Origin: Wickerhamiella versatilis
Lineage: Eukaryota
Length of the DNA: 64,000 bases
Reading direction: 5' to 3'
Assembly (NCBI GenBank): GCA_030867685.1
Contig: JAQOWU010000008.1
Location: forward strand, 2,108,001 to 2,172,000
The position numbers and the translations under genes are program-made. This document shows, piece by piece, positions 1-64,000 of this stretch. The notes below the pieces were generated by a model. The model saw only the letters and a list, made by a program, of their open reading frames with translations. It ran no database searches and was not told where the DNA came from. Each line of letters opens with the position of its first letter. Within the stretch, counting starts at the first letter, position 1.

Positions 1-100
1 GATGCCGCCGGTCATCATAAACCCTTCAAGGAAGGAGGTGGGAAATAATAATAAGTGGTGGTTAATTACATAATACTGGTAACTGGCCTCCTCCTTTGGC

Positions 101-967
101 ATGAGTTATGGTCATGAACAGCAGGTCTCTTACGGAGGAAGGAGTAGGGAAAGTGAGTACGAGATGGAAGACCAAGGGGGGCAGAAGTCTATGGTTGCAT
201 TTTTCGGGGAAGTCGAGGATATAAAACGAAACCTTGTGCAGTTTGATGATAACATTGAGCGCATTGAAGGTTTGCATCGACGTTCTTTGGCAGAAACAAA
301 CACTGATAATGAGGAAATGATTCAACGCCAGGTGGACATGTTGACCGCTGATAGTCGCTCCCTCTCGCAGAGTTTGAAAACCAGGATAAAAACTCTTGAA
401 GCGAGGTCGCAGAGAGATGCAACCAAGAGAACGCAGAGCAATAACTTGAAGCGCCAATTCATGACGCTTATCCAAAAATTCCAGGCCACAGAGGCTGCAT
501 TCCGTCAACGTTATCGCGACGTGGTGGAGCGCCAATACCGGATAGTCCAGCCTGAAGCTACCAACGCGGAGATACAGGAAGCTGTAAATGATCCCTCGGG
601 GCAACAGGTCTTTTCCCAGGCGTTAATGCAGAGTAACAGGCGTGGAGAGGCTCGTGCGGCTCTCACTGAAGTCCAGGTGCGTCACCGCGAGATCCAGAAA
701 ATCGAACAAACACTTCAGGAGCTGGCCCAGCTCTTTAGCGATATGGAGGTTCTGGTGGCCGAACAGGAGGAACAGGTTCAGGACGTCGATCAAAATGTCG
801 GAAATGCTCAGCACGATATCGAAATCGGGGTTGGCCATCAGGAGAAGGCCATCACGCTGGCACGAGCATGGCGCAAGAAGAAATGGATCTGCATAGGTAT
901 TGTACTCATTATCATAGTCGTTCTTGCGTTGGTACTCGGTCTCTACTTCGGACTGCATGACAACTGA
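101..967 (+). CDS. SSO2: Plasma membrane syntaxin t-SNARE (Sso1/Sso2)
   Basis: Habc region, SNARE motif 'ALTEVQVRHREIQKIEQTLQELAQLFSDMEVLVAEQ', C-terminal 'RKKKWICIGIVLIIIVVLALVLG' TM anchor; SSO1 vs SSO2 cannot be distinguished. Confidence 0.93.
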   Translation: MSYGHEQQVSYGGRSRESEYEMEDQGGQKSMVAFFGEVEDIKRNLVQFDDNIERIEGLHRRSLAETNTDNEEMIQRQVDMLTADSRSLSQSLKTRIKTLEARSQRDATKRTQSNNLKRQFMTLIQKFQATEAAFRQRYRDVVERQYRIVQPEATNAEIQEAVNDPSGQQVFSQALMQSNRRGEARAALTEVQVRHREIQKIEQTLQELAQLFSDMEVLVAEQEEQVQDVDQNVGNAQHDIEIGVGHQEKAITLARAWRKKKWICIGIVLIIIVVLALVLGLYFGLHDN

Positions 968-1251
968 TTTTCACTTGTACTTCATAGTCATTACCGAGAT
1001 TTTATTGTAGTAGTATGTCTCCAAGGGGACAAATCTAATAGGAACCTAAATGTTAAATATTAGCTGTTTACGGATCCATGTATCGCTTTCAGGGATCTAC
1101 AGCCTTGCAGATGCACCATATGTTAACTCCCAGGTATCGTAAGGAGAATACTATAAATTCAGGCTTAACTAAGTCTAACCCATTAAGCATGTGTTCCGCA
1201 TTCCCCAATCATCATCCTCGTGATGTTTAGTTATTCGGCATTGGGGGCATG

Positions 1252-1335
1252 GTAGGTCTAGAATGGGGGACCAACCATATGCCCTAGGGTACGGGAAGTC
1301 AGGTGTTTCTTCGTATCGCGTTGATTACTAACCAG
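1252..1335 (+). other. Candidate intron upstream of the ERG5 ATG (donor GTAGGT 1252 or GTACGG 1289; branch TACTAAC 1326-1332; acceptor CAG 1333-1335)
   Basis: Perfect yeast branch point directly followed by CAG, with two plausible GT donors upstream. Confidence 0.5.
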
Positions 1336-1369
1336 GTATTCGTTCGGAAAAGTTAAACCAAACGAACCG

Positions 1370-2911
1370 ATGCTCAACGAAACGAGTACCGTGCAAAGCA
1401 GCATCGCCGTAGGCACTTCCACCAGCAGCCTTGGTTGGTTTGAAATATCAGGATTGGTACTTCTACTTCTTGTCATTTATGATCAGATTTCCTATTTGAC
1501 GAAGAAGGGGTCCATCGCAGGACCGAAGTTAAAGATGTGGCCATTCATGGGGCCTTTTCTTGAAAGTGTGAACCCTAAGTTTGAAGAATACGAAGCTAAA
1601 TGGCGCTCTGGCCCCCTAAGCTGTGTTTCTGTCTTCCACAAATTTGTAGTTATCGCGTCCACTCGCGACTTGGCCCGCAAGATTTTAAATAGTCCTGCCT
1701 ACGTGAAGCCCTGTGTTGTTGATGTTGCTATCAAGCTGCTAAGGCCTTCCAACTGGGTTTTTAAGGATGGCAAGGAGCATCTTGAATATCGTCGTTCTCT
1801 GAATCCCATCTTCACCAGGAAAGCGATTGCCAAGTACCTGCCACACATGGAAACGCTGTATGATAAATACTTGAACATGTTCGTTGAAGCCAGCAAAGAT
1901 GGTCCTCGCCCTTATATGGCAGAATTCCGAGAGATTAATTGTGCCGTCAGTTTGCGTGTCTTTTGTGGAAACTATATTAGTGACGAACAAGTTAAAGGTA
2001 TCAGTGATGGATACTACCGTGTAACTGCAGCACTGGAGCTCGTAAATTTCCCCATTATCCTACCTTTCACAAAGCCCTGGTACGGAAAGAAAATTTGCGA
2101 CATGACAATGGGAATCATCGCTGATTGTGCTCAGAAGTCGAAGGAGCATATTTCTGCTGGTGGTGATGTGAACTGTGTCTTGGACGCTTGGGTAAAGCTT
2201 ATGCACGACTCAAAGACTGATAAGTCGATGGATGAGGATTTAAGGAGGTCGCTGGTGCGTGAATTCACCAACAAGGAAATCTCGGAGACCATCTTCACGT
2301 TCCTTTTCGCCTCTCAAGATGCCACTTCGTCGGCCACTACCTGGCTATTCCAGATCATTGGTGACAGGCCAGAAGTTATGCGCAAGATTAGGGAAGAACA
2401 ACTGGCTGTGAGAGATGGCGACCCCTACAAGCCCCTGACCGTTGAATTGGTGGACAAAATGGAGTACACGCACATGGTGGTGAAGGAAGGTCTTCGCTAT
2501 CGCCCCCCTGTGTCCATGGTGCCGTACGTGGTGAAAAAGGACTTCCCCATTACCTCTACATACACCGCGCCCAAGGGAGCCATGGTAATTCCAACTCTTC
2601 ATCCAAGCATGCACGATCCCAATGTATATGAGAACCCTGAGGAATTCATTCCAGAAAGATGGCTTCCAGGTTCTACCGCAAGTAAAGCACACAACAATTG
2701 GTTGGTATTTGGGTCCGGTCCTCATATTTGTCTCGGCCAGAAGTATGTAATGCTACATTTGACAGCCTTTTTTGGAAAGGCTTGCCTATTTTATGACTGG
2801 GATCACATTAGGACACCAAAGTCTGAGGTGATTCGTGTTTTTGCTACGATTTTCCCTGACGATGATTGTATCTTAAAATTCCGTGAGCGATCCCCTGTCG
2901 CTGCTGTATAA
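1370..2911 (+). CDS. ERG5: C-22 sterol desaturase, cytochrome P450 CYP61
   Basis: 'GPLSCVSVFHKFVVIASTRDLARKIL', I-helix 'FTFLFASQDATSS', ExxR 'KEGLRYRPP', PERW, heme motif 'FGSGPHICLG'. Confidence 0.96.
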   Translation: MLNETSTVQSSIAVGTSTSSLGWFEISGLVLLLLVIYDQISYLTKKGSIAGPKLKMWPFMGPFLESVNPKFEEYEAKWRSGPLSCVSVFHKFVVIASTRDLARKILNSPAYVKPCVVDVAIKLLRPSNWVFKDGKEHLEYRRSLNPIFTRKAIAKYLPHMETLYDKYLNMFVEASKDGPRPYMAEFREINCAVSLRVFCGNYISDEQVKGISDGYYRVTAALELVNFPIILPFTKPWYGKKICDMTMGIIADCAQKSKEHISAGGDVNCVLDAWVKLMHDSKTDKSMDEDLRRSLVREFTNKEISETIFTFLFASQDATSSATTWLFQIIGDRPEVMRKIREEQLAVRDGDPYKPLTVELVDKMEYTHMVVKEGLRYRPPVSMVPYVVKKDFPITSTYTAPKGAMVIPTLHPSMHDPNVYENPEEFIPERWLPGSTASKAHNNWLVFGSGPHICLGQKYVMLHLTAFFGKACLFYDWDHIRTPKSEVIRVFATIFPDDDCILKFRERSPVAAV

Positions 2912-3204
2912 AATCGAAGCTATTATTTCTGAATAATCCCCTATGTACTTGTTAACTTCAATAATAATCTGTAATTTTATGCTGAGATTTTTGAATCTTG
3001 GATGACATATGCCTATTAAATAGTATTCCTAATTTCTGATGGTTTCCAGTAATGTATTGTTCGGTTTTATTCATAGAGACATTGTACATATATATGCACC
3101 CGGTATTTTCACATATCTCAATGAGCTTTTGGATTTTATAGGTTAAATGAATATGGATCTTCTGAAAAATACATGGTTCCAGAGGAAATTGACTTTGCTG
3201 AGTA

Positions 3205-6200
3205 ATGAGAAATTTGGTGCCGCTGTTGAAAACTGTGGTTTCTACGGATGAGCATTTACCTTTGCCTTTAGAAACCGTGGTTCTAACGACAGACTGTATT
3301 ATTTGCTTCTTCAAAGATATTGACACAGTAGCGGTTGAGAAATGGTCACCTGCAGGATGGGAAGATTTGGCTACATATCCTGAAGATTCAGCACTGGCAA
3401 CAGTCCTTGCTGATGAACTGGGAATGATCGCTGTACATTACAGTGGTAACATCATTGAAATTATAGATACAGCAGTATCCATTGTTGGTACTGTGGATGG
3501 CGGTATTTTAGCAGCGGAATGGTCACCGGATCACGAAATACTATGCGTGGTAACAAAGGAAAAAATTCTTTTGTTGAGCCGTACTTTTGAACTAATTAAT
3601 GAATTCACACTCGCAGACTCTGATGTTGGGATTTCCCATAACGTCTCTGTAGGATGGGGAAAATCAGAGACCCAATTTCAGGGTAGAGGTGCTAGAAGTA
3701 CCATGCGCCAGGATCCAACTGCTCAACGTTCTGTGGAGACTGGTATCCTTTGCCAAGACGATAATGGAAAGATAAATATATCATGGCGTGCTGATGGTGA
3801 CTATGTTGCAGTTTCTGCAATTGCAAGTGATAGACGAGTGATACGCATATTAAGCCGTGCAGGAGAGCTGTCTTCTGTTACAGAGCCTCAGGATTTTCAA
3901 ATGGGACCTGTCGCGTGGCGGCCTTCCGGTGCTGTGGTGGCATCAGTTGTGAAACCTCCTCAAGGTCCTCAGAGGATACAGTTTTTCGAGCGCAACGGCC
4001 TCAAACGCCATAACTTCCATTTAGAGTCTGATGAAAATGTTTCGGAGCTAGAATGGAATGCAGATGGTGAAATTTTGGGTATCCGTTATTCATCTGGTCT
4101 TGTGGAGCTTTGGACCACAAAGAATTACCACTGGTATCGCAAGCAGGTATTTCACGAAAGTTGTAACAGCCTAGTTTTCCATCCTGAAAATCCACGGGTT
4201 CTTGCGACCGTCTTTGATAATAACTTCGATATCCACACATTTAGCTGGGGAGTATCTTCAAATGCCGAGGGTACTGTTGCAGTTATTGATGGTGCTTCCC
4301 TTAAGGTGACTCCGTTCGCAAAAGCCCAAATCCCGCCTCCGTTCTCTCTTTCGACAGTTAAGCTACCCCAGCAAGCTAGTGAGGTAGCGGTTAGCTCCAG
4401 TGGCGAACTGCGGGCAATCCTTGCAGACGGCAGTGTCTGGCCGCATGGTCCAAAAACTGCGCGCCATATCTCTTTCGATGGCGAAGACCTCCATTCCACA
4501 CTTGAACCCGATATTGTGTTGATGAAGGGGCGCTACTGCCTTAAAACAAATGGCAGTGTTCATGATATTGTCACGGGGGATCCAATTGCTCATCTTGGGT
4601 GCTCATGTCTTGACTTCGCCATGATAGAAGACCAAGTCTTCGGTATTTCTTCAAATGCCCAACTTATAGGGCCCAATGGCGAGGTGCTAGCACGGCTGGC
4701 AACTTCTATTGCAGTGGCAGGCGAGATTTTATTGTTTACAACTTCCACGAAGCTCAAGTTCGTGCGACCCTCAAATCTTCAAATTCCTGCTGATGACGAA
4801 ATAAGCGAAGCCTGCCGTGAGATTGAACGTGGCTCTCTTTTGGTCACGATTGTACCATCGCGCAATGCTGTTGTTTTACAGGCGCCCCGAGGCAACTTAG
4901 AAACAATTTACCCCCGGATGCTGGTAGTTGGGCAGATAAGGAAACTTCTTTCCGAGAAAGAGTGGGCGAAGGCTTTCGACTTATGCAGAACTCACCGTGT
5001 CGATATGAATATTTTACATGACTATGACCCAGTGTCGTTCATAGATTCCTTGGATGACGTCGTAGCACAGCTCGGTACAGAGGACAGGATAGATCTATTC
5101 CTAGGCTCTCTCAAGGATGAAGATGTGACACAGGGAAATTACAGAGATACGTCTCTGCAAGGGGCAAGCACTACGTGGTCACCGGCTGGAAAAACAAATC
5201 GCCTTTGCGATGTGCTGATTCCAAAGATTCCAAAACGGTCTGTACTCACTGCCTTGGCATTAAAGAATCCCCCTGAACTCTCTCGTGCCTTAGAGCTATG
5301 CGGTGATGATGATCATGCTATCAGCCACTTAGTCTTTTTAACAGATGCTAATATGCTTTACGATACAGCACTTGGCACTTACAACCTTGAGCTTGCCCTT
5401 GCTGTCGCCCAGCATGCTCAACGCGATCCAAAAGAATATCTTCCTTTCCTACGGGCGCGTGATTCTGAAACCGGACCGAAGCGGCTCTTTGAGATCGATG
5501 ATTACTTACGGCGGTATGAGCAGGCATTGAATAGTTTGGTCAAATATGAATCTGATTCGGCTATTATCAGATACGTTGAAATCCACGACCTTTACGCCGT
5601 CGCTCTGAAGCTACCTTTGAGCGAAGGGATAGAGAGGGAAATCCGATATTTGCAGGCTGAGAAGTGGCTCTCTCATGGCGATTATGGGTTGGCAGGCCTT
5701 ACTTATGAGATTTTGGGTGCGACGGCACAGGCTGTTCAGGCTTATAGACTTTCTGGCCAGTGGAAGCGAGCGCTGGCGCTCGATCCGTCAGCTGCCGAGG
5801 AAATTGCCGAGCAATGTAGCGACTCTAAGAATTTTGGAGCTGCGGGAGAAATATATGTACGCCTAGGGCAATTTGAGGTGGCGGTAACTATGTTTTGTCG
5901 TGCTTCGCGTTTTGATGATGCGATACTTATAGCAAGTGGTGGTGGCTTTGAGGAATCATTAGAGACCGGACTCCGCGAATCATTCGCTAGTCTTCAGGAG
6001 CTTCTTTCCGACTGTACTAGCCAGGTGAATTCCCAAGTGCGTCGTCTTCATGTGGTGCGTGAGAAACGGGCTGAGGATCAACTTGGCCATGATGTAACTG
6101 CGATGGATTTGGCAGATGATGTATCTCTAGCCCCCACCGAAACAACCAACACTAATGCATCCTTTTTCACGCGCTATACAGATAAAACCGGAGGGACTGC

Positions 6201-6576
6201 GCAAACTGGTGTTTCCAGACGTACAACTAAGAACCGGCGTCGGGCGGAGCGTAAAAAGGCGCGTGGTAAAAAGGGTACGATTTATGAGGAGGATTATCTT
6301 TTGGGTTCTATAACGAGACTCATAAATCGCGTTTCCGAGACACGTCCAGAGCTCCAGGGACTCGTTGACGCACTGTGTCGTCGCAACATGCGTATATACG
6401 TGACCCAGTTGGTTCAAAGTTTTGATGCATTAATAGAAGCACTGAGACAGAATCTTGATGATATTTTTGATGTGAAGGATGAGGATTTACAAAGGTTTGA
6501 TGAAAATGGTGATCCTTATATGATGGAGAGGCCCGTGAAGCCAGTAGTGCCTCAAAACCTGACGAGCATATTATAA
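3205..6576 (+). CDS. IKI3: Elongator complex subunit 1
   Basis: 'NVSVGWGKSETQFQGRG', 'ISWRADGDYVAVS', 'FFERNGLKRH', 'LQAPRGNLETIYPR', 'QRDPKEYLPFL', C-terminal basic 'RRRAERKKARGKKGTIYEEDYL'. Confidence 0.95.
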   Translation: MRNLVPLLKTVVSTDEHLPLPLETVVLTTDCIICFFKDIDTVAVEKWSPAGWEDLATYPEDSALATVLADELGMIAVHYSGNIIEIIDTAVSIVGTVDGGILAAEWSPDHEILCVVTKEKILLLSRTFELINEFTLADSDVGISHNVSVGWGKSETQFQGRGARSTMRQDPTAQRSVETGILCQDDNGKINISWRADGDYVAVSAIASDRRVIRILSRAGELSSVTEPQDFQMGPVAWRPSGAVVASVVKPPQGPQRIQFFERNGLKRHNFHLESDENVSELEWNADGEILGIRYSSGLVELWTTKNYHWYRKQVFHESCNSLVFHPENPRVLATVFDNNFDIHTFSWGVSSNAEGTVAVIDGASLKVTPFAKAQIPPPFSLSTVKLPQQASEVAVSSSGELRAILADGSVWPHGPKTARHISFDGEDLHSTLEPDIVLMKGRYCLKTNGSVHDIVTGDPIAHLGCSCLDFAMIEDQVFGISSNAQLIGPNGEVLARLATSIAVAGEILLFTTSTKLKFVRPSNLQIPADDEISEACREIERGSLLVTIVPSRNAVVLQAPRGNLETIYPRMLVVGQIRKLLSEKEWAKAFDLCRTHRVDMNILHDYDPVSFIDSLDDVVAQLGTEDRIDLFLGSLKDEDVTQGNYRDTSLQGASTTWSPAGKTNRLCDVLIPKIPKRSVLTALALKNPPELSRALELCGDDDHAISHLVFLTDANMLYDTALGTYNLELALAVAQHAQRDPKEYLPFLRARDSETGPKRLFEIDDYLRRYEQALNSLVKYESDSAIIRYVEIHDLYAVALKLPLSEGIEREIRYLQAEKWLSHGDYGLAGLTYEILGATAQAVQAYRLSGQWKRALALDPSAAEEIAEQCSDSKNFGAAGEIYVRLGQFEVAVTMFCRASRFDDAILIASGGGFEESLETGLRESFASLQELLSDCTSQVNSQVRRLHVVREKRAEDQLGHDVTAMDLADDVSLAPTETTNTNASFFTRYTDKTGGTAQTGVSRRTTKNRRRAERKKARGKKGTIYEEDYLLGSITRLINRVSETRPELQGLVDALCRRNMRIYVTQLVQSFDALIEALRQNLDDIFDVKDEDLQRFDENGDPYMMERPVKPVVPQNLTSIL

Positions 6577-6645
6577 TTAGATACGCAGGTAATTGAGCAC
6601 CTTGAGCTTATTAGATATAACAATGCTGAGTCTATAATATATAAG

Positions 6646-7548
6646 TCATGAAGATATACGTAGATTAGGTTGAGAACCACCCCGGATAACTCGTCCAGAC
6701 CGGTCCTGAGGTAGAGACGTGTCATAGGATAACTTTGTTTGAAAGTCGTACTTTGCAGTGGCGGGAACTTCTCCTGGTGAATTTGCTTTCTGATATACCT
6801 CGGCATCACTTGCTGCCACAAATAAAGAGGTATCTTCCCCATCATTCTCGTTATTTCCTGCAACAGGGGTTCCTTCGGCAATTGGAAGGTGCGCCTCAGA
6901 AAGATCATCAAGCAAGTCAAAATCATCAGAATTTGGAGGAGCTAGCATTTCCTCATTCTCCTCTTTTGGAATAATCTCAAGTTCATGATTATTGATGTTC
7001 GCAGCATACCGTGATTTATTCAAGTCATCCTCATTGGTTGCTTGAGGCGCTAATTCAGGAAAAGCCCATTTCGGGCGTCGCAGCTGATCCTCCCTAAACT
7101 CACGTTTCAGTGAGTTCATCGATTTTACTGCTTTACAATATTCTTTATCATAAAGGCAATTACCAAGAGCCCGACCAAAATGGCGCAAACAACGCTTAAA
7201 TGCATCCGTAGCTGCCTCCTTGACCACCTTGTCATATGCTACTGGAAAAGAAGGCATATTTTGACATGAACCGGATCCTATATCCTCATGAAAAGCGCCC
7301 ACTGATAACTGAACTCTTGCTATACAGTGTGCAGACATTGAGACCCTACCTTCTTTCGTGACGTGAACAAAATCCTTTTCCAAACTTTTGATTTGGCAGG
7401 AAAAAGCGTCGTACCCAAAAATTTCATTGGCTAAATCGATAAGCCTGTGGTTTTCAATATATGGATATCCCCCACCAGGTTTGAACGAGATATACTCTGG
7501 ACCTAAGTTCTGAGTGAGCTCATTGGCTATCTCATTTCGGTCGCGCAT
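6646..7548 (-). CDS. RAD52: Recombination mediator Rad52 (short form)
   Basis: 'LGPEYISFKPGGG', 'LANEIFGY', 'FHEDIGSG', 'KEAATDAFKRCLRHFGRALGNCLYDKEY'; C-terminal acidic 'DDFDLLDD' and 'FVAA' motifs. Confidence 0.93.
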   Translation of the reverse strand: MRDRNEIANELTQNLGPEYISFKPGGGYPYIENHRLIDLANEIFGYDAFSCQIKSLEKDFVHVTKEGRVSMSAHCIARVQLSVGAFHEDIGSGSCQNMPSFPVAYDKVVKEAATDAFKRCLRHFGRALGNCLYDKEYCKAVKSMNSLKREFREDQLRRPKWAFPELAPQATNEDDLNKSRYAANINNHELEIIPKEENEEMLAPPNSDDFDLLDDLSEAHLPIAEGTPVAGNNENDGEDTSLFVAASDAEVYQKANSPGEVPATAKYDFQTKLSYDTSLPQDRSGRVIRGGSQPNLRISS

Positions 7549-7567
7549 TTGAGTATTTTCGCCTTAT

Positions 7568-7573
7568 ACGCGT
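7568..7573. promoter_or_regulatory. MCB element ACGCGT about 20 bp upstream of RAD52
   Basis: Exact ACGCGT. Confidence 0.6.
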
Positions 7574-7690
7574 GCGCTGGGGACGTGGAACTGCCTAGAT
7601 GACAAATACCATTTATCAAGTGGCAACATAAACAAAATAAATGTCCTAAGGATATAAAAACAAATTTCATAACAAGATGGTATGTAAGAT

Positions 7691-9325
7691 TTAGCTCTCC
7701 CATACGTAGCGTAACATGAATTCTAAATCGATGCTAAGTTGGTGAAGCTGTGAACTTTCACGGCGGCTCACATCGACGCATTGGCGGTAGCTTCTGGTAT
7801 TAGATGGAATCCGATAAAGCTGGCGATCAAAGACACTAGCGTACTTATCCACTTCTTGTTTTGCCCATGATACTATAATACTCGATTCCTCACTATTAGA
7901 GAATGCCGCTCGAAAGATTTCGATAGTTGCCTTAACAAGCTGAAAATATATAACTGCCATCTGGGATATATACCCCACAACGTCGTCCATAAAATGTACC
8001 GCACGGGTCCGTTCCGCGATAGAATCCGAGGAAACCTGCAAGAATGTCGAACGTGCTTGGGAAGCATAACCAAGCGTTGAGAGCATTTTTATTGTTTGTA
8101 CAATCTCTGGTCGTGACTTGCGATCAATTGGATCCAGTTGTTTTAGCAAAATATCTCGAAGTTGAACACGACGCTGTTCAACTGATGCATTAACAAGTTC
8201 AGATCCTTCGTGTTGTAGTATAAGTTCTGCGGCCTCTCCATACCGCCTATATGCAATTGCCCGATCTATTTCGGCCATTACCCGTGCAGCATCACGCTGA
8301 TTCTCCATAGGAATCTCGCTATTATAACTAAAAGCACTTCCTGTAGAAATTTGACGTTGGTGACCACGAACTGAATTTCGTTGAGCTCTGGGTGATATCG
8401 TTTCAGCAACTTTCGCATATGCGGCCAAAAAGTTTCGAACCTCTTTCGCTGTACTTTGATAAACATATTGGGTAGATTTGTACAACACTTGAATAGCTTC
8501 ACCATTCTTGATCGCTTTTATTTTGATTACATTCAAATCCCAGCATTGATCAAGTACCGGCCGCCTTGCCAACGTAGCAGATAATAAATGGTCATTTAGC
8601 AAATATAATTCAACTTGTTTAGACAACTGCCACGTAACAGGATTCAACTCATACCAGCCAGTGCTTTCGAGTACAACATGGCGGCCCGGCACGGCAGGCA
8701 AGTATTTCTGCGCTCCTTCGACTTTGCGAAAGAGAGCCAGTAGGTCTTGTTGCCATGCATTATTCAATACCAACATAGATTGCCGTTTCTCGGCGCTTCT
8801 ATCTGGAAGAGAGCGATGGCGAGACATGCGGCGATGTTGTTGTGTCTCTGCATCCTGACGCATGGCTTCGAAAACGACGTTGAGTTCATCAATTCTTTTC
8901 CGCAGCTCTGCTATATGTGGGCCAAGATCAGAAAATGTTCGGGCTATAGATCTGACGGAGTCATAATTCTGCTGAGCTTTACGATGCTCCTTGTCTTCCA
9001 TTGCTTGAAGTCGGTTACGAATGTCCTCCTCAAACTTGGCAAACTCAGCGGGCCCCGCATTATTTAAGTATGCAGAGACATAGGAATAAGCATCAAATTC
9101 TGGGGAAATCAATGCCTTATCCAGTGTATCTTTTGGCGGACTCTCATCATTTTCGTCGACAGGAGACTCGGGGATCTCGTTGAGCTTTCCGCTGACTTGG
9201 CGACTATAATGGTGGGCATGCATACCCGAAGCTCGACGACGAGCCATCACCTGAGGTGGAGGAAGAGCACCACGGCTCCCCAGAATTGTCTGCCGCTTCC
9301 TTAAGGACTGGCTGCCTTCGTCCAT
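7691..9325 (-). CDS. EXO84: Exocyst subunit Exo84
   Basis: 'KVEGAQKYLPAVPGRHVVLESTGWYELNPVTWQ', PH domain 'LYLLNDHLL', C-terminal 'WAKQEVDKYASVFDRQL'. Confidence 0.92.
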   Translation of the reverse strand: MDEGSQSLRKRQTILGSRGALPPPQVMARRRASGMHAHHYSRQVSGKLNEIPESPVDENDESPPKDTLDKALISPEFDAYSYVSAYLNNAGPAEFAKFEEDIRNRLQAMEDKEHRKAQQNYDSVRSIARTFSDLGPHIAELRKRIDELNVVFEAMRQDAETQQHRRMSRHRSLPDRSAEKRQSMLVLNNAWQQDLLALFRKVEGAQKYLPAVPGRHVVLESTGWYELNPVTWQLSKQVELYLLNDHLLSATLARRPVLDQCWDLNVIKIKAIKNGEAIQVLYKSTQYVYQSTAKEVRNFLAAYAKVAETISPRAQRNSVRGHQRQISTGSAFSYNSEIPMENQRDAARVMAEIDRAIAYRRYGEAAELILQHEGSELVNASVEQRRVQLRDILLKQLDPIDRKSRPEIVQTIKMLSTLGYASQARSTFLQVSSDSIAERTRAVHFMDDVVGYISQMAVIYFQLVKATIEIFRAAFSNSEESSIIVSWAKQEVDKYASVFDRQLYRIPSNTRSYRQCVDVSRRESSQLHQLSIDLEFMLRYVWES

Positions 9326-9337
9326 GAATGCTTACGT

Positions 9338-10615
9338 ATGGCGGCTACGAAACTTTCGTCGCAGGAGGTGAACTATCTTGTGTGGAGATACTTGGAGAAA
9401 GAGGGACTAGCGTTATCTAGTGCTGCACTTGATGAGGAGGTACATGCAAGTCATATTAAGAGTGAGAAGTTAGGTCAAAATGATCTTGTCTCCCTACTTT
9501 TGAAAGGACTCCAACTTCAAAACCTTGAGTCATCTAGCCTTTCCAGCTCGGAAGGCTTTGAATCGGAGAGACGATTTCGAGCAGGTAAAAGCGAAAATGC
9601 CGATGATATCGTACCCGCAGCAACAATTAGCGACAGAACAACCACCGTTACCCATCTGCCTACAGGAAATACTGCTATAGGATGTTGGACCGGCAAGGTA
9701 TTGATAGTTGAAGGCATAAGTGACTCGCCAAAGCAAGTTTTAGAACCGAGTGCCTCTGATGGACAGGTGACAGTAATGTCACCAGGCCCAGCATTAGCCG
9801 TTGGATACTACGCGGGATCGGTTAAGATCTGGGATTCACTAGGCCAGCTTGTCAAGTTTTTGGATCTACACAGGGCACCCATTATCTCTCTCTCCTGGTC
9901 TCCGGACAACCAACTACTTGCATCTGCTGATTGCAATAATACCATTGCGATCTGGCATCCGGCAACTGGTGAATTGAAAAGACGTACAACTGTGGCACCG
10001 GAATCTTTAACCCATGTTGAATGGATTGATCTAAGAACATATGCGATTGTTCAGTCAACCGCCTTGGCTGTATTCAAACTAGACAATGATGCTCCCATTG
10101 TACAGTTTCTTGGGCATTCCAAGCCAATATCATGCTTAAGTTTTGACAAGTCCTCACAGCTTCTTGCCAGTGGGGGCGACGATAATCTTGTACAAATTTG
10201 GCATCCGAGATCACAAACACCTCTTCGGACGTTGAGCATTCATGACGGGCCTGTTACAGTACTTAGATGGCTCCCAGGATCTGCAGTGGAATCACTGGAT
10301 GCTACAAAAATAAGTTCTCATCTCTTGAGTGCAGGCGTCGATGGTAAAATAGCCCTCTGGGATTTGAACAATCCTGAACAGCCAGTGTGGGTCATTGACC
10401 GGCTAAGTGCTGTGATGCTTCTGGAAGTTTCACCGAAAAACGACTTTATTGCTGCAGGCACAGCTAGTGAGCTGATGATATTTTCTATGGGCAGTGGTCA
10501 GAGGCCACAATGCTTGGGAAGCCACGTCAACCATGGACTTCAAGATATGAGTTGGTCAGATAATTTAGCCGCTGCCTCGCTTGAAGGCGCTGCAATATTC
10601 TCCAAGATAATATAG
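9338..10615 (+). CDS. SIF2: LisH + WD40 protein, Set3C subunit Sif2/TBL1 family
   Basis: N-terminal LisH 'LSSQEVNYLVWRYLEKEGLALSSAAL' and 'LVSLLLKGLQ', followed by WD40 repeats. Confidence 0.85.
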   Translation: MAATKLSSQEVNYLVWRYLEKEGLALSSAALDEEVHASHIKSEKLGQNDLVSLLLKGLQLQNLESSSLSSSEGFESERRFRAGKSENADDIVPAATISDRTTTVTHLPTGNTAIGCWTGKVLIVEGISDSPKQVLEPSASDGQVTVMSPGPALAVGYYAGSVKIWDSLGQLVKFLDLHRAPIISLSWSPDNQLLASADCNNTIAIWHPATGELKRRTTVAPESLTHVEWIDLRTYAIVQSTALAVFKLDNDAPIVQFLGHSKPISCLSFDKSSQLLASGGDDNLVQIWHPRSQTPLRTLSIHDGPVTVLRWLPGSAVESLDATKISSHLLSAGVDGKIALWDLNNPEQPVWVIDRLSAVMLLEVSPKNDFIAAGTASELMIFSMGSGQRPQCLGSHVNHGLQDMSWSDNLAAASLEGAAIFSKII

Positions 10616-10649
10616 ATGACTTATAACTTAAATTAATCCTATTTATCCC

Positions 10650-11864
10650 CTAAATTCCTAACTGAGAGCCAGCCTCAGGCTTGATTCGCCATGGACCAAG
10701 GCGCCCTTCTCGCTCAGCGAAACTTTTGAACACAACCTCGAGCTTACTCTTAGATATTGATGTGAATTCCTTCGCCAGTGTCTCCTTCCAGTATACTTTG
10801 CTGTCACTCGAATTTTGAATACGCAGCAATATCTGTCGCAGATCTTCTGGATTTATGTCCACCTTGGAGGGATCAACTGGCGTTGAATCTTCTTTAGTAT
10901 CTGAACCCGACTTCGACACTTCTTTTTTGGCTAATGGCTGTAAAAATTCAATTTTCCACGCGGCAAGTTCTTGCGGTACTGGCTCACCTGGTCTGGACCA
11001 AAGAACAATTGGCTTTAGAGCTTCATGCGATCTGCCAGAAACTCCTTCATCCTCTCCATCAGCAGCGACGAAATCCTTAAGACTGTCATCGTCGCTCACT
11101 TCTTCACCTGCATCATCTTCATCCTCATCCCCTAGGTCCTCGCCATCTTCAGCTACCCATTCATTTTCAGAATCATATGAGTAGTCTAAAAACTCACATG
11201 CACGCTCCCAAGGATACTTGGCAATTCTCTCTCGAGTAGGACGACTGAGGTCAACAACTGTGCCAATAAATGGCGGACGGGTATTTTCACTAAACTGCAA
11301 ATGCCGAACTCGGATCTTACCAAGTAGATCCGTTAACTCAGAACCATCACAAGCTGGGGTGGAGACTTTCTGAGAAAAGGAACTTGTGCTTAACCACCTG
11401 CTGTCCCCTGAGGGTTGTCTAAGTGATGCCAGCCATTCCATGGAATCATCTGGAGATTGTTCCTTGGCAGACGTAGGCCAAAGCTTTGCGGAATTCTTAG
11501 GCTCATATGCGAGGAAAATGCGACGGTAACTGTTAGAGGATAAATTTGGATCTGGTGTTTGGTCTTGGGGTGTGGAATCAGCATTCGTTGGTCGGGCTGA
11601 CAAGAACCATCGGTTGATACGTGACTGACTGGCCTCCTTTTTACGCTTTCCAGCCTCTCTCTGGTCCTTCTCGGCCTGTTTTTCCTGCTGTTTGCGCTCC
11701 TTCTCCGCCTGCTTCTCCTTTAACTTACGCTCCTTTTCTTGCCTTTTCTGCTCCTTTTCTGTACTCTTTTCTTCTTCTTTAACACGCTTAACCTTGGCAT
11801 CTGGTGACTCTTCTTCATTCAAAACTACCTCTGGAAGGCGTTTCAATGTCGTCACGTCCTCCAT
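10650..11864 (-). CDS. RLF2: Chromatin assembly factor 1 large subunit (Cac1/p150)
   Basis: KER coiled coil, PIP-like 'QSRINRWF', 'LQFSENTRPPFIGT', 'LDYSYDSENEW..EDGEDL' and acidic tract, C-terminal WHD-sized domain. Confidence 0.92.
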   Translation of the reverse strand: MEDVTTLKRLPEVVLNEEESPDAKVKRVKEEEKSTEKEQKRQEKERKLKEKQAEKERKQQEKQAEKDQREAGKRKKEASQSRINRWFLSARPTNADSTPQDQTPDPNLSSNSYRRIFLAYEPKNSAKLWPTSAKEQSPDDSMEWLASLRQPSGDSRWLSTSSFSQKVSTPACDGSELTDLLGKIRVRHLQFSENTRPPFIGTVVDLSRPTRERIAKYPWERACEFLDYSYDSENEWVAEDGEDLGDEDEDDAGEEVSDDDSLKDFVAADGEDEGVSGRSHEALKPIVLWSRPGEPVPQELAAWKIEFLQPLAKKEVSKSGSDTKEDSTPVDPSKVDINPEDLRQILLRIQNSSDSKVYWKETLAKEFTSISKSKLEVVFKSFAEREGRLGPWRIKPEAGSQLGI

Positions 11865-11865
11865 G

Positions 11866-11879
11866 ACGCGACACGCGAA
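11866..11879. promoter_or_regulatory. Tandem MCB-like ACGCGA sites abutting the CAC1 start codon
   Basis: cat-g-ACGCGA-c-ACGCGAa. Confidence 0.55.
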
Positions 11880-12026
11880 CTTGCAATGCTATATCCACTT
11901 AGTAAATAGGATAGGTTTAGGGTATTAATACTATATATTTATCAAAATAATGCAATATCACTAAGTTATATTCACTAGATGCTATTTTTTTTTGGCAAAT
12001 ATATTGTAGACATAGCAACTCTGTGA

Positions 12027-15000
12027 TTAAAGTAATTTTGATACTTCCTCACAGCTAAGACAATATTCGCGCATTCGAGACAGAACGTCAATATCAAGCA
12101 AGTGGAGTACGGAGCGGGTGTCCGCACAGAGCTTAAGCTCGCCGGCAACCCAATCAGTCCACTCCCTCTTCAGCAGTTCGGTCTCATAGGCATTGAGCAA
12201 ACGAATTTCTGCCATTAATTTACTACGTTCGAAGGCCACCTGGGTGCGAAGATGTGCTATACGCTCACCCATATCCTGAGAAACAGATTCGAGGGTGATT
12301 GGGGCATCTTCATAACTGCTTGTTATATTAATGGCATCCAGAAATCGAATCCCGCAGCTATTATTAGCCATCAAGTTAGTTGGTTGGAAAAGAGTACCAG
12401 ATGAGACCGCCTCATTCAGCTCCTTCATTGAAATTTCATGTTTAGATATAAGACCCTCCGCAGGAAGGAGCACATCTGCTGATGTCTGCTGGTAATTCTT
12501 CATATACCATACAGCCCAAAATGAAAATGTCGCTCGAGTAGAAAGGTATATGTTTAGGAGTACACTGAAAATCATGAAAATAATTCCCCAAAACTGGGGC
12601 CAAGACAAAGATCTCAAAGTCCTGACAGACGCAGATAGAAGCGCCAATGTGTATTTGAATGGCCAGATGCTAAAACGAAACACAAACGCTTTGAGTACCT
12701 GCGACCTATGAACTTTAGTGTAACTCACATCGCGTCGAAGACTCTGGACTGTCTTAGTGGGACGGACACGGCCAAATAATTCAATGACCTTAGAGTTCAG
12801 ATGTGTGCCATTTGGAAGCTTAGCAGCATATTTTCGTGTTGCAACAAGCATCCTTCGTACATGCGCTTTGGCCACTTCATGGGCTGCAAGGTCTACAAAC
12901 TCAGCCGAGCGCGGTATCTCATTCTGCCAAACAATTTGTCCATAGATACGGATAATAGAGCCATTTTCTGTCGAGAATATTCTGTAATTATAGGTGATAT
13001 TGAAAATACTACCAGCCGGTAGCTCCCAGCCAGCCCGACGCTCGTTGACTATATAGACATCGGCGCTGTCACTACTGATGACTCGCTGCAAAGAAACTCT
13101 TTCAGCATCCTTGTCGCTTCTCATTCCAGTTTTACTGAGAAGTGGCATACCATTCTCGTGTATCAACCGCTCAACGTGACTACGTCTTAAAACCCAGGGA
13201 CCGATCTTCGGCTCCACCTCTGGCCAGAGCTCATGAAAAACCTGTGACTTATCACCAAATATAACATGAAAAAGCACCGTTGAAGAGCAGGGATACACAT
13301 CCTCAGCCAATTTCCACATTTGTGTCTGTGGCTCTTGTCCGGCCCAAGCATCCCTCCCATTTGACTCTGTTAACGGGCTTTCAATACCACAACGTAGATA
13401 TTTTGCCACCATTCTTCGAATGGTGGGGTTATAATCCTCAGTGTCCGGCTTTACAGAATTCTCCGCGTTTGAATCTGATGAAGAAGGAGGAGTCGCACTA
13501 TCCTGACTCGGTAGGTTGAGCCCTTCTTCCGAGTCATAACGACAAGTTAGTTCAGCATGCTCATCACCCATCGCCGAAATTTGCTCAAGAAGATACTTAG
13601 GGTCTCTGGGACTATCTCCTCGTCTATTGTTTACGAGGAAGTCAAGTCTTCTTTTAGCTAAAGCGGCACTATCAATATAAAACCGCATGGGATAAGTATC
13701 GGTTGTACCATCCTCACTTTGACAGACAAGAAACATCTCGTCATAATCAACATATGGCTTCACATCGGTCTCAAGCAAACGGGAGAGGCTGATCGAATGG
13801 ATGCTAACGAACCCTCCCCAAGCTATGTAGAGAAATATATCGCGAGACGTGACATATAATCTTGCTGGGATTTCTCTGGTGCTGCTGACCTTAACTGAAC
13901 CTCTCAAAAGCATTAGCAAAAGGTTTTCAGGCCCTGCCCGTTGTGCATCAGATTGCTCCAAGGCCGCACGCATGTCTCCATCTTGATATATCATACGCAA
14001 AGGATACCATGACGGATAATGAGGACTTATCTGCTGGTAGTTGAAGTAGTTACGCCTTTCCCTAGAAATCCAGTCAATTGTTCCCCAATAATTAGAAGTT
14101 ATGGAATTGGGGAATCCTTGCGGCTTGATATACCAGTAAGCAATGGAAGCTTCTTGGAAGTGAGAGGTAGGCATGGGTTTCACACTTATAATCGAGGAAA
14201 CAGGAAAACCATGCGCCGATTGACCCAAAGTGCTGCTAGATATCATGGCGCTATGTCTACATTGAAAGCTCATCGACTCTTTCAACCTGCGATCAATCTC
14301 TGAATTCAAATTGATGTTATCCTTAGTTTTCCTTCCCTTATCGTTCGCGCCAATCTCGTCTTTTAGACTAAGGTCTGTTTGTAATGGAGGCAGAACGATG
14401 TCTTTGTCTATAGCTGCTGAAGTCCGCCGAACGTACTTAAAGACTGATAGCCACTCAGATAGGTCAGCCTTCGAAGTTGCCTGCACTTCAATTGATTCCT
14501 GTTGGTCTGGTAACTTCACACTGAAAACAAATCTCCTTGGGGATTGGGGCATAGACTCAATCTCACAGTCACCTGCCGAATACTTAGCGGAGTCCTGCAC
14601 AAATGTCTTGTTCGACGAGAGGCCTAACCAACCCAAAACTCCATTAGATACAAATAGCCACCGCGGTAACCATTCGTTCTGACGGGGAAATTTAAATAGC
14701 ACCCAGCCCATTTTGGGGGTATCTAAACCAATTGTAGGGTCTGCAGTGAATTCTTGATAATCCTTGAGATCCTTTGATGGCTTTTCATTCTGCTTGAACT
14801 GAGAAATGAGATCATCAGCTACTTGCTCCAGCTCAACAGGTAACTGTGCAGTCGTGGCTCGTAGCCGTCGGGCAAATGAGCTGAGCCGGTGCATTTCGAC
14901 ACGTGCGTCTAAAGTTCCAACACCACTATATTGGAATCCTGTTTGCTTTATTTTGAAGGGCTGACTGAGGTTATTGATGAGAATTGTTGTACTCTCGCAT

Positions 15001-15959
15001 CCAATACAATTTAATGCAATACTTAGAGCAAAGGAGGCCCTCTTATAGCGTTTACGAGCTTCAAAAACAGCATACACGGCCTTACGCAACTCCTCTGGAT
15101 CAGAATTCTTGTTCATTGCCATATAGGCATAGAACTTTTCGTCAAATTGTTTCTGTTCAGTGAGAAACTGAACCCTCTTCTTATGATATTCTGAAAAAAC
15201 AGTTTTCGAAGGGGCATCCTTTATTCTCTGCTCATGGGCTCGGTATGTACTCATTATGTCCGTCCACATTTGGTGGGTCAGCTGCGCATATCGTCCGAAC
15301 AATAGGGAGGTATAATCTTGAGATAGAACTCCGGAGTTAGCAAAGCTGGGTGGGAAAACCCCAAGGATATCATTGACCTTCACTTTAACATTATTCATTT
15401 CAGCATTTAGCTCATCGATTAAGTGACTGAAATTCTCTAGCCACTGTTCAATTTCATTAACGACACCATCCATATATTCACAGTATGCTCGGAATGACGG
15501 CGAGTCCACAGCTGCTTCTTTAAGATTCACAGGTACCATATTCAGGCTTCCCCTCATTTTCGCCACAGCAGTAATGGCCGCACTATCACCCGTTGCAGCG
15601 GCAACAGCAGCTAAAGGAGGAATATTGGTTTGCTCATTTGCGTTTTGCCTGGCAGCTATGGTCACTTTCTGCGGCGAAGCAGTAGACCCACTTGTTTGAC
15701 CTCCGGATAGGATTGAAGGCAATTTGGATGGTGAGCCAGTACTGTTCATCTTCGAAGTACTGCCAGAGTGCGATACTGACCTCTTAATTCCACTCCCGTC
15801 TGATGGCGTGCTTTCCCTTCTCCCCGTGCTGCTTGTACTGTCTAGAGAAAGCTTTGGGACTTCCCCATCAGTCTTTGTTGACGTAGCCTGAGAATTGCGG
15901 GAAGATGACCTGTTCCCGCTAGACCAGAGCCTACGCGTACCCTTCTGTGAGACTACCAT
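12027..15959 (-). CDS. SIP3: BAR-PH-VASt lipid transfer protein (Sip3/Lam1 family)
   Basis: 'LKEAAVDSPSFRA' BAR start, PH domain 'KMGWVLFK..WLPRWLFV..GVLGWL', 'NSITSNYWGT', VASt 'LFHVIFGDKS', late TM segment and coiled coil. Confidence 0.88.
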   Translation of the reverse strand: MVVSQKGTRRLWSSGNRSSSRNSQATSTKTDGEVPKLSLDSTSSTGRRESTPSDGSGIKRSVSHSGSTSKMNSTGSPSKLPSILSGGQTSGSTASPQKVTIAARQNANEQTNIPPLAAVAAATGDSAAITAVAKMRGSLNMVPVNLKEAAVDSPSFRAYCEYMDGVVNEIEQWLENFSHLIDELNAEMNNVKVKVNDILGVFPPSFANSGVLSQDYTSLLFGRYAQLTHQMWTDIMSTYRAHEQRIKDAPSKTVFSEYHKKRVQFLTEQKQFDEKFYAYMAMNKNSDPEELRKAVYAVFEARKRYKRASFALSIALNCIGCESTTILINNLSQPFKIKQTGFQYSGVGTLDARVEMHRLSSFARRLRATTAQLPVELEQVADDLISQFKQNEKPSKDLKDYQEFTADPTIGLDTPKMGWVLFKFPRQNEWLPRWLFVSNGVLGWLGLSSNKTFVQDSAKYSAGDCEIESMPQSPRRFVFSVKLPDQQESIEVQATSKADLSEWLSVFKYVRRTSAAIDKDIVLPPLQTDLSLKDEIGANDKGRKTKDNINLNSEIDRRLKESMSFQCRHSAMISSSTLGQSAHGFPVSSIISVKPMPTSHFQEASIAYWYIKPQGFPNSITSNYWGTIDWISRERRNYFNYQQISPHYPSWYPLRMIYQDGDMRAALEQSDAQRAGPENLLLMLLRGSVKVSSTREIPARLYVTSRDIFLYIAWGGFVSIHSISLSRLLETDVKPYVDYDEMFLVCQSEDGTTDTYPMRFYIDSAALAKRRLDFLVNNRRGDSPRDPKYLLEQISAMGDEHAELTCRYDSEEGLNLPSQDSATPPSSSDSNAENSVKPDTEDYNPTIRRMVAKYLRCGIESPLTESNGRDAWAGQEPQTQMWKLAEDVYPCSSTVLFHVIFGDKSQVFHELWPEVEPKIGPWVLRRSHVERLIHENGMPLLSKTGMRSDKDAERVSLQRVISSDSADVYIVNERRAGWELPAGSIFNITYNYRIFSTENGSIIRIYGQIVWQNEIPRSAEFVDLAAHEVAKAHVRRMLVATRKYAAKLPNGTHLNSKVIELFGRVRPTKTVQSLRRDVSYTKVHRSQVLKAFVFRFSIWPFKYTLALLSASVRTLRSLSWPQFWGIIFMIFSVLLNIYLSTRATFSFWAVWYMKNYQQTSADVLLPAEGLISKHEISMKELNEAVSSGTLFQPTNLMANNSCGIRFLDAINITSSYEDAPITLESVSQDMGERIAHLRTQVAFERSKLMAEIRLLNAYETELLKREWTDWVAGELKLCADTRSVLHLLDIDVLSRMREYCLSCEEVSKLL

Positions 15960-16153
15960 ACAGGTTGACGTTAATCGACGTTAAGGTTAGGGTAATTTAA
16001 CCAGCTCACGCCGGAGTATTAGTTTCCGGTGCCAATCCACTATCCTTTTTATGTGATGGTTTAATGATTATTATAATCGTGCATTGATTGGCTTGGCCGA
16101 GTAATTATGGAAATTAGTTTTTTAAGTCTTGACATGCTAAGCAATATATCCTG

Positions 16154-17713
16154 TTAATAAAAAAGGATTCCCAAGAGCACAGATAATAAAGCTGCGATCC
16201 CAGTTAACGCTGAGTATCCCAATGTTGAAGGATTAATGAGGTTAGCTGCGATTTCCACTGGCCTAGTCATTTCCTCACCAGTTGACACAGGTAGCAAGGT
16301 TTGAGGACATTCACATGTGTCTGTTGATTCCACTGGCTTCACCATTGCATAACTAAGAGCATCATCTGTGGGGATATTTTCTGATACAGGTTGAAATGTT
16401 GCATTTTCTGATCGATACGATGAGCCCGGACTTTGGGAATTAGCAGGACAATTATATATCGCGAACATCCCTGCGAATGCTAAGACAGACATCAAAACAA
16501 TTGTCTTTTTCAGACTTAATGGGACTAACCTGAGCTTGTAGACCTTCCGAGGCTTAGGAATAATACATGTGTGATCCGGAATGGTCGTGATTTCATTACT
16601 TTTGTCACCGCTCGGAGAGGTTTCAGGTGGTGGGAGGGCTTGGAAGGAGAGGAGAGAATCTCTGTCTTGGTAATGTGACCATTCTTGGGTAAAAAAATCT
16701 CGCGATGAAGATTGCTCAAACATCTTGTGGTCCAGAGGGCTTTGAGTTAGGTGTTCTCTAGAGCCCAGACTCAGACCAAGAATATCCTGATCCTTGCCGT
16801 CACTGTTCGAATCACTTTTTGACGATCCAAAGAATGGATTTTTTGGTGTGCCTTGAAAATGCAATTTCTGATTGGGTGGCGTGTAGGCCAGGTAAGATTG
16901 CCTTTTAGAACTTCCGCGACGTCTTCTCTCAGCATGTTCAGCCAAGGCTGCCAGGCGCCGGGATCTCTCATCGGACTCCAGCTGTTCGCGGAGCCTCCAT
17001 GACATGCTTGATTTCTGGTATGGTGATGATTTCGCCATTTTAACAACTTTTTCTTGAACTGGCACAGTGAAGGGTCGTTCCAATGACGTATGATATATAT
17101 GCAAGTCGCGGTGTAATAATTCTGGCTCAGCTAAAGAGATATTTCCTTGAGATATGGGGGTATCAAGCTTCAATGCATCATCTACATCATCATGTTCCGA
17201 ATATAAAGCATTTTCGCTGAGTGGAATACTCGATTCATCTGAATAGGGCGACGATGCATAATTGCCATTAATCTGATGTTGGCCTTTTTCAATGTCTTGC
17301 ATCAGCGCTAGACTCTTTGAGCTTCCTTGAGAGACGTCACCGTCAAAATGTACGTCTTCCTCATGATTGTATGCCAATTGACGTGCGGCTGAAGGTTCTT
17401 TCTCAGGAAATTGGTGGTCTGCGATTGACCCTTCTCCAGAATGCTCCCACCAATCAACTAGTAGAGAGGTAGCATGGCGTATGGCAGGAGCCTGCTCCTC
17501 TCGTAATTTTTCATTTTTCATTTTCACAAATCTGAGTGCTTCGACAAGAGTATCACGGTGCGTGATCATTCCTCTTGCAATACGCTCAGGCAGAGGACTT
17601 CTTTCAGGTTGGCCAGGAAGAGCTTTTATATGATTCCGAAGTTCTTCATACATATGAGATTCATCGCGTAGCTCAATATTTAAAGCGGCAGAGTCGCGTG
17701 TAACGAAGGACAT
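16154..17713 (-). CDS. Uncharacterised 519-aa membrane protein (N-terminal coiled coil, S/T-P sites, two C-terminal hydrophobic segments)
   Basis: Long ATG-initiated ORF; hydrophobic 'TIVLMSVLAFAGMFAIY' and 'YSALTGIAALLSVLLGILFY'; no family recognised. Confidence 0.75.
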   Translation of the reverse strand: MSFVTRDSAALNIELRDESHMYEELRNHIKALPGQPERSPLPERIARGMITHRDTLVEALRFVKMKNEKLREEQAPAIRHATSLLVDWWEHSGEGSIADHQFPEKEPSAARQLAYNHEEDVHFDGDVSQGSSKSLALMQDIEKGQHQINGNYASSPYSDESSIPLSENALYSEHDDVDDALKLDTPISQGNISLAEPELLHRDLHIYHTSLERPFTVPVQEKVVKMAKSSPYQKSSMSWRLREQLESDERSRRLAALAEHAERRRRGSSKRQSYLAYTPPNQKLHFQGTPKNPFFGSSKSDSNSDGKDQDILGLSLGSREHLTQSPLDHKMFEQSSSRDFFTQEWSHYQDRDSLLSFQALPPPETSPSGDKSNEITTIPDHTCIIPKPRKVYKLRLVPLSLKKTIVLMSVLAFAGMFAIYNCPANSQSPGSSYRSENATFQPVSENIPTDDALSYAMVKPVESTDTCECPQTLLPVSTGEEMTRPVEIAANLINPSTLGYSALTGIAALLSVLLGILFY

Positions 17714-18648
17714 CTGGTGTTATAGGTACTGCAGGTCTTAGGTGGTGGTACCATGAATAGGGTAAGGTTAGCGTTGGCTAATATTGTGGCTTTCCAATTA
17801 TTCATATTCATATTCATATCCATATATACTCGCTATGCGCGTTCCGGATTTCTTGGAAAAGCCTTGAAGCTATAAGAGACTCCTATAAGCTGTTAATTGG
17901 TGCTAGTCGTTACCTTGGGCTGCAGTATGCAATTATAAGCTACCCACTTGTTTGGATACTAGAAGATACTTTGGTAGGTTAACAACGAGATAGCGGCTTG
18001 CTTGTATTTCTTCTCAAAAATTTCGATTCCTTTTTATACTTATATGTATTACATACAGGGAAACTTGACGACCATGCCACACTTACCAATGCAACACAAT
18101 ATTAGGACTATCAATCAGTGGGCAGGTAGCTCCAAAACCTGACAGATTTGGATTGAAAAAATATCAGCACTGTTTCTGTTGACAAGATGTCAGGGTGTAA
18201 ATTATATATAGCTTGATTGATTGGTCATATGCAGGCATGCTTTTTCATCCGACTATCAATTACCAATAAAAAATCTTACGTTATAGAACTATATGGCCTT
18301 GTCCCTACTTAATAGCTTGGCTATGGCTATGAGAAGATGTAGAGAATAAAAGGGTGTGATAATATCAATACATAAATAATATTTGCATAATCAAGCTGCG
18401 TTTAATAATTTCGATCGCATGACACTGCCCAGCCTCTCAAAAACAGTAGATGCTATCCGCTACTGCACCCATACAATTTGCATTAGAATTCTTTATTTTA
18501 TGTGAAAAACCACATTCATAAGATTAAGATATGGGATATTTGACACGAGCACGTTTGTAGTACGTCGGTAGTTCGTCATCCGACACCGGCTTCTTTGTAA
18601 TAACCGTTATCTTAAAGCAATCTTTTTCAGATCACACACTCTCTATTC

Positions 18649-20253
18649 ATGTCTGCCGTCGAAGAAAAAACCGGCGATAACGCGGTGCGTTTACAGGATC
18701 ATGGTGAGTCAAATGTGATTGATGCACCACATGAGCTGGCTAAGGAAGAAATTTTACAAACCTACCAGGATCCTGATGAAGTTGTGCGTCAAGGCAACGT
18801 CGATGACCTGGTGACAGAGTGGCTCAACGATCCCGCTCACCCGCGCTTCTGGCCCGCTTGGAAGCGATGGTTTGTGGCTATTAGTTACGCATTATTGCAG
18901 GTATTCGTTATGATCACATCGACTTCCGTCATTTCCGCTGAGTTCCCATCCGTCACATCGCGTGGAAACATCCCGGATAAGTTTCCGAAAACTTCTTCTC
19001 AGGTTGCGGCTCTAGTTCAGTCTATGTTTATCGTCGGTAATACTGTTGGATGTGCATTCCTTGGCCCTTTGTCCGACATCAATGGGCGTAAGTGGGTTTA
19101 CGTTTGCTCCATTGTGCTTTATGCAATTCTTAACATTGGAGCTGCACTTCCCATGAATATGCCAATGCTTGCGATATTCTCGTTCCTCATTGGTACTGCC
19201 GGGTCAACTGCTGCTAGTAATGTTGCTGGTACTATATCTGATCTCTTTGCTGAGACGAACATCCAGTCGCAAGCTATGATGCTTTTTGTGCTTTCAGCTG
19301 ACAGTGGTCCTTCCCTTGGCTCGCCTATAGGAGAGTGGATCGTGAACAATCCAAATATGGGAATGAACTGGTTATTCTGGATCAATGTCATTATAGGAGG
19401 CGCATTCGCCCTAGCTCTTTGCTTTCTTCCAGAGACACTTCCTGCTATTGTTATCGGTGGTAAATACGGTAAGGATGTCATCCAAGCGCTTGGTGCTAAG
19501 AAGAGTGCTTCAGAAGCTATTAAGCAAATATACTTTGTGTCAACCATGGCCTTCAAAGTCCTGCTTATAGAACCAATTGTACTTTCTCTTGCAATTCTTA
19601 ATGGGTTCGCCTACGGTCTACTCTTCCTTGATTTGGACGGAATCACAGATGTTTACAGCGGTATCTATGGTTGGACGACGCAAAGTGCAGATTTGACATT
19701 CCTAAATGCCGTAGTTGGAGCCAGCATTGCCTTCTGCATGATGCCTATCCAAACGTGGCTTTATAAATGGGATGTTTCGAGAAGAGGAGGAGTACGCAGG
19801 CCTGAGGCGCGGTTTTTGATGAACCTTGTAACCGTTTGGGGATTTCCTCTGGGACTTCTCTGGTTCGCGTTTACGATCAAGCCATCAATATCACCCTGGT
19901 CATCTATCGTTGCTGGTGGTGTCTTTAATACTGCAGATCCGATTCTTTGGCTGTCGATGCTCTCATATATCTCCGATTCTTATCCAAGCATTACCGGATC
20001 TGCGATTGCAGCGTTCTTAATTCCTTCTTTCGGTCTTGCGGCTGGCTTTGTACACGTAGGGCTTGTCATGTTTGACCGAATGAGCCCCAGATGGGCCTAT
20101 GCAACTTTAGGCTTCTGCTCCCTGTCGTTCCCAGTAATAACATATATCATATACTTTTTTGGACCGTGGCTCAGAAAGCATTCTCACTATGCTTATTCGA
20201 CAGATAAGAAACCTGATGATAGTAATGAATCTCAGGAGAGCGAAAGCAGTTAA
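18649..20253 (+). CDS. MFS DHA1-family transporter resembling S. pombe Bsu1/Car1 vitamin B6 transporter
   Basis: Multi-TM MFS; 'HPRFWPAWKRW', 'QSMFIVGN..G..FLGPLSDINGRKWVY', 'SNVAGTISDLF', 'LPETL', 'PEARF'. Confidence 0.8.
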   Translation: MSAVEEKTGDNAVRLQDHGESNVIDAPHELAKEEILQTYQDPDEVVRQGNVDDLVTEWLNDPAHPRFWPAWKRWFVAISYALLQVFVMITSTSVISAEFPSVTSRGNIPDKFPKTSSQVAALVQSMFIVGNTVGCAFLGPLSDINGRKWVYVCSIVLYAILNIGAALPMNMPMLAIFSFLIGTAGSTAASNVAGTISDLFAETNIQSQAMMLFVLSADSGPSLGSPIGEWIVNNPNMGMNWLFWINVIIGGAFALALCFLPETLPAIVIGGKYGKDVIQALGAKKSASEAIKQIYFVSTMAFKVLLIEPIVLSLAILNGFAYGLLFLDLDGITDVYSGIYGWTTQSADLTFLNAVVGASIAFCMMPIQTWLYKWDVSRRGGVRRPEARFLMNLVTVWGFPLGLLWFAFTIKPSISPWSSIVAGGVFNTADPILWLSMLSYISDSYPSITGSAIAAFLIPSFGLAAGFVHVGLVMFDRMSPRWAYATLGFCSLSFPVITYIIYFFGPWLRKHSHYAYSTDKKPDDSNESQESESS

Positions 20254-20463
20254 TTTAATATCATTTTCACTGTGGATTTGCTTCATTTTGCCTCTCCTGT
20301 GCTATCTGGAGACAAATAATGCGAAAGAAACATTATAATTCATAGTCATTTTGTAGTTACAGTAATGGTATATATACAGCTATATATAATTCTGAACTAC
20401 TGCGAAGCTCAATTTTTAAGCTACATAATTGCCTTCGCGAGTGTATTAGTAATAAGGTCAACT

Positions 20464-20474
20464 ACGCGACGCGT
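20464..20474. promoter_or_regulatory. Overlapping MCB elements 10 bp upstream of SMC3 ATG
   Basis: ACGCGACGCGT. Confidence 0.65.
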
Positions 20475-20484
20475 CGACCGTCTC

Positions 20485-23400
20485 ATGTCTATTCGGTCAA
20501 TTTCGATTGAAGGATTTACGAGTTACCGAAATAAGACGCAAGTTTTTGGATTGGTCAATGGACTGAATGCTGTTGTAGGACGAAATGGAACTGGTAAATC
20601 TAACTTTTTTGCGGCTGTTCGTTGGCTACTTTCCGGACTTGACGAAGTTCCGGCCGAACAGTTAATTCATGCCCAAGGAAGTAGCAATGAAGCTGCTGTG
20701 GAAATAATAATGGATAATTCTACCAGAAGATTCCCTAATTTTGGCCTGCAAGTTTCTCTGAAGAGAGTACTCTCGATAAAAACTGGTGGAATTCGGTCCG
20801 ATGAATGGTTTATCGATGAAAGGAGGGTTACACGAGCACAAATGGGCGCTCTTCTGGAGGGTGCAGGCTTTACAGGGAACTCGTTTTTCATTGTTCCTCA
20901 GGGGAAGGTTGCTCTACTCGCTACAGCAAAGCCACGGGAGCGCCTTACTGCATTGAGTCAATCTGCTGGGGCAGAGGCTTTCGATAAAAGACAGGTCGCA
21001 GCACAGCAACTACTTGTATCTACAACAGAGCAAACAGAGGCTGCGAAAAGACATCAAGATCACGTCCGAAGTAGGCTGAGTGGCCTTGAAGCTGAGGTTG
21101 AAGACCTTAGTGCTTACTTGGAAGTTTGGAAGGCAAAAAGGGATGCAAATTACGTTGTTTTAGTTCGAGAGAGAGCTAAAATTGATGAGCATCTCACTGA
21201 GGCAGAGTCTGTCCGAAGGACCAGCTTGCAATCGTTGATGGAAGCTCGTCAGCACGCAGAAGAAACAAATGATATCATGCTATCTAAGAGCAATGTCTAC
21301 GATTCGACGCTCTCAGATGTCGAGTTTCTCAAAGAGGAGATTGCAACGGCCGAACGTTTGGTCCATCAGTGCGAACTTGAGGAGCCGCCTGAACTTGCTG
21401 CGGTTACTGAGGATGATACGGTTGATGTTGAAATAGCGGCCCTTTCAGGCATCGCTGAGCATTACACAGAGATCGAGAGCAATCTCGCTTCAGTAAGATT
21501 GAAAATTGATGAGCTTCGGAAAAGTCAGATTGCTGAAGATTCACTACTGGAGGAGATTCGTCTGAAAGAAGCTAGACTCAAACTTCCCAATGCTGTAGCT
21601 TCTATGAATAAAAGAGTCCGAGAGCTTGAAGAGGCTATCAATCAGAGAAAGGAAGCGCGTGATATCACAAAAGAAGGGATATCCACACTCGATGCTGAAC
21701 GAGTGGAAATCTCTCGCGCGTTATCGATCTCACAGGAACGGAAGCAACTGGTTCTTAATCAGTTGAATGAAGCACAGAAAGCTGAATCTGATGCACGCAG
21801 TAGCTTGTCAAAAGCAGAGGCGGAACGATCGCTTCATCACCTGTCCAACCGCAAGGCTTCGCTTGGTGATTCACAGAAGGCACGTTCAGAGGAGCAAGTA
21901 ATAACTAACCTACGGCGATACACAACAATTGGAGGCGCTGCAATCCGTGGACTACGCAACGTTCGTGAGGCAGTGAACGAGCTTCATTTGGAGGATAAAT
22001 ATCACGGATTGTTCGTAGAGTCATTAACATATGGAAGGGATATTTCTATTGCGGTTGATCGTGCTGCTGGGCAGTCGCTATTCACTCACTTGGTTTCTGA
22101 TGTTGAGACGGCAGAACTTCTTCTTAAGGAAGTGTCGAACCGGGGTGGTTTCGCAGCCTTTGCTCCGTTATCAGAATTCAGTCATACCAAATCGACTCCC
22201 TCTATTTCTCCACCTGAACCGTTTGTCAATCTGGTGGATATGGTAGAGTCATCGCCTGAGGCCCGGCCTCTTTTGATATCAGTGCTGGGAAATTATGTTC
22301 TGTGTCCAAGTATAAGCGATGCTGCAAAATGCGCAGATGAACTTGGAAGACCAGGAATCACCATTGAGGGCGATGTAATTGAACCTAATGGTGGGATAAC
22401 TGGTGGCTACAGCGGTCAACATTCAAGTGCAACGTCTGCTATTAGCGAATTCCTCAAAATATTGAGCGAACGTGCTAACTTGGTTAAGGAGGCAAAAACT
22501 CAAGCTCAATTGGCTTCTGATGCGAGCCGCCGAGTGACTGCAGCGCTGAATCAAGTACAGCAATTTTCTGTTGATGTCCAGCGTTTGACGAATTCATCAG
22601 AAACTTTGACATCAGATATACTGCGCTATGAAAGTGATATACAACGAATAGACGGAGATCGCGAACTTCAGGTTGAATCTTTGAACGATCTAGAAACTGC
22701 CATTCAGAATCTTCAAAGGTGCATCGAGATAAGTTCACTAAGTGAACTAAGCCCTGCTGAGAGCGCCCGTCTTGAAGAAGCCAATCGTTCAGTAGAAGCA
22801 CAAAATGCTATAGTGAGTCTTCAAAGAGAAGAGCAAAGATTGACGCATAAACTTAATGAGGCTAAAGAGGCCAAGCGCAAACGAATGCATCTCGAAGCCA
22901 GAAGAGATATCCAGCGCACACAGCTTGAAAATGTCGAAAAACGCTCTGCTGAAGCTACAAAGGCACAACTCCGGACTAAGCAAGCACGACTTCGTCTATC
23001 AGAGCTGCAGAGGCAATTAGATGCTAAAGAAGAGTCATTGAATGGTGCTTCTGAGGCCTTGCAAGATGCCCAGCAACTTTACCGCGAACGTACAAATGAA
23101 ATTGCTAAGGCGGAACGTCTACTTAAACGACGTGATACGCGACTAAAAGCTCTACAAGAGCTTGCAGCAACAAATTCTCATGACAGAGAAGAAATTGGCC
23201 AAGTTTCTCAGTCTGCTTTGACTGGGACGCTTCACTCGGATCTTAGTGACAAGTCACTCGACTCAGAGATCCAGCGACTGGGGAATGAGTTGGACAAATT
23301 TGAGCATGTAAACAAGCGAGCTGCTGAACAGTATGCGAAATATTCTCGAGACTTGGCAGGCCTCGACAGCCGCCAGAGGCAATTAAATGTTGAGAAAGAG

Positions 23401-23913
23401 CGAATTGCCGAGGTGATCAAGCAGTTGTCTGACCAGAAGGAAGACAAACTGAGCCAAGCACTCGCATCCATCTCTGATCATTTTGAAAGAGTTTTTCCTC
23501 GTTTGGTGAGTGGGGGTAAAGGTAAATTGGAGCTCACTGATGGCGGCATTGACTTGAAGGTTCGTTTCCCAGGCGTTCGGCAATACCAGAGGAATGAGGC
23601 CTTATCTGGAGGCCAACAAACCCTATGTGCACTGGCACTAATTTTTGCTGTCCAGTCATGGGATCCTGCGCCATTTTATATATTTGATGAGATTGACGCC
23701 AGCCTTGACGTTGAACACCGCGTCGCCGTTGCACGAGCAATTGCGGATGTCGCGTATGAGAGTAACACGCAAGTGATTTGCACCACGCATCACGAAGAAT
23801 TGGTAAATGTAGCTTCCAGAAGCTTTGGGGTCTCATTTGCTAACGGTCAATCACAGATCGAACAGATCTCTGCAGACTTGGCACGAAAGTTCTGCGAGGC
23901 ATCACGAGCATAA
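20485..23913 (+). CDS. SMC3: Cohesin ATPase Smc3 (divergent); likely start ATG 20485 rather than 20365
   Basis: 'MSIRSISIEGFTSYR', Walker A 'VVGRNGTGKSNFFAAVRW', 'LEGAGFTGNSFFIVPQGKV', hinge 'AAGQSLFTHLV', 'HVNKRAAEQY', 'LSGGQQTLCALALIFAVQ..DPAPFYIFDEIDA'. Confidence 0.92.
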   Translation: MSIRSISIEGFTSYRNKTQVFGLVNGLNAVVGRNGTGKSNFFAAVRWLLSGLDEVPAEQLIHAQGSSNEAAVEIIMDNSTRRFPNFGLQVSLKRVLSIKTGGIRSDEWFIDERRVTRAQMGALLEGAGFTGNSFFIVPQGKVALLATAKPRERLTALSQSAGAEAFDKRQVAAQQLLVSTTEQTEAAKRHQDHVRSRLSGLEAEVEDLSAYLEVWKAKRDANYVVLVRERAKIDEHLTEAESVRRTSLQSLMEARQHAEETNDIMLSKSNVYDSTLSDVEFLKEEIATAERLVHQCELEEPPELAAVTEDDTVDVEIAALSGIAEHYTEIESNLASVRLKIDELRKSQIAEDSLLEEIRLKEARLKLPNAVASMNKRVRELEEAINQRKEARDITKEGISTLDAERVEISRALSISQERKQLVLNQLNEAQKAESDARSSLSKAEAERSLHHLSNRKASLGDSQKARSEEQVITNLRRYTTIGGAAIRGLRNVREAVNELHLEDKYHGLFVESLTYGRDISIAVDRAAGQSLFTHLVSDVETAELLLKEVSNRGGFAAFAPLSEFSHTKSTPSISPPEPFVNLVDMVESSPEARPLLISVLGNYVLCPSISDAAKCADELGRPGITIEGDVIEPNGGITGGYSGQHSSATSAISEFLKILSERANLVKEAKTQAQLASDASRRVTAALNQVQQFSVDVQRLTNSSETLTSDILRYESDIQRIDGDRELQVESLNDLETAIQNLQRCIEISSLSELSPAESARLEEANRSVEAQNAIVSLQREEQRLTHKLNEAKEAKRKRMHLEARRDIQRTQLENVEKRSAEATKAQLRTKQARLRLSELQRQLDAKEESLNGASEALQDAQQLYRERTNEIAKAERLLKRRDTRLKALQELAATNSHDREEIGQVSQSALTGTLHSDLSDKSLDSEIQRLGNELDKFEHVNKRAAEQYAKYSRDLAGLDSRQRQLNVEKERIAEVIKQLSDQKEDKLSQALASISDHFERVFPRLVSGGKGKLELTDGGIDLKVRFPGVRQYQRNEALSGGQQTLCALALIFAVQSWDPAPFYIFDEIDASLDVEHRVAVARAIADVAYESNTQVICTTHHEELVNVASRSFGVSFANGQSQIEQISADLARKFCEASRA

Positions 23914-24148
23914 ATTTATGCTATTCCATTTATATATTCTTAGGTTTTAAAGCCCATTATGAGAGCTTCATCTATAACCAACTATTACATTCGAACTTTT
24001 GCTCTGACCCTGCAGGGGGATGTTGATCAGAGGGGTTCTTGAAATAAACTACCTCTGGGACTACAATGGGTAACAAATTATAAGCTTGGAATAGAACCTA
24101 CCTAATTTTGCCACTAAATTTATTCACGATAATTAGGACCCCAAATCT

Positions 24149-24231
24149 ACGCGTGTGACCTCCTAGATAAATTACAAGACAGAATAAGGAATGCATAGGG
24201 TTGGGAAGACGTTAACATAGCGCGTACGCGT
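24149..24231. promoter_or_regulatory. MCB cluster upstream of the NRM1-like gene
   Basis: ACGCGT 24149, GCGCGT 24220, ACGCGT 24226. Confidence 0.6.
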
Positions 24232-24448
24232 CATACGCAATGATGCTTCAAAGCGCAACTAAAATGCGTCTTCAGGTTACTTTATGTAGTCTACACGAGG
24301 AAATAACAAAAAAAGAATATTATGGTTCTCCCCCACGGATGTGATCATATTGAACAGGGTTAGGGCGTTCCCTGGAATTTGTAGCGCGGGATGAGCAAAT
24401 AGATATATACCCTAGCATCCCCATTCACGTTCCCAGCAGATAACGTGC

Positions 24449-24634
24449 ATGAACGCGACGACAGCAATACCAGTGGCACACGTACTTGGCTCTCCAGCAC
24501 AAATAGAGCGGCAGAGCATTGATGAGCGTGCAATGCAGCACGCACGACAGCTACAGCTTCGTTTGCGAATCGCACTATTCAAGGTAAAAACGAACCAACT
24601 TTCACGACCGATCAGCGAGCTCATTAGCAATTAA
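24449..24634 (+). CDS. NRM1: Minimal Nrm1/Whi5-family G1/S repressor (GTB motif)
   Basis: 'ARQLQLRLRIALFKVKTNQLSRPISEL' matches the Whi5/Nrm1 GTB motif; MCB elements upstream; in-frame TAG at 24413-24415 limits the ORF. Confidence 0.72.
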   Translation: MNATTAIPVAHVLGSPAQIERQSIDERAMQHARQLQLRLRIALFKVKTNQLSRPISELISN

Positions 24635-24648
24635 CGACTTATTATGCC

Positions 24649-26385
24649 TCAATGAATTTCTGCTAATAATGCGCTAAGTCTACTGGAGTCCACAAATAAC
24701 GCGCGAAGGAGGTTATGCAACTCTATTGGTTCAAAATCCAGGAGCTGTCCTGCTTCCCAAAGACCCTTGATGTCGTGTAAATTACCGTTCAGCACATGCT
24801 TCAACCCTTGAAGCTTCAGCCAAGATGGCACTTCATCTGCCACATTATAATTTGGGAAGGCAGGAGCGATGCCCTCTAAGCCATTTATCGTCCTTACCAA
24901 TGCCGCAGAGTGTGGTTCTGCAATGTCAGGCAAAGATTCAATATCGGAAATGACCGTTGTGACCAGTAGCTCCCCAAGCTGCGACATTACCGCTGCCCTC
25001 AGGTCAGAATCCAGGGATGCTCCAGTCTGCACAAACCATTCACACAGTTTGGACGTTTTTTCGGGCGATATGGCCTTTTCGTCACGTAATACAAAACTAT
25101 TCACCAGTTGGATCAATTCATTCTCGTAGCCAGTCACCAAAGAATGAAATACACTTTGCCCAAATGGCGCAAGGTCAATATCCCCATTTTCAACCAGTCT
25201 TCTCGCGTCTCTATAAAGCGCAATTTTATTTTTTCCATAGAAATCTGGTGCTAAAGCCTTAAACAGTGCCGTAAAACCATGTAATTCACCAAGTTCATTC
25301 TTAGCCGATTCATAGACATCAAATGGACTTGTAAATCGTTCTGACTGGTTTGGATGAACACTATTATCCCCATCATCATTGTAATTGTTGTTGTTACTAT
25401 TGTCGTTGTCGTCGTTGTCGTCATCGTCATCCCAGTCCCAATCATCCTTCGGTTCAGCACTCTCGACTTGAGCTTTATCGGAGAGCCAAGCATGTTTTTC
25501 AGGCGAATAAGACCCTTTCAAAATATCTCTTAGGGCACATAGGTACGAGTTTTGGCGGCAAAGGCGCCATTCACCTTCGATTCCAGTTGTGAAATGGGAC
25601 AGGTCATCACCGCGTGCCCAATTGTGTTTTCGAAGTACAGTCTCCAAATCTTCGATATCCTTGACTGGAAATTGAGATAGATCTTCTCGAGATACGGGAA
25701 GTCTCAGCCGAAGGGCAGGTATTAAATTAATATAGAGCTGCTGCGAAAATCGACGAGCTATGCGTGATTTCAATGGAGTCTCGTCAAGTGCAGCAACAAA
25801 CAACGATATGGCATTTAGGGATTTCCTAAGCTCAGCTTCACTGTAAATGACAGTTATTGTCTGCCCATTATCATCAATCTTTACCTCAGAGCATCTCAAG
25901 CTGGCTAATTTCTCCACAACTTTTGCAATATGGTGCAATGTGCGATCGAGCTCACGTGGAGCATGTGAGGCAACAGAATCTACTGGTGCGGTGGAAGATA
26001 TTTTAAAGGTAGTTTGTTCATTTTCGTCAATGAAATTCACGTTGGAATGCCATTGGTCTAGGAGCTGGTTAGTTAAATCACCTTTCAGAGCTAGTAGCTG
26101 CTTCCTTATATCATTTGCAAGTAAAGTTCCCTGATATATCCTGCAAAATTCCTCAGACTTCCTTTCGAGAGTTTCCAGAGTAAATAATGCAGAATCTGTG
26201 CCAATATCTGCAAGGGCATTTACTTCCTGAAACCCAGCTTTTATCACCCAAAGCGTATCTATCACATGCTGTTCGATATCAAGGTTGTTTGGTGCCTCCT
26301 TGGAATTCTCAGTAGGAACCTGAATTAGCTCCAAGAGCTCGCTGGACGCCTTGTTAAGCTGCTGTTCCAGCTCGACACTTGACAT
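24649..26385 (-). CDS. DSL1: ER retrograde tether Dsl1/ZW10 (ATG at 26385)
   Basis: Acidic Trp lasso 'KDDWDWDDDDD', 'IESLPDIAEPHSAAL', C-terminal 'FEPIELHNLLRALFVDS'. Confidence 0.85.
   Translation of the reverse strand: MSSVELEQQLNKASSELLELIQVPTENSKEAPNNLDIEQHVIDTLWVIKAGFQEVNALADIGTDSALFTLETLERKSEEFCRIYQGTLLANDIRKQLLALKGDLTNQLLDQWHSNVNFIDENEQTTFKISSTAPVDSVASHAPRELDRTLHHIAKVVEKLASLRCSEVKIDDNGQTITVIYSEAELRKSLNAISLFVAALDETPLKSRIARRFSQQLYINLIPALRLRLPVSREDLSQFPVKDIEDLETVLRKHNWARGDDLSHFTTGIEGEWRLCRQNSYLCALRDILKGSYSPEKHAWLSDKAQVESAEPKDDWDWDDDDDNDDNDNSNNNNYNDDGDNSVHPNQSERFTSPFDVYESAKNELGELHGFTALFKALAPDFYGKNKIALYRDARRLVENGDIDLAPFGQSVFHSLVTGYENELIQLVNSFVLRDEKAISPEKTSKLCEWFVQTGASLDSDLRAAVMSQLGELLVTTVISDIESLPDIAEPHSAALVRTINGLEGIAPAFPNYNVADEVPSWLKLQGLKHVLNGNLHDIKGLWEAGQLLDFEPIELHNLLRALFVDSSRLSALLAEIH
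25369..25450. repeat. Trinucleotide GTC/GTT/ATC tract encoding the D/N-rich Dsl1 lasso
   Basis: catcatcattgtaattgttgttgttactattgtcgttgtcgtcgttgtcgtcatcgtcatc. Confidence 0.7.
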
Positions 26386-26781
26386 TGATGACAAACAAGA
26401 ACCGTACCACCCTGGGATAACTAGTGGTACCTCTTTCTGTTAAAGTAGGTATCGACAGCGAGAAGAAGTATATCACAAGATGTAGAATTTGAATTAATAT
26501 GCTAAATAAAATAGAAGTACTCGATTAGTTGCAGTGACAAACACGCCATGGTACATTTGAGCAATGACGAACAACATGACTATTGCGATTTTATCAGTTG
26601 TAGTGACCTGTAATAGCACAAAACTCAGGCTAAACTTGTTTCTTTTTGCCTGAAATAATAAACATCATGTGCGATTAAGTAACTCTCTATTGTTTGCTAG
26701 CTATAAGTGTGCTCCCCGTTTAGTACTTACAATTCAGGCAGAAGTAGCGGGATGCTAACAACCTCCCTGTGATAATTCACC

Positions 26782-27114
26782 ATGCCCTACAAGTATTGGA
26801 TACAAAATGCAACAGATCGTAAGGGATACGTATGTGAACAAGGAAAACTGTCTTTCGAAGTTGCTCAGAAATTACTTGACGGTTATGAATTTGAGCCAGA
26901 ATTGACTTTTAAGAGTGTTGATGGCCAAATTTTACTTTCTCTCAATGGGTCAATAGGACTTCACAACTCAAGAGACTACATGAGGATAATAAATGAAAGA
27001 TACGCAACCTGCAAGGTCGATGCCTACGGCAGGTTTCTAGATCAGGAAAGGTATGCTCTGTGCTTCTCATATGGTGGTATATGCCTCTCGGAAAGAAGCA
27101 GACCATCTAGGTAG
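26782..27114 (+). CDS. Hypothetical 110-aa protein
   Basis: ATG in caccATG context; ORF lies in an otherwise empty gap between DSL1 and SRS2; no family recognised. Confidence 0.5.
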   Translation: MPYKYWIQNATDRKGYVCEQGKLSFEVAQKLLDGYEFEPELTFKSVDGQILLSLNGSIGLHNSRDYMRIINERYATCKVDAYGRFLDQERYALCFSYGGICLSERSRPSR

Positions 27115-27167
27115 CCTTAAAATTGATATAGTGAACGATGATGCGGTTATAATAAATATATATAGTT

Positions 27168-29042
27168 TTATGCTATTTTCATTTGCTTCATTCGCTTTTT
27201 AGTAGGTGCTGTAGCTGTAGCGGGACGTTTTGAAGGTTGGGTCGTAAGTTTACCCTGAGAAACTAGGTCAGATACAGACGTAAATGCCGTCATTTCTGAC
27301 GGAGGTGATAATGAGCGACCCAATAGAAGTGATAGTGGTTTTTCGTCAATAACTCCAAAGTCCTTTCGGTATTTATCACATTCAATATATGGCGACTTAC
27401 CTTGCTCCCCATTAAAAGACATAGAGAGAAAAAACTTAGCCCGAGTTATTGCAACGTACAATAAACGGCGCTCGTCAGCATGGTCTTCAGAACTGACTGC
27501 ATATCGTGAAGGCGAGCAATTCACCGCGAAAACAACCGGCCACTCTAGGCCTTTTGCAGAATGAATAGTAGATAGTGTAACACAAGATCTAGAGTAGCTC
27601 ACTTCTGCAGCTACCAAGACCCACATACCAACAAATTGTGCCGCTTGGGATAACTCAGAATTCGGATCGAATATGCACTGGTCAAAACTCATCTGCAAGA
27701 TTTTAATCGTCTCATCCTTGGCACCAGTACGGTTTCCAATCGACTCAATAGCCTCTTTGAGGTTTAGAAGGTCGATACCTTCTATAAATGCAAGGTAATC
27801 ATCAAGCTTTATCCGCAGATTAGAGGACACAGCAGCATCTCTAATTGCGTCAAGATGTGCATTTTTCATAGGATCGTCGCCAAATATATTTTTCAAAGTC
27901 GCCTCACCAATACCCCTTTTGGGTACATTTAGTGTGCGCAGTATAGCTAAAGAGTCACCAGGATCTACAGCAACCCGAAGAAAATCTATAATTGCACGTA
28001 CATCAGCTTTCTCTGCCAATCGCCGCCCACCACAGATACGTACAGGAACACTGGCTATAGCCAATTGCATCTCAATCGCACGTAAGCCATATAGCGTCCT
28101 TGCAAGTATTGCAATTTCCTCCGGCTTAACCCCCAGAGCCAACAATGCATTCACCTGACGTGAGACCTTTCGAGCTTCCTCCTCTACCGAGTTACATTCG
28201 ACGATTTGCGGTGGGATATTGAGCTTAGCTACTGGCCTCAGGCACAGCTCTTCCCGCCCAGGATTTCCGCGAATGACTTCATTAGCTTGATTCAGGATAC
28301 CACCAGTTGAACGATAATTTGTCTCCAATTTTACGACACGAGAGTTGACGACCTTTTGACGCATCAGCAAGAAATTAAGTGGATTGGCATTCCTGAAACT
28401 ATAAATGCTTTGGTCAGGGTCTCCCACCACAGTGAGGTTTCCTGAAGCTTTTGCTAATTCCAAGGCTATTTCGAGCTGGGTTGGACAGGTATCCTGAAAC
28501 TCATCGATGAAAACCGCTTCGACCCACTGTGGAGGCCCGGAACTTCGAAGATGCTCCAAAAACTGTAAAAGAATTCCGTCAAAATCCATTAGACCCAGGG
28601 CATTAAGGCGCCTCTCATACTTTTGAGCGAGAGTTTTTGTACGTCCACTGAATGAAGAACTTCCCATTCTATACCTTGATATTTTACCCAGGGCCTCGCC
28701 AAATTTGAGCTCACCTAACTCTTTTAAAACCTGTCGGGAATCAGACTCATCTGCCACTCCTAGGGTGCAACCAGCGCGCCGAAGCAGTAACAGTGCCACA
28801 CCATGATAGGTTCCAAAAATTATATTTTTTGCTCTTTCTGGTTCCCTTCTAGCCACTTTTTCTCTAATTTCCCTTGCTGCGGCATTGGTGAACGTCATTA
28901 CAATGCAATGCTCTGGCTTCACACTCTGGAGGCATGCTACGATTCTTTCTACCAGAGTAAATGTTTTGCCAGTTCCAGGTCCTGCCACTATTTGAACATA
29001 CCCTTTAGGCGCTTCAACAGCTTCTCGCTGCTGCGTATTCAT
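27168..29042 (-). CDS. SRS2: UvrD-like SF1A DNA helicase, Srs2 type (short)
   Basis: Q motif 'MNTQQREAV', 'AGPGTGKT', 'TFTNAAAREI', 'IDEFQDT', 'VGDPDQSIYSFR', 'LETNYRST', 'STIHSAKGLEWPVVF', 'ERRLLYVAITRAK'. Confidence 0.82.
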   Translation of the reverse strand: MNTQQREAVEAPKGYVQIVAGPGTGKTFTLVERIVACLQSVKPEHCIVMTFTNAAAREIREKVARREPERAKNIIFGTYHGVALLLLRRAGCTLGVADESDSRQVLKELGELKFGEALGKISRYRMGSSSFSGRTKTLAQKYERRLNALGLMDFDGILLQFLEHLRSSGPPQWVEAVFIDEFQDTCPTQLEIALELAKASGNLTVVGDPDQSIYSFRNANPLNFLLMRQKVVNSRVVKLETNYRSTGGILNQANEVIRGNPGREELCLRPVAKLNIPPQIVECNSVEEEARKVSRQVNALLALGVKPEEIAILARTLYGLRAIEMQLAIASVPVRICGGRRLAEKADVRAIIDFLRVAVDPGDSLAILRTLNVPKRGIGEATLKNIFGDDPMKNAHLDAIRDAAVSSNLRIKLDDYLAFIEGIDLLNLKEAIESIGNRTGAKDETIKILQMSFDQCIFDPNSELSQAAQFVGMWVLVAAEVSYSRSCVTLSTIHSAKGLEWPVVFAVNCSPSRYAVSSEDHADERRLLYVAITRAKFFLSMSFNGEQGKSPYIECDKYRKDFGVIDEKPLSLLLGRSLSPPSEMTAFTSVSDLVSQGKLTTQPSKRPATATAPTKKRMKQMKIA

Positions 29043-29053
29043 AGTCCCACTAG

Positions 29054-29059
29054 ACGCGT
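29054..29059. promoter_or_regulatory. MCB element in the 40-bp SRS2/MSH2 divergent gap
   Basis: Exact ACGCGT. Confidence 0.65.
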
Positions 29060-29082
29060 TCCTTACATAAAGGTAAGTTTCA

Positions 29083-31746
29083 ATGGCCCCTGGTCGCGAC
29101 GATGAAAGTGCTCTGGTACATTTTTACCGGAGCCTTGCTCCCTTTGATGGTATCACATTGAGGCTTTTTAAAACTAAGGAGAACGAGTATACTGCGATTG
29201 GTGCAGATTCACACCGTGTAGCGCAACTTGTATATCATACATCGGGAGGCCTGAGACGTATAGGTAGTGAGAAACTCGACAGCTGCTCATTGAATGTTAC
29301 AATGTTTGGAACGCTCTTGCAACGGGCCCTACAGCAGTTTGGGTTACGTGTCGAGCTCTATGAACAGAGACAAGCGAACAAATCAGCATGGTTTCTTGCA
29401 CGGCAAGCTACACCAGGAAACCTGCAGGAAATTGAGGACCTAATCCCACAGTCTTATGATCAGAAGCCTCTTATAGTAGGTGTTAAGCTCAGTGGTAATG
29501 CCCAATCCCGCACCGTGGGTCTCTGCTTTTTGGATACTCAGGCACAAACAATCGGGTTATGCGAGTTCATTGACAATGATCTTTTCAGCAACTTTGAGGC
29601 ATGCATAATTCAACTGGGTGCTAAAGAAGCTGTCATAAGCGATGATATGAGTCCTGAGACCAAGAAACTTCGATCACTTTTGCACCGACTCGACATTCTG
29701 GTGACGCCAAGAAAAAATTCATATTTTGCTGCAGATAATGCGGAGGATAGCATACTGAGGTTAACAGGAAATTCGAGGCTAGATCTGGTCCTCCAACTGG
29801 AGCAACGCACAGCTCTTGGAGCTGCGGCGGCAGTGATCGATTATTTGGGCTTAGCTCAACATCAGCAAGATTTTGGGCATTATGAGATGATCCAGCATAA
29901 TTTGCAGGATTTTATGAGACTGGATGCAGCAGCCCTCAAGGCATTGAATGTTCTCCCGTCTTCTCGTGACGGTTCGCGCACCATGTCGCTTTACGGCTTA
30001 TTGAACAACTGCAAGACATTAGCAGGCCAGAGAAAGCTTGGACAATGGCTTAAGCAACCACTCATGAATATTAAAGATATTGAAAAACGTCACAATCTTG
30101 TTGAGGTTTTTTTTAATGACTCTGTCACGCGTGCCAAATTTCAAAATGACAATTTTGCCGTTGTACCTGATATTTCCAGAATAGCAAGAAAATTTCATGC
30201 GGGTAAGGCACGCTTGGCTGATGTTGTTCGGTTGTATTTGCTAGTTATCAAACTACCTGAATTTTTGGCCGATTTACAAGAGATTCCTAGCAGTCTTGTA
30301 GAGGAGTTATGGGTTGATCCATTGAGAGGTTCTTCCAAAGAACTGGCAAAACTTACTGAATTGGTTGAAACTACGATTGATTTGACAGCGTTACAAAGAC
30401 ACGAATATCTCGTGAACCCAAACTTTGATGATCAGCTCAAGGACATTCGATCAGAGCTCACACAACTGGAGGGCAAAATAGATGAACACCTGGCTGATGC
30501 CCGCGAAGATTTGGATACCCCTAAAGTCACTATTGAAGATAATAAGCAGTATGGTCGCTGTTTCCGGGTCGTTAGAAGCTCTGCTGGTCTCCTAAGGGGA
30601 CAGAAGAAGTACATTGAGCTGGGACTCAACAAACAGGGCCAATATTTTACAACTCGGGTTCTGAGGGAACTTGTTGATGATTATTCTCAGCTCAAGCAAC
30701 AATACGATAAAACACAATCTTCTTTGGCTAACGAAATTACGAATGTTGCTTCTACTTATATTCCTGTGCTCCTACCTCTTGGAGAAATTCTGGCAGAAAT
30801 AGATGTGATAGTCAGTTTTGCACACACGTCTGCATTCGCCAAACTCCCCTATATCCGTCCGAAAATGTCCACAGACGGCCCAATTGTTCTTAAACAAGCT
30901 CGTCATCCCTGCATGGAGGCTCAGGACGATATGTTATTTATACCGAATGATGTGACCATGGAGCATGGTAACTCAGAATTCGCAATAATAACTGGCCCTA
31001 ACATGGGTGGTAAATCAACGTACATCCGTCAAATTGGAGTAATTGCTCATATGGCCCAGGTGGGTTGTTTTGTTCCTTGCGACGAGGCAGAACTTCCCAT
31101 AATAGATTGTATTTTGGCTCGTGTTGGCGCTGGTGATTCTCAGCTGAAAGGACTTTCGACTTTTATGAGTGAGATGATTGAAACTGCTGGTATTCTGAAG
31201 GCAGCCACCCCCAAATCCCTGATCATCATAGATGAGCTAGGGAGAGGGACTTCAACATATGATGGATTCGGTCTAGCTTGGGCCATCTCCCAGCATATAG
31301 TCACGCATATTGGATGCTTTACTATGTTTGCGACTCATTTCCATGAGTTAACGGCACTGAGCCAAAAGCATCCGCAAGTTACCAACCTACACGTTGCAGC
31401 GACGGCACGTGATGATGAGGATATCACTCTTCTCTACCAAGTAAAACCAGGAATCAGTGATAAGTCTTTTGGGATCCACGTTGCAGAAGTTGTGCACTTT
31501 CCAGAGAAAGTTGTGCGCATGGCTAAACGTAAAGCACACGAACTTGAGGCGCTGGATGCTAATGAAAATGTAGAAGAGGTTACTGCGGGCACTGAAATAC
31601 TACGTTCTATACTTCGTCAGTGGTCTGCAACAGCAGATATGTCTCGGCCTGGAGAAGCGTCTCAAGAACTTCGCAAATGCCTTGATAGTCACCGAGAAGA
31701 ACTCAACAAACATAGTTTTTTGAAGGAGCTATTTGTTAGTTTATAG
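29083..31746 (+). CDS. MSH2: Mismatch repair protein Msh2
   Basis: 'QATPGNLQEIEDL', 'FMRLDAAALKALN', 'ITGPNMGGKSTYIRQIG', 'ARVGAGDSQLKGLSTFM', 'DELGRGTSTYDGFGLAWAI', 'SFGIHVAE'. Confidence 0.97.
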   Translation: MAPGRDDESALVHFYRSLAPFDGITLRLFKTKENEYTAIGADSHRVAQLVYHTSGGLRRIGSEKLDSCSLNVTMFGTLLQRALQQFGLRVELYEQRQANKSAWFLARQATPGNLQEIEDLIPQSYDQKPLIVGVKLSGNAQSRTVGLCFLDTQAQTIGLCEFIDNDLFSNFEACIIQLGAKEAVISDDMSPETKKLRSLLHRLDILVTPRKNSYFAADNAEDSILRLTGNSRLDLVLQLEQRTALGAAAAVIDYLGLAQHQQDFGHYEMIQHNLQDFMRLDAAALKALNVLPSSRDGSRTMSLYGLLNNCKTLAGQRKLGQWLKQPLMNIKDIEKRHNLVEVFFNDSVTRAKFQNDNFAVVPDISRIARKFHAGKARLADVVRLYLLVIKLPEFLADLQEIPSSLVEELWVDPLRGSSKELAKLTELVETTIDLTALQRHEYLVNPNFDDQLKDIRSELTQLEGKIDEHLADAREDLDTPKVTIEDNKQYGRCFRVVRSSAGLLRGQKKYIELGLNKQGQYFTTRVLRELVDDYSQLKQQYDKTQSSLANEITNVASTYIPVLLPLGEILAEIDVIVSFAHTSAFAKLPYIRPKMSTDGPIVLKQARHPCMEAQDDMLFIPNDVTMEHGNSEFAIITGPNMGGKSTYIRQIGVIAHMAQVGCFVPCDEAELPIIDCILARVGAGDSQLKGLSTFMSEMIETAGILKAATPKSLIIIDELGRGTSTYDGFGLAWAISQHIVTHIGCFTMFATHFHELTALSQKHPQVTNLHVAATARDDEDITLLYQVKPGISDKSFGIHVAEVVHFPEKVVRMAKRKAHELEALDANENVEEVTAGTEILRSILRQWSATADMSRPGEASQELRKCLDSHREELNKHSFLKELFVSL

Positions 31747-31843
31747 AGGATATAAGGTTAAATTGACTCTGATTCTGATTTCGACCTATTAAACAATCTT
31801 GGAACCTCCACGCATGGGACCGTGGCATAGCTATTACGTCAGC

Positions 31844-33946
31844 ATGACTCTTGCCGACAAAGTGCAAAACATGTCTGTAAAAAGCAAGAAGCTCTATCCT
31901 GACGAGCCGAAATTTGCGTTTATTGATGAGAGGCAAAGTTTCTTCGATCAACTCCTCAGTGAACAGGAGAAGACTATCGCGGCTCAACCGCGAAAGGAGA
32001 TTTCCGTGAGAATTAAAAAGCCACTAGCTTTCAGCGCCCAGGGTACATCTTGGGAAACTACACCTATGCAGGTTGCAAAGGATGCTGGAGTTAACCTCGA
32101 TGAAGCTGTGATCTCAAAAGTAAACGGGCAGCTCTGGGATTTAGGTCGTCCATTGGAGGGCGATTCTGAAATCGAAGTCCTCACCTTCGATGATGAAGAG
32201 GGCCAGCAGGTGTTCTGGCATTCGTCAGCCCACATACTTGGAGAGGCTTGCGAATGCTATTATGGTGCGCACCTGTGTGTGGGACCACCTACCTCTGAGG
32301 GATTTTTCTACGAGATGTCATTGGATGACGGCAAACGTGCTGTGCAAGCCCAGGAGTACCCAGCTGTCGAAAATGTGGTTAAGAAGGTGGTCAAGGACAA
32401 ACAAAAGTTTGAAAGACTTGTTGTGTCGAAGGAAAATCTTGTCAAGATGTTCTCTTACAACAAGTATAAGGAAGAACTTATTCGAAAGAAGATTCCTGAC
32501 GGTACATCTTCTACAGTGTATAGATGTGGTCCACTTATTGATCTTTGCCGTGGTCCCCATATTCCACACACGGGGAGGGTGAAATCTTTCAAGGTTTTGA
32601 AAAATAGTGCATCATACTTTTTGGGTGACGCTAACAATGATTCGCTTCAACGGATGTATGGCGTGAGCTTTCCGAGTAAAGATAGGATGCAGGCGCATTT
32701 GAAGTTCCTGGAAGAAGCCCAACTTCGTGATCATCGCAAGATTGGTCGTGAACAGGAACTTTTCATGTTTAATGACTTGTCACCCGGCTCTGCATTTTGG
32801 CTGCCCCATGGTGCACGTATTTACAATGCCATGCAAGAGTTTATTAAAGAGCAGTATTGGAAACGTGGATTTGAGGAAGTAATCACGCCAAACATGTTTA
32901 ATGCTAAATTGTGGGAAACTAGTGGCCACTGGGCTAATTATAAGGATAACATGTTTTCTTTTGAAGTGGAGAAGGAGACTTTCGGCCTTAAACCGATGAA
33001 TTGTCCGGGGCATTGTGTCATCTTCAAGAGTCGCGACAGGAGTTATCGTGACTTGCCGTGGCGGGTTGCCGACTTCGGTGTACTCCATCGCAATGAGTAT
33101 AGTGGTGCCCTCACAGGATTAACACGCGTTCGCCGTTTCCAGCAAGATGATGCCCATATCTTCTGCACACACGAGCAGCTTGAACAGGAAATTACTGGTG
33201 CATTTGACTTCTTGAGGACTGTGTATGGTACACTCGGCTTTTCTTTCAAGATGGAGCTAAGTACGCGCCCCGATAAGTACTTAGGTGAGATTGAAACTTG
33301 GAATGGAGCTGAGAGAATGTTGAAGAATTCCTTAGATGCTTCAGGTGAAGCTTGGGAGCTGAATGAAGGAGACGGTGCTTTCTATGGACCAAAGATTGAT
33401 ATTATGATCTCCGATGCCCTGCGCCGCTGGCACCAGTGTGCGACTATCCAGCTCGATTTCCAGCTCCCTCAACGTTTTGAGCTTCAATATCAGGACCAAG
33501 CTGATGCCAATGCTGAAGAGAAACTCAAAAGGCCAATTATCATTCACCGGGCTATATACGGAAGCTTTGAACGTATGATCGCCATTCTGTGCGAGCACTA
33601 CTTTGGCAAATGGCCCTTGTGGCTTTCACCCCGTCAAGTGCTCGTCATCCCCGTAGGTGCTGGATTTAATGATTATGCCCAAGAAGTTCGCGATTATTTC
33701 CACAATAATGGCTTCTATGCAGACGTAGACCTTGGGCCTAACACTTTGCAGAAAAAGGTCCGTCAGGGACAGCTGTCGCAGTATAATTACTTGTTCATTG
33801 TTGGTGCTCAAGAGCAAGGTTCGCGCAGTGTGAATATTCGCCGTCGCGATGATCCATCGAAGCAATCTAAGGGCGAGAGTGTGCCACTGGATGATGCTCT
33901 AGACCTTTTGAAGAGGCTTAAAAGCACACGTGCACAGTCTGAGTAG
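31844..33946 (+). CDS. THS1: Cytosolic threonyl-tRNA synthetase (ATG 31844; in-frame ATG also at 31814)
   Basis: TGS domain, '[12 protein letters not shown]', 'DLCRGPHIP', 'RDHRKIG', '[10 protein letters not shown]', 'GAFYGPKID', '[12 protein letters not shown]', '[10 protein letters not shown]'. Confidence 0.97.
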
Positions 33947-34234
33947 TAGCAGATAAATCTAGTAAAATGATATTATTGCGGAGTTTATATATGCTGTGAA
34001 TACTCTAACTGTGGTATCGGATATGGAATTCACCATCGTAGGAAATATAACCAATAATTAGTTGACATCGAAGTTTTAATTCAAATAGTCAATGAAGAGT
34101 GGGCTGCTTCTTCCGATGACACCATTTTATACATCATACCAATAGTTACTAGCTTACCTTTTATATCGCAAAAAATTTCTTTTTGAAGATATAACTGCCG
34201 TAATCCTCACATTATTGTGGGACGAGGAGACAAG

Positions 34235-34240
34235 ACGCGT
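34235..34240. promoter_or_regulatory. MCB element upstream of MCM4
   Basis: Exact ACGCGT about 55 bp before ATG. Confidence 0.55.
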
Positions 34241-34295
34241 TTGATGAGTAATACTTACCCTAGCCCGTGGTTAAATTAATTTCCTCCCAGGTTAG

Positions 34296-37247
34296 ATGGC
34301 TGAACCAACTGACACCGCAATGTCGCAAGACCAGTCGCCTGGTTCCTCGCCAGTTGACATTCCATCATCTCCATTAGGAGGTGCGGATGATAGATCAGTG
34401 CAAAGAGATTCGTCAAGACGAGCTGCGCACGGTGACAATGATTTGAACGAACCTGGGTTGCCAGGATGGGACTATGAACCCAGTAGTGACGATAGAAGTT
34501 GGGTGCATGTGCAAGCAGATGATATTGCTAGCGTTAATGGTGGTTCTCCCTTAAGAAGTGATGACAACGAGGGCAGTATTGCGTCCTCTCCTCCGAGGCT
34601 TCCTCCTTCTCGTAGTAATGATGAAAATACCAATACAGCAGGCCCTCTTGGTGACGACGAATTGGCATCCTCCCCTCCAGCTGAAGATAATGATGCACCA
34701 GCACCTTTAGAAGGTGCACACCCTAATTCTGACGATATGCGTGTCTGGGATGCAGATCTGCTCTCGAGCCCTCTTTCGATAACAAGCAGTGATCATTCGA
34801 GCTCTCCACCCTTGACTAGTGAGGCTCAACAAGAGTCTTACCCATCAACTGCCCATAGCTCTACTCGCCTTAGAGCTACACAGAGGCGTGGGGAATTTGC
34901 GGACTCAGAAACATCGAGAACCGTAGAGAGCGATAGTGGTGACTTGCCACCCAGTTCTGCAGGGTCCACGCTTCCAACCACGCCAACGAGGATGATTTGG
35001 GGAACAAATATTTCTATTGAGGAAGTCATGGCTACCTTCAAACGTTTTCTGACGCAATATGAAGCAAGCTATAGATTGAAGTTTGACAACAAACCCGATT
35101 TGGATGGCAATGGAAGTGAATTAGTTTACTATAATGTTTTGCGTGAAATGCGGCGACTGGGGACAACAACGCTCAATTTGGACGCTAGAAACCTTGATGC
35201 CTTCCCTCCATCCCGAAAATTGTATCAACAACTTATTAACTATCCTCAGGAGATTGTACCTCTTATGGATTTATGTATAAAGAATACCCTCTTAGCCATT
35301 ACGTCTGCGGAAGACTCTGAGCAGAGTCCTGAAATGGCTGAAATCGAGAGGCGTTCATACAGAGTAAGGCCCTATGGCCTCCCCTCAAAGCATGGCTTGC
35401 GGGATTTGAACCCTACAGATATCGATAAGCTTGTAACAATCAAAGGTCTTGTCATTCGCGCTTCGCCTGTCTTGCCAGATATGCGCGAGGCATTTTTCCG
35501 ATGCTCCGTCTGCAACCACACTGTTTTAGTAGAAATTGATCGAGGGGTTATTGCCGAGCCAACTCGATGCCCCCGTCCAGTATGTGAGGCTGCCGGAACT
35601 ATGAATCTTGTACACAATCGTTCAAAGTTTTCTGACAAGCAGGTTATAAGGCTCCAGGAGACGCCGGACGTCATTCCTGATGGCCAAACCCCACACTCGG
35701 TTTCACTCATAGCTTATGATGAACTCGTTGATTATCCAAAAGCTGGTGATAGAGTTGAAGTTACCGGTATTTTCCGTGGTGTCGCGGCAAGAGCCAACCC
35801 CATACAGCGTTCGGTAAAAAATCTATTCAAAACTTTTCTTGATGTTGTACACTTTCGCCGGTTGGATAGGAAGAGCGCCGGCTTGGTCCCCTTGAGTAAC
35901 GAGGTCTCTGAAACCCAGGCAGCAGCACAGGAAGGAAATGCAGCTTCAGACGATCCTGATTTGACTCCAGAGCAGGTTGAACGGATTAAACAGGCCAGCT
36001 TAAGACCAGACATTTATGAGCTTCTCTCTCGTTCGCTCGCACCGTCAATTTATGAACAGGATGATGTGAAGAAAGGGCTTTTGCTTCAATTATTTGGTGG
36101 TACTAATAAAATTCTAACGAAAGGTGGATCTCCACGATACAGAGGGGATATAAACATATTACTCTGTGGTGACCCATCTACGTCAAAATCGCAAATGTTA
36201 CAATATGTGCACAAACTTGCACCCCGTGGCATATATACATCGGGCAAAGGCTCATCTGCTGTAGGTCTGACTGCCTATGTAACTAAAGATCCAGATTCGA
36301 GGCAGCTTGTTCTTGAGTCTGGTGCGTTAGTACTGAGTGATGGTGGTGTTTGTTGCATTGACGAATTTGATAAGATGAGCGACTCAACCAGGTCAATTCT
36401 ACATGAAGTAATGGAGCAACAAACGGTCAGTGTTGCAAAGGCTGGCATTATCACAACCTTAAATGCCCGTACATCTATTCTTGCATCAGCGAACCCTGTT
36501 GGCTCTAGATATGACACATCGCTGCCAGTTATCCAGAATATCGATCTTCCTCCTTCCTTGCTTTCCCGTTTTGACTTGGTATATTTAATTTTGGACAAGG
36601 TTGACAAGCACGCAGACCGGGAGCTAGCTCGGCATATAACGTCAATGTATCTTGAGGATACTCCAGATAATGGTACGTCTCAGGAAGTTGTCTCAACAGA
36701 ATTTCTTGCGATGTACGTGGCTTACGCTAAGAGGCATATAAATCCACATATCACTCCTGGTGCCAAGAAGGAACTTGTGAAAGAATATGTGGCCATGCGG
36801 AAGGTTGGTGAGGACCAAAATACTGCTGAACATCGAATCACAGCGACAACACGGCAGCTAGAGTCCATGATCCGGCTTGCTGAGGCCCATGCAAAGCTTC
36901 GACTTTCTAATCGTGTAGAAGAGGAAGATGTCGTTGAGGCAGTACGGTTGATCCGTACAGCGATTAAAGATTATGCGACAGATCCTGCAACAGGTGTCAT
37001 TGATATGGATCTTGTTCAAACAGGCCAATCCCAGTCTCAAAGGGAGCAGCTAGAACGGACAAAACAAGATGTATTACGAATGCTTGAAGATGGCAAGCAG
37101 CCAGCATTGGACGATTTGGTTCGACGTATGGGTGACTTGTACACAGATGGTGATCACTCTGTACTAATTCGTGCAGCAATACGTTCATTGGCTTTGGAGG
37201 GAGAGGTTGTAATGAAAGGTCCCAAGAAGTGGATCAGGAAAGTATAA
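34296..37247 (+). CDS. MCM4: MCM helicase subunit Mcm4 (Cdc54)
   Basis: S/P-rich N-terminus, 'IWGTNIS', zinc finger, 'LQETPDVIPDGQTPHSVSL', 'LLCGDPSTSKSQMLQY', 'CCIDEFDKM', 'LLSRFDL', 'ATTRQLES'. Confidence 0.96.
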   Translation: MAEPTDTAMSQDQSPGSSPVDIPSSPLGGADDRSVQRDSSRRAAHGDNDLNEPGLPGWDYEPSSDDRSWVHVQADDIASVNGGSPLRSDDNEGSIASSPPRLPPSRSNDENTNTAGPLGDDELASSPPAEDNDAPAPLEGAHPNSDDMRVWDADLLSSPLSITSSDHSSSPPLTSEAQQESYPSTAHSSTRLRATQRRGEFADSETSRTVESDSGDLPPSSAGSTLPTTPTRMIWGTNISIEEVMATFKRFLTQYEASYRLKFDNKPDLDGNGSELVYYNVLREMRRLGTTTLNLDARNLDAFPPSRKLYQQLINYPQEIVPLMDLCIKNTLLAITSAEDSEQSPEMAEIERRSYRVRPYGLPSKHGLRDLNPTDIDKLVTIKGLVIRASPVLPDMREAFFRCSVCNHTVLVEIDRGVIAEPTRCPRPVCEAAGTMNLVHNRSKFSDKQVIRLQETPDVIPDGQTPHSVSLIAYDELVDYPKAGDRVEVTGIFRGVAARANPIQRSVKNLFKTFLDVVHFRRLDRKSAGLVPLSNEVSETQAAAQEGNAASDDPDLTPEQVERIKQASLRPDIYELLSRSLAPSIYEQDDVKKGLLLQLFGGTNKILTKGGSPRYRGDINILLCGDPSTSKSQMLQYVHKLAPRGIYTSGKGSSAVGLTAYVTKDPDSRQLVLESGALVLSDGGVCCIDEFDKMSDSTRSILHEVMEQQTVSVAKAGIITTLNARTSILASANPVGSRYDTSLPVIQNIDLPPSLLSRFDLVYLILDKVDKHADRELARHITSMYLEDTPDNGTSQEVVSTEFLAMYVAYAKRHINPHITPGAKKELVKEYVAMRKVGEDQNTAEHRITATTRQLESMIRLAEAHAKLRLSNRVEEEDVVEAVRLIRTAIKDYATDPATGVIDMDLVQTGQSQSQREQLERTKQDVLRMLEDGKQPALDDLVRRMGDLYTDGDHSVLIRAAIRSLALEGEVVMKGPKKWIRKV

Positions 37248-37356
37248 TTTAAATTATATTATATTATATATATATAGTCAATATTTTTCAATACAAGAGT
37301 ACTGCTGGATTCTGAAAAATAACACAGCTGAATGTCCGATTACATAATCGTTCATA

Positions 37357-37701
37357 ATGGAAACAGCTCAAGAAGCTCAGGCTCTTCAGCAGCAACTTCA
37401 GAAGGCTATAATTGAGCGACAGCAGTTAGAAACTCAACTCCAAGAGTCGCGAATTGTTAATAAGGAGTTTCAGCATCTCGCTGATGACGCGAAAGTATTT
37501 AAAATGATTGGTCCTGTTCTTGTACCACAGGAGAAGCCAGAGGCTGAAACCAACGTCCAAAAGAGGCTTGAGTTCATTGAATCTCGCATAAAACCAGTTG
37601 AGAAGAGGCTCAAGGAACTTCAAGATGCTTTGCAGAAGAAACAACAGGATCTTCAACAACTTATGGCTCAACAGGCCCCTAGTGCTCCCCAGCCAAGCTA
37701 G
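37357..37701 (+). CDS. YKE2: Prefoldin subunit 6
   Basis: 'RQQLETQLQES..V.KEF..L.DDAKVFKMIGPVLVPQEKPEAETNVQKRLEFI'. Confidence 0.92.
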   Translation: METAQEAQALQQQLQKAIIERQQLETQLQESRIVNKEFQHLADDAKVFKMIGPVLVPQEKPEAETNVQKRLEFIESRIKPVEKRLKELQDALQKKQQDLQQLMAQQAPSAPQPS

Positions 37702-37799
37702 GTTGATGTGACATCACTAGATATTACGAGCATAGACTAGTTTCAAGCAGAAAGAATAATTATTCTACCACAAAGTCGTGGGAATATGATATATACAAT

Positions 37800-39740
37800 C
37801 TATTTTTCACCCAGCACAGTGAGCAAGTCAACTGCCTGATTCACGATCTTAGATCCTTGCATTTCATTAAATTCAGCGGAGTCTTCAGCATGGAGAACAA
37901 AATTAGCTTCTATCCGGTGACCACCTAGCTTTCCACCTTCAATTTCTAGAAGTTGGAGCATTGTACCACCAAAGTCTAGTTCAGTCTGGGTCACGTATGC
38001 AAGACTAAGGTACCGATAATTCACACCTTCAATAGAAACAGAGTCGGGCACATATGTGTGGCTTCCTACCTCAATCTTCCTAAGATATTGTTCGAGCGGT
38101 TGACTGACGCTCTCAGTAGATGCTAGAGTGATTTTCAAATCAGCACTGTGTTGGGGCAATGATATGAAAGAAGAAGCTTCCTGCGGAACGCGAATAATCT
38201 TAGCCTCTTCGACATTTATCTTGCCTCTGTTTGTAGGAGCCCAAATTTCAACAGGTGGATTCATGACCATAGCATCACCTGGTTCCGGTACCAATTTAAT
38301 TTGAACAAGTTGCGTGTTAAGTGGGGCAAAGTCTTTTTTCTTAGCTGTAAATGCTTGCTTTACAGATAATGCATCACTTTTTGGTGTTACTTCATTTTTC
38401 TCTTCCTTCATTTTTTGGTGAGCCAAAAGCAGATCCCAACCAGCGAGTGGCTTTTCCTGCGCTACATCCTTGCCGTATAGCGGTAGGGTTCCAGCTAGTT
38501 TTGCAATCCAGGGAATATCTGTGGTGAACGTTTTGGGCATACCAGCACTGGGAAGTAATGATGAAGCAGCAGAGTGTAGAATGAAGCCAGCAGTGGCAGT
38601 TAATGTAAGGGAACTGCTTTTCGGGTGCCCCGCTACTAGCTTTTTCACCAGCGATTCTGCAAGATTCTGCCATAATAGAGGATCTTCACTATTAGTACTG
38701 GTGCTGAAAATGGGACTTTCCAATAATGCGTGCTTTGAAGGACTAAACTTCACAGGCTCCCTTGAGCGTATCGCTTCCCAACGACTCCACTTCGTATCAC
38801 GTTCCGCCCAGCTTAGTGCATAATTGTCACTGAATGGTCTGAAAGTATAACTAGGAATGTTTCCCTCTTGAACATCATAAAGCCATGTGCAAGGCTTAAA
38901 ATTACCAACATCCGGTATAAGTGATATTAAAAGCCGTCTGGCGATATAGGCATCGCTCTTTTCCAATGCATAGATTTGTAAATGCGTGTCTTTGAAAGTA
39001 AAGTAGGTATCAGTTAAGCGTTGAATAGCAGACATTTCTTGATCAGAAGGCTGCTTCAGCTTCATAAACTCTGTCATATCCATCTCAACCATGCGTATAG
39101 ACTCCTGGATCTCAGAGAGGCTAGCCAGTATCCAATTATACGTCGCTTTGGTCGAATCAACCAGTACTTGTCGAGTATCAGGCTGGACAGCTATTTTTGC
39201 ACCAGATTTCGTCCACTCCCGAACAATGCGGCCATTTTTACCTAGCAGCAACACAAAATCTCTCTTGCTTAAATCAAAAGAGTTGTGGAATATCATGTCT
39301 TCATCCGAGTTCACATCTGCAGAAACTCGCAGATTCCAACCACGAGCGATTATTTGGTCTATAAGCTTCGATTTGACTGTCATTGATGATCGTACTCCAT
39401 GTGACTTTAAGTAGGATAAGAGCTGTGAACGAGTAAAAGAATGGCTTAATTCGTTCTTGAGTTGTTGTGAACGTGCCCGACTTAGCACTGAAGCCACAGG
39501 TCGAAGAGCGTCAATGGCCTCAAGGGCCAATGGCTCTACTGACGGCTTGTTCTTTTTAAAAGATTTCTCGGGTCTTTGGACAGTAGATCTTATAAGAAAC
39601 TTTTGAAGCTCTTCCGTATCTTCAGGTGCTGGGGAAGATCGCGGCGCTCGAACTCGGCTGCGGTTGCGTAATAACTTTGTTTCCCGAGGATCTAGTATTA
39701 ATATATCCGGACGACGAACAGTTGATAAAAAACGACGCAT
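37800..39740 (-). CDS. SLS1: Mitochondrial inner-membrane-bound regulator, Sls1 family
   Basis: Arg-rich presequence 'MRRFLSTVRR'; 'LSHSFTRSQLLSYL..KSKLIDQII..GWNL'; KH-like 'LLLGKNGRIVREW'. Confidence 0.75.
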   Translation of the reverse strand: MRRFLSTVRRPDILILDPRETKLLRNRSRVRAPRSSPAPEDTEELQKFLIRSTVQRPEKSFKKNKPSVEPLALEAIDALRPVASVLSRARSQQLKNELSHSFTRSQLLSYLKSHGVRSSMTVKSKLIDQIIARGWNLRVSADVNSDEDMIFHNSFDLSKRDFVLLLGKNGRIVREWTKSGAKIAVQPDTRQVLVDSTKATYNWILASLSEIQESIRMVEMDMTEFMKLKQPSDQEMSAIQRLTDTYFTFKDTHLQIYALEKSDAYIARRLLISLIPDVGNFKPCTWLYDVQEGNIPSYTFRPFSDNYALSWAERDTKWSRWEAIRSREPVKFSPSKHALLESPIFSTSTNSEDPLLWQNLAESLVKKLVAGHPKSSSLTLTATAGFILHSAASSLLPSAGMPKTFTTDIPWIAKLAGTLPLYGKDVAQEKPLAGWDLLLAHQKMKEEKNEVTPKSDALSVKQAFTAKKKDFAPLNTQLVQIKLVPEPGDAMVMNPPVEIWAPTNRGKINVEEAKIIRVPQEASSFISLPQHSADLKITLASTESVSQPLEQYLRKIEVGSHTYVPDSVSIEGVNYRYLSLAYVTQTELDFGGTMLQLLEIEGGKLGGHRIEANFVLHAEDSAEFNEMQGSKIVNQAVDLLTVLGEK

Positions 39741-39797
39741 TCCCCGTCAGAACTTTCACTGACCGCAGATTATACCCTAACCCACAAATGCTTGAAA

Positions 39798-40847
39798 ATG
39801 GAATCGGGTGCTGAAGCCAGGTTCATTGTGGTTTTGCCCATACCGCGTAAAAGAAGGAGAAAAGAAGTGGACTATAGAGAAATTTTAGATGGGTCACGTC
39901 GGTCCCGTGGTCGAAACAGTAATATTGAGTCTTGGACTGATTCTGAACCAGAATCTGGCTCCGATAACTTTTCAGATTTGGGTTCTCCAGGATTAGAGGA
40001 ACAACAGGATGTGCAGTTTAACCCATTTGGTGATGAGGCATTTCTTAATGATGATTTGATTCCTCTGCCAAGACCTCCATTGACTGCAGACCAGAAATGT
40101 CAGGCGCGTATGGCGGAGAATGTTCAAATGGATATTAACTCTGGACTTGATTTCCTGGATGACTTTAGTGAGAGCATAATCAGTTATACAAACCTCCAGG
40201 ATCAGCGCTTATCCTGGAGTGCCGAACAAAAAAGTATTCTTGTTACACTTGTCGCTAGGAAAGGCATCAGGGCTTTACCAGCCATTGCAGCACGGACAGG
40301 AAAATCCTTAATTGAATGCCAAGCATATTTAGACCTGCTCAATGCAGGATGCAATGCTTCTGTGCAAATAATTGACAAAAAATGCATACCGGCTGCTATC
40401 GAAGTGCCGGAGGAAGATCTGGAGAGCTCAATTGGAAGCGACAATGAAGACTTTGTTGGATATTGCGAGTCTAATGAGGATGGCCTTATAAACTTATCAT
40501 ATATTCTGAAGAACTGCCGACAAATATGGCCTTATTCCAGTACTAGGTGCTTGAAAATAGCGGCAAGTTCTGTCGTAAGATTTTACGTTAAGAGGTTACT
40601 ACAAACCATCATACGCACCTCGAGACGTCGAAAAGATCAAAGGAGGTGGACAGTAAGGGAAGAAGATGTTATAGCAGCTATCGATAAGACCGGAAATCCA
40701 GACACGTTCCATAATCTTGCTGAAGTCTTGTCCGATAGTGATTTGGAATTGATAACAGACAGTAACATTGATACAGGCTCGGATAGCTCCATGTTATCTG
40801 AGTTAAACGAAAGCGACTTGGAAAATTTCCAAGGGGACCAAAACTGA
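39798..40847 (+). CDS. RRN5: RNA polymerase I UAF subunit Rrn5
   Basis: SANT/Myb-like 'WSAEQKSILVTLVARKG..LPAIAART.KSLIECQAYLDLL', 'IPAAIEV', histone-fold-like 'VKRLLQTII..VREEDVIAAI'. Confidence 0.75.
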   Translation: MESGAEARFIVVLPIPRKRRRKEVDYREILDGSRRSRGRNSNIESWTDSEPESGSDNFSDLGSPGLEEQQDVQFNPFGDEAFLNDDLIPLPRPPLTADQKCQARMAENVQMDINSGLDFLDDFSESIISYTNLQDQRLSWSAEQKSILVTLVARKGIRALPAIAARTGKSLIECQAYLDLLNAGCNASVQIIDKKCIPAAIEVPEEDLESSIGSDNEDFVGYCESNEDGLINLSYILKNCRQIWPYSSTRCLKIAASSVVRFYVKRLLQTIIRTSRRRKDQRRWTVREEDVIAAIDKTGNPDTFHNLAEVLSDSDLELITDSNIDTGSDSSMLSELNESDLENFQGDQN

Positions 40848-40978
40848 AATTTCAGAAGTAATTTTGTATTCTGCGTTTAATAAATAGGAGATAATGAATA
40901 ATGACACCAATTCTCTACAGTTGAAATATATTAATTAATGGAGGCCAGCTGCTCTGGCGCCTTAGTAATTATCTCTGG

Positions 40979-41608
40979 ATGCAACTGAAGGAATACGACG
41001 AAGAGAAATTGCCATTATCTACCGCAACTTTGGTGGATAGCAATGTGTTCATAACCAAATTGACCGAAGAATGGGTCTTTTCTGGCGAGTATCCATGTAA
41101 TGTTCTGACTTATAATAAGTGGATTGGTCCGGACTATTGGGCAGCGCGCGTCAGTGATCATCCAGACATGGACTATGAGACTATGCGTAATGCTATTTTA
41201 CTCGATCATACTCGTCAGGAAGTTGAATATATACATGCGGCTGAGTCGTTTAAGGAACTCCATGTACCACCGCACTTAGAAGGATGGGAATCGTACGTAG
41301 TGCACTATCACTTTCCGTTTCCTTTTTTTAACAGAGACATGGCCATTTGGATAACATCTGGTGAATTAGAGGAAGACGAGTCGTTTTTGGTGGTAACTGT
41401 GCCTAGAAATGTTCATACCTCACATATAAAGGGACATTACTGCTCGGTGGAGAAAGTTGAGAGGCTTGGAACTGGTGTCAGATGGACAATGGCACAAACA
41501 AGCCTTGCAGGTGGGTGGATTCCAAAAGTCTTACAGCGTAGGTTTATCAACAAGGCCATTGCAGCGGACGTACCGCAATTCTTACGGTGGATTGAAGATA
41601 GAAAATAG
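40979..41608 (+). CDS. DUF3074 (START/Bet v1-like) protein
   Basis: 'YWAARVSDH', 'YHFPFPFFNRDM', 'GHYCSVEKV', 'VRWTMAQTSLAGGWIPKVLQ..IAADVPQFLRWI'. Confidence 0.8.
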   Translation: MQLKEYDEEKLPLSTATLVDSNVFITKLTEEWVFSGEYPCNVLTYNKWIGPDYWAARVSDHPDMDYETMRNAILLDHTRQEVEYIHAAESFKELHVPPHLEGWESYVVHYHFPFPFFNRDMAIWITSGELEEDESFLVVTVPRNVHTSHIKGHYCSVEKVERLGTGVRWTMAQTSLAGGWIPKVLQRRFINKAIAADVPQFLRWIEDRK

Positions 41609-41732
41609 ATCAAGTCCTCCGTTCCTGCATGCTAATTTGACATTTATCTGAGCTCATGAATGAACTGGTTTCTATGAAATAAATTTCTAAGATATTTTTA
41701 AATATGCGTACGACGTCAGATTATTTGCATAT

Positions 41733-42791
41733 TCATCCCGTTTTAGGAGGCCGCGCTATTTCTTGCTGGCGAACAAGTGTCTCTTTCCATTTCGAAGCAG
41801 ATAAAACGTCTTTGAGAAGTGGGGTGAAATCAGCCCCTACTCTTCCGAGAGATTGTGCACAGTAGGCTAATTGAAGATATAAAGCTGATAAATCTGCTTG
41901 TGAAGATATACGAGGTGTGCATTCTTTTAATGTCTCCAATAACTCGAATGTAGCCGTTCTCACGAATCGAGCTATTTGCTCCATCCCGTGATCGCCGAAA
42001 ATCGTATTATACGCGGAAATTGTAGCAAAAACATGCTCACGAAATAGCTCAATATAACGTTTTAAGTAAACATATGCTGCACGTTCCTTGTCAAACACGG
42101 AACCGAGGTGAGTCCATTGACGCTCAAGGAAACTGAGACGGCTTCTAACCAGTAGAAGATGAAGTTCCTTGTCACTAATTCCCATTCTTCGCAAGAAGCT
42201 AACAGCCTTAACAAGCTGCGAAAGCCGACCAGATTCACGAAGAACTCGGGTTAACAGCTTTTTTAGGCTTTCTACAGCTTGATCGACAGATTTAAATATG
42301 TTGACAACGGTTTTATTCCCGGGATACCGACCATGCAAGCGGGCCGCTAACCCAGCTAGATCGAGAACTTGAGAGTAATTTCCCTGGGCGACACATGCAT
42401 TAACAAGCTCAGGAAGCCCAATAAAGTCCTGAATTTGATCGATTCGACTGTATAGTCTTAGAGGCTCTTCTCTTACAGCTCGAGCAAGTTCAAAGGATTG
42501 TGAGCTTGCAGCAGGAACAGATTTTGCCCTTTCAGCTGATCTTCGAGTAGTTGTGTCCAGTTCTAGCCTTAATTCCGATAACTCTTTCGCTGCACTCTGA
42601 CATTTTGTGAATACAACAATGTGTTTACTCGCCGCGTCGGCTGCTGCTTTCCGGACAGTATCAAGCCCCACGGCAACTTGTGTATTCTCACTTGATAAGA
42701 GTGACGGCGGTAAGCTTTGTATTCTCTTTAGAAAGTCTTCATCAATAGGCTCACCGCTGCATTCCCGGAGATACTCAGCCAGCTGTGTCAT
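41733..42791 (-). CDS. COG8: Conserved oligomeric Golgi complex subunit 8 (Dor1)
   Basis: 'LPELVNACVAQGNYSQVLDL', 'LVKAVSFLRRM', 'YLKRYIELFREHVFATISAYNTIF', 'QLAYCAQSLGRVGADF'. Confidence 0.92.
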   Translation of the reverse strand: MTQLAEYLRECSGEPIDEDFLKRIQSLPPSLLSSENTQVAVGLDTVRKAAADAASKHIVVFTKCQSAAKELSELRLELDTTTRRSAERAKSVPAASSQSFELARAVREEPLRLYSRIDQIQDFIGLPELVNACVAQGNYSQVLDLAGLAARLHGRYPGNKTVVNIFKSVDQAVESLKKLLTRVLRESGRLSQLVKAVSFLRRMGISDKELHLLLVRSRLSFLERQWTHLGSVFDKERAAYVYLKRYIELFREHVFATISAYNTIFGDHGMEQIARFVRTATFELLETLKECTPRISSQADLSALYLQLAYCAQSLGRVGADFTPLLKDVLSASKWKETLVRQQEIARPPKTG

Positions 42792-42937
42792 CTTTGAAGC
42801 ATGACATATTGCAGGACGCGACTTATCGTCACTCTATCATGTGTTAAAAGGTGAGCTAATTGCTATAAAAAGTTTACTCAAATGCCAATAATTATCTAAA
42901 AAAATAAGAAATAAGAAATAAAGGTGTTTCAGCTTGC

Positions 42938-44290
42938 TCACTGTGCATCTCTGACAGTGGATACATGAGTTGGCGTAGCCGGGTGTGACGCGTCTTCAGT
43001 GTCAGACCCAATGGCTTCATCTTGGTCTACTTGTAAATGCTGTTTGTTGCTTTCCGCTTCCTGCCTCTGTCGTGCCGCTGGTTGTGATTTCTCACGTGCT
43101 AGTTTCTCAGGCTCAATACGATGTCTCTGAGAAACACGCCGCTTCTTTGTTTCGTCATTAAGTTGGATGCTTTCAGTAGAAGGTGTCCATGAAGGAAAAG
43201 AGAGCCTGATCATGCTCCTTTTACGGGGACTTGGTGAAATAGGATCGTGTACTGTACGCTCATGCTTAGCCTTTTTTGGTGTCGTAGGTTCACTTGCACG
43301 CGAGTTAGATATAGGAGCTTTGGCCTTTTCCATTGAATTTCGGATTCTAGCTCTTTTGGAATCTTCTTTATTCTGATTTGCTACAAGTGCATCCACAAGT
43401 GCATTAGACTGCTCAAGATGATTAGAGATTTTACTTCTCCTTAGTCTCCGAGCAGGCTTTTGTGGTTTCTGTGAAGCATATGCCACACCGCGAGCCTTAG
43501 AAAAAAGCGATTCACAAGTGTCTCGTGCAAGACTCTTGTAGTTCGGCAATATGACCTGGGTGACAAAGTCCCATACATGATCAGTTTCGCCATAGTCCAG
43601 AGCTTGCCAGATGCACAGCCGAGCAAAATGTTCATATATTAGACCTTCAGCTTCCGGTGGTAGAGCCTCCAACTTCACTATACTTTCAAGCTCTAACATT
43701 AATACAATTTGCAACTGAGTGTCTTGACGCACTAGCAGACGCTTAGCCTCCAGACCGGGGTGTATACTCATCCAATCATACAAACGAGCCTCAATATGTT
43801 CATCCTGAGGATTTTCCCAAAATTCGTCAAGCTCAATGGGTGCTTTTAGCATCCAGACCAATTCCTGAGCATAGGATTCGCGATCCCAGCTAGTTCGAGC
43901 TCTGCAAAGGGCCCTTCTGACAAAAGAATAGATAGATAAATCACCAAAGAGTACTTGCTCCCTCATTACTTCAAGGTAGTCGTCATCCACCTCAGGGTTC
44001 ATATCCACATTATTACCAATTTCTGGTAGATTAACACGGTCAGGCTCAATTATTATTGGTTTTGAGTCAATTTTAGCGTTATCGTGGGTTTGATGAATCC
44101 ATTGGTTAGAGTTTTTGACCGTGCACACGGCAATCCATTTCCGGTATCCTATCGACAGGTTGCCTTGATCCTCATCAAGCCAGATTTGACTATCCTTCTC
44201 TTCTGTGGGAGTGTTAATAAATCGCCAGAATGGCCAATCTGGTAACGACCCCAAGTCTACGCGTTCGCGTGCGAGACGGAGGCGTGCCAT
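42938..44290 (-). CDS. SLD3: DNA replication initiation factor Sld3 (first ATG 44290)
   Basis: 'RQDTQLQIVLMLEL', 'FARLCIWQAL', 'FVTQVILPNY' Sld3 core; C-terminal CDK-type sites TTPKK, SPSPRKR, ATP. Confidence 0.8.
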   Translation of the reverse strand: MARLRLARERVDLGSLPDWPFWRFINTPTEEKDSQIWLDEDQGNLSIGYRKWIAVCTVKNSNQWIHQTHDNAKIDSKPIIIEPDRVNLPEIGNNVDMNPEVDDDYLEVMREQVLFGDLSIYSFVRRALCRARTSWDRESYAQELVWMLKAPIELDEFWENPQDEHIEARLYDWMSIHPGLEAKRLLVRQDTQLQIVLMLELESIVKLEALPPEAEGLIYEHFARLCIWQALDYGETDHVWDFVTQVILPNYKSLARDTCESLFSKARGVAYASQKPQKPARRLRRSKISNHLEQSNALVDALVANQNKEDSKRARIRNSMEKAKAPISNSRASEPTTPKKAKHERTVHDPISPSPRKRSMIRLSFPSWTPSTESIQLNDETKKRRVSQRHRIEPEKLAREKSQPAARQRQEAESNKQHLQVDQDEAIGSDTEDASHPATPTHVSTVRDAQ

Positions 44291-44618
44291 GAAGGCCTGA
44301 CTAAAATGAAGTTTGCTTGATGGCAAAGATGATAAGCACACAGACAAAGGAGAGAGTATATAGCGCTTCTTTGGTCTAAGCTTTTTATTACCAAGTATAT
44401 TGCTCAGAAGGGGCAGGGGAAAATAAAACGCTTGTTAGTTTCTAGGTACTCTCAGACTATTCGACAGTAGAATAATTTTATGCCTTCAAATCCAGATCAT
44501 CTCTAAATACACGTAAACACATAAATTAATCCATTAATACTGTTTTTTTACTGCTTTCATGGTTCATCGGTCTCCATAACTAGACATACGCAACCCGAAT
44601 TTGTCATCAACAGACCGC

Positions 44619-45662
44619 ATGGAAGGACTGTTCTTCAATATCGACAACGGCTATGCGGAGGCATTAGTTCGTGGATATCGGGCTGGACTCTTGACACAAC
44701 ACCAATATGTAAACATGACGCAGTCAGATACACTTGATGACTTGAAGATGCAGCTGCAAGCTACAGAGTATGGTAATTTTATGGCCAATGTTCCGGGACC
44801 TCTATCTACCAAGCAGTTTCAAGAACGATGTTTTGGCCACTTGATTGATCAATTTCGATATTTACAGACTGTTGCAGTTTACCCACTCTCGAAGTTCCTT
44901 GACTACGTAACTTATGGCTACATGATTGACAATGTTGTGTTGCTGGTAAGCGGCACTCTTCATGACCGTGAGAAGGGAGATCTTCTTAGTAGATGCCATC
45001 CACTTGGCTGGTTCCAGACGCTTCCCGCTCTAAGTACAGCTAATGATGTGAAAACTCTCTATGAAACTGTTCTTGTTGACACCCCTCTGGCACCTTTCTT
45101 CAAGGATGCTGTTACTGCTGAGGAGTTATCAGACCTGCAGATTGAGGTCCTCAGGAATAAGCTTTACCGAGCGTATATCGAGGATTTTGCCCAGTGGTGT
45201 GATAGCGAGCTACCATCTCCATCGAAAGAAGTAATGGCGGAATTTCTTTCTTTTGAAGCGGATCGTAGAACTATTAACATCTCGATGAATGCTGTTGGAA
45301 CCCAGCTATCGCGCGAAGAAAGGGAGTCAGTTCTGCCGCATATGGGCTCGTTGTATCCTGTGGCATCCACCCACCTGGCTCGAACAGATGATCGTGAACA
45401 GATTCGTACAATAATAGATTCATATGCCCCACTTCAACTTCAAGGAATATTTGATCCACAGTCGGGACGCTCTGTCGAGGACTTTTTCTATTCCCATGAA
45501 ATGGACATGTGTCGTAATGCTTTAACCCAACAATTCACATTTTCTACCTTCTATGCGTGGCTAAAGGCTGGTGAGCAGGAAGTGCGTAATATAACATGGA
45601 TAGCTGAGTGCATAGCTCAGAACCAGCGCTCCCGCATTGGAAATTACATTGCAGTGTTTTGA
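44619..45662 (+). CDS. VMA6: V-ATPase V0 subunit d (ATG 44619)
   Basis: 'MEGLFFNIDNGYAEALVRGYR', 'YMIDNV', 'CHPLGWF', 'FEADRRTINI', 'EQEVRNITWIAECIAQNQ'. Confidence 0.97.
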   Translation: MEGLFFNIDNGYAEALVRGYRAGLLTQHQYVNMTQSDTLDDLKMQLQATEYGNFMANVPGPLSTKQFQERCFGHLIDQFRYLQTVAVYPLSKFLDYVTYGYMIDNVVLLVSGTLHDREKGDLLSRCHPLGWFQTLPALSTANDVKTLYETVLVDTPLAPFFKDAVTAEELSDLQIEVLRNKLYRAYIEDFAQWCDSELPSPSKEVMAEFLSFEADRRTINISMNAVGTQLSREERESVLPHMGSLYPVASTHLARTDDREQIRTIIDSYAPLQLQGIFDPQSGRSVEDFFYSHEMDMCRNALTQQFTFSTFYAWLKAGEQEVRNITWIAECIAQNQRSRIGNYIAVF

Positions 45663-45742
45663 ACTAAGCTAAGATTGGGGGGGTTTAAGAGGAACCTAAA
45701 TATAACTAAGAGAATAAAAAAAACGTCCTGCGCTCTTCAACA

Positions 45743-47455
45743 TTAGGAACTATGGCTTTTTCTGAAGAAATTCCGAATTCTGGACTCATGCCCCTTACGT
45801 TTACTGTCTCGTCGAGATAAAAAGCTTGATCCTCCGCTTTGGTTGGAGCCATGTGATGAATTTGGAGATTGAGCACCTGTATACGAGTGCGTCTGTGGTA
45901 TGGACATAGGTATCCCGCCCGTCGTAGGTGCTGAAGTTGGGGAGGTGGCAGAAGACTGAGAAGAATCACGCCGGCCAGCAATAAACTGAGGTTCCTCATC
46001 GTCAAAAGTGAACCTGTCCACATCAGAAGCTAAGCTCGAAGCATCTAAGACCTGACTAGGCGCAAGTGAGTCAAGTAGAAGGTTTTGCTCAATGTGTGAT
46101 TCTCGGGATGTCTGCTTGTAAAACAGTAGATATGCAGTGGCTAATTGAGTATGGTCTCCAAAAAATTTGAACACATAGTCTTGGTCTACAGCCTCGACTA
46201 ATTCATCATCAAAAAGAAGCCACCCCGACTGTGTTTTGATCACTGCTACATAGTGTCCTTGATAAGGGCCGCCACCCAGATGTATAATTGCACTCGTAAG
46301 TTCATAGAGTCTGTCAGGCTCAGCGAAATCATCTGTAGTAACGGGAATTCGAAGATACCGCGAGAAGAGGACTCGATGAAGCAGCTTTATATTTCTCTGC
46401 TGAGCTTCACTAAACTTGAACCTCTTGAGATGAAGAGTCAACATTTTCGGGGCACTACGAACTTTCATCCTCTTTTCTGCTTCTTGAAGTCCACCGCAGG
46501 TGTCACAAGAGAATTTATTTGCCCCACCCAAAATTTCAGGCGCGCTGAATTGCGTAAGACAATGAAGAACTGAGGCATTATGCTTCGAGTCAATGGAGAA
46601 GTCGATATACTTCTCATTGCGCCTGGAAACTGTCTCACAATTCAAGCAACGGGTCTCATTCGTGATTTCTCCTACGAAAAGATCATCAAACCATTGATGA
46701 CTCTCTTTGAGCGTGGAAAGTTCTTCAAGAACAGAATTCAGCAGAAATGAATAAAATTCATGAGCATCCTGGTGCATAGAGCTCCTAAATAATTCATTGG
46801 CTTTTTTTATGGTATCAATAAAATGTATCGGACTCGCCACACCGGTTCGGCTAGTATTTTCCGTTATGCATTGGAATAGATCCTTCAATGCGGTAAGAAC
46901 AGAGGACTCTTGGTTGTATTCTGACGCTAAAGAATGATCCAAATTGATGATGGGTCCTTTCAAGATAGCCATCTTTTTGCGACGATCCACTGTGGCATTT
47001 GGGTCGTCGGTGTATCCAACTAATGGCAAGTTTTGGCCTTCAGCACGTTGACCAGCGAATATTCCCTCAAGATTTGGATGAACATCCTCACCCCATTCAC
47101 TTGTGATTTGCGACCCCACACTAGAAAGCTCACTAGCTGTGTCGTCATCACGCGAGCGACCAAAGAGTTTCGATGTAAACCCTCTATTATCCTTAGCCTT
47201 AGATTGTGCCTCTTTATTCAGTTCGGCCTGTAGTGTATGAATATGTCGCCCTGGTGTATCAGTATGAGGTGCGTGGCCATATGGAAATAGCGATAGGATA
47301 TGATCGCGGAATTCCTCTATGTAAAACAAGCATTGCAATACAGAGTTACAGTAACATGTATTACCAAAGTTCTCCATGCCATAAATAGGCTCCAGCTGCT
47401 GCTTGCATGAGCTCACAGGATGTCGAGACGACTCCTCAGTCGCCGACAAGGTCAT
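45743..47455 (-). CDS. UBP13: Ubiquitin-specific protease, Ubp9/Ubp13 (USP12/46, CreB) family
   Basis: Cys box 'GMENFGNTCYCNSVLQCL', 'SSMHQDAHEF', 'CGGLQEAEKRMK', His box 'HLGGGPYQGHYV'. Confidence 0.9.
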   Translation of the reverse strand: MTLSATEESSRHPVSSCKQQLEPIYGMENFGNTCYCNSVLQCLFYIEEFRDHILSLFPYGHAPHTDTPGRHIHTLQAELNKEAQSKAKDNRGFTSKLFGRSRDDDTASELSSVGSQITSEWGEDVHPNLEGIFAGQRAEGQNLPLVGYTDDPNATVDRRKKMAILKGPIINLDHSLASEYNQESSVLTALKDLFQCITENTSRTGVASPIHFIDTIKKANELFRSSMHQDAHEFYSFLLNSVLEELSTLKESHQWFDDLFVGEITNETRCLNCETVSRRNEKYIDFSIDSKHNASVLHCLTQFSAPEILGGANKFSCDTCGGLQEAEKRMKVRSAPKMLTLHLKRFKFSEAQQRNIKLLHRVLFSRYLRIPVTTDDFAEPDRLYELTSAIIHLGGGPYQGHYVAVIKTQSGWLLFDDELVEAVDQDYVFKFFGDHTQLATAYLLFYKQTSRESHIEQNLLLDSLAPSQVLDASSLASDVDRFTFDDEEPQFIAGRRDSSQSSATSPTSAPTTGGIPMSIPQTHSYTGAQSPNSSHGSNQSGGSSFLSRRDSKRKGHESRIRNFFRKSHSS

Positions 47456-47474
47456 CCTTGCTTACTTTGTGTAT

Positions 47475-47483
47475 GTCACGTGA
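47475..47483. promoter_or_regulatory. Cbf1-type bHLH site GTCACGTGA about 20 bp upstream of UBP13 ATG
   Basis: Exact RTCACGTG match. Confidence 0.45.
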
Positions 47484-47904
47484 AATATAAAGTAGGGGCA
47501 CATCTGGCATTCTGGGTCTGTGGCCAACGTTCATTTTACTTTTAGTTAGCACCTAGCCCTTTACAATTCTGAGTAGTGTACAAACCAATAGCCTATTTTT
47601 TTCTCTATCGAAATTGTAGTCCACGCAGATCTATAATGTCGTAAGAGGTCAATGTCTCAAGTCGTCAATACGCAGTAGGGTTCTTTCAGTCATAATAAAA
47701 TAGAAAAATAAAAAACTAGCAATATAACAAGAAGCTTCTCTAATTGACTTACAGAAGAGACTACCTGCATAAGTCATCCGGAGCGCTTCCCGCTAAATTA
47801 TTCACAAAAATATAAATATGATAAATTATAGGCACAACCAAATGCATAGCATGCATCTCATAGTATTACTCCACATTTTTGCCTCCAACAATAGGTATCT
47901 TTGA

Positions 47905-48075
47905 CTACTCAGAGTCCTGTACAGACTGATACTCCGAACGTCTTGAGGACATGTCTTGAAGTTGGATATGTCCAAGATTGAAGTTCTCCAATGCCCAGCG
48001 CCAGGCATAGTAGAGAACAACAGAACCCACAATCACAATAGCCACAGTTAACAAAAAGTTCAAGAACAAATTCAT
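47905..48075 (-). CDS. Putative 56-aa single-pass membrane micropeptide (below ORF-track cutoff)
   Basis: Hand translation: MNLFLNFLLTVAIVIVGSVVLYYAWRWALENFNLGHIQLQDMSSRRSEYQSVQDSE*. Confidence 0.6.
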   Translation of the reverse strand: MNLFLNFLLTVAIVIVGSVVLYYAWRWALENFNLGHIQLQDMSSRRSEYQSVQDSE

Positions 48076-48802
48076 GACTCCACCGCTTAGTAATGTGACC
48101 GCAGCACTGCTAGCTTCTTCTCAGGACCCCAGATTGAGGTTCACAGTCAGTGCACTCACGCATTGTCTGAAAACCAGCTACCTCCAAAATTATAGCATAT
48201 TTCGAAGTAATATGAAAATAAGCCCAAATTGGACCTTTAGAATTGTGGGAATTGGTTTTTGAAACATCTGGTATTCGAGGTGTATAGTAGCAAAGGTGAA
48301 ATAGAAAAAAACTAGAAAAGACAAAAAAAAAGAAAATGGTACGAGTTTGCTGGCGACATAGATTATCCCGCCTCCTGCATAATAATGGTCGCGTTATTTC
48401 CCCAAGTATACTTGAACTCAGCTGTTCATCATATTCTGTTCAGACTTCTTCACTACAGATTGGTGTTTTCATACCACGTGAGTTTCGGAATACTTACGAT
48501 ACCGGGAATTTCTTTCATTTAGCACCGACAGGGTGTAGCAGAGCTGCCACACCTCCTACACTCGGAGAACTCGGAGATCACCAATGAAGTGTGGGAAAAA
48601 CGTATAAATAAACGCAATTAACTTTTTTTATAGCGAAGAAAGCTTATGTATAGTCACATTCTCGGTTGACACGAAGATTCCAAATATAGCATGATACTTC
48701 AGACGCATAAATTTAGTGAAACCCCTGCCCTAGTAGGTAGACAGTGTCTGGCTCGGGTAACTTGCGGCCGTTTTTGGTTTTTTTTTGAGTCACGTAGATA
48801 TA

Positions 48803-50101
48803 ATGGCCACGTGTGATGAAGGCAAAATGGAGTACCCCTCCGAGTCCTCGTCTTCATTTGCAGGGGGTGAACGCTGGTCCGCGTACTGCGGACCGTCTCC
48901 TCATGTGAGCTCGTCCAAATTAGATCTTTCAAACCCACAGTTCACACCAAGCAACCTGTTGCCTCATGTCCAAACCATTGCTTTATATCGAAAGAATGCT
49001 AAAAGGTCCAATGACCCGGCTATTCAATTCCAATTGGCGCAGTACATGGTTCAGACGGCACTCATCAATGGAAACTTTTCATCCTCCCTTAAATCGATGA
49101 GCAGTGGGAGCTCTACGACCAATTTTGACCTATCTTCGCCTAAAGACTCTGAGGTGGATGAAACACATGTTCAATTATCACTACTTAAAGAAGCGCTCAG
49201 CATGCTGAAGAAATTGGCTGTCAAGGGCCATGCAGACTCCCAATATTTACTCGGGGACATTTACAGCTCATGTGCATTAGGGAGGCCTGATAAAGAGCGT
49301 TCATTTAAATATTTCTTAATGGCAGCTAAGCATGGGCATGCTGAAGCAGCGTATCGTGCTGCGCTGTGTCTTCAAGAGGGCTGGGGGACAGCACGTGATG
49401 GCACGAGAGCTTTAAACTTCTACAAAACGGCAGCAGTTCGTAACCAACCTGGTGCCCTGTATCAACTCGGTATAGCTTATTTTCTTGGTGGTCTTGGTCT
49501 TAGTGACACGGCGTCGAACAGGCTTTCTGGGATAAAATGGCTAACCAGGGCGGTCAATGTTGCGACAGTCATCTACAATCGAGCACCATACGAGCTCGCC
49601 AAAATTTACGAAGTTGGTTATAAGGATATTGTAATTCCCGATGAATCCTACGCTGTTAAATTATATGCAAGGAGCGCAGAGTTGAATTTCATCCCAGCTG
49701 CATTTAAACTTGGTCGCGCTTACGAATTTGGTGATTTATGCTGCCCTCAGGATGCGAATCTATCAATTCATTACTATACAATAGCTGCATTGGGTGGTGA
49801 TCCCCGAGCTCAACTTAGCCTGGCGGCATGGTACATGGTTGGCGCAGGATCAAGTTTTCCAAGAGATGAAAATGAAGCTTATGAATGGGCGCTTCGCGCA
49901 GCTATGAACAACTTGCCTAAAGCCCAGCTGACAGTCGGATTCTTTCTTCAAAATGGAATTGGATGTGAGCGTGATATTCTAGAATCATCAAAATGGTTGG
50001 AGAAAGCGGCCGCTAATGGAGATGAAGCTGCGATTAATTTTCTTGCTGAGAAAACACCAAAGAAAGCCAACAAAAAAAAGCAAACGTGTATTGTAATGTG
50101 A
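48803..50101 (+). CDS. SKT5: Chitin synthase III activator, Sel1-repeat protein with CAAX (start 48803 or 48827)
   Basis: 'YRKNAKRSNDPAIQFQLAQYMVQTAL', Sel1 repeats 'AAKHGHAEAAYR', 'APYELAKIYE', 'SIHYYTIAA', C-terminal CIVM. Confidence 0.88.
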   Translation: MATCDEGKMEYPSESSSSFAGGERWSAYCGPSPHVSSSKLDLSNPQFTPSNLLPHVQTIALYRKNAKRSNDPAIQFQLAQYMVQTALINGNFSSSLKSMSSGSSTTNFDLSSPKDSEVDETHVQLSLLKEALSMLKKLAVKGHADSQYLLGDIYSSCALGRPDKERSFKYFLMAAKHGHAEAAYRAALCLQEGWGTARDGTRALNFYKTAAVRNQPGALYQLGIAYFLGGLGLSDTASNRLSGIKWLTRAVNVATVIYNRAPYELAKIYEVGYKDIVIPDESYAVKLYARSAELNFIPAAFKLGRAYEFGDLCCPQDANLSIHYYTIAALGGDPRAQLSLAAWYMVGAGSSFPRDENEAYEWALRAAMNNLPKAQLTVGFFLQNGIGCERDILESSKWLEKAAANGDEAAINFLAEKTPKKANKKKQTCIVM

Positions 50102-50340
50102 ACTAAGGCACAATTGGAGGGAAGCCTGTGAATCGTTTTCGTTCATCCTCAAGAGTTTATTCACCGCACTTTGCACCCCGCATTTTAAAGATTCCTTTAT
50201 TCGGTATATACTCTCAAGTTGAAAAGTTATCTATATAATAAATTTCTTTATTTTACACTATAGGAATGCTGTCTGATCTCATACTCTCATCATTGGGACG
50301 CGACCTTTGTGGAAACACATTGAAGCCGTGAATCTCATCC

Positions 50341-51501
50341 TTAATTGATTAGGTTTCCTCTGCTCTGGCATTGTCGTATATTACCTGAGGTATTGTTGCT
50401 GGTTTCAATAAACTCTGGTTGGATAGTTACAGATGGAACACCATATGCAGAGAAGCATTCTTGGATGGTTTTTGCTAACTCAGAGAACTGATTCGAGGGC
50501 AATGTAACTGTCACATGAACAGTTCCTATTGCTCTCGACTCGCTAAGCTGCCAGATATGTAAGTCATGAATATCCTGAATACCCGGAATAGACTCAAGAT
50601 CATGATGAACATCCAGTGTGTTAACTGAGCCTGGTGTAGCCTGGAGCAAAACTCGACTGGCCCTAACAGTCAATGGAACAGCAGATGCGATAATTATGCA
50701 TGTAATAACAAGGCTGATGAAGGGGTCTGCATAAAACCGCCACGAGAAAGAGGTCTTCCAAATGAATGCTGCGGCTATTATCACACCAATATTTCCAAGG
50801 GCATCTCCCAAAACGTGCAAAAAGACACCTTCCATATTCATAGACTTCTGAGAACCGTGTGGCTCGTTGGCCTTGCGAGCATGGTTGTGGCCAACATGAT
50901 TGTTTTCCGAGTGATTCGTACCGTATGTTGTCGCTCTTGTATTCGGCCCCAAAAGACGAGCTTCTTCACGAGACAGCGCACTCTCAGGAAATAAAGAGGA
51001 AAAATCTTCATCATCAAAACTGGGTCGCGAATGCGATCCCTGAGAGAGGCTGTGGTCATGCGAATGGCCGTGCGAATGGCCGTGAGAGTGGCCGTGAGAG
51101 TGGCCGTGCTCATGGAAAAGAAAAAGCCCTACTATATTGCTCAATAGTCCAAGGAATCCGATAATCATGATCATCTTTGGACTCTTCACCTCTGGCACAT
51201 CAATAAATCGCTGAATTGCCTCCAACACAATCGTAACACATAAAGCCAATAGGAACACACCGTTAATCAGAGCCCCTAAAATTTCGGCTCTTTGCATCCC
51301 ATACGTAAAGGTTTCATCGCGTCCGGCTTTCGAGACTTGAACAGCCCACAATGCAACCAGTAGTGATAAAATGTCGTTGAACATGTGGAAGCTATCTGCT
51401 ATTAGTGCCAGCGAGTTGACTGCATAGCCTGTAATTAGCTCTAGCATAGCAAAGCCAGCATCAATGACGAGCAATAACGAAATTCTCAATCTTTTACTCA
51501 T
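50341..51501 (-). CDS. ZRC1: Vacuolar CDF zinc/cobalt transporter (Zrc1/Cot1), ATG 51501
   Basis: 'SLALIADSFHMFND', 'TYGMQRAEILGALINGVFL', His-rich loop, 'MNMEGVFLHVLGDALGNIGVI', 'HDLHIWQL', 'TIQPEF'. Confidence 0.95.
   Translation of the reverse strand: MSKRLRISLLLVIDAGFAMLELITGYAVNSLALIADSFHMFNDILSLLVALWAVQVSKAGRDETFTYGMQRAEILGALINGVFLLALCVTIVLEAIQRFIDVPEVKSPKMIMIIGFLGLLSNIVGLFLFHEHGHSHGHSHGHSHGHSHDHSLSQGSHSRPSFDDEDFSSLFPESALSREEARLLGPNTRATTYGTNHSENNHVGHNHARKANEPHGSQKSMNMEGVFLHVLGDALGNIGVIIAAAFIWKTSFSWRFYADPFISLVITCIIIASAVPLTVRASRVLLQATPGSVNTLDVHHDLESIPGIQDIHDLHIWQLSESRAIGTVHVTVTLPSNQFSELAKTIQECFSAYGVPSVTIQPEFIETSNNTSGNIRQCQSRGNLIN
51052..51114. repeat. 12-bp tandem repeat encoding (HGHS)n metal-binding loop of Zrc1
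   Basis: cgaatggccgtg x2, agagtggccgtg x2. Confidence 0.8.
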
Positions 51502-51957
51502 GTCGCGCAACACAGAATTCTTTGTACGTAATGAAACCCACTCTCTGTTCTAATCCGACTCGGGGCAGGCAAAATTTGTAATCAGGATACACACCCTAAA
51601 TATCTGATTTTGACCCCATTTCTAGAAGGTTAGATTAATTCTTCAGGTTAACGCATTTTTTTTCAGTTACATCTCTATAATGCAATGTTTTGCCTTAGAA
51701 TTAATTTGGAGGTGTATGCTGTCATCTAAAATGCTGATACGTATATTTTATGTAGAACGGATACTTTCGATTTGTCTGTTTTTATTTCGATGTAAGTACA
51801 AATCACGGTTGCAGCATGAATATGGAAACCCTTATAGAAAAAAAATATTTTTGCTGGGTTAGCATAATTTAGAAATTGACGTGGGCAAGATGTAGCTTGT
51901 AAGTACACAAAACTTTACGCTTGCACTTTTAGCTAGTGAAAAAAAAATGGGCAGTAC

Positions 51958-52449
51958 TCAAGCGGATGAGTTGTTTCCAGCCCATCGACCCCAGCGGCCC
52001 CAACGGCCTCGACCACGGCCACGGCCGCGGCCCCTACCTCTTCCCCTGCCACGGCCAGGACCACCCAAGCCAGCTGTGGCTGGTTTTATAATGAGTCTCC
52101 TTTCATGCTCCAAAGTTTGCCAGCGGCTTTGTATGAATCGAAGTCCATGGAGAACATCATCCACAAGAGCCTTCCATTCTACAGTATCATCAAGATCAGC
52201 ATGACGCATTTTTTCCACCGTGGCCAGACTATGTTTAACACTTTCTTCTATTTCTGAAGGCACATCAACTCTCGAGTCATTATTTTCATCGCTTTGTTTG
52301 TTCTCTAACGAATCCGATTGCGTGCGTGCACGCTTAGCAGGAGGAGCATCTGTTTCATTCTTTGATATTGAAGAGTCAGCAGCTGCATAGGGAGGACCAT
52401 AAGATGATGGTCCAAATCCGCTTCCTTGACTTGACTCAGTCTCAGCCAT
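51958..52449 (-). CDS. Hypothetical 163-aa protein with NLS-like PPAKRAR and C-terminal RG/GRW repeat
   Basis: ATG-initiated ORF, helical middle, (GR)n followed by GRW GRW GRW. Confidence 0.65.
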   Translation of the reverse strand: MAETESSQGSGFGPSSYGPPYAAADSSISKNETDAPPAKRARTQSDSLENKQSDENNDSRVDVPSEIEESVKHSLATVEKMRHADLDDTVEWKALVDDVLHGLRFIQSRWQTLEHERRLIIKPATAGLGGPGRGRGRGRGRGRGRGRGRWGRWGRWAGNNSSA

Positions 52450-53270
52450 CCACTACCACTCCTCCGAGTCACTGTCAGGACTACTGATTACAATGTTCTG
52501 CACTAATTCCTTGCCCTACCCGAGCCCCAAAGGCCACCCCTCGAGAACTATTGAGTTCTTGTTGCTAAAGGTATCTGATAGGGCCCACTAAGATATAAAA
52601 TTTGCGTAGAGTCTACAATTCATCATAATATTTCTGTATCAAAATGTGTTGCTTATACTAAAAAGATATCTTGACTGAAGGAGTTGACAGCATGGTGGAC
52701 TAACTTTCCTCAAAATATTCTTATTTTCTCGTCTGGTAAAGTTGCATCGCAAAGCTTAGTTGTAAACTTGACAGCCATTTGGTATGCTGTTCTTCGTTAA
52801 GTAACGGACCTTTAGCTGGTACATTCCTGAACCAACCACGAGCATGGAGATAAACGTCCTTTATTGAATTAACTGCGAAGTATTCATTATGATCACCACG
52901 ATGGCCGCTTTTTTCTTTGCACTTCGATACTAATGCCGACTCGAGCATGAGGGGCAGTCAACATAAGTGTTTGCAACCTTTCTGGTTGTCATTGAGCAAT
53001 ATAAAGAAATTAACTCTAATGCAGTATATTCATATGAAAGAATAGCACCCAGCTCGCACTTAATGGGACCACCTATCAGCTAGCTCTTCCTTGTGCTTGC
53101 TATATATATCTACACACATGTAAATATATACATCAAACAAGGGCCAAGAGCTATTCATCCTTTTGACATCCATAAACATTTTTGGTCTACTCATTTATTT
53201 ATTTACGTCACTCAACACGGCGCCGTCCCACACAGATCTTCTGATCGGCTGGCTTACTAAGTATATATTT

Positions 53271-54696
53271 ATGGGCCGGAAGGTCGAATATGTCTTCGGA
53301 CCAGAATGGCCGCCTTATGGTCATGCATTAGGTGTACCAAGTTTAGCAATGTCTAACAATGGATTGCTTGTGAGTGGAGGGCATGATGGAAGAGTCTGTA
53401 CTTGGAGTATCTCACATGAGAAGACGCGGCCCGCACATACCGCTGATATCCACACCAATTCTGTACTAGGTGTGACTTGCTTTGGTGAGCATATATTGAG
53501 CTGTTCCTCAGATACAACCGTAAAACTATGGACTCCCCGGACTGATGGTAAAGTACTAGTTGGCCATCACACCGATTACGCGCAATGTCTTGCTGTGACT
53601 GACGCGGACCGTACGGTTGCAAGTGGTGGGCTGGATTCCCATATTCGCGGGTGGGATATTCAATATCAGAAGCAAATATGGGATCTTCGAGCATCACAGT
53701 CTGTTTACGCACTGGCTGCAAATGAGACAGGTACTCTATTAGCTTCTAGTGGCGTGGATGGGGTCGTCTCTATATGGGATCCTCGTAATGGAGAGAAGGT
53801 TTCTAGAACTTTCATAGGTCACACAGATATTGTTAGAACTTTGAACATATCTGGTGACTACCTTCTAAGTGGGTCTTCAGACCGCAGTGTGAAATTATGG
53901 TCACTGAGTACAGGCCGGGTTGTTCGGACATGGAACCATTATGACGCAAGTGTTTGGTGCTTATGGGCACAAAACCCCACGGCATTTATTACAGGTGATC
54001 TCTCTGGTAAAGTTTGGCGAACTGATGGCGACGATTCCGTAAAAATCTGCCAAACGAATTCTGGTGGCATTAAGTCACTGGCTGTTGACGGCCAAGGTGG
54101 AATCTGGACAGCTACAAATCAATCCCCAGAAGTACAGAGGTGGGATTTAAGTACTGGTGAACCCAAGGAAGTTTTAGAAAGCCATACTGGACTGTTGAAG
54201 CATAGGCTACTAAATGACAAGAGAAGGGTTCTTGTGCTCGATTCCGCTGGAGAAATTCAGCTCCTGGACATTGTGCGTGCGGTACCTCTTAAAGTTCTCG
54301 GTCATTTAAAACCAGGTGAAAATAAAGATGAAGCGCTAGACAGAATTTTGGAAGAGATAAACACAATGGATGTTCTTGAAAACTGGTGTCAAGTTCAAGT
54401 GCGTGCAGGCAGAATAAGTGTCATGCTTGATCATCGCTCAATTGGAAACACTGAGGTGTATGTAGACGATTTGGTGCGGCAACTTGGCCTTTCTTTAGAA
54501 GTTGCAAATGATAAGCGCATCAATCTAGGCGCCTGGGTTTTATCCATACTGCTCCAACCTCTAATCTCGCATATTGAAGCGGAATATGGGGATGAATTGC
54601 CGAAACATAGGCGCCAGAGTGAGCCAGCAGTAGCTAAAGTGGAGCCGGCTCAACAGTCGTCACAGTCGCAACCGACCCAGCAGCAGCAGCAGCAGC

Positions 54697-54736
<40 letters not shown>

Positions 54737-55592
54737 GCAGCAGCAGCAGCAACAACAGCAGCAACAACAATCAGACTCGACCTCGTCATCACCACAATCA
54801 GATTTGCATGGCATCATTGGTAAACTGTGGAATCGGAAGAAGACTGACAATCAACAGAGTTCTGGAACATCTCAGTCCACTCAAGAAAAGGAGACGCAAA
54901 ATGAGAAAGACAAAGAAGAGGAAAGAGGAAATAAAAAGGACAATGAAAAGGGGAATGATAAGGACAAGGACAGGAAAGACCCGCCTCCTTCATCATCAGC
55001 GAATTCCAACAAGCCACAGCATCATGAAGAAAATCATAAGCCTCTTCCCAAGTTCAGCAATTTTTTGGAAGTCAAAAATTGGGCATTCCATGAGAACAGT
55101 CTAAAATCAATCGATCATGATTGGCCCCCTACTATATCAATGCCAGATTCGGTTGTTCTAATCGTTTCAGAGTCAGAGCCGGGGGCAGGTGCACCAACAA
55201 ATATATTCGTTGACAAAATTGGTGAAGCCTTCTCTAAGCCAGAGCTCGTAACTGCCCTACCAGACTGGGTTGGCAAGATATTACTGCTTGGAATCCTATC
55301 ATCACGATCGCATAATAAATTGGGCTTTGTTATCCACCCATATAACGAAAAGCTCCCCGACCTGGCGGGAGGACGGACGAGATTGCTGGCCGTAAATCAA
55401 TTGCGTGTTTCTAAGATCAGAAACTACATCGCACAACAGGTTGCGGCACATCAAGAGATCACTCCAAATGAAGAAAATATCGTGGTGTACTGTCATGACC
55501 AACGTCTTGACCCACATATGACGTTATCAACAATTCGCACTCGCATATGGCGCTCAGGTGGTGACGTTGTACTGAAATATGATGTTATATAG
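53271..55592 (+). CDS. DUF1: WDR48/UAF1-type WD40 deubiquitinase cofactor (Duf1/Bun107), ATG 53271
   Basis: WD40 repeats, 'GLLKHRLLNDKRRVL', 'NWCQVQVRAGRISVML', 'KRINLGAWVL', C-terminal 'MTLSTIRTRIWRSGGDVVLKY' (DUF3337-type). Confidence 0.88.
54678..54770 (+). repeat. CAG/CAA microsatellite encoding a 31-residue polyglutamine tract
   Basis: 93 bp of uninterrupted CAG/CAA codons in the WDR48 frame. Confidence 0.95.
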
Positions 55593-55694
55593 CTTAAGGT
55601 AGATCAACGGAATATAGATGAAGATTCATAATTAGACAGCTCAAATGATAAGTCCATACCGTTAACAGTAAAAAGGACGTGTTGTCAATTTCTA

Positions 55695-55919
55695 TTATAC
55701 GACAGTTCCCGTCTCTAGAGGCTCAGTGGAATGATCCTTTCCATATAGATTAAATCCAGCCATGCAAACACCGGCGATCAAAAGCGCAACTGCAATGACA
55801 GTCATTGGAAATTCGTGCTCATATTCGCGACCGAATAAGAAGTTCAGTAAACTAAGAAGCAGCAGGAGAGCCGCTACTGCCCACAGGCCGAGGATAATAT
55901 TTGGATGGAATCTCGCCAT
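55695..55919 (-). CDS. Hypothetical 74-aa two-TM hairpin membrane protein
   Basis: Two hydrophobic helices joined by charged loop 'GREYEHEFP'; gccATG-like start on the minus strand is not required, ORF fills the DUF1-RPB5 gap. Confidence 0.62.
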   Translation of the reverse strand: MARFHPNIILGLWAVAALLLLLSLLNFLFGREYEHEFPMTVIAVALLIAGVCMAGFNLYGKDHSTEPLETGTVV

Positions 55920-55960
55920 TACGTAATATCGTTTCTGCTGTGTGGTAAAAAGGCTTTCAT

Positions 55961-56602
55961 ATGGACTCTGACAGGGAGGCCACGAAGCTTTGGCGGACCT
56001 ACCGCACCGTGAAGGAAATGGTGCGAGATCGAGGCTATAATGTTGGGCAGTCAGAAATTGATATTAGCCTTGCCGATTTCAAACAGCAGTATTGTACCAG
56101 TGATGGACAGGTTGTCAGGGCAAAAATGAATTTTCAGGCGATCCCCTCGGCTGAGACCACTGAAAAATTTCCACACGTCGGTACCATTTGGGTTAATTTT
56201 TGTGATGAAGCTAGTGTTGGTGTCAAAACCATGCGGGAATTTGTTATCCTAGTTGCGAGTAAACACTTCTCAAATGCTTTGTTTATTTACCAGCAGAATA
56301 TAACGCCAACTGCACAACGTCTAATCCCTTCTGTTGCGCCAGCAGTGATCGAGACGTTCCCAGAGGCGGATCTGGTAGTAAATATTACGAAACACGTGCT
56401 AGTGCCCAAGCATATTGTGCTCAGCGATGACGAAAAGAAGGAACTTTTGCAGACTTACCGCCTCAAGGAATCACAGCTTCCTCGTATTCAGTCTCTTGAT
56501 CCAGTTGCTCGTTACTTTGGACTTAAGCGTGGTCAAGTGGTCAAAATTATTCGGCGCTCAGAGACTGCTGGACGCTATGCAAGCTACCGAATCTGTCTAT
56601 AG
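55961..56602 (+). CDS. RPB5: RNA polymerase I/II/III common subunit ABC27
   Basis: '[17 protein letters not shown]', '[14 protein letters not shown]', '[40 protein letters not shown]'. Confidence 0.98.
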
Positions 56603-56889
56603 TATTTAATTTCACTGTATATCGTAGTCTTAGCACAAAAAATTGTGAGGTGATATAGACAACCACTACTAAATAATAGCTATGTAGATAAGAGTTGAAA
56701 ATTCTGGTATCTGTTTGACGTAGGTATCTAGCTATTCAATCTATAGCCCTTTAAAGATAACTCACTAGACTTCTAGTAAAATAGACCCACCAATAATACT
56801 AAAGCCGCAATTAAATACAAAAAGGGCAAGGGCTACATGAGGATTAACTCTGTTGGTCCTCTCATTATTAAGGTTGTTGTCGTATTGTC

Positions 56890-57933
56890 ATGGATAGTGG
56901 CCCGGTTGCACTTCTGTCAGATGAAGAGGAAGAAAGACAGAGTAAGCGAAGCACATACCTTTGTTATTTCCTAGGATCGTTGGCTCTGTTTGCGTCTGCA
57001 TTTCTATTTATATGGCTGACACTGGCAGTGCGCGTTCCAGACATAGAACCGCTTAGCCGAGTTGCTTCCTTGGATGATGCTGCCAAACTGATTGAGCCCA
57101 ATAATGGCCGATTGATTCTCGTAGGAGATGTGCACGGCATGTACAAGGAGCTCAAGGAGCTTCTCGAGGATGTAGATTATGAGTCGGGAGTGGACCGATT
57201 GGTATTTCTTGGAGACATGATTACCAAAGGCCCAGACTCGATCAAGGTACTGGATTTGGCAATTGAGGAGGGTGCGTATTGTGTGCGAGGAAATCATGAG
57301 GATGAAATATTGAGCATGTATGCAACGCATCATCATATCGATGCACCCATGACATATCCTCCACATGCTTCAATTGCAACAAGAACTATAGGTGAGACAC
57401 AGTCACCTACAGATCTGGTGCTCAGCCCAACTACTCAGGCAGCTGAACTTTTTATACAAGGGGATGAGACCCGCGATAAGCCTCTTGTTCGAAAACTAAA
57501 ACCACATCATATTGATTACATTGAGCAATGTCCGGCTATTCTCAAACTTGGTCAAGTTTCTAAGAAAGGCATTGAGGCTGTAGCTGTTCACGGGGGCTTG
57601 ATGTGGGATGAGCATGATCTGGAAAATCAGGATCCCCAAATGGTTATGCGTATACGGGGAGTCACAGGTAAGAAGCACCATAATCCTACTGAGGAAGATG
57701 ATGGCGTGCCTTGGTTTACGCTTTGGAATGATGAGCAGCATACGCGACCCAAGAATGAGCGATATGAGATCTACTATGGTCATGATGCATCGAAGGGTCT
57801 GCAATTGCATCGCTACACGAAAGGTCTTGACTCGAGATGTCAACGTGGTAATGAATTATCAGGTTATACAATTACCCTGGACGATAAAGGTCACTATCAT
57901 GAAGAGTTGGTTCAAGTAGATTGCTCACAATGA
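56890..57933 (+). CDS. PPN2: Type II membrane metallophosphoesterase, Ppn2 (YNL217W)-like
   Basis: N-terminal TM; 'VGDVHG', 'GDMITKGPDS', 'RGNHED', 'VHGG', 'YYGHDA..GL..GLDSRC'. Confidence 0.78.
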   Translation: MDSGPVALLSDEEEERQSKRSTYLCYFLGSLALFASAFLFIWLTLAVRVPDIEPLSRVASLDDAAKLIEPNNGRLILVGDVHGMYKELKELLEDVDYESGVDRLVFLGDMITKGPDSIKVLDLAIEEGAYCVRGNHEDEILSMYATHHHIDAPMTYPPHASIATRTIGETQSPTDLVLSPTTQAAELFIQGDETRDKPLVRKLKPHHIDYIEQCPAILKLGQVSKKGIEAVAVHGGLMWDEHDLENQDPQMVMRIRGVTGKKHHNPTEEDDGVPWFTLWNDEQHTRPKNERYEIYYGHDASKGLQLHRYTKGLDSRCQRGNELSGYTITLDDKGHYHEELVQVDCSQ

Positions 57934-58019
57934 ACGAGACACACGTTTTACATATAAATTAAATTTCATAAATATCTCTATTTCAGTATCACATTATAGG
58001 CAGACCTGATACTTGAATA

Positions 58020-59654
58020 TCATAGGTCTTTCACCATATAAGGTCCCTCAAGACGATATCCTAGGCGTGCGTAGTAGTTGCGAACACCTACCCCAGAAAT
58101 TACTGCGATTTTTGATGAACCATGTTCCTCACGTGCTATTTGTTCTGCCTGCTCCATGAGCAATGTACCGAAGCCCTGGTGCTGGAATTTGCGAGGGTCG
58201 CGCGAATGGAGGGGTACTGAGCTTCCATAAACATGCAGTTCACGAACCATGCTGGTAGGTTTTTCTGTGAGCTCAGGACGATAGGTATATTCCTCAGTAC
58301 ACTTACGCAATCTCAGCAATCCTACCAGAATATCTTGTCTTGGATCCTCATAAGTCAAAAATGTCTCCCAGCCACCATTTGCAACGTAGTCACGTCTCAC
58401 TAGTTCTACCTGATCAGGCTGGATTTTATTATGGACTTCTTGAATGCCAACTTCCCGTGTTCGAACATCACGGCACTTAAGACCGAAGTCTTTCATTCGG
58501 GCGAGAGCTAACTCCCGTAAGTTTCCATTCTCAACTCCTGCAGTTACCAGTGGCATGGGGATATCACGTTGAACACGGTAAATACGGGTCCACGGAGGGA
58601 CTAAGGCGAGAATCCTCGCCACAAGGTCAACCAAGGCTGGGGGGCTATAGCTTTGATAGCGCCCAGTTTTCCATAACTCATACAGTCCCGTACCTCGGAT
58701 CACCAGCGTGGGATATATCTTCAACCCATCAGTACGGAAATCCGGATTCTCAAAGTATTCCCTGAACTGATCAAGATCTCGCTCCATACCTACGTTTGGT
58801 AAATCGGGCATCATATGACTGACCACCTTATAGCCCGCATCTTTGGCAACACAAAATGTATGGCACACAGCACCGACCGTGTGTCCACGGTTGGTATCTC
58901 TCGCGACATCCTCATAGACTGATTGGACACCCACCTCTAATCGGGTGCACCCGTATCTTAGCATATCACTGAGATGTGTCTCGGTACAGTAGTCTGGTCT
59001 GGTTTCAATCGTGATTCCTACACATTTGGTTTGGCTCTGTTGTCCCAACCGAACAGCCTCGTCAACATTACCTGTCGTATGACCACTAAGTGCGTTGTGC
59101 AAAGCTGCTATAAATTCTTCACGGTACTCGCGGTCTAAAGACATGAAGGTTCCACCCATAACAATATACTCGACCTTATCGATCGAGTGCCCAAGCTGCC
59201 TCAATTGCTCAACACGACCTCTCGCCTGTTCATAAGGATCGTAACGAGCTCTAATAGCACGCATGCTGGTTGGTTCGTAACCTGTGTAGCTTTGTGTTGA
59301 ATATTCGAAATCGCTGTCTGGCCCGCCAGGACAGTAAACACAAATATTGCCTGTGTAGGCAATATGGGGGCAACGATGCGGCTTGCACATCACAGCTACT
59401 ACAGCAATACCACTTGCAGTTCTCACAGGTTTGGCCCGCAACTTTGGTAAAAGCTGTTTTCTATGTGATTCAGGAATAGATGCGATAATATCTGTGAGAC
59501 GTGGTTGATTGTGTAGTTTATGTTTGCGAGATAATCGAGCAACCAGTGCATTAAGATTGATATCTTTGCGAGAATGAAGTGATGTCACCAGTTCACTGGA
59601 CAAATCGCTACAGCATTTTGCAAATCTCTCCTTTTCTGGTATCGCTGTAGGCAT
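58020..59654 (-). CDS. ELP3: Elongator catalytic subunit (radical SAM + KAT)
   Basis: '[42 protein letters not shown]', 'VRELHVYG', '[11 protein letters not shown]', '[10 protein letters not shown]'. Confidence 0.98.
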
Positions 59655-60021
59655 TTTTTTCCTTACTGCTTACTTGAGGATCAAAATTAGGTAAAAAATG
59701 ATTCGTGGTGAATCACGCATGTTCAGGCTTAAGGCCAAGAGCACAGTGATTAGCTTTTTCATTCAAATGAGACCACCAGAAAAAAATGTATCAGTTCACT
59801 ATTTAATTGTAAGGTCCAGTCGACCGAGGAGTGAGACACAAATTGTTCAGTGAAAGGAACCTCCCCAATGTTTTTAGACGGTATTAATTAATTTTACACA
59901 ATTTATGCTTGTACAAAAGAAAAAACTCATCCCGTAATCCTGTGGATTTCTTGTTGTTGTCGGGATGCGGTCATGTGAGCTTTGGATTAGTAACGACACT
60001 CTGTCGCATCTGCCTTCTACC

Positions 60022-63000
60022 ATGGGCAAGACAAACAACGCAAAGAAGAAGGCTAGACAGAAGGCGAAGAAATTTTCAAACGATTCTGGGAGCAATATAA
60101 CTAATTCCCAGCAAGAAGTTGCCAGCAGCCATTTGCAGGAACCACACGAAGCTGGTGTGGTTGACACGGAATCTACGGTAATGTTAGGTACCGCAGAAGA
60201 GAGCTTGGAATATGCTCCTGAAACTAATTCTGATCAGGCAGTAAATTCGAGCGAAAGCGTTGCCACGTGCAATTCTCTCGGAGATTCTCTTGAAGATGTA
60301 GAGCCAAAGCGAAGTGAATTTACAGCTACCACAGCTAACACTGATGATGCTCCTACACACTCGGATTCCAAGCATGAAAAGGAGGCTGCTAATATCGAAG
60401 AAGATAAACAGCCCTTCGTAGATTTGACGCAATCTACCGTCCAAGTGAAACCAGAAGGGCCCGTTCAACCAAACGCGGGTACAAATGATTCTCCATCGGA
60501 TGCGGATAACATCTACCATAAGCCAACCGAGTCGGTTCCATTATCCCCAGAAACTCGCGACTCAGGTGATGAATTTTATAATTCAATTGCTGCAAATAAT
60601 AGTGCTTATGAACGTAGGCCTTCTGTCCACGAACCTGGCAGTGTTGATCTCCCTGCTAACGGCCAGGAGGACCTCACAACACAGACGGAAGATAATGTTG
60701 AACAGTATCCCACTGCTACCCAACAGCCACTTGCTTCAGATGATGCTAATGATTTTGATGATTTCTATGCAGAGCTAGCCGGAAAGGAAGGGCCCGAGGC
60801 ACCAGAGATAGACCATCCTGCTCCATATATTCAGTCGGAGCAAGGAGTAACCTCCGCTTCAGCTGGCTTTAATGATCAAGGGCTTGATATCTCTGAGACT
60901 CTTGAACAGAATGAAAAGCCTCATGCATCTCATAGTGTACAGTCGGGACCATCACATGTACCAACTAATGATGATGCTGATGATGATGACTTCTACAAAT
61001 CTTTGCAGGGTCCGAGAGTCGAAGAGAGCGAAGCTTTCCAAGACGAAGCAGGTGAGGACTTTTATGCCTCCATCGACTCGAAGCCCCTGCCTGGTCAATC
61101 TCAGCAGCCTCAAGATTATTCTGAGCCTGTAAATGAATCCGATATGGGTTCAAATCGTCCGACTACTACATTAGCTCTTGAGCTTGATGATGATTTTCTT
61201 GATGATAATGACTCTGCAATGCCGGCGTCTTCTACCGATCATTCGGCTAGTGAGAAGGCCAGATTATCTTTTCTAGCTATGGATGACGATTTGCTGCCTG
61301 AAGATGCACCTATTGATGAAGATCAGACTAGGAATGACGTGGTGGACGTGAATAGTATCTCTGAGGATAAATCAGAAAAACCAAAAGCACCGAAGCCTGT
61401 CGAAGGTAGGTTCCATGAGTTTCATACTGATGTCACAGGGTTTGATCTTCCAGTTGAGATGATACCTCGAAAAGTGCCACATCGGTCTGCATCTACTATT
61501 GTTGGGGTCCCACAAGCATTGCATCACATGCCTCCACAGGCTCCTCCACCTACTTCCTTCACTCCTCAGCCAAATATGGAATCTCAATTGCAGCAAATGA
61601 GAGAAACCCAGTCTAAACCGATTCCGCCTCCGCCACGTACCGTAAAATCTCACCGTACAGCCTCTGCATCACCGTTTTCTTCACGGTATACACCACATGA
61701 TCCACCGAAGCCAGTGTCACAACCACCATCATCATCAATACTTTCTGGACCATCCTCTGGTATACCAAGTTCACGTGAATCTGTCGTTCCCCCTCCCAGA
61801 CCGCCACCACAGGTGAGAAGGGCTTCTTCTATTGCTAGACAGAACAATCCTGATCCATATGGCTTCCCAGGAATGCAAAATCAGCCACCCCCAACTAAGC
61901 CACTGCGGCGTACTACAACAGCACCTCCCCATTCAGGTGCTATGGCTGATGCTCAAAATCATCAAGAGCCGCCACCACGGGAGTTCTTGGATTCGCCTCT
62001 TCCCCAGTCTACAGGTTCTCCTGACTATACACCAGCTGGCAGTTCGGTGAAACAACAGCCTGCATCAGAGTTTCCAACGGAATTCATTGCCCCTCCAAGA
62101 TCGCGTCAACCAGGGCCACCGCCGCCTAGAGCAGCAGCGCCGCGTGCGTCAAGGTCAAGGCTTGTCTCACATCCAACTGCAAGCCGTAGTGCTTATGCTC
62201 CCACGTCGTCGTCCACCGATATTGCTGGATTGGCCAAACCGGAACAACCCCCTACGAGTAACCACATGGCTCCTGGTGTAGATAAACCAGTTGGATCAAA
62301 TGATATTGATCAACTAACTGGGCATGTTGATATATCTGTTCCACGCGACATTAATTCTCCACCTGTGGCACAGTACCCATCAGCAGGTGTGATGAATCAA
62401 AGGAGGCCGTCGCATCGGGCAAGACCAGGTCGTGCAAGTCCTTACACACCGTCGCCCATGGTTCAGCATGATTCAACACCAGGTACGATTTATGGACAGA
62501 GACCGCAAACCAGTTCACCAGCAGTTCCTCCTGTAGTTTCTTCGTCAGACCACAGGAATCCCCATGATGAATTGCTGCGTCGACAACGGCCGATATTAAC
62601 TTGGAGTTCCAAGTCTGTGGCTTCGCTAATCCCTGCCGCAATAGCTTTTGGAGCTCCTACATCAAGCATTAAAGTGACTCCTTTGAATCAACTCGGTCAA
62701 TTTTTGGACCCATTGTTTCCGGGACCTCTTGTTGGCTCCAAAGGTTCAGTGAAAGGCAAGCAGAAAGATGTTGAGAAATGGCTTCTTGAAAACCAGTCGA
62801 GGAGATTGTTTTTTGCTGTTTTGCTTGCCTTGATTCAGCACAAATCAGATAAGGAGATAGCCTCGATTCTAACGCCAGAGGCCTCGGATTCTCAGCACAT
62901 GCCTCCTCTACCAAGTGGAGTAGATTTCTCGGGCAGAAAAAATCATGAAAGGACTTCGAGTACCTCACTAGCCCAAACTGCAAAGCTTGCTATAACTGGA

Positions 63001-64000
63001 GACCTTGATGGTGCTCTTGAATGTGCTCTCAGGAATGGAGACTGGGCTCATGCTTTGATACTTTCACAAGCAGCCGGTCAATGGACAGAGACGGTAGCCA
63101 TGTTTTCACGTGAAATCTTAAGACCAGAATCTCCATCTATGAGCTTCTTGTATCGTGTGATGGCAGGAGATCAAGAAGCAATCTCTGAATTGCGACCGAG
63201 AGGTACCACTGAACTTGTAGATAGGAGTCTTCAACAGAAGTATCTTCAAGATTGGGCACTTTTTGCAGCGCCAGTGGTAGCTAACAGACAAAGGTTTCCT
63301 GAGTCTTCCACTAAGGCGTTACTGGATCTTGGGAAGTTACTAGTGGAGCACGGGCTTACGGAGGAAGGCCATATATGTATGCTGCTTTCAAATAATATAC
63401 CATTTGGTGATCCTCATGGTATCTTTTTACCTCTCGCTAATGCATCGCTAGGAAGAGACCACGATTCTCTAGTCGCTGCTGAGATACTTGAGTGGTATCT
63501 TGTGACAGAACACAAGAAAACACCTTATGGGCATCTCATTCCTTTCAAGATTGCCCACGCAGGACTATTATCTGATGTTGGTATGTTTGCAGAATCCTCC
63601 CGTCTTGCCGAATCCTCCCTGGCACAAGCTCGCAGTATTAAGGTAATGCCCCTGGTAATACTGGCTGAAAAAGCTCTTGCTCGCTGCAATCAGCCATCCA
63701 GTGAGACAAGTACTTGGTTAACCCGAAAGCTTTCTCGCCCTAATCTGGAAAAGGCAGTGGTCTCATCTTTTAATAAGTTTGTCGCTGGTGATAACGATGA
63801 GCCTCGTGCGCCGACAAGGCCTGCAAGCGCCGGTCCCGGCCCCATCATGCCTCCACCTCTGGCTCCGCCGCCCTCACATCGTTACACCCCCGGACCCTAC
63901 CCTGCCTCAGGTGGCCAGGTTACTCCAGCTGAATCTGAACCGACTCCGCAGGTGTCCCCGTTTGGGAGATCACACTATTTACCAAGTCCTCATATACCGC
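60022..64000 (+). CDS. SEC16: COPII scaffold Sec16, 3'-partial (runs off window; missing from ORF track)
   Basis: ATG 60022 'MGKTNNAKKKARQKAKK'; acidic and Pro-rich N-terminus; same frame gives 'RQRPILTWS', 'FPGPL', 'NGDWAHALILS', 'WLTRKLSRPNLE..SFNKFVAGD'. Confidence 0.88.
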   Translation, partial: MGKTNNAKKKARQKAKKFSNDSGSNITNSQQEVASSHLQEPHEAGVVDTESTVMLGTAEESLEYAPETNSDQAVNSSESVATCNSLGDSLEDVEPKRSEFTATTANTDDAPTHSDSKHEKEAANIEEDKQPFVDLTQSTVQVKPEGPVQPNAGTNDSPSDADNIYHKPTESVPLSPETRDSGDEFYNSIAANNSAYERRPSVHEPGSVDLPANGQEDLTTQTEDNVEQYPTATQQPLASDDANDFDDFYAELAGKEGPEAPEIDHPAPYIQSEQGVTSASAGFNDQGLDISETLEQNEKPHASHSVQSGPSHVPTNDDADDDDFYKSLQGPRVEESEAFQDEAGEDFYASIDSKPLPGQSQQPQDYSEPVNESDMGSNRPTTTLALELDDDFLDDNDSAMPASSTDHSASEKARLSFLAMDDDLLPEDAPIDEDQTRNDVVDVNSISEDKSEKPKAPKPVEGRFHEFHTDVTGFDLPVEMIPRKVPHRSASTIVGVPQALHHMPPQAPPPTSFTPQPNMESQLQQMRETQSKPIPPPPRTVKSHRTASASPFSSRYTPHDPPKPVSQPPSSSILSGPSSGIPSSRESVVPPPRPPPQVRRASSIARQNNPDPYGFPGMQNQPPPTKPLRRTTTAPPHSGAMADAQNHQEPPPREFLDSPLPQSTGSPDYTPAGSSVKQQPASEFPTEFIAPPRSRQPGPPPPRAAAPRASRSRLVSHPTASRSAYAPTSSSTDIAGLAKPEQPPTSNHMAPGVDKPVGSNDIDQLTGHVDISVPRDINSPPVAQYPSAGVMNQRRPSHRARPGRASPYTPSPMVQHDSTPGTIYGQRPQTSSPAVPPVVSSSDHRNPHDELLRRQRPILTWSSKSVASLIPAAIAFGAPTSSIKVTPLNQLGQFLDPLFPGPLVGSKGSVKGKQKDVEKWLLENQSRRLFFAVLLALIQHKSDKEIASILTPEASDSQHMPPLPSGVDFSGRKNHERTSSTSLAQTAKLAITGDLDGALECALRNGDWAHALILSQAAGQWTETVAMFSREILRPESPSMSFLYRVMAGDQEAISELRPRGTTELVDRSLQQKYLQDWALFAAPVVANRQRFPESSTKALLDLGKLLVEHGLTEEGHICMLLSNNIPFGDPHGIFLPLANASLGRDHDSLVAAEILEWYLVTEHKKTPYGHLIPFKIAHAGLLSDVGMFAESSRLAESSLAQARSIKVMPLVILAEKALARCNQPSSETSTWLTRKLSRPNLEKAVVSSFNKFVAGDNDEPRAPTRPASAGPGPIMPPPLAPPPSHRYTPGPYPASGGQVTPAESEPTPQVSPFGRSHYLPSPHIP

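Follow-up and report, generated by a model that had tools for sequence, protein, structure and literature searches.

Acetylation of a lysine pair in the Smc3 head is treated as a near-universal step of cohesion establishment. Budding yeast depends on it for viability, and disease results from defects in the human Smc3-acetylating enzyme. In the canonical cycle, Eco1 acetylates K112/K113 in S phase, the modification blocks Wapl-Pds5 release, and Hos1 resets it. Work in S. cerevisiae reported in PMC4769318 indicates that release depends on unmodified K112/K113, and that the QQ allele (K112Q,K113Q) is as effective as wpl1 deletion in blocking N-Scc1 release. According to PMC4279223, smc3-K112R,K113Q (RQ) restores viability, and wpl1 deletion rescues both the eco1 deletion and the RR allele (K112R,K113R). 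These alleles are reported to carry costs in S. cerevisiae, as QQ lowers loading, RQ is viable without cohesion being restored, and RR is lethal (PMC4769318, PMC4279223). In S. pombe, psm3-RR is described as viable and Eso1 as still essential (PMC5156541), so loss of the pair need not imply loss of Eco1. Cohesin without acetylatable lysines can thus support viability, as these laboratory alleles are reported to do (PMC4279223, PMC5156541). Additionally, the 'streamlined' cohesin of Tetrahymena is reported to work without detectable Eco1, Pds5 or WAPL (PMC6208729). This sets a precedent for cohesion that dispenses with the acetylation cycle, although the claim there comes from absent regulator genes and here from an absent acceptor site, and although Tetrahymena, unlike the yeast here, is a ciliate and shows nuclear dualism.

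The best reading of the protein described below is that it is a true Smc3 orthologue without a usable canonical acetylation switch. It is encoded in the window, by which we mean the whole 64-kb stretch of DNA that was analysed, with the following features:

20485..23913, + strand: Smc3 orthologue, 1142 aa (canonical Smc3, ~1200) plus stop, intron-less; from translation, Pfam, PDB phmmer and RNA reads
20578..20601, + strand: Walker A, G32-S39 including K38; N34, G35, G37 and K38 do not vary among 70 aligned Smc3, and the motif is kept in 11/11 clade members
20749..20814, + strand: residues 89-110, the beta-hairpin that bears the acetyl-acceptor pair in canonical Smc3 (AF2 model)
20773..20787, + strand: five-residue insertion S97-I-K99-T-G101, with K99 at 20779-20781; a gap in Psm3 and human SMC3
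20794..20799, + strand: R104-S105, at the positions of the Eco1 acceptor lysines (K112/K113 in S. cerevisiae, K105/K106 in human), from phmmer and MAFFT
21997..22329, + strand: hinge domain, residues 505-615 (PF06470, 5.8e-13)
22375..22389, + strand: V631-I-E-P634-N635, putative hinge-channel positions (alignment columns 1381, 1384 and 1385)
23602..23616, + strand: signature motif L1040-S-G-G-Q1044; G1042, G1043 and Q1044 are invariant, and S, G, G, Q are kept in 11/11 clade members
23674..23709, + strand: Walker B and D-loop, F1064-D1075; D1068, E1069, D1071 and D1075 are invariant and kept in 11/11 clade members
20471..20473, + strand: apparent transcript 5' end; molecules start at 20473 in X23 and X24, and the X19 contig starts from 20471 behind adapter letters

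Several lines of evidence place the protein in the Smc3 class. Pfam assigns SMC_N (3.6e-47, residues 3-1121) and SMC_hinge (PF06470) to the ORF at 20485..23913. The top phmmer matches in the PDB are all Smc3 (6yuf_C, 1.4e-80, 274.7 bits), and prokaryote Smc (165.6 bits, 1.3e-47), Smc2 (120.3 bits, 6.6e-34), Smc1 (77.7 bits, 4.6e-21) and Smc4 (57.5 bits) score lower; this class ranking is a one-directional test, and the S. bacillaris protein P0525 gives an identical order. The ATPase set (K38, Q139, S1041-G-G-Q1044, D1068-E1069, D1075) is complete in the window protein and in 11/11 clade members. The AF2 model has the SMC layout of head, coiled coil and hinge in its secondary structure, and Foldseek matches of the full-length model are SMC-type chains throughout. 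TM-scores normalised by target were 0.71-0.77 against human SMC3 (7w1m_B, 6wge_B) and the SMC3 head (8roh_A, 8roi_A, 8roj_A, 8rol_A), in a global ranking that is driven by coiled-coil geometry, puts a condensin chain first and does not discriminate SMC classes. With canonical Smc3 (S. cerevisiae Smc3 7ogt_B, S. pombe Psm3 6yuf_C, human SMC3 6wg3_B) the protein shares this architecture, the ATPase motifs, R94 and D106; it differs in having R104 and S105 for the acceptor lysines, a five-residue insertion and a longer hairpin. Elsewhere in the 64-kb window, a scan found no tRNA, and the 30 other ORFs of at least 150 aa gave no Pfam match at E <=1e-5 to the Eco1, Wapl/Rad61, Pds5 or Hos1 families.

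The acceptor loop at 20761-20808 (+ strand) reads aag aga gta ctc tcg ata aaa act ggt gga att cgg tcc gat gaa tgg and translates to K93 R V L S I K99 T G G I R104 S105 D106 E W. Against the PDB, phmmer sets 'rvlsiktggirsdewf' opposite 'rti-----glkkdey' of S. pombe Psm3 and 'rvi-----gakkdqyf' of human SMC3. G-I-R104-S105-D106 lies opposite canonical G-L-K-K-D in both HMMER and MAFFT, and the register was repeated in MAFFT --auto (151 N-termini), MAFFT (145 full-length rows) and L-INS-i (20 N-termini). D106 (20800-20802) is conserved, as is R94, the equivalent of S. cerevisiae R107 under the loop. Among the 151 sequences, the five-residue insertion occurs only in the window protein and in P0003 (S-M-K-P-G). 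The initial annotation, whose peptide LKRVLSIKTGGIRSDEWFIDERRVT corresponds to residues 92-116, had read this gene as an Smc3 in which R and S replace both acceptor lysines beside a short insertion with one K. The identity holds in the PDB phmmer ranking and the Pfam SMC_N and hinge assignments, the replacement in phmmer and the three MAFFT alignments, and the insertion, S97-G101 with K99, in phmmer and MAFFT. As a direct consequence of the missing lysines, the canonical acetylation switch cannot work at R104-S105, as that annotation had also inferred. It further predicted loss or divergence of ECO1, WPL1 or HOS1, with a specialised second SMC3 as its alternative.

A misalignment that hides an intact lysine pair has next to no probability. 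The region does contain an indel and identity is low, but four alignments by two programs give one register, R94, D106 and the E-W-F flanks anchor it, and the K-K dipeptide is absent from residues 60-135.

What is new here is that, as far as the aligned sequences tell, loss of the acceptor lysines is common to a clade and not confined to this species. Aligning Smc3 heads across the clade, as had been proposed from the single gene, showed the trait in 11/11 representatives and so beyond one gene copy. A lysine at either acceptor column occurs in 0/11 representatives, which include Wickerhamiella sorbophila and Starmerella bacillaris. The loops are G-I-R-S-D, G-L-R-A-D, S-P-R-N-D (W. sorbophila XP_024663381.1), S-P-R-A-D, S-L-N-R-D, T-P-S-S-D, V-N-G-G-D, G-K-S-E-D, V-N-T-N-S (S. 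bacillaris GMM49756.1), V-R-T-T-S and D-N-P-K-E; that of P0410 is S-P-R-S-D. The loop is hypervariable inside the clade, with Arg at the first acceptor position in 6/12 clade proteins. In P0278 a lysine stands at the D column, and a one-residue alignment shift would yield one acceptor. In contrast, 130 of the 134 non-clade full-length Smc3 have at least one lysine (K-K 89, x-K 31, K-x 10, none 4), and two of the four lysine-less rows are N-terminally truncated. Only 2/108 near-invariant canonical columns are kept by 0/11 clade members: the second lysine and a conservative change of L to I/V. We found no clade-specific K-rich column that could mark a substitute acceptor, as columns with K in at least 7/11 members are also K-rich in canonical Smc3. 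In NCBI, the name sudA (Smc3) is given to the W. sorbophila protein and 'cohesin subunit' to that of S. bacillaris. A word-indexed search with the window protein gave a single close relative, followed by Eurotiales Smc3 (26-29% over full length) and a local match, P0080, at 36% over 23%; the W. sorbophila Smc3, missed by this search, was found by exhaustive phmmer. Pichia inconspicua Smc3 (P0286) retains K-K, unlike the clade of Wickerhamiella and Starmerella (W/S) yeasts.

The clade Smc3 hairpin has thus lost both Eco1-acetylated lysines, and we consider it fairly probable that the canonical switch cannot operate there and that cohesion is possibly Eco1-independent at this site. With these lysines missing, the canonical acetylation cycle would be inoperable in the clade, and cohesion could be established without Eco1 acting at the acceptor site, probably being secured in some other way. 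Because releasing activity in S. cerevisiae needs unmodified lysines, cohesin without the pair should resist release by default, and it may do so in the manner of the acetyl-mimic alleles K112R,K113Q, QQ and NN. Arg at the first position may retain positive charge for contact with DNA and the loader. Among the laboratory alleles RQ, QQ, RR and psm3-RR/NN, the window Smc3 is likened to RQ/NN as a natural analogue. The natural R-S, R-A and R-N share with RQ and RN a pattern of Arg first and a small neutral residue second, and the R-N-D of W. sorbophila is K112R,K113N by position. However, each laboratory allele was made in one step in a complex that is otherwise wild-type, whereas the natural proteins differ at hundreds of further positions, and these substitutions may compensate. 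Given the costs of QQ and RQ in S. cerevisiae, compensation would be needed in the clade. The positions of the S. cerevisiae hinge-channel residues R665, K668 and R669 (described in PMC3025461), mapped from the G-D-R-A-D-K-R-G spacing in P0334, are all uncharged in the window protein. Pro stands at the K668 position in 10/11 clade members and is, on this mapping, a candidate compensating change.

Two lines of thought keep Eco1 at work. In one, the insertion put K99 at the tip of the same hairpin, where Eco1 acetylates it and an altered switch persists; we think this unlikely, though it is a live rival. The AF2 model of the window protein has strands 89-98 and 104-110 with a turn at 99-103 (pLDDT 83-89), and the AlphaFold model of the canonical control P0253 has strands 94-101 and 106-110 with the turn G102-L-K-K105. 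In these models the canonical K-K closes a four-residue turn, whereas R104-S105 lie within a lengthened stem, two residues longer per strand, and K99 opens a new tip. The comparison is one between the DSSP strings of the two models. The initial annotation had raised a structural equivalence of K99 and K113, and in the models K99 instead appears as the first residue of a new turn. Still, the canonical K-K likewise sits in the hairpin turn of its model, the Eco1 substrate is described as a hairpin, I-K-T fits the Eco1 preference for aliphatic P-1 and polar P+1, and M-K-P of P0003, which keeps K99 at 69% identity, fits the K-P/R class, as these are set out in PMC5349539. In a second sub-lineage, P0257/P0396, eight residues were inserted independently and a lysine immediately precedes the pair, which may hint at selection for a tip lysine. 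On the other side, the Eco1 motif is loose, and K99 is lineage-specific rather than clade-wide; its conservation between just two sequences, 69% identical overall, is weak evidence for a relocated acceptor. At least 8/11 clade representatives, including W. sorbophila and S. bacillaris, have neither an insertion nor a loop lysine, so the pair was lost before any new lysine arose. In the other line of thought, the lysines decayed neutrally in a hypermutator lineage that kept Eco1, Wapl, Pds5 and Hos1, which act via Scc1, Pds5 or other lysines. This is a possible course of events, albeit one we incline against. Such decay would resemble psm3-RR, viable while eso1 is essential (PMC5156541), and further Eco1 targets are reported to exist (PMC5349539, PMC4279223). 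The W/S lineage is described as faster-evolving in PMC12629084, whose main text has zero occurrences of ECO1, RAD61, PDS5, HOS1, SMC3 or 'cohesi' and leaves ECO1 and RAD61 unnamed among the W/S losses. The hypervariability of the loop in the clade is also what relaxed constraint predicts. However, at least one lysine persists in 130/134 other representatives, which include other fast-evolving lineages, so drift rarely removes both. Neutral decay is distinct from our preferred reading, cohesion without the canonical switch, solely in predicted gene content.

A further alternative is that W/S yeasts have retained a canonical K-K-D Smc3 at another locus, and that the fast-evolving copy seen here is a specialised paralogue with another role. 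We judge this highly improbable, even though the tree and the identities lend it something. The 11 clade representatives are monophyletic (SH-like 100 in FastTree with 145 rows; SH-aLRT 98 for 12 rows in IQ-TREE), and in the outgroup-rooted IQ-TREE they are sister to all other eukaryote Smc3, outside Saccharomycotina. Canonical yeast and fungal Smc3 share 37-49% identity with one another, whereas identity to any of the canonical proteins drops to 25-30% here. The sister-to-all placement is read as long-branch attraction. Grouping the clade with five named Saccharomycotina costs 13.9 lnL, and the AU test leaves that placement unrejected, if near rejection (p-AU 0.076). Clade tips lie ~1.2-2.6x as far from the eukaryote node as five other Saccharomycotina rows (summed branch lengths in the Smc3 tree). 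These long branches fit the account of faster-evolving Saccharomycotina (the W/S clade, Hanseniaspora and a Pichiales subclade) in PMC12629084, where the W/S clade is reported to be fast genome-wide and to have fewer genome-stability genes, with PDS1 and REC8 among the absences. The diversity of the clade, 11 clusters at 50% identity with two named genera, resembles that of species orthologues. The NCBI names, the intact catalytic motifs, expression at ordinary depth and the lysine loss common to the whole clade likewise argue against a paralogue. Less weight attaches to the fact that a word-indexed search with the W. sorbophila protein showed no second W. sorbophila SMC3 among the best 120 matches listed, as it ranks by shared words and the other SMCs of that species are likewise unlisted, so that this is no evidence of absence. 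Among named matches, the window Elp3 is closest to that of W. sorbophila (87%). Elp3 at 82-87% beside Smc3 at 25-30% might suggest that Smc3 is specifically accelerated; this reading was toned down, as high rates are reported across the genomes of the W/S clade (PMC12629084) and Elp3 is under unusually strong constraint.

Beyond the hairpin itself, we offer only tentatively, and with real doubt, the broader proposal that throughout the W/S clade cohesin operates with no Smc3 acetylation cycle, the ancestor having lost K-K together with the need for Eco1 at Smc3, Wapl-driven release and Hos1 resetting. If true, this would make the clade the first among fungi with a 'streamlined' cohesin, release-resistant by default. 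R-N, R-S, R-A, T-N and the like would then be naturally occurring acetyl-mimic or acetyl-null alleles, and the changes that compensate for them could be deduced from the sequence. Several W/S yeasts are used in industry, and they are free-living and culturable. A clade without the acceptor site would be a natural experiment on which Eco1-Wapl-Pds5-Hos1 parts are dispensable and what compensates, and would bear on whether the loss of this control is tied to the clade's high rate and reduced genome-stability genes. The naturally evolved 'acetyl-mimic' Smc3 sequences would also be usable in model yeasts. Our literature search found no paper joining cohesin with Wickerhamiella or with Starmerella.

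The gene is expressed and lacks introns. In two raw-read RNA runs labelled as the same species, 20432-23887 is covered by ~20-95 reads per bin when both mate columns are added up. Joints are absent from the reads across this interval. Every covering read of both runs has C, not T, at 20793 (I103, synonymous), which is a fixed difference between the RNA strain and the window; there are 118 further differences, some of which may lie within 20761-20808. RNA depth is zero at 20288-20431, where divergence may contribute since the RNA strain differs from the window. The relative P0003 begins with the same M-S-I-R. Judging from this start, the transcript 5' end and the zero upstream depth, the apparent start codon is ATG 20485 rather than the in-frame ATG 20365.

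The gene is read on the forward strand (window positions; residues counted from the ATG at 20485):

20485 (ATG) to stop at 23911-23913, + strand: Smc3 reading frame, 1142 aa
20761-20808, + strand: hairpin segment K93-R-V-L-S-I-K99-T-G-G-I-R104-S105-D106-E-W
20365, + strand: in-frame upstream ATG; 20365-20484 would add 40 residues in a frame that is open and lies outside the transcribed region in RNA reads

The initial annotation of the gene as Smc3 was borne out. All ten best phmmer matches among all PDB chains are Smc3, led by S. pombe 6yuf_C (1.4e-80), human 7w1m_B (1.6e-80) and S. cerevisiae 7ogt_B (4.2e-72), followed by prokaryote Smc (1.3e-47), Smc2 (6.6e-34), Smc1 (4.6e-21) and Smc4 (6.1e-15). 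Pfam reports SMC_N (3.6e-47, residues 3-1121) and SMC_hinge (5.8e-13), the ATPase motifs (Walker A, Q-loop, S-G-G-Q signature, Walker B D-E, and D-loop) are complete, and the AlphaFold2 model (mean pLDDT 80.8) has a head in two halves, a hinge, and a long coiled coil. The protein is an Smc3-type ATPase and apparently functional.

Smc3 transcription in two raw-read RNA runs spans 20432-23887 without joints, which indicates that the gene has no intron. The start at 20365, corresponding to the 1182-aa version in the protein collection (P0002), is disfavoured: the relative P0003 (69% identical) begins at the same M-S-I-R, homologues lack the extension, and nearly all aligned Smc3 begin at the equivalent of the ATG at 20485. 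RNA reads start from 20473, and an RNA-library contig, preceded by adapter letters, from 20471; coverage of 20288-20431 is zero. The RNA reads carry the same species label and are mostly 95–99% identical to window 20000-24300 (1497/1676 in run X23; 1467/1623 in X24), so the empty bin upstream of Smc3 may partly reflect divergence. Many differences are present in every covering read, which points to a divergent strain or sister taxon as the sequenced source. Several metagenome runs, from food fermentation, food, and sediment, also contain window 20000-24300; the runs aligned to it were X19, X20, X23, and X24.

Both lysines of the Eco1 acceptor pair are replaced in the window protein, as first proposed by eye, and the short insertion with one lysine was likewise recovered. 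phmmer pairs the window's 'rvlsiktggirsdewf' with 'rti-----glkkdey' of Psm3 and 'rvi-----gakkdqyf' of human SMC3, and three MAFFT alignments (151 N-termini; 145 full-length rows; L-INS-i on 20 rows) gave the same register. Because this register is anchored by the invariant R94 (S. cerevisiae R107 by offset) and by D106, R104-S105 stand in place of the acceptor pair, and S97-G101, which includes K99 and falls in a gap in Psm3 and human SMC3, is an insertion. In the model of the canonical Saccharomycotina-type Smc3 P0253 (pLDDT 83.7), strands 94-101 and 106-110 are joined by a four-residue turn, G102-L-K104-K105, whose lysine pair closes the tip. The window model has strands 89-98 and 104-110 around the turn K99-T-G-G-I103; compared with P0253, the insertion thus extends the hairpin by two residues per strand, R104-S105 are displaced to the stem, and the new turn starts at K99. 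The possibility that the inserted lysine is structurally K113 is accordingly not borne out: by the strand and turn assignments of the models, K99 is a tip lysine but neither the positional nor the geometric equivalent of K113.

The loss extends beyond one species. In an exhaustive phmmer search over 1.84 billion cluster representatives, the best match to the window Smc3 was P0003 (68%), followed by P0242, P0243, P0244, and P0245 at 30–32%; P0242 is W. sorbophila 'sudA' (Smc3; XP_024663381.1). A FastTree phylogeny of the 145 representatives with 1000 aa or more (the shorter P0301, P0321, P0353, P0357, P0375, and P0379 were left out) placed 11 rows in one clade with support of 100. P0259, one of the 11, shares its 90% cluster with the S. 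bacillaris protein GMM49756.1 (P0525), named 'cohesin subunit'. When the heads were aligned across the clade, as the initial annotation had suggested, none of the 11 representatives carried a lysine at either canonical column (MAFFT, 145 full-length rows). Their loops are G-I-R-S-D, G-L-R-A-D, S-P-R-N-D, S-P-R-A-D, S-L-N-R-D, T-P-S-S-D, V-N-G-G-D, G-K-S-E-D, V-N-T-N-S, V-R-T-T-S, and D-N-P-K-E; the lysine of P0278 sits in the D column, where a one-residue alignment shift would give one acceptor. The pair is also missing from P0410 (S-P-R-S-D), from the near-identical cluster mates P0391, P0392, P0393, and P0396, and from P0525. The other 134 full-length representatives comprise 89 with K-K, 31 with the second lysine only, 10 with the first only, and four with none. 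Two of these four are N-terminally truncated, leaving P0274 (Hesseltinella vesiculosa ORX50243.1, G-L-S-L-D) and P0292 (G-G-S-V-D, with an insertion of its own) as the sole full-length cases. Phytomonas, with K-Q, is an example of the first-lysine-only state. Of the 108 columns whose conservation reaches 85% in 133 canonical rows, just two are retained by no member of the clade (0 of 11): the second lysine and a position with a conservative L to I/V change.

A canonical second Smc3 copy elsewhere in the genome, with the window gene as a paralogue, is unlikely because the clade's diversity is species-like, the ATPase motifs are intact, and expression of the window gene is ordinary. The clade also held together (SH-aLRT 98) in an IQ-TREE quick search under LG+C20 PMSF with 30 chosen rows (12 from the clade, 5 from named Saccharomycotina, 10 from other named eukaryotes, and an outgroup of 3 prokaryote Smc), but it came out as sister to all other eukaryote Smc3; the program flags long branches. 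Constraining the clade with the five Saccharomycotina cost 13.9 log-likelihood units and was narrowly not rejected (p-AU 0.076). Measured by summed branch lengths, the distance from the eukaryote Smc3 node to clade tips is ~1.2–2.6 times that to those five rows. Canonical yeast and Penicillium Smc3 share 37–49% identity; for the window protein and that of W. sorbophila the figure is 25–30% against all of these and 29.6% between the two. Genome-wide acceleration has been reported for the clade of Wickerhamiella and Starmerella (W/S) (PMC12629084) and is part of this divergence.

Laboratory alleles at K112,K113 indicate what such a loop may do. In S. cerevisiae, QQ equals wpl1 deletion in how strongly it stops N-Scc1 dissociation, yet it reduces loading, and RR is lethal (PMC4769318); eco1 deletion, K113R, and RR are all rescued by wpl1 deletion, and K112R,K113Q brings back viability without cohesion (PMC4279223). 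The psm3-RR allele of S. pombe is reported as viable although eso1 is essential (PMC5156541), and in Tetrahymena Eco1, Pds5, and WAPL were reported as not detectable (PMC6208729). The natural clade states R-S, R-A, and R-N follow the same pattern as the RQ and RN alleles. Clade cohesin would then not be switchable at the canonical Smc3 site and would probably be refractory by default to Wapl-type release, making cohesion independent of Eco1 acting at Smc3. Within the sub-lineage of the window protein, an acceptor could have been regained in the form of K99: the I-K-T around it, like the M-K-P of P0003, matches Eco1 motif classes (PMC5349539), and a second sub-lineage gained a lysine-bearing insertion independently. 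The hairpin tip has been remodelled twice inside the clade, by the five-residue insertion of the window protein and by eight residues in P0257/P0396, where the lysine lies one position before the canonical pair. The loop is hypervariable within the clade (MAFFT, 145 full-length rows) and no new lysine is conserved clade-wide, which at clade level fits a function lost rather than moved.

In S. cerevisiae, Kurze et al. report that neutralising R665, K668, and R669 of the hinge channel together with smc1DD lowers K113 acetylation five- to six-fold and abolishes cohesion with loading unaffected, smc3AAA by itself being viable (PMC3025461). The corresponding window positions and two further changes are:

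22375-22389, + strand: hinge V631-N635; V631, P634, and N635 correspond to R665, K668, and R669, mapped by G-D-R-A-D-K-R-G spacing
20653-20655, + strand: A57
23788-23793, + strand: H1102-H1103

Ten of the 11 clade members have Pro in the K668 column, whereas 85 of the 133 canonical rows have R or K there and ~3% have Pro; these positions are not basic in every canonical Smc3 (P0253 reads G-D-R-A-S-T-Q-G). The hinge change may be linked to the loss of the pair; it is a lead rather than evidence. The A57 column, which we take to be the SMC 'arginine finger' region, is Arg in 86% of canonical Smc3; just three of the 11 clade members have Arg there, with Ala in the window protein and Met in P0003. 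Near the C-terminal head, the Phe of T-T-F (96% in canonical rows) is His, giving T-T-H-H in the window protein and P0003; the other nine clade members keep Phe.

Cohesin without the cycle (Tetrahymena) and non-acetylatable bench alleles are already known. No paper joining 'cohesin' with 'Wickerhamiella' or 'Starmerella' was found in the literature searched, the main text of the W/S hypermutator paper contains no occurrence of ECO1, RAD61, PDS5, HOS1, SMC3, or 'cohesi' (PMC12629084), and a preprint surveying SMC proteins across eukaryotes has no word starting 'acetyl'. Four reading frames of the window (163–519 aa) lack a Pfam family at E ≤ 1e-5:

16154-17713, - strand
39798-40847, + strand
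42938-44290, - strand
51958-52449, - strand

The window is yeast-like and compact, with frames of at least 150 aa over 85% of its length and ordinary fungal housekeeping genes; these include Elp1, Rad52, Exo84, a CAF-1 subunit, a UvrD-type helicase, a MutS homologue, ThrRS, an MCM, Rpb5, Sec16, and Elp3, whose best named match is W. sorbophila (87%), followed by Blastobotrys, Trichomonascus, and Sugiyamaella.
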